DNA of 45,664 bases from Candidatus Tepidiaquacellales bacterium OLB5. Lineage in GTDB: Bacteria; Bacteroidota; Ignavibacteria; Tepidaquicellales; OLB5. Shown piece by piece: positions 1 through 45,664 of the stretch. The first letter of the stretch is position 1. The number at the start of each line of letters is the position of its first letter. The position numbers were made by a program, and so were the translations under genes. Below the pieces are notes generated by a model. That model saw only the letters and a list, made by a program, of their open reading frames with translations. It made no database searches and was not told where the DNA came from. The stretch spans positions 1-45,664 of the forward strand of contig LLZO01000003.1 in the NCBI GenBank assembly GCA_001567545.1, in the 5' to 3' direction.

Positions 1-368
1 TTTTTGTTAAGCATCACAAATTTATTTTTAGAAAGGATGACAGGGTCAATTATTAATTTCAAATTTCTTTCTTTGTTCAGCACTTCAGCAATAATATCAA
101 TAATTCTATCATTAGCCAGCATACCTGTTTTTACCGCTTTAATATCAAAATCGCTGAAAACGCTTTTCAGCTGTTCAAGAACAGCTTTATGCGGCAAAGT
201 ATATGAGGACTGTACTCCTTTAGTATTCTGCGCAGTTACTGCTGTAATGACAGATAATCCGTAAAGACCGTGATTTTTAAATGTCTTCAGGTCAGATTGA
301 ATACCCGCACCGGCACCGGAATCTGACCCAGCAATTGTTAATACACATTTTTTTCTATTAACAGCCAT
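1..368 (-). CDS. thiD: Hydroxymethylpyrimidine/phosphomethylpyrimidine kinase, 3' end runs off the window
   Basis: Read by hand from ATG at 368: MAVNRKKCVLTIAGSDSGAGAGIQSDLKTF..., the ThiD N-terminal signature. The start overlaps the thiE stop. Confidence 0.93.
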   Translation of the reverse strand, partial: MAVNRKKCVLTIAGSDSGAGAGIQSDLKTFKNHGLYGLSVITAVTAQNTKGVQSSYTLPHKAVLEQLKSVFSDFDIKAVKTGMLANDRIIDIIAEVLNKERNLKLIIDPVILSKNKFVMLNK

Positions 369-984
369 AAATTAGTTTTCTTAAATTCTTCAGTGTTTTT
401 GCTGGATCACTGCTTTTTAGAACAGAGCCTGCAACTGCTGCGCCGTGAACTTCAGTACACATAACATCTGTTATATTTTCAGGACCAATACCCCCTATAG
501 CATAAACCGGTATTTTAATTTTTTTAACTATCTCAGATAATTTTTTAATTCCTTTTGGTTTTTCAGGTTTAAATTTTGTTTTGGTCGGATAAATATGTCC
601 GTATCCTATATAATCAGCCCCCAGTGCCTGGCATGATAAGGCTTCTGCAAGGTTATGTGCTGTTCCCCCTATAATTTTTCTGTTCCCCAGAAGTTTTCTT
701 GCTTCACGTATGGGTAAATCCGTTCTGCCTAAATGAACCCCGTCAGCATCAGATACCATTGCAATATCAACCCTGTCATTAATGATAAATGTAATATTAT
801 GCTTTTTGCACAGGCGTGAAATCTTAATTGCCTCTTCTGCAATCAAACCGGATGGTTTGTTTTTATCACGAAGCTGAATAACATCTGCCCCGGCTTTTAC
901 AGCTATCCTGGCAATTTCGTAATGGGAATATTTCTTCTGGATTTCTGTATCTGTGATAAGATATAATCTTCCTAATTTCTTCAT
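358..984 (-). CDS. thiE: Thiamine-phosphate synthase
   Basis: LYLITD, IQLRDK, INDRVD, ADGVHLG, ADYIGYG, TKTK and AIGGI motifs. The true start is probably ATG 984 (MKKLGRLY), which forms a TAATG overlap with the upstream stop, rather than 1092. Confidence 0.92.
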   Translation of the reverse strand: MKKLGRLYLITDTEIQKKYSHYEIARIAVKAGADVIQLRDKNKPSGLIAEEAIKISRLCKKHNITFIINDRVDIAMVSDADGVHLGRTDLPIREARKLLGNRKIIGGTAHNLAEALSCQALGADYIGYGHIYPTKTKFKPEKPKGIKKLSEIVKKIKIPVYAIGGIGPENITDVMCTEVHGAAVAGSVLKSSDPAKTLKNLRKLIYGC

Positions 985-1628
985 TACAGCTCTCCAAGCT
1001 CTTTCCTGTAAATACTGATTGTCTTCCTGATATTTCCCGTAATCATAAATTCCCGTATACCTGCAATTCCATATGCTCCGGCAGCTGTACACTTTTTAAT
1101 TCTCATCGGATTAATTCCGCCAACCGCATAAACAGGGATATTTACATTATCACATACTTTTTTCAATTTTTTCAGACCCTGCGGCTTTCCGTACTTAATT
1201 TTTGCCGGAGTTCTGAAAACAGGTCCGAATAAAAGATAATCCGCACCATCATTTTCTGCTTTAACTGCTTCGCTGACTGAATGCACACTTTTTCCTATCA
1301 ATTTTCCCGGAAACACTTTTATTACATCTTTCAGTTTGAAACTGTTTCCGGGTAAATGAATTCCGGCAGAATTTGTTAAAAGAGCAATATCGATCCTCTC
1401 ATTAACAATTAGAGAAGTATTTTTATTAATTGAGCTCCTGATCTTTAATGCAGTTTCAAGCATGGTTAATGAATCCATTTCTTTTTCCCTGAGCTGGATT
1501 GCTTTTATACCATTTGCAGAAAGTGTTGAGATTTTTTTAATAAAATTTTTGCCGGCAAGTTTTTTATCTGTTATAACAAGAAGCCGGAAATTTGGTTTGT
1601 TATTTGGAAAGTGTTTGTTAATGATCAG
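984..1628 (-). CDS. Second ThiE-fold protein, likely TenI-like thiazole tautomerase
   Basis: NERID, GIHLP, KSVHS, ADYLLFGPVF and AVGGI motifs. The frame stays open upstream of ATG 1478 and encodes the conserved RLLVITD and AIQLREK, so the start is probably CTG at 1628. TenI assignment rests on co-occurrence with thiO. Confidence 0.8.
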   Translation of the reverse strand: MIINKHFPNNKPNFRLLVITDKKLAGKNFIKKISTLSANGIKAIQLREKEMDSLTMLETALKIRSSINKNTSLIVNERIDIALLTNSAGIHLPGNSFKLKDVIKVFPGKLIGKSVHSVSEAVKAENDGADYLLFGPVFRTPAKIKYGKPQGLKKLKKVCDNVNIPVYAVGGINPMRIKKCTAAGAYGIAGIREFMITGNIRKTISIYRKELGEL

Positions 1629-1957
1629 TCCCGTTTTTTGATGATAAACTCCTGCCCGGTTCTGTAATCGGTATAAATCCCGCCTGTGTAATCCTGTTTA
1701 AATACCAGCGTGCCGGTTTGCCTGGTAGTTTGTTTTACTTTTTGCCATTCAAGCCAAATCTGGTCATTTTCAGGAGTATTTTCTTCATACTGCAGCAGTC
1801 TTTTGATATTGCCGTCTTCATATATGATATAATAGAAATTGTCCTCAATTGTTATAGTGACTTTTTGCTCACCCACAAAATAGTTACCGGTAAATGACTG
1901 TGAATAAATTACACCTGAAAACAATATCAGTAAAAATTTTACAATGCTTTTTATCAT
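1625..1957 (-). CDS. Small hypothetical secreted protein inside the thi operon
   Basis: 110-aa ORF with a signal-peptide-like N-terminus (MIKSIVKFLLILFSGVIYSQ), tightly packed between thiG and the tenI-like gene. Confidence 0.75.
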   Translation of the reverse strand: MIKSIVKFLLILFSGVIYSQSFTGNYFVGEQKVTITIEDNFYYIIYEDGNIKRLLQYEENTPENDQIWLEWQKVKQTTRQTGTLVFKQDYTGGIYTDYRTGQEFIIKKRD

Positions 1958-1968
1958 ATAATATCTGA

Positions 1969-2746
1969 TTACGAATTAATAATTCCTTCAAGCGGGCTTG
2001 AAGCATTAGCATAAAGCCTTTTCGGAATTCTGCCCGGATTCAAAAGCCAGCCTTCCTGCTTCAATTGCCAGCTTCATTGCACGCGCCATTTTTACAGGAT
2101 GTTCTGCACCGGCAATTGCTGTATTCATAAGGATACCATCAACGCCAAGCTCCATTGCAAGAGCAGCATCGCTTGCTGTGCCAACACCTGCATCTACAAT
2201 AACAGGTATATCAATAATTTCCCTGATTATCTGGATATTATACGGATTGCGGATTCCCATACCAGACCCGATAGGTGCCCCTAGAGGCATTACAGCAGCG
2301 CAGCCCATATCAGCCAGCTTGCGGCAGGTAACAGGGTCATCGTTGCAGTATGGCAATACAACAAATCCATCCCTCAAAAGCTGCTCGGAAGCTTTAAGAA
2401 GCTCTGTAACATCAGGGAAAAGGGTTTCATCATCGCCGATAACTTCAAGCTTTACCCAGTTGGTTTCCAGCGCTTCACGCGCTAACTGCGCAGTAAGAAC
2501 TGCTTCTTTTGCAGTGTAACAGCCTGCAGTATTGGGGAGTATAGAATATTTATTCCTGTCAATCATATTCATTATACTTTCCTGTCCGTTCCCTGCATTC
2601 AGGTTAAGCCTGCGGATTGATACAGTTATAAAATCCGTTCCGCTTGCTTCAAGAGCTTCCAGCATTGTATGGGGATCCGGATACCTTGATGTACCCACTA
2701 TCAATCTGGATTTGAATTCTTTTCCTGCTATTATTAAGTTGCTCAT
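1969..2746 (-). CDS. thiG: Thiazole synthase (apparent +1 frameshift near 2033-2035)
   Basis: [33 protein letters not shown] and DAGVG motifs. Removing one base restores the typical C-terminus [21 protein letters not shown], with stop at 1969. Confidence 0.95.
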
Positions 2747-2761
2747 GTGTATTTATATTCC

Positions 2762-2843
2762 TAATCAGGGGCTTGCCGAAGGCACTCCTTTGGCTAAAGC
2801 CCATATTTTTTTCACTTATCCACGATCTAAAGGTCGTGGCAAT
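2762..2843. repeat. REP-like dispersed repeat between thiS and thiG
   Basis: taatcaggggcttgccgaaggcactcctt (2762-2790) recurs at 45636-45663. The palindrome ttatccacgatctaaaggtcgtggcaat (2816-2843) recurs inverted at 45565-45592 with 1 mismatch. Confidence 0.8.
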
Positions 2844-2870
2844 TCATTTTTTTCTGTTTTTCACTATAAT

Positions 2871-2905
2871 TTTTGACATTTGGATTTTAGCATTTGGCAT
2901 TTTGC
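2871..2905. repeat. Degenerate heptamer tandem array
   Basis: ttttgac-atttgga-ttttagc-atttggc-attttgc, directly after the thiS stop. Confidence 0.6.
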
Positions 2906-2911
2906 CCCTTT

Positions 2912-3118
2912 TTATCCTCCTTGTACAGCATGGACGATCTCAATACTATCATTTTCATTTACAGCTGTTTCATTCCATTTGCTTTTTGGGACTATCATAT
3001 CATTTACAGCAACGGCAATCCCCCGCAGTTCTTTTTTATTCAGCCGCATAATTACAAATTCTTCTAAGCTCATTTTTTCAGCTATCTGAACTGACTCACC
3101 GTTAATTTTAATGTTCAT
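2912..3118 (-). CDS. thiS: Sulfur carrier protein ThiS
   Basis: 68 aa, IAVAVN motif, C-terminal AVQGG. Confidence 0.95.
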   Translation of the reverse strand: MNIKINGESVQIAEKMSLEEFVIMRLNKKELRGIAVAVNDMIVPKSKWNETAVNENDSIEIVHAVQGG

Positions 3119-3123
3119 ATTTT

Positions 3124-4242
3124 CTATACAGTTTCTTTATAAAATCTTTCAATACCAAATCCTTTTAAAACATCACTTTTATTCCCTGTACTTATCCATT
3201 CAGCCATTTCAAATGCAGTAACCGGGGTAAGAAGGATGCCGTTGCGGTAATGGCCTGTAGCAAAATATAACCCTTCAACTTCAGAATCGCCCACAATAGG
3301 CATGTGGTCACGGCTTCCGGGTCTTAAACCAACATCAATCGATTCGATTGGCAGGTCATAAATGGAAGGAACTGCTTCCCAGCCTCTTTCCAGCAGGCGG
3401 AAAATTTCTCCGGCAGTTGGATTGACATCGAATCCCTGTTCTTCGACACTTGCTCCTACTATCAGCCTTCCGTCACTTTTAGGAAGCAGGTATACATCAG
3501 GTGCCCTTACAACCTTAGATATTTTACAGCTATCATTAAGCCTCAGGTTTATGATCTGCCCTTTTACGGGTCTGACCGGCGGCAATAAATTATCCGGCAA
3601 TCCCTTAATCTGTTTTGACCATGACCCGGCTGCAACTACAACATTATTAAAATTTAAGTTTGTACCGTGAACTTTAATTCCTTTTACTTTATCACCTTCA
3701 ATGATTATTTCCTCAACCTCGTGGTCTTCATACAGCCTGCCGCCGCATTTTACAAATGCAATTTTAAGCGCATCAAGCAAAAGGCGGTTATTTATCTGTG
3801 CATCATCCTCGATCCATATTGCACCGGTACACCTTGGTGAAAGAAAAGGCTCAATTTCCCTTGCTTCGCTTCCTGTAAGCCAAAGTACCGGCATCCCTAT
3901 TTTTTCCCGGAAATCATACAGCCTGCGTAATCTTTCAGCATCATCCCTGTCAAATCCGGGCAGTATACAGCCGGTTCTTTCAAGCTCAACTTTAATACCG
4001 CTGTCATTATACAGTTCTTCAGTAAAGCGGGGAAACAGATCCAGGCTGCTGCGGCATAAATAGAACAGCTCGATATCTTCAAAGCCCATTTCAGCCTGCG
4101 GAGCCAGCATTCCGGCAGCAGCTCGGCTTGCGCTTAAGCCTGCTTTATCTTTTTCAAGGATTTCAACATTAACACCCTTTTTAGCAAGCTGCCAGCCGAT
4201 TGAAAGACCTATTATTCCGCCGCCGATAATTACAGTATTCAT
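3124..4242 (-). CDS. thiO: Glycine oxidase
   Basis: GGGIIG Rossmann motif, ASRAAAGMLAP, PVKGQ, GLRP and TGHYRNGILL. Start placed at ATG 4242 (MNTVIIGGG). Confidence 0.93.
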   Translation of the reverse strand: MNTVIIGGGIIGLSIGWQLAKKGVNVEILEKDKAGLSASRAAAGMLAPQAEMGFEDIELFYLCRSSLDLFPRFTEELYNDSGIKVELERTGCILPGFDRDDAERLRRLYDFREKIGMPVLWLTGSEAREIEPFLSPRCTGAIWIEDDAQINNRLLLDALKIAFVKCGGRLYEDHEVEEIIIEGDKVKGIKVHGTNLNFNNVVVAAGSWSKQIKGLPDNLLPPVRPVKGQIINLRLNDSCKISKVVRAPDVYLLPKSDGRLIVGASVEEQGFDVNPTAGEIFRLLERGWEAVPSIYDLPIESIDVGLRPGSRDHMPIVGDSEVEGLYFATGHYRNGILLTPVTAFEMAEWISTGNKSDVLKGFGIERFYKETV

Positions 4243-4312
4243 AATTTTACTTAAATGCCTTATATCCTGATTTAAATATATTTGGTTTCTTATTTTTAAA
4301 TTAATAAACTTC

Positions 4313-4956
4313 ACCGCCGAGACGCAAAGACGCTAAAATTTAATAATTATTTACAAATCTTTTAAAACCTTCTTTTAAAATTGGAACATTGAAATTCACT
4401 AAAAATCCTAATTTTAGTTTTGTTAATTTAAGGTAAGAAATAATTTGCGCCTGATAAACAGGGATCATTTTTTCACAAGATTTATTTTCCATTATTATTA
4501 GTTCATCAACCAAAATATCAATTTTTAATTCTTTTCCTACTGAAAACCCTTTATAAATCAGAGGTAACAAAACCTGGTTTCTGGCGGGAATTCCCCTTAA
4601 TTCAAATTCTTTCATTAAGCAAAATTCATATACTGATTCTAAAAGACCTGGACCCATTTCTTTATGAACTGTAATACAAGCATCAAGTATTTCCGAAGAC
4701 AAATATTCCATCTTTTCTTTTTCAGTAGAGAATAATTTGTTTTTATAATTCATAATTTTCTTTGCGACTTTGCGACTTAGCGGTTTAAATATAATTTAAA
4801 AATAAATTTTCAAGAATATATAATTCTAAAATAAAATATTTAAACTTCAAAATTTGATCCCCGCCTTGCTGCCTGCACTTTCAATTTAACATGCACTTCG
4901 TAAAATGATTAAGAATAGTGTTGAATTATTTTTTGCGTCTTAGCATCTTTGCGGTT
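4313..4956. repeat. Three copies of a triple-octamer repeat bracketing the GxxExxY gene
   Basis: 4313-4337 accgccgagacgcaaagacgctaaa on +. On the minus strand, 4760-4785 reads aaccgctaagtcgcaaagtcgcaaag and 4931-4956 reads aaccgcaaagatgctaagacgcaaaa. Confidence 0.85.
4340..4753 (-). CDS. GxxExxY family protein (PD-(D/E)XK-like fold)
   Basis: VHKEMGPGLLESVYE signature, IDILVD..IMENK, and AQIISYLK..LGFLVNFN. Confidence 0.92.
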   Translation of the reverse strand: MNYKNKLFSTEKEKMEYLSSEILDACITVHKEMGPGLLESVYEFCLMKEFELRGIPARNQVLLPLIYKGFSVGKELKIDILVDELIIMENKSCEKMIPVYQAQIISYLKLTKLKLGFLVNFNVPILKEGFKRFVNNY

Positions 4957-4962
4957 AAAATT

Positions 4963-7087
<2,125 letters not shown>

Positions 7088-7091
7088 ATTC

Positions 7092-7193
7092 TGTTTTCCT
7101 ACGCCGGCATTACCCGGATCAGGTTTCAGTCACACTTTTAACGGTGTGACAAGGGTTTGATCTCAGCCTCTTTATTAAGAAGCACCCCTGTTA
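7092..7193 (-). promoter_or_regulatory. TPP riboswitch (atypical variant)
   Basis: Minus strand reads GGGGUGC...GGCUGAGAUCAAACCC...GAAACCUGAUCCGGGUAAUGCCGGCGUAGGAA, the TPP consensus, directly upstream of thiC. Confidence 0.95.
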
Positions 7194-7199
7194 CTGTTT

Positions 7200-7207
7200 C
7201 AAATATA
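7200..7207 (-). promoter_or_regulatory. Bacteroidota-type -7 promoter element (TATATTTG) of the thi operon
   Basis: Matches TAnnTTTG just 5' of the riboswitch. The same motif sits upstream of pgsA-like (12033-12040, -), ndh (23885-23892) and the VIT gene (27840-27847). Confidence 0.65.
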
Positions 7208-7613
7208 GTTAAATTGTTTAAATAATGAAACTAAAATGATACTCTAAACCCTCCTCACTTTTTGAGAATAAATTAAATACGAATATACTCATTAATTTCT
7301 TGTCTACAAAATCGATTTCACTTCAAGATTTCTATCAGATAAATCAACGATATATATCATTGTTTTACCTTAATTAATACATTAAATTTGTTCAGTAAAT
7401 TTATAAATGACTGGTGTTTACAGAAAATTCATCGGTATTAATTGTTAAATAACTTTATAGAAACAGATTCGCAAAGTATTTTTACCTGATACACAAAAGT
7501 GTGTTGCTTGAATTAGATGTGATATTTATGCATTATAATTATAATATCAAAGAAATTTTTAATAATCTAATTATATTCTACTCTTAGACCTATTACTAAT
7601 GTAAATAAAAAAA

Positions 7614-8069
7614 ATGAAATATCTACTTATTAAGATTGTCCAAATTGGGAAATATAGCGCAGATGAGAGATTTAAAATGCACATAGCTCAATCACATAAA
7701 TTACCGAATTATACATGCTGGGGATCGAATCATAATCTTAAACCTGAAACGATAAATAATATGATTTCTGATAATAAGAAAATGGGTTATAAGTCCTATA
7801 TTCTAGTACTGTATTCCTCTAAAGAAAGAAGAACTGTAACAAATTTTGAGTATAAAGCACAACTATTAAAAGCTTTTAAGAAAAAATCAAAATGCAAAAT
7901 TGTACCAAATAATCTTAAAAAAAATAAACACAAATTATGGCTAAAATTAAAAAACTTTAGTGATATAAGTAAAAATTATAATTATGAGCTTAAAAATTTT
8001 AGAACGATTAATGACACTCCTTTACAAAACATTAATCTCTGTACTATGGCAAGAATAAAGAAAATCTAA
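7614..8069 (+). CDS. Hypothetical basic protein in the AT-rich patch
   Basis: 151-aa Lys-rich ORF with very AT-rich codons; no firmly recognised family. Confidence 0.6.
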   Translation: MKYLLIKIVQIGKYSADERFKMHIAQSHKLPNYTCWGSNHNLKPETINNMISDNKKMGYKSYILVLYSSKERRTVTNFEYKAQLLKAFKKKSKCKIVPNNLKKNKHKLWLKLKNFSDISKNYNYELKNFRTINDTPLQNINLCTMARIKKI

Positions 8070-8212
8070 AATGCCGTACATTTATTTTAGAAATGTAATT
8101 AAATATAAAAATTTAAAAAATAGTATTGCAGTAAAAAAAATAATGTGTTTAATTATACTAAAAAATCAATTTATTTAACAGCAGTATTGTAAAAACAATG
8201 TAGCAAAATATA

Positions 8213-8895
8213 ATGAAAAATAAAATTTCTTATTTAGTTTCATTGTTTGTTATAATCTCAGTGATGATTTTTTGTTCAAATAAAACTGAAAAAAAAAGAT
8301 AAGTCACAGGAACAAATTCAAACAAATCAAGACCAAACCAATCAAAATAAGGTTATAGATGAAGCTAAAGAAAAAAAATCCTGAAGATTCAAGTATTGAA
8401 ATATTTGATGGTGAAACAGCAATCATAAATGACCCTGATGGTTTTACAAATATAAGATATCAACCTAATACCAATTCAGAAATCCTAGATAAAATAATTG
8501 ATGGTGAAGAATTTCAAGTTATAGTTGATTTATCTAAAGATTGGTGGAAAGTAAAGACTAAAAAAGGTATAATTGGTTATGTACATAAAAGTAGAGTTAG
8601 GTTATTTAATGAAGATAAATATAATAAACCACAAACTAAGAAATCATTTGGCGGAACATTTATTGACGATACATACAAAGCACAATTCGTTATTGATAAA
8701 TTTGGAAAAGGTACAGTTGAGTATAGTACATCTTTATTTGGAGGTAGTATTCAACAAGGTATTTATACGCAATCAGGGAATACATTACATTTTGTGTTTG
8801 ATAGTGGTCGAAGTAATACTGTCAATATATCAGAAAATGAATCTTCTTACTATTTCTACATAGGAGAAACTAGGTACAAAAAAATAAATAATTAG
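8213..8895 (+). CDS. SH3-domain lipoprotein (two apparent poly-A frameshifts at about 8289-8297 and 8371-8378)
   Basis: ATG 8213 gives MKNKISYLVSLFVIISVMIFC, a lipoprotein-like signal. After correction it joins the INDPDGFTNIRYQPNTNS...WWKVKTKKGIIGYVHKSRV bacterial SH3 domain. Confidence 0.75.
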
Positions 8896-8926
8896 TTTCT
8901 GGTTTCTAATAATTAATTATATTAAT

Positions 8927-9416
8927 ATGCGAAAATTATTATTTGAATTTATTTTTCTATTAATTTGTAATTTTCTTATTCACAAGATACAAAAGATGAA
9001 TATGAGCACGGTGGACTATTCAATTGGTTTGGAAAATGGTCGAGGGCTTACCAACATGACTTTATAATAATCAATCCTCAAGTTTTCGATAACAGATATC
9101 GTAATTTATATACTTGGCAGGGCAATAATTCATACAAATACTATTATTGGATGTTTTCTGATGGCAACTACATTTTGCCCCGTCTGTCGAACAAAAGACC
9201 ATTATCTTTGGTCTATTTGAGAAACAATGTCCTGATTACTCTGTGAGTATTGTTGCTAAAGGCAAACTTTATACTCAACCAAGAGTAAAAAGTAACAACA
9301 GCGATTATATATATTACTCAGAGGAGTTATGGTATAATGATTTAATAATTGCTTCTAATGATACTTTAGAAGTAAGGAATGTCGGCAATCCTTATTACAA
9401 GTTGAAAGATTATTAA
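8927..9416 (+). pseudogene. Fragmented hypothetical secreted protein
   Basis: MRKLLFEFIFLLICNF(S)YSQ signal-like start. Two frame changes (about 8972 and 9178) give a continuous aromatic-rich protein ending ...NPYYKLKDY*. Confidence 0.4.
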
Positions 9417-9688
9417 AATACTGTATAGTTTGGAATGCCCTGAAGTCATTGAATTATCAAGAAGAGATGCGATATTAGAAAAGCCAAAAGAAGCTATTTT
9501 TAAAGCATTAAAAGGGACAATAGTGACAATGAATCTTTTAGCCTCTAGGCGTTGATTAAGGGACATTTAAAGCCCTTAGGTAAGAACCAGTTTATAATTC
9601 ACCAGACTTTAATTATACTCCATATTCAGCTTATTTCCTACAAAAATTCACGTAACTATTTTTTAATACTGTAAAAAAAATCAATTAT

Positions 9689-10360
9689 TTAATTTAAAGT
9701 ATAAAAATCCTCTTTTTCGTGGTTATGCAGCCTTATCAGGTCAGCTCTTACCAGATTGACAAGTATCCTGCTTGCGCGCCTGTTAGAAAGATTCAGCATT
9801 TCCCTGAATTCTTTCAAAGTTATTTTTTCATTTTTCCCAAGATAATCGATCAGTACTTTTTCTTTATCTCCAAGGTTAATTATCTGCGCAGGTGCATCCT
9901 GCCTAAGTTTCTTTAAAACCTTTATTGTTTCCTTTGAAGCCTGGACAGAACGGTCTTTCACCCTTATGTAAACTTTAGTTTCATCATCATCAGATTTTCC
10001 ATTTTCAATAAGCCTGTGCGGTTTCTGCAAACTCTCCGGTATATTTACCAAAATCACATCTTTCCGGAAAATATGGATTATATCGGCAGTATATTCCAGC
10101 GGCGGGTCGCAAAAAAATTTTGCAGCAAGGTCGATATATTCAATTTCACCCTTTTCGCTTTCAACACCAACAACGGTCTTATCATCATCAATCCCGAACA
10201 GGATCCTTCCGCCGTGAGTATTAGCAAATGCTATCATTTCCTTTGCAATTTTTTCAGGCTCTGTGAATTTCCGTTTAAATTCAGTATGCTGGTTTTCACC
10301 GCCTTCTATAATTTCATTTATTTCAATTAATGAAATCCTGTTTTTAAAGTTCCGTTTCAA
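9689..10360 (-). CDS. AlbA_2/Schlafen-like domain protein with C-terminal HTH
   Basis: GENQHTEFKR, AFANTHGGRILFGIDD and YIR motifs; winged-helix-like C-terminus. Confidence 0.85.
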   Translation of the reverse strand: MKRNFKNRISLIEINEIIEGGENQHTEFKRKFTEPEKIAKEMIAFANTHGGRILFGIDDDKTVVGVESEKGEIEYIDLAAKFFCDPPLEYTADIIHIFRKDVILVNIPESLQKPHRLIENGKSDDDETKVYIRVKDRSVQASKETIKVLKKLRQDAPAQIINLGDKEKVLIDYLGKNEKITLKEFREMLNLSNRRASRILVNLVRADLIRLHNHEKEDFYTLN

Positions 10361-10381
10361 ATTCAGTATCTTTTAATAAAA

Positions 10382-10821
10382 TCATTTTTTAACAACACTA
10401 TCCAGATAACTTTGCAGCATTAAAGCTGCAGAAATAATATCAATGTTTCCTTTATCCTGCCTTTTTTTCTTTTTCATTCCGGATTCTAACATTGATCAGC
10501 CGCCAGGCTTGATGTGAATCTTTCATCCCACCTTGTAACAGCAATACCTGCTGTTTCAGCATTTCCTGCCAAAACGGCAACAAGCTCATTTTCAAATTTT
10601 TCGGTTTCAAGGGTTTGCTGTGTTTTCTGTCCTTTTAAATTTAAAGGATAACCCAGAACGATCTGCGAAATATTTTCTTCAGTAATTATTTTTTTTAATT
10701 CATTGTAAAGATGTTTATTGTTATCAATTACTTTTCTGCCAAAAGCAATAGTAGAAGAGTCATCGGAAACAGCAATCCCGACTCTCACTTTGCCATAATC
10801 TATACCTAATATCTTTGACAT
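10382..10821 (-). CDS. ruvX: RuvX/YqgF pre-16S rRNA nuclease (apparent 1-nt deletion near 10495)
   Basis: ILGIDYGKVRVGIAVSD, VLGYP and WDERFTS. A one-base correction restores ...DKGNIDIISAALMLQSYLDS, with stop at 10382. Confidence 0.92.
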
Positions 10822-10972
10822 TTACCGCAGGAATTCAGAAAATTGAGAGAATAGAAAATCACTCGCTTAAAATAATGTTTAAGCCGGTAAGATTCAGTAC
10901 CAAACTGCAAAAACAGAATACAATATAGAATATTTCTGCAGTTTGAGTACTAAACTTAGACTAAAGAAAATA

Positions 10973-11320
10973 TTAATCGGTTAAAGGCTTTTTCAGGAAT
11001 TCTTTCAAAAGCTTGCCCGGTTTAAAATGCATTTTTTTCCTTGCAGGAACAAATACAAATTCCCCGGTTTTTAAATTCCTTGCTTTTGGTTTTGGTTTTG
11101 TTGTTTTAACTTCAAACACTCCAAAATCCCGGATCTCTATCCTAAGGTCCGGACTGGCAGTCATCAATAATTCCCTTATACTGTCAAACAAAGCATCAAC
11201 GGCAGTTTTTTCGGAGATTTTTCTGCCTTCAAACTTTTTTGCCAGCTTGATCTCAATATCTTTTTTGGTTAGTGTTCTTACTCTCAGCTTCTTTTCGGTT
11301 GATTCCATATCCCTCTCCAT
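10973..11320 (-). CDS. HU/IHF family DNA-binding protein
   Basis: IEIRDFGVFEV, ARNLKTGE and FKPGKLLKE motifs. Confidence 0.9.
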   Translation of the reverse strand: MERDMESTEKKLRVRTLTKKDIEIKLAKKFEGRKISEKTAVDALFDSIRELLMTASPDLRIEIRDFGVFEVKTTKPKPKARNLKTGEFVFVPARKKMHFKPGKLLKEFLKKPLTD

Positions 11321-11335
11321 TTTTTGAAATATTTG

Positions 11336-11908
11336 TTATTTAGTTTGTAAAAATCTGTAAAAATATGATATTAATGATAATACAATCATTGCTATACTTA
11401 TAAAAAACATTATTGAGTATAAAAGTTCCGTAATTTCACTATGATACAATAAAAAACTTCCAAATTCTCCTGCTGCAGCTGCAGATTTAACAATTGATAA
11501 TAATAAAGTACTTCCAATTGTAAATACGGCAATTTTACCAAGCCAGTTTGATTGTAATACTATGTTCTTTTTATAGTTTAAATATAATCCCCCGCCTAAT
11601 ATCAGCGCATCACGTAAAATGGTGATTATCACATAATAAGTAGGAATTTTTTGCTCAATAAGTAAGAAAATAACCAGAGTTATAATAACAGCTTTATCTG
11701 CTATCGGGTCTATTATCTTTCCAAGCTCGGATATCTCGTTCCTTCTTCGGGCAACATAGCCATCTGCCAGATCGCTCAGCCAGATCACTGCTATCATAAC
11801 GCATGTAAGAAGGTAATTATCATTGATTAAAAAGAACAGGCACACTGCAAGTAAAATGAATCTTGAAAAACTAATAATATTCGAAATATAAAATATTTCT
11901 TTTTTCAT
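11336..11908 (-). CDS. CDP-alcohol phosphatidyltransferase (PgsA-like)
   Basis: DLADGYVARRRNEISELGKIIDPIADK signature; multiple TM helices. Confidence 0.9.
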   Translation of the reverse strand: MKKEIFYISNIISFSRFILLAVCLFFLINDNYLLTCVMIAVIWLSDLADGYVARRRNEISELGKIIDPIADKAVIITLVIFLLIEQKIPTYYVIITILRDALILGGGLYLNYKKNIVLQSNWLGKIAVFTIGSTLLLSIVKSAAAAGEFGSFLLYHSEITELLYSIMFFISIAMIVLSLISYFYRFLQTK

Positions 11909-12132
11909 TATTGTTTTTCAATTATGAACATTAAACCGAAAATAATTGTTTTATAATTATCTGTATTTATTATCAATATTATTTAATGTAAGAAAGTAGA
12001 TTTAATCTATATTTAATATATGTTTACTTCTGCAAATATACAAATCTTAAAATTTAAAAATAATTCATTTTTTTAGCTTTTTTATTAAAAAAAGCATAGC
12101 TATTTTGCCTAAATTGCTGATTTTTTCCCGAA

Positions 12133-13476
12133 ATGAAAAAATTCTTAAATTCAATATTTTCAATTATAATATTACTAACTATGTCTGTTCTCAGTTACGG
12201 TCAAAATAATAATTTTGCCCAAATTGATTTTAAAGAATACGACCTTAAAAACGGCCTTCATGTTATTTTATATAAAGATAATACAAACCCGATAGTAAGT
12301 GTAAACATTTGGTATCATGTGGGAGCAAAGGATGAGGATTCAGGAAGAACAGGTTTTGCACATTTATTTGAACACATGATGTTCCAGGGTTCTGCCAATA
12401 TCGGTAAAACAGAACATTTCAACTACATACAGAAAGCAGGTGGTACACTTAACGGAACCACAAACCAGGACCGGACAAATTACTTTGCATCGGTTCCAAG
12501 CAACCAGCTTGAGCTGTTATTGTGGCTGGAGTCAGACAGAATGTCAACTTTACAGGTAACCCAGGAAAATTTTGATAACCAGCGGGAAGTTGTAAAAGAG
12601 GAAAAACGGCAGAGATATGATAACGCCCCTTACGGCAGCAGGTGGGAAGAGATGATGAAAAGATTATTCAGGGAACAGACATATGAATGGACACCTATAG
12701 GCTCGATGGATGACCTTAACAGCGCTGATCTTGATTATGCCAAAAATTTTTACAAAAAATATTATTCACCCGATAATGCAGTTCTGGTTGTTTCCGGAGA
12801 TTTTGAATATGAAACAGCAGAAAAGCTTATTAAGAAATATTTTGATGACTTAAAGCCTGCAGGCACTGTTAAAAATAAATATGAAGAAATAATATTTAAC
12901 CAGGGCGAAATTAACGATACTATTTACGATAATGTTCAGCTGCCTGCAGTATATATTGGCTATAAAATTCCGGGCACAACACATAATGATATTTACGCCA
13001 TAACTCTTTTAACCATGGTACTGGGTGACGGTAAAAGCTCAAGGATCTATAATGATATCGTTTACAATAAAAAATCTGCAAGGTCTGCCGGTTCATTTTT
13101 ATGGGATAATGAAATAGGAGGAATGCTGATTGTGACTGCATCTGCATTTAAAAATACAGACCCTGTTAATTTGCTTAACGATATTACCGCAAATATTCAG
13201 AAAATTTCCGATGAAGGGATAACAGAAAAAGAACTGGAGAAAGCAAAGAATTCCATTGAGCATGATTATGTCAATATGATGCAGTCAACCTTAAGAATAG
13301 CAGATGAGCTGGCAAACTATTATACTTTTTTTAAAAATACAGGATTAATTAATACAGCCTTAAATGAATATATGAAGATCACGGCAGAAGATGTGAGAAA
13401 TGCTGCAAAAAAATACCTTGTAAATGAAAACAGGGTAGTTCTTACTTACCTTCCTAAACCGGGTAATAATAAATAA
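12133..13476 (+). CDS. M16B zinc peptidase, catalytic subunit, with signal peptide
   Basis: TGFAHLFEHMMFQGS (HxxEH) and LESDRM; N-terminal signal peptide. Confidence 0.92.
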   Translation: MKKFLNSIFSIIILLTMSVLSYGQNNNFAQIDFKEYDLKNGLHVILYKDNTNPIVSVNIWYHVGAKDEDSGRTGFAHLFEHMMFQGSANIGKTEHFNYIQKAGGTLNGTTNQDRTNYFASVPSNQLELLLWLESDRMSTLQVTQENFDNQREVVKEEKRQRYDNAPYGSRWEEMMKRLFREQTYEWTPIGSMDDLNSADLDYAKNFYKKYYSPDNAVLVVSGDFEYETAEKLIKKYFDDLKPAGTVKNKYEEIIFNQGEINDTIYDNVQLPAVYIGYKIPGTTHNDIYAITLLTMVLGDGKSSRIYNDIVYNKKSARSAGSFLWDNEIGGMLIVTASAFKNTDPVNLLNDITANIQKISDEGITEKELEKAKNSIEHDYVNMMQSTLRIADELANYYTFFKNTGLINTALNEYMKITAEDVRNAAKKYLVNENRVVLTYLPKPGNNK

Positions 13477-13487
13477 ATTACTGATTA

Positions 13488-14780
13488 TTGAAAAGAACAC
13501 AGAATATATTTCCGGATAAAAATGTTTCAATGAATATAACTTTTGAAGAATTTACTCTTTCCAGCGGTTTGAAAGTAATTTTAAGTACAGACCGGTCAGT
13601 ACCATCTGCAGCAATTAATATTTGTTACCATGTCGGTTCAAAAAATGAAGTGCCGGGCAAACGCGGCTATGCGCATCTTTTCGAACATCTGATGTTCGAA
13701 GGTTCAAAAAATGTTGAACCAGGAGATTATGACAGGCTTTCACAGCAGGCAGGATGCGAGAACAATGCATATACAACAGAAGATAAAACAAATTATTACC
13801 TTTTAGCTCCAATACACCAGCTTGAGTTTGCCCTTTGGCTGGAATCTGACAGAATGCTTGAATTTGCTGTGACCGAAGAAAGCCTTGAGATCCAGAAAGG
13901 TGTTGTAATAGAAGAGAAAAAGCAGGTTTTTGATAACAGGCCGTACGGCACTGTAAGCCTTGAAATGGCTCCCCTGCTTTACAGCAACAACGGTTACAGC
14001 TGGGATACTATCGGTGATGTAAATGACCTAAAGAATGCCGGGCTGGATGTTATCAAGGATTTTTATGAATCTTATTATACACCCGGCAATGCAGTACTTA
14101 CCATTTCAGGGGATATAAATACGGATTCTACAATAAAGCTTGTTGAAAAATATTTCGGAACAATTTCTCACGGCAACAGGTATCCCGGCAATACCCCGTT
14201 TAATGATAATATTTTACAGGAAGAAACAGTTAAAACCGTATATGATAATATTCAGCTGCCGGGGATATTCGGTGCCTATAAAATACCTAAAGAAAACTCA
14301 CCTGAGTTCTATGCTTTTGATATTCTGACTGATATTCTTTCCACCGGAGAAAGCTCAAGGCTTTACAACGAGCTGGTATACGATAAACAGCTGGTAAGCG
14401 ATATCGGCTGCTGGGTAGAAGGAAGAGAATGTTCAGGGCTGCTTCATTTTTATGCTATTCTGCTTCCGGGTGTAAGCATTGAAACTGTTCAGAAAGAAAT
14501 TGACCGGATAATTTCTGATGTTTGCACAGGCAATATTTCCAAAAAGGAAATTGAAAAAGTTAAGAACAGGACAGAAACCAGGAATGTATACAAGCTTCAG
14601 ACAAATCTTTCAAAAGCTGACATGCTTTCTCATTACAAAACTTTTTATAATGACCCTATGCTGATTAATACCAATATTGATAAATATATGGATGTAACTA
14701 TAAATGATATCAGGAATTATTCAGAAAAATATATTCTAAATGCAGGAAGGGTAATTTTAAATTACCTGCCAAAGAACTGA
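13488..14780 (+). CDS. M16B zinc peptidase, catalytic subunit, no signal peptide
   Basis: GYAHLFEHLMFEGS and LESDRM. Start is TTG 13488 or ATG 13530. Confidence 0.92.
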   Translation: MKRTQNIFPDKNVSMNITFEEFTLSSGLKVILSTDRSVPSAAINICYHVGSKNEVPGKRGYAHLFEHLMFEGSKNVEPGDYDRLSQQAGCENNAYTTEDKTNYYLLAPIHQLEFALWLESDRMLEFAVTEESLEIQKGVVIEEKKQVFDNRPYGTVSLEMAPLLYSNNGYSWDTIGDVNDLKNAGLDVIKDFYESYYTPGNAVLTISGDINTDSTIKLVEKYFGTISHGNRYPGNTPFNDNILQEETVKTVYDNIQLPGIFGAYKIPKENSPEFYAFDILTDILSTGESSRLYNELVYDKQLVSDIGCWVEGRECSGLLHFYAILLPGVSIETVQKEIDRIISDVCTGNISKKEIEKVKNRTETRNVYKLQTNLSKADMLSHYKTFYNDPMLINTNIDKYMDVTINDIRNYSEKYILNAGRVILNYLPKN

Positions 14781-14784
14781 AAAA

Positions 14785-16225
14785 ATGAAAATTTTTTATC
14801 ACTTAAAATGGTTCATATTAATACTAATTATGATAAATAATATTACAGCCCAGGAAAAAGAACTGGACAGAACAAAACCTCCCAAAGCCGGTCCGCCAAA
14901 AGATGTTAAGTTTCCTGAATATTTTGATACAACACTGCCAAACGGGATTAACGTACTTGTAATTGAAAATAATAAAATTCCGGCGGTATCAGTCAGGTTA
15001 GTATTCAAAGATGCTGGTTCATTTAACGACGGAAACAAATTCGGCCTGGCCTCATTAACAGCAGAATTGCTCACCAAAGGCACAAAATCCATGAAAGCAA
15101 CTGAAATTGCCGAGGAAATTGATTTTCTTGGCGGCAGTCTGAATGCAGGAAGTGACTGGGACGGAAGTTATATTTCACTTTCGGTACTTAAAAAACATCT
15201 TAATAAAGGAATTGATATCCTGAGTGATGTAGTGCAAAATCCCGTTTTCGAAAATGATGAACTTTCCAGGTTCAAAGAACAGCGGCTTTCGGCAATTTTA
15301 CAGGGTAAAGATGATGCAGGAAATTTAAGCGATAAACGGTTCAATAAAATAGTATTTGGCGACCTGCCATACGGCAATCCACCTGAAGGCACGGAAGAAT
15401 CCATAAAAAACATAACGGCTGCTGATCTGCAGGATTTCTACAGGAATTATTATACTTCATCAAACCTGATAATTGCATTTGTCGGCGATATAACAGTTGA
15501 TGAAGCCCTTAAATTCACAGAAGATAAATTTTCAAAACTTCCTGAAATCGGGATGAACAAAACGAATTCCTTTAAGTATTCAGACCCGGAAAGCTATAAA
15601 AATGTTTATATTGTCAACAAACCCGGTGCTGTTCAGTCTAATTTAAGGATTGGGCATATCGGTATTGCAAGGAACAATCCGGACTACATTGCAGTAACAA
15701 TAATGAATACGATACTTGGCGGATATTTCGGTTCAAGGATCAATTATATTTTAAGGGAAAAACACGGGTTTACTTACGGTGCCAGAAGCTATTTCAATCC
15801 GCATCTGTATTCCGGCGATTTTTCAGTCGATACAGACGTAAGAAATGAAGTAACGGATACTGCAATCAGCCTGATACTGGAGGAGCTGAAAAAAATAACT
15901 GCTGAAAATGTTACTGATGAAGAGCTTGAAACAGTCAAGAATTATATGTCAGGTGTGTTTCCGCTTCAGCTTGAAACTGCAAATGCAGTTGCAACCAGGG
16001 TCATAAACCTGAAACTATATAATTTGCCGAAAGATTATTATAATAAATACATTTCATCGATTACATCGCTTACAAAGGATGATATTCTGAATTCGGCTAA
16101 AAAATATATAAACCCGGAAAAAATTTATATTGTTGTATCAGGTGATGCAGGTGTAATTTCTGAAAAGCTTAAAAAAATTCGGGGACTTGCAGATCTATGA
16201 TGCTGACGGCAATAAGATCAACTAA
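14785..16225 (+). CDS. M16B non-catalytic partner subunit (apparent +1 in A7 at 16171-16177)
   Basis: No HxxEH; has SRINYILREKHGFTYG (R/Y pair). Corrected C-terminus is KKFGDLQIYDADGNKIN*. Confidence 0.9.
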
Positions 16226-16246
16226 CAATTTACAATTAGCAATTAT
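16219..16246. repeat. Heptamer array (caactaa-caattta-caattag-caattat)
   Basis: Read directly. It is the reverse complement of the array at 17396-17437. Confidence 0.6.
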
Positions 16247-16360
16247 CACTATACAGGAATATAAGCAGGAGAACACGGAAATACTCGGTAAAATTTTTTT
16301 AGAATCAGCAGTATATAATATTTAAATTAAAATTTGATTTTTTGCAGAAAATAATTTTTA

Positions 16361-17392
16361 ATGGAAGAAAATAAAACAATAGCTTCAAAGCCTTCGATAA
16401 ACTCAAACGGTTCCGGAATGAATGATGTTGAGATGGTAAAATATCTGAACTCTAAATTTAAGGAGCTTAAAAATGAAGTAGCTAAAGTTATAGTAGGTCA
16501 GGATGCTATTATTGACCAGATAATCATAGCCATATTAAGCAAAGGCCACTGCCTGCTGGTAGGTGTGCCCGGACTGGCAAAAACACTGCTTGTAAAAACC
16601 CTGGCTGATGTTCTGGAGCTTAAGTTTTCAAGGGTTCAGTTTACCCCTGACCTGATGCCAAGCGATATTGTTGGCACTGAGATCCTTGAGGATGACAGGC
16701 AGACCGGAACAAAAAGATTTAAGTTCATTCACGGACCTGTTTTTGCAAATATGGTACTGGCTGATGAGATCAACAGGACTCCGCCAAAAACACAGTCTGC
16801 CCTGCTGGAGGCTATGCAGGAGCATAAAGTTACCGCTGCCGGCAATACCTACACTCTTGATGAGCCGTTTTTTGTTCTGGCAACCCAGAATCCAATTGAG
16901 CACGAAGGCACGTATCCCCTGCCTGAAGCGCAGCTTGACAGGTTTATGTTCAATATCTGGCTGGACTATCCAACCGCAAGCGAAGAAATGGATATTATCA
17001 AATATACTACAAGCATGTACCAGCCTAAGCTGAATATTGTACTGAAGAAGGAAGAAATAAATATGCTTCAGGACCTGGTAAAAAGAGTGCCTGTTGCTGA
17101 CAATGTTATTGAATATACAGTAGGACTTGTAAACAAAACCCGGCCGGCCGGCGCAAGCGCTACGAAATATGTAAAAGACTGGCTTGAGTGGGGCGCAGGC
17201 CCGAGAGCTTCGCAGTACCTGATACTTGGAGCAAAAACTAATTCAATACTTGAAGGCAGGTTTTCCCCTGAAATTGATGATATTAAAAAAGTAGCAAAAC
17301 CCGTTCTAAGGCACAGGCTTATTACTAATTTTAATGCTGAAGCTGATGGTATAAAGTCGACTGATATTATCGATAAACTGGTAAATGAATAA
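16361..17392 (+). CDS. MoxR family AAA+ ATPase
   Basis: GVPGLAKT Walker A, QFTPDLMPSD, LADEINR, ATQNPIEHEGTYPLPEAQLDRF. Confidence 0.95.
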   Translation: MEENKTIASKPSINSNGSGMNDVEMVKYLNSKFKELKNEVAKVIVGQDAIIDQIIIAILSKGHCLLVGVPGLAKTLLVKTLADVLELKFSRVQFTPDLMPSDIVGTEILEDDRQTGTKRFKFIHGPVFANMVLADEINRTPPKTQSALLEAMQEHKVTAAGNTYTLDEPFFVLATQNPIEHEGTYPLPEAQLDRFMFNIWLDYPTASEEMDIIKYTTSMYQPKLNIVLKKEEINMLQDLVKRVPVADNVIEYTVGLVNKTRPAGASATKYVKDWLEWGAGPRASQYLILGAKTNSILEGRFSPEIDDIKKVAKPVLRHRLITNFNAEADGIKSTDIIDKLVNE

Positions 17393-17395
17393 AAG

Positions 17396-17437
17396 ATAGT
17401 TTATAGTTGATAGTTGATAATTGATACTTGATAAATG
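17396..17437. repeat. Heptamer array (atagttt-atagttg-atagttg-ataattg-atacttg-ataaatg)
   Basis: Read directly, immediately after the moxR stop. Confidence 0.75.
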
Positions 17438-17509
17438 CCAATTAATTGTTAATTAAACATTATAGTTTAAGATTAATTAAAAAATCTTTTAATAAGTTAT
17501 TTTATAACG

Positions 17510-17863
17510 ATGAAAACCATTACTTATTTTTTACTTTTTACTTTAGCCTTTTCGCTTTTGGGATGTTCTGGAACAAAAATATCCAAAAATACAAGCTCGC
17601 TTAAGAATTCAAAATATTTCCGCATTCTGGCAGATGCTGATGATGACCCGATATTCGTAAGGCTTCAGGATGACCTTGGAATTGAACCAAAAATGGAAAG
17701 ATATACAGTTGTTATAGATATAAGGGATGCAAATGACCAGATGAAATATGTTTTGTTTGGCGATGAATACAATCCGGCCCGTTTTGGCTGGCTGCAGTTA
17801 AGCGAACAGGTACGGACCGGTTTGATCAACTGGACAGGCAGCAATAAAGAACGGCTGGATTAA
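17510..17863 (+). CDS. Hypothetical lipoprotein
   Basis: MKTITYFLLFTLAFSLLGC lipobox; 117 aa. Confidence 0.75.
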   Translation: MKTITYFLLFTLAFSLLGCSGTKISKNTSSLKNSKYFRILADADDDPIFVRLQDDLGIEPKMERYTVVIDIRDANDQMKYVLFGDEYNPARFGWLQLSEQVRTGLINWTGSNKERLD

Positions 17864-17869
17864 TTCAGT

Positions 17870-19663
17870 TTAATTCTTCAGTCCTAACCAGCTGTTATAA
17901 ATTTTATCCTGAAGTTTTGTAGTATTATCCGGACGTTTTAAAGAATAGTTAAATAACTTTATTTCTTCCAGACTAATAATAAAATCACTTATTTTATTAT
18001 TTCTGAAAACAGTAACTTTTACCCTGTCACCGGTTTTCAGTTCTTTTATCCTCTTTTCAGCCTCTTCATAACTTAAACGGTTTCCGTCTAAAGCAATAAT
18101 TTCATCACCTTTTTGCAGCCCGGCTTTAAGTGCTGAGGAATTTTCTATTACATCCTGCACTATAATTTTATCTCCGTTTTTTGAGCAGAATAAACCCACA
18201 ACAGGTGTGATAACCGAATCAGAATGCTCCAGCTCCAGCCCTGCATATGATAGATATTTTTCCCATTCAATTGGTTTTACGCCAAAAACGTAATCTGCAA
18301 AAAACTGTTTAAGGTTTTTACCGGCAAATTTTTCGCAGGCTTTGCGAAAATCATCATTGGTATATCCTTTAACATCCAGCGGGAATTTTTTAAGCATATA
18401 CCTGAAGACATCATCAAGTGAGTATTTATTTTTTGATGAATTCCGTATTTCAAGATCAAGCACAAGACATACATATGAACCTTTTGAATAATAATCTGAT
18501 TCGGAATTATAGGAATTCCCGGAGCGTTTCCAGAACTTAATCCACGCATCAAAGCTTGATTCAGCCACAGGCTGTACAAGATTACCCGGCCTGCGCCTTT
18601 CATCATTCACACCGTTTGTGATTTCTTTATAAAAGCTTTCAACGCTCATTTGTCCTGTTCTAACCAGCATTAAACCGTCATAATAGCTGGTAGCACCTTC
18701 AGCAATCCACAGTTCTGATGTATAGTTTTCCTTTGTCCAGTCATATGGAGTTAATCCCGCCGGTTTAAGCTGTTTTACATTCCAGGTATGGAAAAATTCA
18801 TGGGATATTAACCTTAAAAATGATTCATAACCCTGCGCTGTTTCAAATGCATTGGGTTTTACACCAACTACGGTAGAATTTATGTGTTCAGTTCCCCCGC
18901 CTGATTGCGGAGTACAGTGAACAATAAAAGTATAATGTTTATACGGTACAGTTCCCCAAAAATCAAAATTCTTTTCTATTATAGTTGTAAAGTCTTTTAT
19001 CAGCCTTTCTTTATCATAATTAGCTTCACCAAAAAATGATATTTTATGCCTGTAACCCCTAACATCAAACTCAAAGTCTGTTTGCGTGCCAATTTCCATC
19101 GGGCAGTCTGCAAAATAATCATAATCCGGGGCATAAAATGTGAACGGGTCATTATTAAAATTTTCCATACCCGTTGTTACATGCCATCCGCTGAAAGGTT
19201 CAACCTTTACTGTTAAAGGTTTACTGTAAAACAACGGAACGAACATAAAAACTGCCGTATTATTGATAAAAGCATGCTGTTCATCCAGGGATCTTGTCCG
19301 GGAATTAAGATCATCGGCAAAAACCTTATACTCAACCGTTATTTCATTTGATGGTTTTTCAATAATCCAGGTAAGCTTATCAGTTTTTTGGTAATTCAGT
19401 TTTTTGCTTTTGCTGTTATATGCAGAAAATTCCTGTACACCTCCGGCAAAATCAAATATAAAATACCTTCCGGAGCGCCACGCAGGCATTTTTAATTCTA
19501 TATTTTTTTTATAAGAAGGGATGTTGCTGATCTTAATTTTAACATGCAGCATATGCTTAGCAGGTTCTGGCATTGAAACATAGTATTCAACGGGAATTTG
19601 CCGGGAAAATGTCATTTGTGTAAATAATATAATAGTTAAGAAATACCGGTGCATTAATTTCAA
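17870..19663 (-). CDS. M61 family metallopeptidase with C-terminal PDZ domain
   Basis: MPAW, GGGTEH, HEFFHTWNVK, LWIAEGATSYY and YYSKG motifs; PDZ-like end. Start is 19663 (TTG) or 19654 (ATG). Confidence 0.92.
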   Translation of the reverse strand: MKLMHRYFLTIILFTQMTFSRQIPVEYYVSMPEPAKHMLHVKIKISNIPSYKKNIELKMPAWRSGRYFIFDFAGGVQEFSAYNSKSKKLNYQKTDKLTWIIEKPSNEITVEYKVFADDLNSRTRSLDEQHAFINNTAVFMFVPLFYSKPLTVKVEPFSGWHVTTGMENFNNDPFTFYAPDYDYFADCPMEIGTQTDFEFDVRGYRHKISFFGEANYDKERLIKDFTTIIEKNFDFWGTVPYKHYTFIVHCTPQSGGGTEHINSTVVGVKPNAFETAQGYESFLRLISHEFFHTWNVKQLKPAGLTPYDWTKENYTSELWIAEGATSYYDGLMLVRTGQMSVESFYKEITNGVNDERRRPGNLVQPVAESSFDAWIKFWKRSGNSYNSESDYYSKGSYVCLVLDLEIRNSSKNKYSLDDVFRYMLKKFPLDVKGYTNDDFRKACEKFAGKNLKQFFADYVFGVKPIEWEKYLSYAGLELEHSDSVITPVVGLFCSKNGDKIIVQDVIENSSALKAGLQKGDEIIALDGNRLSYEEAEKRIKELKTGDRVKVTVFRNNKISDFIISLEEIKLFNYSLKRPDNTTKLQDKIYNSWLGLKN

Positions 19664-19787
19664 AAATGATTAAAATTTTTTTAATAATTAATTGTATAAA
19701 TAATACCCTATTAAATTAACTATACAAATAATTTCATATAAAATAACAATAAATATTTTAATATTGAGGCAATTAAAATCAAAAAAT

Positions 19788-20063
19788 ATGAGTGAAAGAT
19801 TAGTGAATTGTGTGAGATTAAAGGCAGAATTACCGGGACTGGACACTCCCCCGCTGCCTAACGAGCTGGGCCAGCGAATTTTCGAAAATGTATCAAAAGA
19901 AGCCTGGGCTGAGTTTCTTGAGCATTTTAAGATGGTAATTAACGAATACAGGCTGGATCTTACCAGTCCAATGGCTGACCAGGTTTTTGAACAAAAGGCG
20001 GAAGAGTTCTTTTTTTCGGATAATTACAGAATGCCTGAAGGCTATGTGCCTGAAAAACCCTGA
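19788..20063 (+). CDS. yggX: Fe(II)-trafficking / oxidative damage protection protein YggX
   Basis: RLVNC, GLDTPPLPNELGQRIFENVSKEAW, MVINEYRL and PEGYVP. ATG at 19788. Confidence 0.9.
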   Translation: MSERLVNCVRLKAELPGLDTPPLPNELGQRIFENVSKEAWAEFLEHFKMVINEYRLDLTSPMADQVFEQKAEEFFFSDNYRMPEGYVPEKP

Positions 20064-20168
20064 AAAATCACGTATTATCGTTAGAAATTTGAGTAATTTA
20101 TACTTGTTTTTTGAACATTTATAATTATATTAGGATTAAGTAGGGGATAAAATTAACACAAGAACATC

Positions 20169-21113
20169 ATGAGAAAGAATTTACTGTTTTTCATTTCATT
20201 AATTTCTTTATTCGCCTTAAATATTTTTTCGCAGCCAAGCTCTCCTATACTCGTAGAGCCTCCTAAGGATGTTGACGTTGCGATCACACCAATTATACTG
20301 GAATGGGATGACGTTCCTGATGCAATTTGCTATAAAGTAGAAATTTATACAGATACTACCAGTCCTGATAAGTTTGAAGGAACATGCAATGCTCCTACAT
20401 CACACTTTGAAGTACCTTTGGAAGAAACAGAATTAAACACCAGGTATTTCTGGAGGGTTTTTGCCTGCAGCAACGAAGGCTGGAGCGAACCATCTGCATT
20501 TTTTAATTTCAAGACAAAAGCTGCTGATGTTGGCGGTACTATTGGTAATTTAACCGATGGCGTTATTGATCTTATTGCAGACGAAGAAGTATCATCATCA
20601 CAGGGTAACCAGCTGATATACAGGCTTGACAGGGCTGCATTAAGATACAGCCAGGGATATAAAATAATGGCTATTTTTGAAATGGTGCTCTTTAAGGCAA
20701 GGGTAGCAATATTATGGTATTCATTACAGATTGATGCACCTACAAACAGAGCTTTACAATACAGCGCAGATGGTGTTATTGATCTGATAGCGGATGAATT
20801 AGATGCTCCAAACGGTATTATTCCTTCAGTTAATGATTACCTGATACCTAAAAATTTTGAACTAAGCCAGAATTACCCGAATCCGTTTAATCCAAGCACT
20901 ACCATAGAATATTCTATTCCAAGGGATGCTAATGTAACTTTAAAGATCTTTGATGTGCTGGGTAAAGAGGTTGCTACACTTGAAAACTCGCAAAAATCAG
21001 CCGGTACTTATATATTAAACTGGAATGCATCCAATTACAGCAGCGGTATTTATTTTTACAGGTTAACTGCAGGTGAATTTACCGAAACCAAAAAGATGTT
21101 TCTTGTAAAATAA
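20169..21113 (+). CDS. T9SS-type secreted protein (Fn3-like, helical FIMAH-like and CTD domains)
   Basis: Signal peptide; LEWDDV...YFWRV..WSE Fn3 pattern; QNYPNPFNP...KKMFLVK tail. Confidence 0.82.
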   Translation: MRKNLLFFISLISLFALNIFSQPSSPILVEPPKDVDVAITPIILEWDDVPDAICYKVEIYTDTTSPDKFEGTCNAPTSHFEVPLEETELNTRYFWRVFACSNEGWSEPSAFFNFKTKAADVGGTIGNLTDGVIDLIADEEVSSSQGNQLIYRLDRAALRYSQGYKIMAIFEMVLFKARVAILWYSLQIDAPTNRALQYSADGVIDLIADELDAPNGIIPSVNDYLIPKNFELSQNYPNPFNPSTTIEYSIPRDANVTLKIFDVLGKEVATLENSQKSAGTYILNWNASNYSSGIYFYRLTAGEFTETKKMFLVK

Positions 21114-21142
21114 AAATCACCGGTATCACAGTTTACTTTTAT

Positions 21143-21182
21143 AAAGAAGAGTGTTATTTTATGATAACACTCTTCTTTTTTT
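21143..21182 (+). terminator. Intrinsic terminator
   Basis: aaagaagagtgttat / ataacactcttcttt stem followed by a T run. Confidence 0.8.
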
Positions 21183-21243
21183 GCCGGTACCGGATATACC
21201 CTGTACGGCAAATATTGCAGCAGTAAAATTAGATCTGTTAAAA

Positions 21244-23371
21244 ATGGATTTAAATAATTTAAATGGCTTTTCTAATTCAACCTCAATAAATTCAGGCTCC
21301 GTAAACCTGCCTAGCTCATTTCATTCTGTTTTACTTGATCTGAAACAAATGGATAAACGGGACCTTCATGCTTTTATGAAGAAAGTTCTGTATACTGTTG
21401 CAAATGCTCTTGATATAGAAAGGGTTTCCATCTGGTTTTTTGATGAAGGACGTACTTCAATCTATTGTGATTATTTATATCTTAAAAAATTCGGAGAGTA
21501 TGTTAATGAAACCACATTGAGCGTTACAGATTTTCCGGAATATTTTAAAGCAATAGAAACCAGCCTTTTTATTGCCGCTGAAGATGCTCGTAATGATAAA
21601 TCAACTAAAGAATTATCTGAAAAATACCTTGAACCGCGAGGAATTCATTCTATGCTGGATATTCCTATATATTATAATAATGAAATTATAGGTATAATTT
21701 GTCACGAAGAGCAGGATAAAATCAGAAAATGGAAGCGTGAAGAAATTGATTTTACAGCTGCAATTTCAACACTTATTTCAACATCGCTTGAAATTGATTT
21801 CAGCAGGAACAAAGAAAAGGATTTCCTGGAAAACAGGCGGTTTCTTTCAACTTTGATAAGCAATTTGCCGGGTTATGTTTACAGGGTAGTAAAAGAAGGC
21901 GATGTATGGTCAATTCAATATATAAGCGATGGTGTCTACGATCTGACCGGCCATAAACCTGATGAACTGGTTAAAAATAAAGTCCTGTATTATGCAATGA
22001 TGGTAAATGAAACTGATAAAGCAGCAGGCAAAGAAATCATCTCAAAGGCCCTGGCAGAAAAAAAACCATACCAGATCAATTACCGTATAAGCACAGCCGG
22101 TGGTAATATTAAATGGGTATGGGAACAGGGACGCGGCGTATATAACGAAAACAATGAATTGATTGCCACTGAAGGTTTTATTACGGATATTACCGATAAA
22201 AAGATCTTTGAAGAGGAAATTTTAAGAAAAAACAATGAACTTTCAGCTCTTTATCATTTCAGCCGAACCCTGAGCAAGCTTAATGAACCGGGTATACTGC
22301 TCGAAGATATTGGCAATATGCTTGTAAAATTCTTTGACAGGGAAAATGTTTATATTGCATTGTATGATGAGAATAATTCATTAATTACTTACCCGTACTT
22401 TTACCAGAACCGGAAACTGGAAAATATTTCACCAAGGCCTTTCGGAACAGATTTCACTGAATTTATAATAAAGTCCAGAAAAAGTTTAATAATAAATGAA
22501 AACCTGAAAGAATCTCTTAAAGGGCTTGATATTAATATACTTGATTTTGAGGCAAAGTCACTTATTGCAGCTCCAATTATCACTGGCGATAAAGTATTAG
22601 GCGTTATAGTAATACAGGATTACAGGGAAGAAAATTCGTTTACTGCAGGACAGCTTGATTTTTTTAACAACAGTAAGCGCTCAGGCAGCGATAGCATTAG
22701 AAAATGCGTTTTTATATGAAGAAGTTACACGCTCTTTAAAGGAAAAAGAAATGCTGCTTCAGGAAGTACACCACAGGGTAAAAAATAACCTGCAGGTCAT
22801 TTCCAGCCTTATCAAGCTGCAGACAAGATATATAAATGAAGAGAGAATGCTGGAAATTCTTAAAGAAACAGGAAGCAGAATTCAGTCAATGGCAATTGTG
22901 CATACTAAAATTTACAATTCCAAAGATTATGAATTTATAAATTTCGGTGAATATACCAAAAACCTTATAGAAAACTTCCAGGGAAATTACAGCTACAGGC
23001 TGAGAAAAGTACAGTTTATAATTAATATTGATTCCATTAAACTGAATATAGATACGGCTATACCATGCGGTTTGATCCTTAATGAGCTTCTTTCAAATGC
23101 AGTAAAATATGCTTTCAGTGAAAACACTGAAGGTGTCATCGAAATTTCTCTGAAAAATACTGAAGCAAGAAAATTTACGCTTAATGTTAAAGATAACGGA
23201 ACTGGTACAGATGATACCGGTAAAATTACCAAATCAGATTCACTTGGCATGCAGCTGGTTAAATTGCTTACCAAACAGCTGAACGGAGAGCTTAATGTTT
23301 ATTCAGAGCCCGGAAAAGGTGTTGAATTTAAAATAGATTTTGAAGAAGCAGTATATAAATCCAGAAAATGA
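21244..23371 (+). CDS. GAF-PAS-GAF sensor histidine kinase, HisKA_2 type (apparent +1 in T7 at 22659-22665)
   Basis: GAF (SMLDIPI..GIICHE), PAS/PAC ([16 protein letters not shown]), second [26 protein letters not shown] and DNG. ATG 21244 lies after the terminator. Confidence 0.9.
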
Positions 23372-23372
23372 A

Positions 23373-23792
23373 CTATTCACCAATAATTTTCACCAGAACT
23401 CTTTTATTCCTTTTACCGTCAAATTCCCCGTAAAAGACCTGTTCCCAGGGACCAAAATCAAGCTTGCCTCCAGTAACAGCAGCTACCACTTCCCTGCCCA
23501 TTACCGAGCGTTTTAAGTGCGCATCAGCATTATCTTCACCTGTATTATTATGGTCATATTGGGAATAAGGTTTTTCAGGAGCAAGTTTTTCAAGCCATTT
23601 TTCAAAATCCCTGTGCAGCCCGCGTTCATCATCGTTGATAAAAACACTTGCGGTAATATGCATGGCATTACATAATAATATACCTTCTTTAATACCGCTT
23701 TCCTTTAAACATTTTTCTATATCCGGCGTAATATTTATATATGCCCTGCGGGAAGGAAGATTAAACCAAAGCTCTTTTCGGTATGATTTCAT
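23373..23792 (-). CDS. yjbQ: YjbQ/UPF0047 family protein
   Basis: [33 protein letters not shown]. Confidence 0.9.
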
Positions 23793-23914
23793 ATTTTTTT
23801 CATTATTTAGTCAAAATTTAACTAAATTTTCCCAAATATTAAAACGCTAATTTTTTCTGCATTTAAACAGAATTTCAGGTGATGTATTTTTGTAAAGAAA
23901 TAATTCATTCATCC

Positions 23915-25138
23915 ATGAAGAAAAACTTAGTTGTACTAGGCAGCGGATTCGGAGCTTTCAGCGTTTTAAAAGAAACAGATACAAACCTTTATAATGTAAA
24001 AATAATCAGTCCAAGAAATCATTTCCTGTTTACCTGTTTACTTCCAAGCACTACAGTTGGAACTATTGAGTTCAGAAGTATAATTGAACCTATCAGGAAC
24101 ATAAAAGATGCAGAATACATTCAGGCTTACTGCACAGGTATAAGCGAAAATAATAATTTAATTTACTGCAAAGATACCGATACAAAGAAAGAATTTGAGA
24201 TAAAGTATGACATACTGGTAATTTCTGTGGGAGAAATTACAAATTCATACAATATAGAAGGGGTAAACAAATACGCATATTTTCTGAGAGAAGTTGCTGA
24301 TGCCAGGAGAATCAGGATAAAAGTAATTGATTGTTTTGAAAATGCTTCATTGCCGGGCTTAAGTGAAGAGGAAAAGAAAAATTTCCTGAGATTTTTTGTT
24401 TGCGGCGGGGGCCCGACGGGTGTTGAATTTGCAGCTGAGCTGCATGACTTTATTGAAGAAGATGTAAGGAAAAAATACCGAGGATTTGAAAAACTTATCG
24501 AAATTATTCTTATTGAAGCCGGCGATAAGCTCCTGAATTCTTTTGATGCAAAATTAAGCGAATACACGCTAAAAATTTTCAAAAGGCAGAAAATCAACGT
24601 TAAAACAAATTCTTATATAACCAGGGTAACTGAAAATGAAATATTTGTAAATGACGGAAGCATTTATAATTACGGATTATTGGTTTGGGCAGCAGGCAAT
24701 ACTGCAACAGAGCTTATCAGGAACTCTACACTTCCGAAAAATAGCCGGAATAAGCTTATCATTGACCATTACCTGAAGGTCAACGGTTCCGCAAATGTAT
24801 ATGCATTAGGTGACTGCACTGAAATACCTGATGAACCTTTTCCGGTAACTGCACAAACAGCTCAAAGGCAGGGTAAATATCTTGGCAAGGCATTGAATAA
24901 AATTGCAAAAGGAAAAGAAATCAAACCATTTAAATATAAAGATCTGGGAATGCTTGCATATATCGGCAGCCATAAAGCGCTGGCTAATACCAACCAGTAC
25001 AAAGGGAGCGGGTTTGCTACATGGATATTCTGGCGGAGTGTTTATATAACAAAGCTTGTAAGCTTAAAGAATAAAATACTTGTGCTGTTCGACTGGTTCA
25101 AAACATTCGTTTTCGGAAGGGATGTAAGTAATTTTTAA
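23915..25138 (+). CDS. ndh: Type II NADH:quinone oxidoreductase
   Basis: LGSGFG and GGGPTGVE dinucleotide motifs, ALGDC, AQTAQRQG, GMLAYIG. ATG at 23915. Confidence 0.92.
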   Translation: MKKNLVVLGSGFGAFSVLKETDTNLYNVKIISPRNHFLFTCLLPSTTVGTIEFRSIIEPIRNIKDAEYIQAYCTGISENNNLIYCKDTDTKKEFEIKYDILVISVGEITNSYNIEGVNKYAYFLREVADARRIRIKVIDCFENASLPGLSEEEKKNFLRFFVCGGGPTGVEFAAELHDFIEEDVRKKYRGFEKLIEIILIEAGDKLLNSFDAKLSEYTLKIFKRQKINVKTNSYITRVTENEIFVNDGSIYNYGLLVWAAGNTATELIRNSTLPKNSRNKLIIDHYLKVNGSANVYALGDCTEIPDEPFPVTAQTAQRQGKYLGKALNKIAKGKEIKPFKYKDLGMLAYIGSHKALANTNQYKGSGFATWIFWRSVYITKLVSLKNKILVLFDWFKTFVFGRDVSNF

Positions 25139-26463
25139 TTGATCAATTTCATATTTTCATTTTCATCTTCATCTTCATTTGCAGCCCTGTCAATTATTCT
25201 TTGATCGATTGCTTTTGATGCTTTTGCACCCATCAATTTCAGATTTTCAGCACGGCTGATAATATTTCCCCTGCCTTCGGAAAGCTTTTTCATAGCACCT
25301 TCATAGCTTTCATTGGCTTTTTTCATTCTGGTACCTACTTCAATAAGGTCATCTACAAAACCTGATAATTTATCATAAAGTTCACCGCCTTTTTTGGCGA
25401 TTTCAAGCGCATTCCTGTTCTGTTTTTCCTGTTTCCAGATACTTGAAATAGTCCTTAAAGTAGCAAGTAATGTTGAAGGACTTACAATTACTATGTTCTT
25501 TTCGAATGCATCGTAAAACAGAGCCGGATCATTCTGCACCGCAAGCGCAAAAGCAGGTTCGATAGGAATGAACATTAAAACAAAATCCAGGCTGTTCAAA
25601 CCGTAAAGGTTCTGGTATTCTTTCGGGCTTAACCCTTTAATATGCCTTCTGATCGAATGAATGTGTTCACTGGCTGATTTTTCTTTTAATCCGTTTTCTT
25701 CAGCTGAACAATATGATTCATAGGCAGTCAGGGATACTTTAGAGTCAATTATCATGCTTTTATTATCAGGCAAATTAATAATTACATCTGGCCTTAAGTT
25801 TGAACCGTCATCTGACCTTATAGTTGACTGGATGACGAACTCCCTGCCTTTTTCCAGGCCGGATTTTTCAAGTATGCTTTCCAGTATAAATTCACCCCAG
25901 TTACCCTGTGTTTTAGTATCTCCTTTTAATGCCCGGGTAAGATTGTTGGCTTCTTCTGACATTTGTTTATTGAGCTCATGCAGGTATTTAAGCTGTTCCG
26001 CCAGGGCAGAGCGTTCTTTGGTTTCAGAAATATATACTTCATTTACCTTCTTCTCAAATTCAGAGATCCTTTCTTTTAATGGGGTTAAAATAATATCCAG
26101 GTTTTCCTTATTCTGATCAGTAAACTTCCTGCTTTTTTCTTCCAGTATTTTAGAAGCAAGGTTTTCGAATTCTTTTGTAAATTTTGACTGAAGTTCTTCT
26201 ATTTCGTTTTTCTGTTCAGCCAGCTTATTTTCCAGATTTCTGTAATCAGCTTTGGATGATGCAAGTTCATTCCCAAGCTCAATAACTTTTGCGCGTTCTG
26301 TTTCAGTTTCCCTTGCAGATTCACTTATAATCCTGTCCTTATCTATTAAAGCTTTCTCTTTTTCTTCAAGCTTTGACTCAAGGGCAGACTGCCTGCTTTT
26401 GGATATAAAATATCCAATCAATACTCCTAAAAACGCGCCTGCTATCAAAAATACTATATCCAT
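25135..26463 (-). CDS. rmuC: DNA recombination protein RmuC
   Basis: N-terminal TM helix, coiled coil, QGNWGE, RPDVIINLP, IDSKVS, DFVLMFIPIE. Confidence 0.95.
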   Translation of the reverse strand: MDIVFLIAGAFLGVLIGYFISKSRQSALESKLEEKEKALIDKDRIISESARETETERAKVIELGNELASSKADYRNLENKLAEQKNEIEELQSKFTKEFENLASKILEEKSRKFTDQNKENLDIILTPLKERISEFEKKVNEVYISETKERSALAEQLKYLHELNKQMSEEANNLTRALKGDTKTQGNWGEFILESILEKSGLEKGREFVIQSTIRSDDGSNLRPDVIINLPDNKSMIIDSKVSLTAYESYCSAEENGLKEKSASEHIHSIRRHIKGLSPKEYQNLYGLNSLDFVLMFIPIEPAFALAVQNDPALFYDAFEKNIVIVSPSTLLATLRTISSIWKQEKQNRNALEIAKKGGELYDKLSGFVDDLIEVGTRMKKANESYEGAMKKLSEGRGNIISRAENLKLMGAKASKAIDQRIIDRAANEDEDENENMKLIN

Positions 26464-27299
26464 TACCTGTTATTTTTTTTATTCCTTGCTTCTTCAAGGT
26501 ATTTTTCGACTGATGATTTTAAATTCGGGTCTAAATTCAGGCCTTTTTCCATATTAATAATTGCCAGGTCAAACTCACCTTTGTACAGGTATGCTATACC
26601 TATCCGGCAATGTGCTTCAGCAGAAAACGGGTCAAGCTCAAGTGCTTTTTTAAAGTCACTTATGGCTTCATCAAACATGTTCATTTCCCTGTAAACTGCC
26701 CCCCTGGCATTATAAACATCCACCCTGTTGGGACCCAGCTCAACAGCTTTGTTCATATCGCTTAATGCGCCTGCTGTATCGCCGGTGAACAGCCTCATAG
26801 AGCCCCTGTTCTTGTATGAATCAGTATTACCCGGGTCAATATCAATTGCTTTATTAAGGTAAGCTAAGGCTTCTGTAACTTTTCCTTCACCGTAATATAT
26901 AACTGCTATCGAATTCATAGTAACAACATCTGCGGGATTTAACTTCAGCGCTTTATTGTAATTTATCAATGCTTCATCGCCGTTTTGAAGATATACATAA
27001 GCAGTACCAAGACCGCTGTAAGCTTTATAGTTTTCAGGGTTAAGTTCACAGGCTTTCTTAAAGTCATTCAGCGCATCTTTGGGCTTTTTAAGAAAAATAT
27101 ATGCATTACCGCGGGCAATATATCCTTTTGAGCTGTCAGGGTTATACTCAATATACTTTGAAAAGCTGAAAAATGCATCGGCAAACCTGCCCTGCTGAAA
27201 ATATTCCTCCCCGGTCTTAAAAAGAATTTCGGATTCCTGCGCATATACCACAGAAACAGTGAACAATAATAACAAATAATATTTTACAATGTGTATCAT
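26463..27299 (-). CDS. Secreted TPR-repeat protein
   Basis: Signal peptide and about 7 repeats of 34 aa (A..RG....A..DF.KA.EL.P). Confidence 0.9.
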   Translation of the reverse strand: MIHIVKYYLLLLFTVSVVYAQESEILFKTGEEYFQQGRFADAFFSFSKYIEYNPDSSKGYIARGNAYIFLKKPKDALNDFKKACELNPENYKAYSGLGTAYVYLQNGDEALINYNKALKLNPADVVTMNSIAVIYYGEGKVTEALAYLNKAIDIDPGNTDSYKNRGSMRLFTGDTAGALSDMNKAVELGPNRVDVYNARGAVYREMNMFDEAISDFKKALELDPFSAEAHCRIGIAYLYKGEFDLAIINMEKGLNLDPNLKSSVEKYLEEARNKKNNR

Positions 27300-27313
27300 T
27301 AAATGATATTAAA

Positions 27314-27727
27314 TTATGCTGTTTTGGATTTAACCAGCTCACTTACGGTTCTGCCGTCATACAATCCGTTATATTTTACTTTAAAATACGGCATAATTTC
27401 TTTCATGGTTTTTCCTTCGGCAACCAGGCCTGAAACTATTTTTTCAATTTCTTCTTTAGAAAGCTGCGCTGGTAGGTATGCTTCCAGTATCTTCTTTTCT
27501 TCTGTTAGTTTTCCCCGTGCCTCTTCAGTTATATCAAAGGATAGTGTTTCATCGGCATTTTTAATGAATTTACGTATAATTTTAAATTCATCATCTTCCG
27601 TCATTTCCTTTCCGCTTTTTGATTGGGTGAAAATTTCAGCGTAAAGTGTAGATAAAAGGTTAGACTTCACTGTTTCTTTGGCAATTTTTGCCTGCTGCAT
27701 ATCCTTGCGTATTTTATCAATTAACAT
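27314..27727 (-). CDS. GatB/YqeY domain protein
   Basis: IRKDMQQA.., ILEAYLPAQLSKEEI and DGRTVS. ATG at 27727. Confidence 0.85.
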   Translation of the reverse strand: MLIDKIRKDMQQAKIAKETVKSNLLSTLYAEIFTQSKSGKEMTEDDEFKIIRKFIKNADETLSFDITEEARGKLTEEKKILEAYLPAQLSKEEIEKIVSGLVAEGKTMKEIMPYFKVKYNGLYDGRTVSELVKSKTA

Positions 27728-27869
27728 AGTAAATAACAAAATTATTTAATTTTGAACGAAATTATGTAAATTTTTGATAATTTGAACTGAAAATATTTGT
27801 ATATAAAGTATTAAAAGAACAATTCGGGGGAAAGTGTATTATATTTGTAGTACGAAAGGAGTGTTAATT

Positions 27870-29953
27870 ATGAAAAAATCAGCTCTTTTTGGCTATGTTA
27901 CCATCATCCTAACCCTGCTTTTTAATATTAATATTTATTCCAACGGAGTTTCAGTAGTAAATGCAGCGACTGGAGTTTATCTAAAACTAACTGACAGCTA
28001 TGTTCATGTTAACTGCGAAAGCCAGGTATCAATAGTAACTGCTACTCAGAAATTTTTAAATAACTTAACGGAAGACAAAAATGTCAAATATGCATTCCCG
28101 CTTCAGGATGGAGCGAGTGCTACAGGATTAAGGTGGAAAATAAACGGCATTTGGTACCAGGCTCAGATAAATCCCAGTGCGCAGGATACTGGTTTACCCG
28201 GCGGGAATATGAATGCAAATTTACGGACTCATTTAGGTTCAACACCGCTCTTTTTTACAATTCCTCAAACAGTCAAAAAAGATTCAGTACTCATTATCGA
28301 ACTTAAGTATGTTAAACTGCTTCCTTATTCATTTGGAAATGTAAATTTTTCGTATCCCAATGCATATACACTGATCCAGTCGTTGCCGCTAGCTTCACAA
28401 ATTCTTGATTTCAATCTTACATCACCAAGAACAATAGACAGTATCCGTTTATTAAGTACACACCCGGTAACAGAATTTTCTAACAATGGTAATTATGCTC
28501 ATATAAAAAGTGAGATATATGAAAGTGCAGCAACTTTGAATTATTCATTAAAGTATTCTCTTAACCTTAATCAATTGGGGCTTTATAGTTACAGTACTTT
28601 GATCCCCCAAAATCAGTTGCCTGATTCATTGGGTGGTTTTTTTACTTTTATAGCAGAGCCTGATCCTAGTGCTAATACTCAGATCATTAAAAAAAGTTTT
28701 CACATTAATAATTGACCGTTCGGGAAGCATGTCAGGCAATAAAATGATACAGGCAAAAGATGCCGCAAAATTTATTGTCAACAATCTTAATGAAGGAGAT
28801 AAATTCAACATTGTTGATTTTATGGATTATGCATATGCATTCAGGCCATACCATGTAAATTATTATCTGAATTCCAAAGATTCTGCAATTTCTTATATAA
28901 ATGCTCTGCAGGCAAATGGTTTAACTAATATTTCAGGGGCTTTCAGCCTGGCTGTTCCGCAGTTTTCTTCTGCTAATGACAGCACTGCAAATATTATCAT
29001 ATTTTTCACAGACGGACAGCCGACTGCCGGTATAACAAATACAACCCAGCTGCTTTTGCATATCAGGAATTTAATTATCAGCACAGAAACAAATATCTTT
29101 CTGTATTGTTTTGGAATTGGCTCTGATGTTAATGTACAGTTGCTTACTTTAATGGGCGCTCAGAATAACGGTTTAACAGAATTTTTGGGAAACGATGAGC
29201 TTTACAGCAGAATTACAGATTTTTTATCTCCGGATCAGGAACCCTGTTTTACTCACACCAACTATTACATTTAATCCCTCAAATGTTATTGAAGTTTATC
29301 CATCACCGCTGCCTAATCTGTATAAAGGGCAGCAGATGATCGTATCCGGAAGGTATTTACAGCCGGGTCCTGTAAACGTAACTTTAAGCGGATTTGCCTT
29401 TAACCATCCGGTTACATATCAATACAGTTTTAACAGGGTTGATAGCGCTGATTCAAGATATCAGTTTCTTACTAAGTTATGGGCTAAACAAAAAATTGAA
29501 TATCTGCTAGTTTTATATTATGCACTTAATCCAAATGACCCTGTTGCTATTGCATTAAAAAATCAAATTATTCAGATAAGTATATCTTATGGAGTACTTT
29601 CTCCATTTACAAGTTATGGCACAATTACGGGTACATCTGAAATAAATAATGAAATAACCGAAGTCTCTGAAACATATAAACTTGCCGGAAATTATCCGAA
29701 TCCATTCAACCCATCGACCAATATTAAATTAATTGTAAATAAAAATATTTTCAGAACAGCTTATATCAGAATTTACAATTCAATTGGTCAGTTAATAAAA
29801 ATTATCGAGTTCAAAATTAATGGAAAAGGTATATATGAAGTTACCTGGAACGGAGATCTTAATAACGGTCATAAAGCTGCTTCAGGAGTATATTTTTATA
29901 TTGTTGATATTGGGGATGTTTACCTGAAAAGTAAAATGGTTCTGTTAAAATAA
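27870..29953 (+). CDS. VIT-VWA (inter-alpha-trypsin-inhibitor-like) T9SS-secreted protein (apparent +1 at 28689-28695 and 29220-29225)
   Basis: Signal peptide, VIT (YAFPL), MIDAS DRSGS and FFTDG, LWA..KI and NYPNPFNP CTD. The three ORF pieces join on removing one base from each run. Confidence 0.87.
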
Positions 29954-29972
29954 TCCGGTATTAATAATTTAT

Positions 29973-30004
29973 AATGCGGTTTCAGTTTTAACTGAAACCG
30001 CATT
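29973..30004. terminator. Bidirectional intrinsic terminator
   Basis: aatgcggtttcagtt / aactgaaaccgcatt inverted repeat between convergent genes. Confidence 0.85.
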
Positions 30005-30005
30005 T

Positions 30006-30536
30006 TTACTTTACAGACTGCTGTTTCGAAAATTCTTCCCAGGCTTTTGGGGAAAAATAACTATATGATTCCCTGCGGTAATTTGCATAATATGCATAAC
30101 CCCATACAGGCGTATTTGGGTAATAATATAAATATCCTGTATTCAGATCCAATGTACTGGGAAACTCTGCAGCTGCAAAATGTTTTGGACAATATTGATT
30201 CAAAAAAGCTGCAAGTTCTGAAGTAATATTTTCAGTTATAACTAAGGGATAAACAACAAGCATAGCCCCAAATCCCAGGGGAGCCCCGGTTCTGTGCCTG
30301 TTTGCAAGGCTGAACATTTTATCACTGTATATACGAAGCTCATCACCGGTTGCACCTTCGGGCATGTATTTAGCGCACACATAACAGTCAACTTTTCCGA
30401 ATTTTGTAACCTCTACCCTGCTGCGTTTATATACTTTATCAGTACCTGCATCTTTATTAACATTTAATGTTTCAAAACCATAATACTTTAGCCAGCCTTC
30501 CAGCATTTGATAATATTTTTCAGATCTTTCAGACAT
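30006..30536 (-). CDS. Hypothetical protein
   Basis: 176-aa ORF with host-like codon usage; no family recognised. Confidence 0.75.
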   Translation of the reverse strand: MSERSEKYYQMLEGWLKYYGFETLNVNKDAGTDKVYKRSRVEVTKFGKVDCYVCAKYMPEGATGDELRIYSDKMFSLANRHRTGAPLGFGAMLVVYPLVITENITSELAAFLNQYCPKHFAAAEFPSTLDLNTGYLYYYPNTPVWGYAYYANYRRESYSYFSPKAWEEFSKQQSVK

Positions 30537-30615
30537 ATCAGTAATTTGTTAGTTTTTCAAAAATAGCTAAAATTCATTATCCTTAAAATGAAAAACATTA
30601 CATTATTCTGCAATG

Positions 30616-31677
30616 TCATCGATTTCTGATCCAAATAATTGTATCTGCATTCAGCAGCCTTAAATATGTATTTGAAGCATGTTCAAATCCTACCCAGCAA
30701 AAATATGTGCTGTCTTCGCCCGGTGAGCCGCAATTTACAGGGTCAAAAGAACCCAGTGGCTGTTTTGTTTCTACATGTTTATAAATTATGCTGTCCTTTA
30801 AATAGTCATGAGCAGTCTGGATAACTGCAGCTACCAACGGCGGTACTGTAGTGGGAATATTTTCAGATATTATATTCGGCAAACCTGCCCAGGCATAAGG
30901 TACAACATCCCTGGTATTTACACACCTGTGAGACTGGCTTCCTGTAACAAGCATTTGAGAATGATAAGAATTAACAAAATTTGTATTTCCAACAGTGGGG
31001 GCTGCAAATGTATATGTTTCAAGCTTAAAACTTGCTGTAAAACCCAAATCAAGAAACCATTTTGTTATTAGTGTCGCCATAGCTCCTCCAAGAGAGTGAC
31101 CCGTTATAAACATCTTTTGCTTTGGGGCATTAAGTGTAGTTAAATATGACTGTAAACCCATCAAAGTTACAGGGTCAGTTGTATTGAGCAAAGTATCCAA
31201 ACCTTTGTAGGAACCCAGAGCAATTGAATCCCCGTTTCCGGAAAAAGGCCATTTTTCCATATCCCATACTTCAATATCTTCTACAATATTGGCAAAGTTA
31301 AATACAGTCCCCCTGACACAAATAGCGTATTGGAGAGAATCTCCGGTAGAATCAACTGCCATATAAACCAGGTTATTTCCTGTTGGACTTATTCCCGGTC
31401 CCCAGCAAATTTTCCAGTTACCACCCGTAGCATAATTTGAGTCAGCAAGCTGAATATTGATTGAGTCCCTTATCTGAAGGGCATTAGTGCTGCCTTCGGC
31501 TACGTAGCATAAAGCTGAAAGTGTCATCATCACCCCGGCTTCGTTTTGGTCATAACCTCCGAACATAGGTGTATTAATACCGCCAATTACAGTTGTTTCA
31601 TCTCCGCAGCCGGAATATTGATATGAAATAAAAATTACAGTAATTGAAAAGAAAGCTGCCTTTAAAATATTTGACAT
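30616..31677 (-). CDS. Class 3 lipase family protein, probably exported
   Basis: CVRGT, ITGHSLGG nucleophile elbow, YTFAAPTVGN, DVVP and a late His. Confidence 0.9.
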   Translation of the reverse strand: MSNILKAAFFSITVIFISYQYSGCGDETTVIGGINTPMFGGYDQNEAGVMMTLSALCYVAEGSTNALQIRDSINIQLADSNYATGGNWKICWGPGISPTGNNLVYMAVDSTGDSLQYAICVRGTVFNFANIVEDIEVWDMEKWPFSGNGDSIALGSYKGLDTLLNTTDPVTLMGLQSYLTTLNAPKQKMFITGHSLGGAMATLITKWFLDLGFTASFKLETYTFAAPTVGNTNFVNSYHSQMLVTGSQSHRCVNTRDVVPYAWAGLPNIISENIPTTVPPLVAAVIQTAHDYLKDSIIYKHVETKQPLGSFDPVNCGSPGEDSTYFCWVGFEHASNTYLRLLNADTIIWIRNR

Positions 31678-31758
31678 TAAATTTTTATTTAAATTTTTTG
31701 ATGGATGAATAAAAAATATTATAAAAATATTTCAGATAAATCAGATTTAAGTATAAAC

Positions 31759-31801
31759 AAAAGGCTGTCATTCTACGGAGGTACGAGAATGTCAGCCTTT
31801 T
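31759..31801 (-). terminator. Intrinsic terminator
   Basis: aaaaggctgtcattct / agaatgtcagcctttt stem downstream of the 31841-33718 gene. Confidence 0.7.
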
Positions 31802-31840
31802 CTAAAGGAGGAGAAAATTCAGGAAAAATCCAGCATGATG

Positions 31841-33718
31841 TTATTTCACCAATATCATTTTTTTGGTATCGGTAAACTCTGAAGTAATTATTTTATAAAA
31901 ATAAATTCCGCTGGAATATTTAACAGCATTCCAGTCCAGCTTATACGAGCCGGCATTAAGCTGGCTGTTTACCAGCACTTCTACTTCCCTGCCTAACATA
32001 TCATAAACAGCAACTTTTACCATCGTATTTTTCGGCAGATCCAAATCTATCTTTGTCGCAGGATTGAATGGATTCGGATAATTCTGGCTGATTGAATAAG
32101 TTTTGGGAATTAAACCGGAAATTGGTTCAATACCGATAACATTGATGCCTGTCATATAAAAATTGATTGTGTCCGGGCTGACACTACCTACAACAACGTT
32201 CTTTTCTGCCTGCCAGTAACCAAACCTGTCACAAATAACCCTGTATGTACCCTGAGATAAATTATTTATATCATACGGGCCGCCGCTTCTGGATATACTG
32301 AATCCCTTGAATTCGTTCCCGTTCATAGCATATACAATTGCGTTCTGCAGCCCGCCTGTTTGAGGAGGAGCCACATAAACACCACCGCTGATAAATGAAT
32401 TACCGCCGGAACCGGTTATAGGATATACATTGAAATTAATATTAAAGATATTATTGTTTGTGTATAAAGTTCTTGATAATACCCAGCTTATTGTACTTGT
32501 TGAAGTTCCTCCATAATAAGTTGGTACAAATGCCGGAGGCATTGCATTTTCATCTTCATCATCCGGATATGCCATAATATCCACACTATCAATGTGCAGA
32601 TTCCTTAGTATATAATCACCGTTAGGCTGGATTGAAGCAGTATCCAGAACAATCACAGCATTTTGCTGCGGGTCATACTTTAATGCCTTTACCATACCGC
32701 TGCTTACAGGAGAACCGCCCGGATATGTAACTTTGCCTGATACAGCAAAAGGAGGACCAAATACACCTCCATTAAGTGTTTTCTGTACTGAACCTGCTGA
32801 ACCGACTGTATACCCCAGGTTGTTTCCAAGAAAGAAAACTGAATTCAGATCTTTTTCTGTACTAGATACCTGTGAATTCCAGATTGATCCGCCGTTTGTG
32901 GTTTTAAGGATGATCCCGTCTTCACCAACTGTATACCCGGTATATGAATCATGAAAATGTACTGAATTCAAATCCTTATTCACAATTCCCTGCTGAACCC
33001 AGGTTTCACCGCCATTGGTCGATTTATATATCACCCCTGAAGAGCCGTATTCATAACCGCCAACTGCATAACCTACAGCATCATTCGGGAAATGTATGCT
33101 TCTGAAATCAATATCAGCTGATTGAGGTGATACTTCGTACCATGAATTACCGCCGTTAATGGTCTTGTAAATTACACCGCTGTATGGCTCAGTCATTTTT
33201 CCGCCTGCAATAAAACCGGTTATGGGATTTCGGAAGTTAACAGAATTGAACTTATTCCCATACATGCTTACAAACTGAAGCTCCCAGTTGCTTCCGGCAT
33301 TAGTAGTTTTAACAATTTTGCTGTTATAACCAACTGCAAACCCGGTGTTAAGGTCTGCAAAATTAACAGCAAGCAAAGCGGATTGATTCAAATCCAACCA
33401 GCTTATTCCGCCATCTGTTGTTTTAAAAACCGTACCTTCACAAATATAACCGGTAGTAATTGTTGAAAAGTGTATTGATGAGCCGCTGAATGCATTGGAA
33501 ATTACAAGCCAGTTTGTACCGCCATTCATTGTTTTAAGGATAATTCCATTGCCTGACATAAAGCCGGTATTGACGTTAACAAAGAATACGGACTTCAATA
33601 CGTTTTCTGTGCCTGATTGTAAAGGATACCAGCCATTTTGAGAAATGAGGCGGCCGGGCATAACAAACAAAACACATATAATCCAAATGAATATAATATG
33701 TATGTTTTTATTTTTCAT
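31841..33718 (-). CDS. YCF48/BNR beta-propeller protein with carboxypeptidase-regulatory-like domains and T9SS CTD
   Basis: Repeated KTTNGGxxW motifs and a QNYPNPFNP...KKMILVK tail. Confidence 0.88.
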   Translation of the reverse strand: MKNKNIHIIFIWIICVLFVMPGRLISQNGWYPLQSGTENVLKSVFFVNVNTGFMSGNGIILKTMNGGTNWLVISNAFSGSSIHFSTITTGYICEGTVFKTTDGGISWLDLNQSALLAVNFADLNTGFAVGYNSKIVKTTNAGSNWELQFVSMYGNKFNSVNFRNPITGFIAGGKMTEPYSGVIYKTINGGNSWYEVSPQSADIDFRSIHFPNDAVGYAVGGYEYGSSGVIYKSTNGGETWVQQGIVNKDLNSVHFHDSYTGYTVGEDGIILKTTNGGSIWNSQVSSTEKDLNSVFFLGNNLGYTVGSAGSVQKTLNGGVFGPPFAVSGKVTYPGGSPVSSGMVKALKYDPQQNAVIVLDTASIQPNGDYILRNLHIDSVDIMAYPDDEDENAMPPAFVPTYYGGTSTSTISWVLSRTLYTNNNIFNINFNVYPITGSGGNSFISGGVYVAPPQTGGLQNAIVYAMNGNEFKGFSISRSGGPYDINNLSQGTYRVICDRFGYWQAEKNVVVGSVSPDTINFYMTGINVIGIEPISGLIPKTYSISQNYPNPFNPATKIDLDLPKNTMVKVAVYDMLGREVEVLVNSQLNAGSYKLDWNAVKYSSGIYFYKIITSEFTDTKKMILVK

Positions 33719-34012
33719 TTTTTCCTCAATTATAAAATTCTGGTAAAAACTGGTAGTATGGATTTAATATCTATAACTACCCATTCATACGTAATTTAAC
33801 AGTAATTTACAAAAATAAAAGCACAAAAATAAATATCACCGGTTAAACTAACTGCAAACCACTTAAACTGATAAAAAGCATTAAAATACTCTAAAATTCA
33901 AAGTTTTTCAAAGATTTTCTGATTTCAAATAATCAACAATAATAAAATGAATATAAAAAACAGGCTGATTATCCCGCTCAATGAAAATTTAATTTTAAAT
34001 TCCATGGCTGTA

Positions 34013-34841
34013 TTATTTAATTTTAATAAATTCTTCCAAAGTTGATGCTTTCTCCCAGTATGTATTGAACAAGTCTTTCATATGCCCTGCATAATCTGAA
34101 TTTTTTATGATAAGATCTGCCTGTTTATGTTTCGGAACGTTTTTTATCTGCCGATAGATTTATAAAAACATTTTCTGTATCAAAAATTGAAACATTTGGT
34201 ATTTTAAAATCAGCAAGTTTTACTTTTTCACCGCCTTTTTGAAATAATTCACATGCTGCTATCAATTCATCGTTCAGATCTTTATCTCCGTTGACCTGGT
34301 AAATGGATCTTATTATACCGCCTTTTTTAATGAAGTTCTGCGCATCCCGGCTAAGTTCTTCAACTACAACCCTTCTTGGGCTGTACATACCCAGTATCTC
34401 TGACTTTGAAGCCAATACAAGCTCCATATACCTGGCTACGCGGTGTTTGTTGAAGCCCCGGATAAGCTGTATGTTTTTATCCGGTGTATCTGTTTTTGCA
34501 GATTCACTTTTATAGATCTGCTGAAGCTCTCCGAATGTTTCATTCAAGCTGGAAAGCTTGCTGTTAAAACTTTTTTTATAATCGCTGATAATTTTATCAA
34601 GAATTATCGCAGGGTCTATTATCTGGTAGTTAAGAATTGTATTGGTCTCAATTTCGTTGCAATATCCTTTATCAACAAATGATTTCAGAATATCATATAT
34701 CGAGTTCCTTATGATCTTCGCATCTTTGGCAATTTCTGATGCACTCATAGGGTTACCGCTTAGCAGTACTAAAAGTACTTTGGATTCATATTCCTTGAAC
34801 CCGAGCGACTTAAGTTTTTCTATTAAAAATTCCTTATTCAA
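34013..34841 (-). CDS. TrmB family transcriptional regulator (apparent +1 in T6 at 34140-34145)
   Basis: LKSLGFKEYESKV, ASEIAK..I.RNSIYDILKS wHTH. Corrected tail is ...MKDLFNTYWEKAS..IK*. Confidence 0.87.
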
Positions 34842-34895
34842 TATTGCTGTAGTTTAAAGCTACTGCAATATAAAATATATTTAAACTATTGTCAA
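34842..34895 (-). promoter_or_regulatory. Sigma70 promoter of the TrmB gene with an overlapping palindromic operator
   Basis: TTGACA (34895-34890), 17 nt, TATATT (34872-34867). A 29-bp imperfect palindrome tattgctgtagtttaaagctactgcaata spans 34842-34870. Confidence 0.7.
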
Positions 34896-34923
34896 GTCCT
34901 ATAATTAACTGGTTCGGTTAATT

Positions 34924-34953
34924 AAAAAAGCAGCCATAAGTTGGCTGCTTTTT
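34924..34953. terminator. Intrinsic terminator (usable in both directions)
   Basis: aaaaagcagcca-taagt-tggctgcttttt. Confidence 0.85.
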
Positions 34954-35254
34954 ATAAATAGCTAGGTCTAACAGAGGGCGATAAATACTTAGCGCAGCTT
35001 CCCTAACTGCAGTGATCACAATTGTTTCTCCCGCCCTTCAGAAGAGATCAATGAATCAAGACAGAGGCTGCTGCGCTTTATAATCTAAACAAAATTCAGA
35101 TGCTAATAAGTTCAAACCGGGGTTAATGCAGATCCATTATATTACCTCCGTTGACGCCTTTGGAACTTGACGTTAACCCCGGCAACAACACCAGCAAGAG
35201 CTTTTAAAGTACCTTTTATATATGCTTAAACACTTAAAGAACAATTTAAATTTC
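34924..35254 (-). ncRNA. Candidate structured non-coding RNA of unknown family
   Basis: GC-rich patch in an AT-rich spacer, two long hairpins with G-U pairs favouring the minus strand, an upstream promoter-like site and a downstream terminator; no long ORF. Confidence 0.6.
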
Positions 35255-35593
35255 TCAGGTAAAAATAGTTTATAATTCAATAAATGCCAAAGATTTTTTA
35301 AATTGTTTGTTAAAAGCTGTTTTTTATTATTTTTTGGTAATTATGATTAATAAATGCTGAATTTTAAATTTTTTTAATAATATTATATGACAATAATCCT
35401 GTTTTGTTAAACAGATAAAATTTAAATTTATGTAAAATACTGTTTAGGCATAGATTTTTAAATGGTTTTGTTGAAACAAATTTTCAATATTATGAAGTTA
35501 TTTAATTAAATTTTTGTCTATTTATTAAAACCAAGGCTTTAAAAGTTATAATCAAACATTTAAAAAATTAAATTTTAAATTAACCATTAAAAA

Positions 35594-37027
35594 ATGCGGG
35601 AATCAAAGCTAACAGAAATGGTAAAAGGCATAAGCCCGGCTGAATTCAGAAAATTCGGTGAATTCCTGAACTCCCCCTACCATAATAAAAGCAGAAAAAT
35701 AATCCAGCTGTATGAATTGATCAACTTTAATTATGATGAGTTTGATGCCAATGTAATTACAAACGAAAAAATCGCCAAAGCTATTTTCAGCGGTGAAGGT
35801 GATAAAGATCAGAATGTAAGAACACTTATCAGCAGCTTTACAGCGCTGCTTGAGGAATTCCTTATTATCGAAGAGCTGAATCAGAATCCGCTGCACGGCA
35901 AAACTTTCCTGCTGAAATCCCTGAGGGACAGGAACATTCTTAAAACCTTCGACATGGTTTCAAAAGAAATAACTGATATACAAAAAAAAGATTTCAACAG
36001 GAACACTGATTATTATTACAACGAGTTTTCCTTTAAAGAAACATGGCTTAATTACCACGGCGAAGATCTTGACATGGACCTTGATAAAAGCTACCAGGAA
36101 ATGAGCAATAACGCTGATTATCTTTTTATTGTCACTAAGCTTAAAATTCTTAATACTGTTATAAGCAGGAAAATACTTTCCGGCATTACGGTTTACAAAC
36201 AATACTGGGCAGTTGAAAATATACTGAAATATATCGAAAAGAATATTGATGACATCGAGACAAATCACCCGATAATTTATTCAGAATACAAAATACTTAT
36301 GATGGTGCTTGAACCCGACAGGGTTAAACATTTCCACGATCTTGAAAAACATGTATTCAACAACATATCTAAATATAACGAAGAAGAGCTTGAACAGGTT
36401 TATTATTCATTAAGCAATTTCTGCGTGAATAAAATTGCGCTGGGAGAAGATAAATTCATACACGAACTTTACAAGATACATTCCAATTTCGAAAAAACCG
36501 GCTTTTACTCTAAGAATAAGAACCTGCAGTATACTGATTTTATCGGGGTAATTATCTGCGGATTAAACATAAAGAATATTTCATGGGTTAAACATTTCTT
36601 TGAAACATACAAAGGCAATATTGCAAACGAAGTAAAACGCGATACCATAAATTTATCATCTGCCCTAATTGCGTTCCATGAAAAGAAATATAAGGATTGT
36701 ATCGGATATTTAAGCAAAGTAGGTTATAAATTCACTTATTTTTACCTCAAGTCAAAAGAAACACTTATTAAATCATATTATGAGCTTGATGAAATAGAAT
36801 CACTTGAATCTGTTATTGATGCAACCAAACATTATCTCAAAAGGCATAAAGAGCTGCTGTCAATCCATTATGACAGGTACATACTTTTCCTTAATTATGT
36901 AACCAATCTCACAAAACTTGATAAAAAACAAAAAGCGGAGCTTAAGATACTGATGAAGAAGCTGGATGAGAACAGGACCACCATTGCAAGGGAGTGGCTG
37001 ATCGAAAAAATCATTGAAATGAAATAA
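35594..37027 (+). CDS. Uncharacterised all-helical 477-aa protein, possible wHTH plus TPR-like regulator
   Basis: Long clean ORF; N-terminal SKL..ISPAEFRKFGEFLNSPYHN motif; helical-repeat-like C-terminal region. Function is inferred only. Confidence 0.7.
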   Translation: MRESKLTEMVKGISPAEFRKFGEFLNSPYHNKSRKIIQLYELINFNYDEFDANVITNEKIAKAIFSGEGDKDQNVRTLISSFTALLEEFLIIEELNQNPLHGKTFLLKSLRDRNILKTFDMVSKEITDIQKKDFNRNTDYYYNEFSFKETWLNYHGEDLDMDLDKSYQEMSNNADYLFIVTKLKILNTVISRKILSGITVYKQYWAVENILKYIEKNIDDIETNHPIIYSEYKILMMVLEPDRVKHFHDLEKHVFNNISKYNEEELEQVYYSLSNFCVNKIALGEDKFIHELYKIHSNFEKTGFYSKNKNLQYTDFIGVIICGLNIKNISWVKHFFETYKGNIANEVKRDTINLSSALIAFHEKKYKDCIGYLSKVGYKFTYFYLKSKETLIKSYYELDEIESLESVIDATKHYLKRHKELLSIHYDRYILFLNYVTNLTKLDKKQKAELKILMKKLDENRTTIAREWLIEKIIEMK

Positions 37028-37037
37028 TCAGGTTTTT

Positions 37038-37967
37038 TTATCCCCTGAACTTTTTGAACATATCACTGTGGCCGTTCAGGAATTCATGAGCCTGCATTTT
37101 CTTTTTTCCTTCAAGCTGAAGCTCGGTTATTTCAAGGAATTCATTGAGCGTGGACACATAAAGTTTTCCATCTTTTATAAAAAACCTGCCCGGACCTTTA
37201 AGGCTATCCCACCTTGATTTAACCGTCTTAAGGATCTTTAAATTTTTACCTTTATAAACAGTAAAAGCTCCGGGATAAGGCGAAAGTCCCCTTATAAAAT
37301 CATATACTTCATCAACAGAACTTTCAAAATTAATTTCGCAATCCTTCCTGAAGATCTTTGGCGCCAAAGAAGCCTCGCTGTTTTTTTGTTTTATTTCGGG
37401 AGTATCTTTACCGTATTGTTCGATCAGAGAAACTGTTTCCATTACAGCCTGCGCTCCAAGAATTTTTAATTTATCATGAAGCGTACCCGCTGTATCATCT
37501 GATGAAATATCTATTGCTTTTTGCAGGATTATATTTCCCGTATCAACTTTTTCCTGCAGGAAAAATGTAGTAACCCCTGTTTCCCGTTCACCATTCATAA
37601 TAGCGTGGTTTATAGGGGCAGCGCCCCTGTATTTAGGGAGAAGCGATGCATGTAGGTTTATGGAACCGAATTCCGGGATTTTAAATATATTTTTTGGCAG
37701 AATTCTGAAAGCAACTACTACAATAAGCTCGGGTGAAAGCTCCTTTAATTCATTTACAAATTCAGGGTCTTTAAGGCTTACAGGCTGCAGAATATTCAGT
37801 GAATGCCCTGCTGCAAATTTTTTAACGTCGCTTTGGCTTAACACCTGTCCCCTGCCTTTAGGCTTATCCGGAACAGTTACAACTGCTGAAAAATTGTGAT
37901 GCGAATTCAGAAGGATCTCAAGTGAAGGCACGGCAAATTCAGGTGTGCCCATAAAAATGATGTTCAT
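37038..37967 (-). CDS. fmt: Methionyl-tRNA formyltransferase
   Basis: IIFMGTPEFA, VTVPDKPKGRG, NLHASLLPKYRGAAPI, RGLSPYPGA. Confidence 0.97.
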   Translation of the reverse strand: MNIIFMGTPEFAVPSLEILLNSHHNFSAVVTVPDKPKGRGQVLSQSDVKKFAAGHSLNILQPVSLKDPEFVNELKELSPELIVVVAFRILPKNIFKIPEFGSINLHASLLPKYRGAAPINHAIMNGERETGVTTFFLQEKVDTGNIILQKAIDISSDDTAGTLHDKLKILGAQAVMETVSLIEQYGKDTPEIKQKNSEASLAPKIFRKDCEINFESSVDEVYDFIRGLSPYPGAFTVYKGKNLKILKTVKSRWDSLKGPGRFFIKDGKLYVSTLNEFLEITELQLEGKKKMQAHEFLNGHSDMFKKFRG

Positions 37968-38549
37968 CGTTTTTTCCTGGTATGTATGCTGCTTTTAACC
38001 GGTATTTCTGCTAGCAGGTAATCTGCCTCAATCTCTCCTTTTTTTATCAGGTCAAGCTCGGGCTTTAATATTTTCTTTTCTTCTTTATTCATATGATCAA
38101 TAAATAAAATACCGTTCAGATGGTCAATTTCGTGCTGTGCTACGCGGGCAATAAATCCTTTCAGCTCAACGTAATGTTTGTTCAGGTCAAGGTCCTGGTA
38201 CTCCACATATACTGTCTCAGGTCTTGTTACTTCTCCTCTTACGTACGGAATACTTAAACAGCCTTCTTCCATAGTAATTTCACCGTGAAAATCTTTGATA
38301 ACCGGGTTAATAAGTGTAATTGGTTCGGTTTTTATCTTTTTTTTCTCTTCAGTTCTGGAAATATCAATAACAGTTACAGCCTGTTCAATGCCTATTTGCG
38401 GAGCAGCAAGCCCGATTCCGGATGCTTTATGCATGGTGTTGAACATACTGCCAACCAGCTCGATGAATTTATCATCGATTTTTGTTACTTTTTTAGTCTT
38501 TTTTGCGTAAGACATCAAAGCCGTATGTGTATATTGGTAATGTTTTCAA
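37964..38549 (-). CDS. def: Peptide deformylase (apparent +1 in T6 at 38499-38504)
   Basis: GIGLAAPQIG, EGCLSIP and QHEIDHLNG. Corrected N-terminus is (TTG)KTLPIYTYGFDVLRKKTK. Confidence 0.95.
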
Positions 38550-38621
38550 TCAGCAAAAATATCCGTAATTGTTTGAAAAATCAATTAACTAATAGTTACC
38601 AAAAACGTAAATGATATAAAT

Positions 38622-38652
38622 AAAAAAAGGAACGATGTTTAATCGTTCCTTT
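38622..38652 (-). terminator. Intrinsic terminator
   Basis: aaaggaacgat / atcgttccttt stem with a U run on the minus strand. Confidence 0.75.
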
Positions 38653-38673
38653 AAAAACTAACTGATGTGAAAA

Positions 38674-41600
38674 TTACTTCACCAACACCATCTTTTTACT
38701 GTCAGTAAAGTCGCCTGCTTCTATTCTGTAGAAGTAAACACCGGAAGCCAGACCTGTACCATCAAACTGGACTTCATAATTACCCGCATCTTTGTTCTCA
38801 TTTACAAGAGTTTTAACAAGTCTGCCCAGTATATCATAAACCTGAATGTTCACTTTTACTGCTCTTGGCAAAGAATAGTTTATTTTAGTTATAGGATTAA
38901 ACGGATTCGGGTAATTTTGTGAAAGTTTGAATACCTTAGGGATAGTATTGTTTGCATTATTTTTTTTGTTTTTATGAAGCCTGTCCATGATCTTTTTATA
39001 TGCATCTTCTTTAGTAGCTGGTTTTAAATATCCCAATTGCCCGGTGTAATTCGGCGAATCTCCACTGTTTTGAATTATTAAATAAGTTTCAATAATATTC
39101 AGTTCTGCACAAAGTATTTTGGATGAATCATTAGTATTTGAGATAATTATTTCATATTCATCTATTGCATTTGTTGGTTTACCCATACGTACCAGACATT
39201 TTGCAGCAAGTTCTTCTGCAACATTTACAAATGCTGTATCCGTTAAGTTTGACTGTATTTTACCCTGAAAATATGACCTGAGCTGCGAATAGGCAGTTGT
39301 GTCTAAATTCATTTTATCCCTGCAGTGCAATAATTTACGAAGTGAATTTACAGCTGTTAAGCTATCCTGGTAATCCTGAATAACCTGCTCATATTTTGTA
39401 ACTGCTGAAAGATAATTACCGGTTATCTCATCATTATTTGCAGAAAGATATAAAGCCTGATCTGTATTAACCTGAACATTTCTAGTAGTTACCTGTATTG
39501 TATCATAGATTCCATTGCCATAATATATCACAATTGGCTGAGGCGGTGGATCATTTTCTTTTTCAGAACCGCCGCTCCCTTCATAACACCCTGGTGGAAA
39601 AGCCTCCCAATCTGCATCACATATGTTTTCAGAATAATTGTTCCAGGTATTATGCCTTGCAAACAAATAATGGTAAGCTCCTATACAATAGGCAATATGT
39701 CCGCTGAAGCTGTAAGATGAAGTATTTATAGTATTGCAACCAAAATCCAGGTCCGGAATGCTATAATTAGCTATATTCAAGCCAACACCATAATTTACAT
39801 TTTGATCAGTAAATAAAGCTTCAAAATTATTTTTCCCGGCGTCCCAGATAGTCTGACCGCCTGATTCCTGTGGTCTTAAACGGGGTGATGAATTAGTTTC
39901 GCAAACAAGCGCAGTTGCTTCTTCCAGGTTGTTAATAAAATCATTTTCAAACAGCAGCGGTGAACTGTTCTGAAGCTTAATGCCGGTTTGATAATTTATT
40001 ATATTGTTTTGTTTTAAATTAGCGGAATAGGAATTTGAAAGTGTAATAGCACCTGTAACATTATTAACCGGGTCCACTGTATATTCAATATTATTCCTGT
40101 AGATGAACGGGCTGGAATTTGAAACCGTAATACCTTTTGCCAGATTTTTAATATTATTGTTTGAAATTACAATATCATTTCCGTAATCTATAAAAAATTG
40201 CTGATATATCAGCGTTTGTTTCAGTAATTATATTAAAATCATTATCATCTATCAGAATATCATTTGAATTATAACAGTCTATAGCTTTATTAAAAACGGA
40301 TAAACTGCCCGGGTATGACCATTTACATGAGTTTATCGTCACATTATCTCTGTTATTTATAGTAATGGTACCTATTGCAGTATTATTCAGAAAATTACAA
40401 TTGGTTACAGATATTGATGGAGACGGAATAAATGCATCTCCTCCAATTGTAATTGGTATGCTTGTTTGATCAAAATAACAACCATTTAATATTAACTCTC
40501 CGCCCGGTTCAACAACTATTCCATTCCATGAATTTGAACTGTAAAATGCTGCATCAGTTCCACCGACTAATTTACCGCCGTTTTTAATAATTATCTGTTT
40601 ATTGTCATTTATAGTTAAAAGCGCATTATTAATATTTAATTCACCGCCATTACAAATAACTATATTTTTTGAAATTGTAGTATTAGTTGGAATAGACGTT
40701 ATTTCTTTAATATAAATATCTCCTTCTAGCTCAACTTGCCATACACCTCTACCAAATGTTGATGCTAATAATGAATTATTATAACGAACATATTCTAAAT
40801 CTAAAACAGGTGCCATTGGTAGATTTTGAGCGAGTAATTGCCAGCTTAATCCATCATTTGTTGAACTGAAGACACCAACGTCAGTAGCTGCCGCTAATGT
40901 TTTTTGACCAGTACCGCATTCAGCATTCCACCAGACTAAATCATTAACAGGAGAATTTGGTAAATTACCGTTAATATTTATCCAGTTATTTCCTTCGTTA
41001 GTTGATTTTAAAATATGACCTAAATTTGTACCTGTATAAAAACCTGAAAATGTTAAATAAACTTCATCTGGGTAATTTGAATTTGAAGATGGTATTGTTA
41101 CAACTCGTGTAATATATAAATTTGGAATCGTTTCAGTATCATCTTCTGATACTAATGGAGTAAGTAACCAACTTGCACCACCATTAGTTGATTTATATAA
41201 AGCTCTTTTAAAATATTGTGTGTACCAATTTGGTCCGTCATATCCGCTCGTTGATAAATAAACTATGTCAGGATTTTTTGAACTGAATGTAAAATTTTGC
41301 GGTGAACGTGTACCGGAAACACTACCAAATACAGGATTAGTTATCCAGCTGGCACCGTAATCTGTAGATCTGTATATATCGATCTCAGTTCTGCCTGTGT
41401 TTCTCCTAGCAGTATAAATATAACCCGGACTTGTAGGATGTTCCGTTAAAACTCCTATCCAGTCATTGCCCCCATCCCAAACACCGGGAAGTAAAACAAC
41501 ATTATCAAGACTATTGCCATTATTGGTACTTCGGCGTATTCTACCATCATCGGCCCCGCAATTACCAATAACAATATTAGGATTAAATTTTAATGACAAA

Positions 41601-42991
41601 ATTGAAGTTCCATCATGAGTACCCCAAAATGAGTCAGCGAAACCCGAAATAGCAGTTCTTGCAGCAAAACCTCTATCAGTTACACCGGCAAATAATTTTA
41701 AACCATTACTAATTCTGTATGCGTTCATAAACGGTATTTGATCAGTATTGTTAAAATAAACCCAATTATTACCATTATTTGTACTTTTAAAGATACCGCC
41801 ATCATTTACTACAACAACTTCATCGCTGTTATTAGGATTAAAATCCATATCATGAAAATCGTAATAAATGGGTTCCGTACCTGTACCCGAAAAAAAAGTG
41901 CGTCCATAATTTGTTGTTTTTCTCAATGCAACGCCTCCAATAAAAGCAACATTTGGTTCATTAAGCGCAACTTTTATAAACATATTATGTCCGCCTTGTG
42001 CATTTGTTTCAGTATTTACATGACTGTAATAAAACGATGAACCGCCATCAGTTGAAGTATAGGAGTAAATATTTCCGTAATCGGATATTGCGTATATGTA
42101 ATTATCGTTGCTTTCACATACAGCTAATTGAGTTCTGCCATATGGCAAAAAGTCACCTCCCGCATAAATTGTAAAAGTTTCTCCTCCATCAGTAGAAATT
42201 CTGAAACCTACTCCCTTTAATGTTTGATGTGATGGACTTGGCCCGGTTAAATAAGCCTTAGTGTTAGTTTGTTGTGAAAACTGTATATCATTACAATTTA
42301 ACCCGGAAGTTCCCGCTACAACATTCCAGTTATCACCTGAATTAGTACTTCTGTATAATCCTTTATTAGTAGCTGCAAAAATCTGTTCATTATTTTCTTC
42401 TCCCGGTCTTATAGTAATCCTGAATATTTTCAGATCGCTTTCCAGGCCATTACTGATATTTGTCCAGTTATTCCCCCAATTTGTAGTTTTAAATATACCG
42501 TTACCAAGATAAGAATAAGTATAACCATATCTCCCTTCCCCGGTGCCGTAATAAATAGTCGGCGGATTTGTAAAATTATCAATAGCAATTGCACCGGATA
42601 CATTTGATGTAAGCTTGTTATTCGGGTCTAATGATTGCCATCCTGTACTATTATCGTAAATCCATGGTCCGGCATTTGGCCCGCCGATAATCACTCTGTT
42701 ATCATTTGTAAATTTCACAAAATTAATCCTACCAATAATTCCGCCTAAACTTATCCATGAATTTGATAATGGATTTAACATATAACCTGACGATTCAATA
42801 AATAATCTTTCAGAAACAGCATTCTGCATAAACGCTTCAGAAATCGTATCATCCGGTGCATATCGTTGACTATAGAACCAAAGATTTCTTTTAAAGCTGG
42901 AACTGTCATCAGATCCCGAAACTAAAAATGTTGAATTAATAAATAAAAGTGTAAAAAGAAGCAGCTTAATCAGTGAACTAAGATTTTTCAT
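38674..42991 (-). CDS. Large (~1440 aa) T9SS-secreted protein: BNR/VPS10-like propellers, beta-helix, TPR-like helices and CTD (apparent +1 in A6 at 40192-40197)
   Basis: Many S/T-x-D/N-x-G-x-x-W Asp-box repeats, Asn-rich beta-helix repeats and QNYPNPFNP. Removing one base fuses the 962-aa and 467-aa ORFs. Signal peptide starts at ATG 42991. Confidence 0.83.
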
Positions 42992-43082
42992 TCTGGTATT
43001 CCCCTTTTCTCTGCTATTTACGCAGTGGTTATTTTGATTTATTTGTTCAACCTCAAAAAACAAGGTTACAAAAATATTTACA

Positions 43083-44678
43083 TCATTTTATCAAAATCAT
43101 TTTTTTGGTTTCTGTAAACCTCTCCGTTATAAGTTTATCCGAATGGATCGCAATCCGATAGAAATATATACCGCTTGAAAGATCTCCAGCATCAATAGCC
43201 ACTTCATAATAACCTGCATTCTGTTTTCTATTTACTAATCTAGTAATCTCTTTTCCCATTATATCAAAAATAAATAATTCAACATAAGAGTTATTATTAA
43301 CAATTTGATATTTAATTTTCGTCTTCGGGTTGAATGGATTAGGATAATTTTGCTCAAGTTTATTTTTGTTAGGCAAATTATTTATAATTGGTATATTTCC
43401 TACTGTTTGTGAATATTTTATTGTAATATATCCATTAATACCAGAACTATTACCTAAACCCGTTATGTATAAATTTTTTTGATTATCAACCATAACGTTG
43501 TATGATATCCCTCCTCCACCAACTTCATTTGGGTACCTCATTAACCATTGCTGTATTCCCTCCAAATTATACTTTATAGTTACAAAATCATAATCACTAA
43601 AATTACCTAAGCTTCCACCAGTAATGTAAATATTATTTAAATTATCAATTTTTAATGAAAAAGCTATATCCCCTCCATTTCCAATACCATTATACGTTTT
43701 AACCCATAGTGAATCTCCACTAGTATTATATAATATTGTTACGAAATCACCACCAGTACCTATACCTGTACTTAAACCAGTAATTACAATATTACCTAAA
43801 GAATTAATTTTTAAGTCACTCGGTCTATCTGTACCTACGCCAGGTCCATCGTAAATTTTTTCCCATAATTGATTTCCGTTTATGTCATATTTTATTGTAA
43901 GAATTTTACCGAAAAATGAACTACCGGTCACATATACGTTCTCAGTATTATCAACTCCTAGTTTTACTGCAAACTGCATATTAGTAATCAATGGATTATT
44001 TATCCATTTAAACACTGCATTTGAATCATATTTTATAGTAAACTGAGCTCCACTGCTGTTTGTTGTGTGAAGCCGGTTTCCGGTTATATATATGTTATTT
44101 TTACTGTCTAAATGCAAATCAATTACCGGGAACCGGTAATTTATTTCACTATATTTCCTTGTCCATAATGTATCGCCTGATATGTTATATTTTATTATTA
44201 AACTCTGATTACCGGATAAACCGCCTATATATATATTGCCGGCTTTATCCATTTCAATATCGCTGCATTGATCATTTAAACCTGAATCATAAATTTTTTG
44301 CCATTGTAATATACCTGCCGGATTATATTTAATTGTTATTATATCATACGGTCCAAATGATGGTCCAAAATATCCTGTAATATAAACATTGCCAACACTG
44401 TCAGCCACAACTCCAACATTTGTAGACTGAGGATATGTTCTCGTCCAGGCTGTATCTCCTGAAGAATTGTATTTTATCAATACTATAACTCCCCCGCTTG
44501 CCGCAGTATTGCCAAGTACATAACAGTTGCCAACTTTATCCAAAGCCATCTGGTTTGCTATTCCGCTGCTGCCGGCAGGGCGTTCGTATCTTGCAATCCA
44601 CTCCTGTGTTGGCTGAGCTTCCAGGTAAAAAGTAAAAAGGCAAAAGTAAAAAATTACAAATATGTATTTTCTTTTCAT
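43083..44678 (-). CDS. SBBP-repeat beta-propeller protein with T9SS CTD
   Basis: Repeated D..GNVYITG...TIKY...G...W motifs and a QNYPNPFNP tail. Confidence 0.9.
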   Translation of the reverse strand: MKRKYIFVIFYFCLFTFYLEAQPTQEWIARYERPAGSSGIANQMALDKVGNCYVLGNTAASGGVIVLIKYNSSGDTAWTRTYPQSTNVGVVADSVGNVYITGYFGPSFGPYDIITIKYNPAGILQWQKIYDSGLNDQCSDIEMDKAGNIYIGGLSGNQSLIIKYNISGDTLWTRKYSEINYRFPVIDLHLDSKNNIYITGNRLHTTNSSGAQFTIKYDSNAVFKWINNPLITNMQFAVKLGVDNTENVYVTGSSFFGKILTIKYDINGNQLWEKIYDGPGVGTDRPSDLKINSLGNIVITGLSTGIGTGGDFVTILYNTSGDSLWVKTYNGIGNGGDIAFSLKIDNLNNIYITGGSLGNFSDYDFVTIKYNLEGIQQWLMRYPNEVGGGGISYNVMVDNQKNLYITGLGNSSGINGYITIKYSQTVGNIPIINNLPNKNKLEQNYPNPFNPKTKIKYQIVNNNSYVELFIFDIMGKEITRLVNRKQNAGYYEVAIDAGDLSSGIYFYRIAIHSDKLITERFTETKKMILIK

Positions 44679-44928
44679 TACACTGTTTAATTTTAAACTA
44701 TTTTCTCTTAATCACCGGAGCAAAGGTGGTTATGGGTTGTCGTAAATATATATTTTATCAGGTCATTTGTAAAAGAATGAATAATTATTAAAAAGTCAAG
44801 GGCAATTTTGCAGTATAACGTTAAGTTATTATTAACCTTATATCATTTTTTAAATAATGAAGTTATACTTATATTTTCTTCATAGGTGTATTATTCACAG
44901 GTTTCATAATTCTTGTTTTATTTATATT

Positions 44929-45169
44929 AACCGTCTATAACTTTCCGGATTTTGTTCCTGTCAGAGCCTCTCCTCTGAATAGACCGGAATGCAAAATTAA
45001 ATTCTGGGGTGCATTGACTATGTCAATGCTTGCAGCAACTTAGTTGATGCACTCTAGAGCAGATTTTGCACCCGTACAGCTGTCCAGGTCAAAAGGACCT
45101 CCTTTTGGGGCTGGGGCGTTTCGATACCGCCTAACTGCCTAAAAGCCTGAATTTAATCAAAAAACGGTT
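44929..45169. ncRNA. Candidate structured RNA or DNA element, family and strand unresolved
   Basis: GC-rich patch closed by aaccgtct/aaacggtt, with at least five internal stems. Confidence 0.45.
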
Positions 45170-45347
45170 CCGAATAAATGACTTGACACTGCTATATACA
45201 TATATTATTTTTATATTATATGCATTAAGCATATATTTGTTCTTTGGCACATTAATAAATAAGTTGTTGGTCATAAGACCAGCAACGGGGGTAAATACTC
45301 TTAAGATGTAAATACCGGAAATAAACTCATCGTAAATCCCAAAGAAA

Positions 45348-45424
45348 GCCCTGAAAGGGCGAACTGGTATAGCGATGGGCAGAGCCCATCGGAATTTGTA
45401 AAATATTTAAAGCCCCGCAGGGGC
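45348..45424. repeat. Cluster of short REP-like palindromes
   Basis: gccctgaaagggc (45348-45360), cgatgggcagagcccatcg (45373-45391), gccccgcaggggc (45412-45424). Confidence 0.7.
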
Positions 45425-45564
45425 GAAATATGATTCATCCTATACACAAGATAGCCTGACTGACGTGTTTGTATAACGAACTATTGCTCATGTCATGTCC
45501 TTTCCTTTGGAGCCCTTTGGGCAGTCCTGTCACATTATTTATTCTTATCAAAACTTTCTTTTGT

Positions 45565-45664
45565 ATTGCCACGACCTTTAGGTCGTGGATAATTTATAAT
45601 TATGATTACGGGTTTTAACCCGCATTTAACAATTTTAATCAGGGCTTGCCGAAGGCACTCCTTC
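45565..45664. repeat. REP-like dispersed repeat, same family as 2762-2843, cut by the window end
   Basis: attgccacgacctttaggtcgtggataa, cgggttttaacccg and taatcagggcttgccgaaggcactcctt. Confidence 0.8.

Follow-up and report, generated by a model that had tools for sequence, protein, structure and literature searches.

A previously uncatalogued structured RNA beside a TrmB-family regulator gene in one family of Ignavibacteria

We analyzed a region of the minus strand of contig LLZO01000003.1 from Candidatus Tepidiaquacellales bacterium OLB5; the window is the whole analyzed stretch of this contig, 45,664 nucleotides long. The region holds an RNA gene that is followed on the same strand by a gene encoding a TrmB-family transcription regulator (Table 1). 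The original prediction had proposed a promoter, a boxA-like box, several helices and a terminator on this strand, and all of them were located when the sequence was read directly. The MFE fold of 34920-35260 gives both hairpin domains and the terminator at -98.3 kcal/mol (z = -2.79), and one of 100 shuffles folds as stably. The region has its own promoter and an intrinsic terminator and lacks coding potential, the features by which trans-encoded sRNAs are generically recognized.

Table 1 Positions of the RNA elements, of the downstream regulator gene and of the metatranscriptome contigs.
Feature	Position	Strand	Sequence, motif or length	Basis or remark
Promoter-upstream block	35288..35313	-	TTAACAAACAATTTAAAAAATCTTTG	A/T-rich; ends in the -33/-35 TTTG; exact pattern match
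-10/-7 element	35267-35260	-	TATTTTTA	20-nt spacer from TTTG at 35291-35288
boxA-like element	35234..35243	-	TGTTCTTTAA / UGUUCUUUAA	5' leader; read from sequence
Domain 1 hairpin	35117..35182	-	closing helix CCGGGGUUAA/UUAACCCCGG	MFE fold
Linker between domains	35078..35116	-	AAUUUUGUU just before domain 2	Otherwise variable (alignments)
Domain 2 hairpin	34991..35077	-	~100 nt	Family core; covariance-model match 35081-34982, 105.8 bits
Spacer/tail	34954..34990	-	AAGUAUUUAUCGCCCUCUGUUAGACCUAGCUAUUUAU	Unpaired in predicted folds
Intrinsic terminator	34924..34953	-	AAAAAGCAGCC-loop-GGCUGCUUUUU and U tract	Sequence, fold, terminator-only Rfam matches
TrmB promoter	34841..34895 with palindrome	-	TTGACA (34895-34890)-N17-TATATT (34872-34867)	Sigma-70-type, 11/12 positions match
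Palindrome	34871-34841	-	ATATTGCAGTAG-N7-CTACAGCAATAT	Overlaps TrmB promoter; ends at TTG start codon
TrmB-family regulator gene	34125..34841	-		Pfam PF01978, E = 1.6e-15
Contig X12 (whole)	34961-35231		271 nt	Depth 3
Contig X11 (whole)	34965-35227		263 nt	Depth 15.4
Contig X13 (whole)	34973-35224		252 nt	Depth 6.67

The promoter proposed for the RNA, TTTG-N20-TATTTTTA, was found. A sigma-70-type reading of the same letters is possible as well, with a -35 TTGGCA (35290-35285), N17 and a -10 TATTTT (35267-35262). In 16 loci, including loci with unrelated leaders, the element (C/T)TAT(T/C)TTT keeps a constant spacing of 17 nt, and transcription probably starts near 35255. The block upstream of the promoter, in the form TTAACAAA..AAAAATC-TTTG(N)C, is kept in 16 of the 27 unique loci, divergent metagenome members included, and its sequence resembles a UP element or a factor-binding site. 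The 11 loci without the block adjoin, at close range, a preceding secreted-protein gene, so those copies could arise as 3' UTRs. When we searched the genome for a second copy of the block, the best match was a two-mismatch site 160 nt upstream (35449-35474), and the other four matches had three mismatches. Weak BLAST matches to the promoter region in the sister family (L021, L022, L025 and L026) were discarded as AT-rich chance similarity within coding sequence.

The boxA-like element of the leader agrees with the box in the 16S leader of this genome, ACGTTCTTTCAACAA, which reads ACGUUCUUUCAACAA on contig C36. In sequence, the element is a match to the organism's own rRNA boxA. Versions of it were seen in the leaders of two other loci (GGUUCUUUCAAC in L014 and GGUUCUUUUAAU in L075); just 9 of the 27 loci have the core GTTCTTT in their leader, and across the genome this core occurs at a background of 0.18 per kb per strand. 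We infer that the element would recruit Nus factors, as in an rRNA leader. Such recruitment would shield an untranslated transcript from premature termination and aid its folding.

To characterize the core of the family, we analyzed the structure of domain 2 and its variation among homologs. The closing helix, AGCGCAGC (35077-35070) with GCTGCGCT (34998-34991), is present, and so is the proposed apical helix UCUUCUG/CGGGAGA, which encloses the loop AAGGG. An inner helix exists as well, but not in the UGAUC/GAUCA register first suggested: fold and covariation favor UGAU(U) at 35058-35054 with GAUCA at 35017-35013, followed by AUUG/CAAU. Domain 2 is made up of P1, P2 (CUGU/GCAG), a 2x2 pyrimidine internal loop, P3 (UGAU/AUCA), P4 and P5. 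Covariation among collected homologs, the check that had been called for, was found: in alignment A4, with 28 distinct sequences, 94.3% of cells are paired and 19 of 33 pairs are compensatory. With the partners slid, 33.7-58.2% of cells are paired, and none of 500 shuffles reached any of the measures. Invariant internal-loop and apical nucleotides are combined with covarying outer helices. The alignment shows no variation in the predicted P5 helix, in the loops or in the apical sequence GAAGGGCGGGAGAA (35039-35026). The sequence of P1 is entirely changed in G028 and L080 while its pairing is preserved, which indicates selection at the RNA level. Three genomes (L009, L012 and L013) carry a tandem duplication of the domain.

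Domain 1 is closed by the 10-bp helix that had been described, CCGGGGTTAA (35182-35173) with TTAACCCCGG (35126-35117), and displays a conserved Shine-Dalgarno-like loop, GGCGUCAACGGAGGUAA, at 35158-35142. In alignment A3 (13 sequences), 87.8% of cells are paired and 4 of 18 pairs are compensatory; the covariation score was reached by 10 of 500 shuffles, so the support is weaker than for domain 2. In L014 and L075 the loop CAAACGGAGGUAA is preserved on quite dissimilar domain 1 stems. Across loci the domain is present, reduced or absent, and judged by these sequences it is an optional module and no constant part of the family. A mini-ORF that follows the domain 1 GGAGG was considered and rejected as unconserved, since it differs or is missing between genomes.

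These alignments bear on the reading that there is no RNA gene and that the conservation comes from a small protein-coding gene or from DNA-level protein-binding sites. Two short ORFs do overlap the region, one at 35173-35280 (35 aa) and one at 34918-35019 (33 aa), and P1 of domain 2 (GCAGCAGC) is loosely like the half-site GCAGTAGC of the palindrome at the TrmB promoter. However, the 35-aa ORF begins within the promoter of the RNA, and the tiny ORFs following domain 1 vary as described. Substitutions across the helices are compensatory and not codon-like, indel lengths are not multiples of three, P1 has an entirely different sequence in two members with its pairing kept, and assembled contigs suggest that the region is transcribed as a discrete unit. 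We regard this reading as extremely improbable.

Downstream of domain 2, the sequence CGCCCT (CGCCCU in the RNA; 34980-34975) is complementary to the loop AGGGCG (35037-35032), as had been noted, and could form the proposed pseudoknot or switch. Covariation is uninformative on this complementarity because the loop is invariant. GCCCTC is found in 13 of the 27 loci, CU-rich stretches occupy the same place in other lineages, and the CU-rich tail may serve as a seed or as a switch. The strong terminator that had been claimed forms in the MFE fold, with a stem GCAGCC/GGCTGC flanked by A/U pairs. The relatives examined have a hairpin and U tract at the equivalent position, with unrelated stem sequences. 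In 13 of 18 folded loci (MFE folds only), the domain 2 hairpin and a terminal hairpin before the U tract coexist with the spacer unpaired; in the remaining five (L002, L005, L007, L009 and L072), the automatic cut stopped ahead of the terminator.

Metatranscriptome assemblies were consistent with the suggestion of an independent transcript. Contigs confined to 34961-35231 and 252-271 nt long were recovered from three runs of two studies; as assembled contigs they carry no information on strand, true ends or level and are a weak hint. The transcript spans at least 34961..35231 (-). Around X11, X12 and X13 the flanks are uncovered except for a 187-nt contig (depth 2.8) in the TrmB gene, and uncovered does not mean silent. 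Run X8, labelled transcriptomic, has a 6.2-kb contig that spans the whole region and is therefore uninformative on transcript limits. A contig of this run represents a strain variant with 11 substitutions, 6 of them within 35078-35107 in the linker, where 7 of the 8 indels also lie; domain 1, domain 2 and the tail show zero differences. The contigs suggest that the RNA accumulates as a discrete species.

We searched for known RNA families to which this RNA might belong. None of the 4227 covariance models of Rfam 15 gave a match at its gathering threshold anywhere in the window, in line with the original failure to assign the RNA to a family. In E-value mode on 34800-35650, Rfam 15 returned only chance or terminator matches, with a best E of 0.7, and the three best, once aligned, cover mainly the terminator hairpin. 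A search of five divergent loci against Rfam 15 gave no match on the RNA. Our literature searches found no report on ncRNA of Ignavibacteria.

The search detected the RNA in 20 of 29 further genomes from its own family, in none of 86 genomes of the sister family and in none of 141 elsewhere in the class. Within its own family it was not found in five of nine genera, nor in G004, a 97% complete genome of the same genus. Viral contigs gave no matches to the RNA. A metagenome match, L078, was rejected as a chance similarity of high GC content without a covariance-model match.

This distribution weighs on the possibility that the RNA takes the role of 6S RNA, or of some other stable housekeeping RNA that associates with polymerase or ribosome, and is highly expressed from rRNA-like signals. 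Neither 6S (RF00013) nor 6S-Flavo (RF01685) matched in the window or, at E up to 1, genome-wide, which speaks for this possibility, as do the A/T-rich block upstream of the promoter and the boxA-like leader, both as in an rRNA leader. The RNA also assembles from small metatranscriptomes (49-99 million letters). Nevertheless, its narrow distribution argues against a housekeeping role, for which a more widespread occurrence would be expected. The fold consists of two separate hairpins and a terminator and lacks the end-closed rod and big central bubble of a 6S RNA; domain 2 has only small internal loops, the 2x2 loop among them; and the number of modules varies. We regard a 6S-like role as highly unlikely.

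We then analyzed the gene downstream of the RNA. The TrmB-family protein encoded here has 238 aa and a shortened C-terminus, with relatives of 274-277 aa; orthologues in RNA-carrying genomes share 69-88% identity. As the original prediction had it, the gene has its own promoter past the terminator. Of the 27 unique loci, 26 have the TTGACA promoter, the palindrome and the TrmB-family gene downstream of the RNA; in L019 a different gene follows. In a search for further sites of the palindrome in the genome, such as a regulon or the promoter of the RNA, the only good site was the TrmB gene. TrmB orthologues with this promoter and palindrome and without the RNA occur in G004 and in other genera. 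Another 11 TrmB loci without detected RNA were searched with the covariance model and its filters disabled; the best match, at E = 0.078, was just the palindrome. We propose that expression of the TrmB gene does not require the RNA. The RNA may instead be coupled functionally to the adjacent, autoregulated regulator, for example in a shared circuit.

The constant neighborhood also suggests another arrangement, in which the RNA is a cis-acting leader of the TrmB gene and a ligand or protein acting on domain 2 sets termination versus read-through, as in a riboswitch or a protein-dependent attenuator. The boxA-like element could then favor read-through, and the TTGACA promoter would give basal autoregulated expression only. 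In those 26 loci, divergent members included, the RNA and the TrmB orthologue are direct neighbors and share one orientation, while the upstream neighbors vary, and the terminator follows directly 3' of domain 2 and the tail. The conservation of domain 2 is aptamer-like, with invariant internal loops and apex and covarying outer helices, and its tandem copies resemble those that occur in riboswitches. However, a complete conserved promoter with an operator-like palindrome intervenes between the terminator and the gene, where an attenuator would have none. The gene, with this promoter and palindrome, also lives without the RNA in the genomes named above. From genome to genome the terminator stems are wholly different, whereas domain 2 is constant, and the folds (MFE folds only) show no alternative antiterminator pairing. 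In addition, the RNA contigs stop short of the TrmB gene, and L019 has another gene downstream. We consider a cis-acting leader unlikely, although among the competing readings it is the strongest.

Taken together, the negative Rfam 15 search, the covariation of domain 2, the promoter conserved upstream in 16 of 27 unique loci, the separate TrmB promoter in 26 of 27 and the metatranscriptome contigs confined to the RNA bear out the proposal of a stand-alone ncRNA. The structured non-coding RNA is real, apparently expressed, previously uncatalogued and found in one Ignavibacteria family only. These findings are in accord with an RNA gene served by a promoter and a terminator of its own, one that matches no known family and defines a new one. 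A small RNA gene, structured, stand-alone and abundant, with a product of about 300-330 nt, is the best explanation of the locus.

We think it probable that this stand-alone RNA acts in trans or as a decoy by displaying its invariant purine-rich loops. It folds as one or two copies of domain 2, with domain 1 added in part of the genus, and would act through the purine-rich, Shine-Dalgarno-like loops GAAGGGCGGGAGAA and ACGGAGGUAA. The partner bound and titrated by these hairpin loops would be an RNA-binding protein or else an RNA rich in pyrimidines, and the CU-rich single-stranded spacer could serve as a base-pairing seed or as an internal competitor for the loops. A decoy or sponge would be in keeping with the variable module number.

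We looked for partners and targets in the genome. CsrA (PF02599) was not found in this genome, where control genomes matched; Hfq and RRM_1 were not found in it either, and its 93% completeness leaves these absences unproven. Allowing up to two mismatches genome-wide, complements of the invariant domain 2 loop gave 17 scattered matches, one of them the locus itself, and the complement of the domain 1 loop gave the locus itself as its one match, with no extended target. The complement of the tail 12-mer gave 162 matches and no convincing target. GGAG precedes 9.3% of 1751 long ORFs, and from sequence the lineage appears to use Shine-Dalgarno motifs weakly. A more specific and quite doubtful version holds that the RNA represents a new class of decoys with rRNA-type expression signals (the A/T-rich block and boxA), whose rigid hairpins would present Shine-Dalgarno mimics, ACGGAGGUAA and GGGCGGGAGAA, to titrate the free anti-Shine-Dalgarno tail of the ribosome or an RNA-binding protein. 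The CU-rich spacer, as an internal competitor, would turn this decoy on and off, and the TrmB regulator would belong to the same circuit. If true, such a decoy would bear on the tuning of translation initiation in the Bacteroidota/Chlorobi/Ignavibacteria group.

Bioreactors, sludge and sediments commonly harbor Ignavibacteria, a group whose RNA-based regulation is almost unstudied. The family described here is well supported by covariation, expression evidence, a modular build and a fixed, putatively autoregulated TrmB-family partner gene, and is suitable for an Rfam proposal. The RNA offers an entry point to post-transcriptional control in bacteria without detected Hfq, CsrA or RRM.

The RNA has parallels in several known systems. 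Like the boxA-bearing leader of an rRNA operon, it has a GUUCUUU(N)A box equal to that of this genome's 16S leader and an A/T-rich block ahead of its promoter, but its product is an RNA of ~300 nt and not rRNA, the box occurs in 9 of 27 loci, and the role of Nus factors is putative. With terminator-type riboswitches it shares a structured domain of invariant loops and covarying helices followed by an intrinsic terminator, a position upstream of one particular gene on the same strand, and tandem copies in some genomes. It differs from them in the independent conserved promoter that intervenes, in showing no antiterminator in the MFE folds and in a gene that occurs without the element. That gene encodes a transcription factor and no metabolic or transport function, and a single long hairpin takes the place of a multi-helix junction.

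The CsrB/RsmY/RsmZ sRNAs are likewise stand-alone RNAs with their own promoter and terminator, with repeated hairpins displaying GGA-containing purine-rich loops (here ACGGAGG and GGGAGA) in numbers that differ among genomes. In contrast to them, the present RNA shows no similarity by sequence or covariance model, and its genome yielded no CsrA. Its modules are ~100 nt long with conserved internal loops, not short GGA hairpins, and number only one to three. Its GGA sites, in the domain 1 loop ACGGAGG and the domain 2 apical CGGGAGA, number only two or three, and GGGAGA is predicted to be partly helical.

In 2010, Weinberg and colleagues reportedly described lineage-specific sRNA motifs from the Bacteroidota/Chlorobi group, Chlorobi-1 among them. 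Like those motifs, the present RNA has no assigned function, was discovered by comparative genomics, is restricted to a lineage, and combines hairpins with a conserved promoter and terminator. It differs from them in sequence and structure, which are unrelated, with no Rfam 15 match at E = 0.7 beyond the terminator, and the fixed TrmB-family neighborhood is specific to the present RNA.

All elements of the original prediction, an independent structured RNA, were found on the minus strand within 34924-35313. Both domains and the terminator were recovered in the minimum-free-energy fold, with a z-score of -2.79 that was equalled by 1 of 100 shuffles. In a promoter scan, the RNA promoter was equally readable as a sigma-70 type (TTGGCA-N17-TATTTT), and the separate promoter predicted for the next downstream gene, which encodes a TrmB-family regulator (the TrmB gene), was found beyond the RNA terminator.

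Features of the RNA locus and its surroundings
Feature	Position	Strand	Basis or remark
RNA promoter, TTTG + 20 nt + TATTTTTA	35291-35288, 35267-35260	-	sequence read
boxA-like box UGUUCUUUAA	35243-35234	-	sequence read
Domain 1 closing helix CCGGGGUUAA/UUAACCCCGG	35182-35173 with 35126-35117	-	sequence read
Domain 2 closing helix AGCGCAGC/GCUGCGCU	35077-35070 with 34998-34991	-	sequence read
Domain 2 apical helix UCUUCUG/CGGGAGA, many G-U pairs; loop AAGGG		-	sequence read
Tail CGCCCU	34980-34975	-	complementary to loop AGGGCG, 35037-35032
RNA terminator	34953-34924	-	sequence read
TrmB-gene promoter, near-consensus TTGACA-N17-TATATT	34895-34867		promoter scan
Palindrome ATATTGCAGTAG-N7-CTACAGCAATAT	34841-34871	-	12+12, one mismatch
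TrmB gene	34125-34841	-	PF01978, E = 1.6e-15
Second copy of promoter-upstream block, TCAACAAAACCATTTAAAAATCTATG	35449-35474	-	weaker, 2 mismatches
Divergent 477-aa ORF	35594-37027	+	no Pfam or NCBIfam family
625-aa protein, downstream of TrmB gene	31841-33718	-	BNR/YCF48-like repeats, CarboxypepD_reg, T9SS C-terminal sorting domain

Covariation among homologues, proposed as a check of the original prediction, was strong for domain 2 and moderate for domain 1. Domain 2 forms the family's core. In an alignment of 28 distinct sequences, standard pairs filled 94.3% of cells versus 33.7-58.2% with slid partners, compensatory changes occurred in 19 of 33 pairs, and 0 of 500 shuffles reached any of five measures; a first set of 23 sequences gave 97.0% of cells paired and compensatory changes in 14 of 30 pairs. 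Covariation was seen in 12 of 13 pairs of the outer helix P1 and 5 of 5 pairs of helix P4. P2 (CUGU/GCAG), a 2x2 pyrimidine loop, P3 (UGAU/AUCA), P5, and the apical GAAGGGCGGGAGA were nearly or fully invariant, which places P5 and the apical loop beyond the reach of the covariation test. For domain 1 (13 sequences), 87.8% of cells pair, with compensatory changes in 4 of 18 pairs and a covariation score equalled in 10 of 500 shuffles.

The modules varied among loci. Loop CAAACGGAGGUAA of domain 1 was retained on completely different stems in two loci (L014 and L075), domain 1 was reduced to (U/A)CGGAGGUAA immediately before domain 2 in two others (L049 and L072), and domain 2 was tandemly duplicated in three genomes (L009, L012, and L013). 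In 13 of 18 folded loci, the domain-2 hairpin formed together with a terminal hairpin that runs into a U tract, and an unpaired spacer, often CU-rich, lay between the two; the remaining 5 had been cut short of the terminator. Terminator stem sequences were unrelated between genomes. Repeated short words (AAGGTGAGTTAGTAA, GGTGAGTTGGTGAGTTGGTGAGTA) were observed in L011 and L018 (genomes G006 and G013), between a secreted-protein gene and the RNA, upstream of domain 1; similar words are repeated elsewhere in the OLB5 genome (contig C175 near 15985).

The RNA was found to match no known family, and the 6S models were included in this search. The whole window had zero Rfam 15 matches at gathering thresholds. 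In E-value mode, 34800-35650 gave nine matches, all with E >= 0.7, and the three best, which were those aligned, cover mainly the terminator hairpin. Five divergent relatives had no Rfam match on the RNA itself, and the 6S (RF00013) and 6S-Flavo (RF01685) models had no match in the whole OLB5 genome at E up to 1. In the part of the literature accessible to full-text search, no paper describing any Ignavibacteria ncRNA was found.

The locus is single-copy in the OLB5 genome (389 contigs, 93% complete). BLAST gave 75-81% identity across the structured part in same-genus relatives and no convincing match in the sister family. A domain-2 covariance model matched 20 of 29 other genomes of the family. 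Of these, 17 were among 20 genomes of the genus, and the rest added three more genera, so that the RNA was seen in 4 of the family's 9 genera. The same model matched none of 86 genomes of the sister family, and a broader model matched 0 of 141 genomes from 25 other families of the class. All of these sets are samples, and Infernal was run with its stricter filters; absence here refers only to the genomes covered. Scanning genome contigs for a sequence pattern yielded 17 loci, all labelled as Ignavibacteria or Ignavibacteriales MAGs, and a metagenome scan yielded 9, of which 8 were real and one (L078) was dropped as a chance match. Viral contigs contained no RNA locus. After de-duplication, 27 unique loci remained.

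The stretch was present in 20 runs from 10 studies, and four of these, including the metatranscriptomes X11, X12 and X13, were compared with 33800-36200. Whole contigs covered 34965-35227 (263 nt, depth 15.4) in X11, 34973-35224 (252 nt, depth 6.67) in X13 from the same study, and 34961-35231 (271 nt, depth 3) in X12 from a different study. The flanks were uncovered in all three, except for one 187-nt contig (depth 2.8) on the TrmB gene in X13. These contigs carry neither strand nor true ends, and their agreement across three runs and two studies is a weak hint of the transcription that the original prediction called for. In the fourth run (X8), a 6.2-kb strain-variant contig spans the whole region; 6 of 11 substitutions and 7 of 8 indels fall inside the linker (35078-35107), with zero differences in domain 1, domain 2, or the tail.

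A promoter block, TTAACAAA..AAAAATC-TTTG(N)C-N17-(C/T)TAT(T/C)TTT, was kept in 16 of 27 loci, followed by leaders of variable sequence and length. In the other 11, the RNA lies a short way downstream of a conserved gene for a secreted protein bearing a T9SS sorting tail. In the window, the intergenic region that contains the block also has its second copy, 160 nt farther upstream. In most relatives, such a secreted protein, on the RNA's strand, takes the place of the 477-aa ORF. The 16S leader of the OLB5 genome contains ACGUUCUUUCAACAA, comparable to the box in the RNA leader. The core GUUCUUU occurs in 9 of 27 leaders versus a genomic background of 0.18/kb/strand, an informal comparison because the loci are mutually related, so a boxA reading is plausible only for some members of the family. 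On contig C36 (minus strand), a TTGACA-type rRNA promoter and a leader boxA, ACGTTCTTTCAACAA, lie upstream of the 16S gene (~7847), whose 3' end, GGATCACCTCCTTTCTAAAG, precedes a spacer tRNA.

TTGACA lies beyond the RNA terminator in 26 of 27 loci, and after it comes a palindrome, TTGCAGTAG-N7-CTAC(T/A)GCAA, ending at the TTG start codon. This near-perfect synteny favours the main rival explanation, that the RNA is an attenuator leader of the TrmB gene, but a promoter intervenes between the two, TrmB orthologues exist without the RNA, and no antiterminator is visible in the folds. In G004 (same genus, 97% complete), the TrmB gene (81% identity) directly follows fmt without the RNA, which suggests that the RNA is an add-on, dispensable for expression of the regulator. 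At locus L019 in G028, the RNA precedes a short-chain-dehydrogenase-like gene, and the TrmB orthologue of that genome is at a contig edge. The palindrome occurs once in the OLB5 genome. It overlaps the -10 element and is therefore probably an autoregulatory operator.

The TrmB gene product weakly resembles TrmBL2. Matches to the TrmB family (E <= 1e-20) were found in 103 of 116 genomes from this order, a tally that takes in one unpublished genome (G099). The regulators form a family with multiple paralogues, and OLB5 and its relatives have up to 8 matches each at this threshold; secondary matches among those listed have ~42-56% identity. In the OLB5 genome only the copy adjoining the RNA carries the palindrome, which is conserved in front of orthologues across the order; in genera that gave no RNA match, it also precedes several of the best-matching genes. 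The TrmB gene encodes 238 aa in the window versus 274-277 aa in relatives, with similarity ending at ~34140, where the X8 contig has one base fewer; the window copy thus appears to have a frameshift close to its 3' end, or else the assembly is wrong by one base there.

The RNA gene is structured and covarying, has its own conserved promoter and terminator, is followed by a gene with a separate promoter, and is covered by discrete contigs. The finding is real, and the reading as an independent structured ncRNA is supported. The RNA may act in trans as a decoy or binding platform through its invariant purine-rich, Shine-Dalgarno-like sequences; the CU-rich single-stranded spacer could serve as a seed or internal competitor, and the boxA would shield the untranslated transcript. 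Shine-Dalgarno use is low in the OLB5 genome (GGAG precedes 9.3% of 1751 long ORFs, versus 2.1% in control windows), and its 16S 3' end is canonical (CACCUCCUUUCU). CsrA, Hfq, RRM_1, and a long complementary target were not found in this genome. The RNA represents a new sRNA family that is restricted to one lineage and belongs to a general kind already known. It is unusual in its boxA-like leader, variable module number, Shine-Dalgarno-like loops, and fixed partnership with a putatively autoregulated regulator gene.
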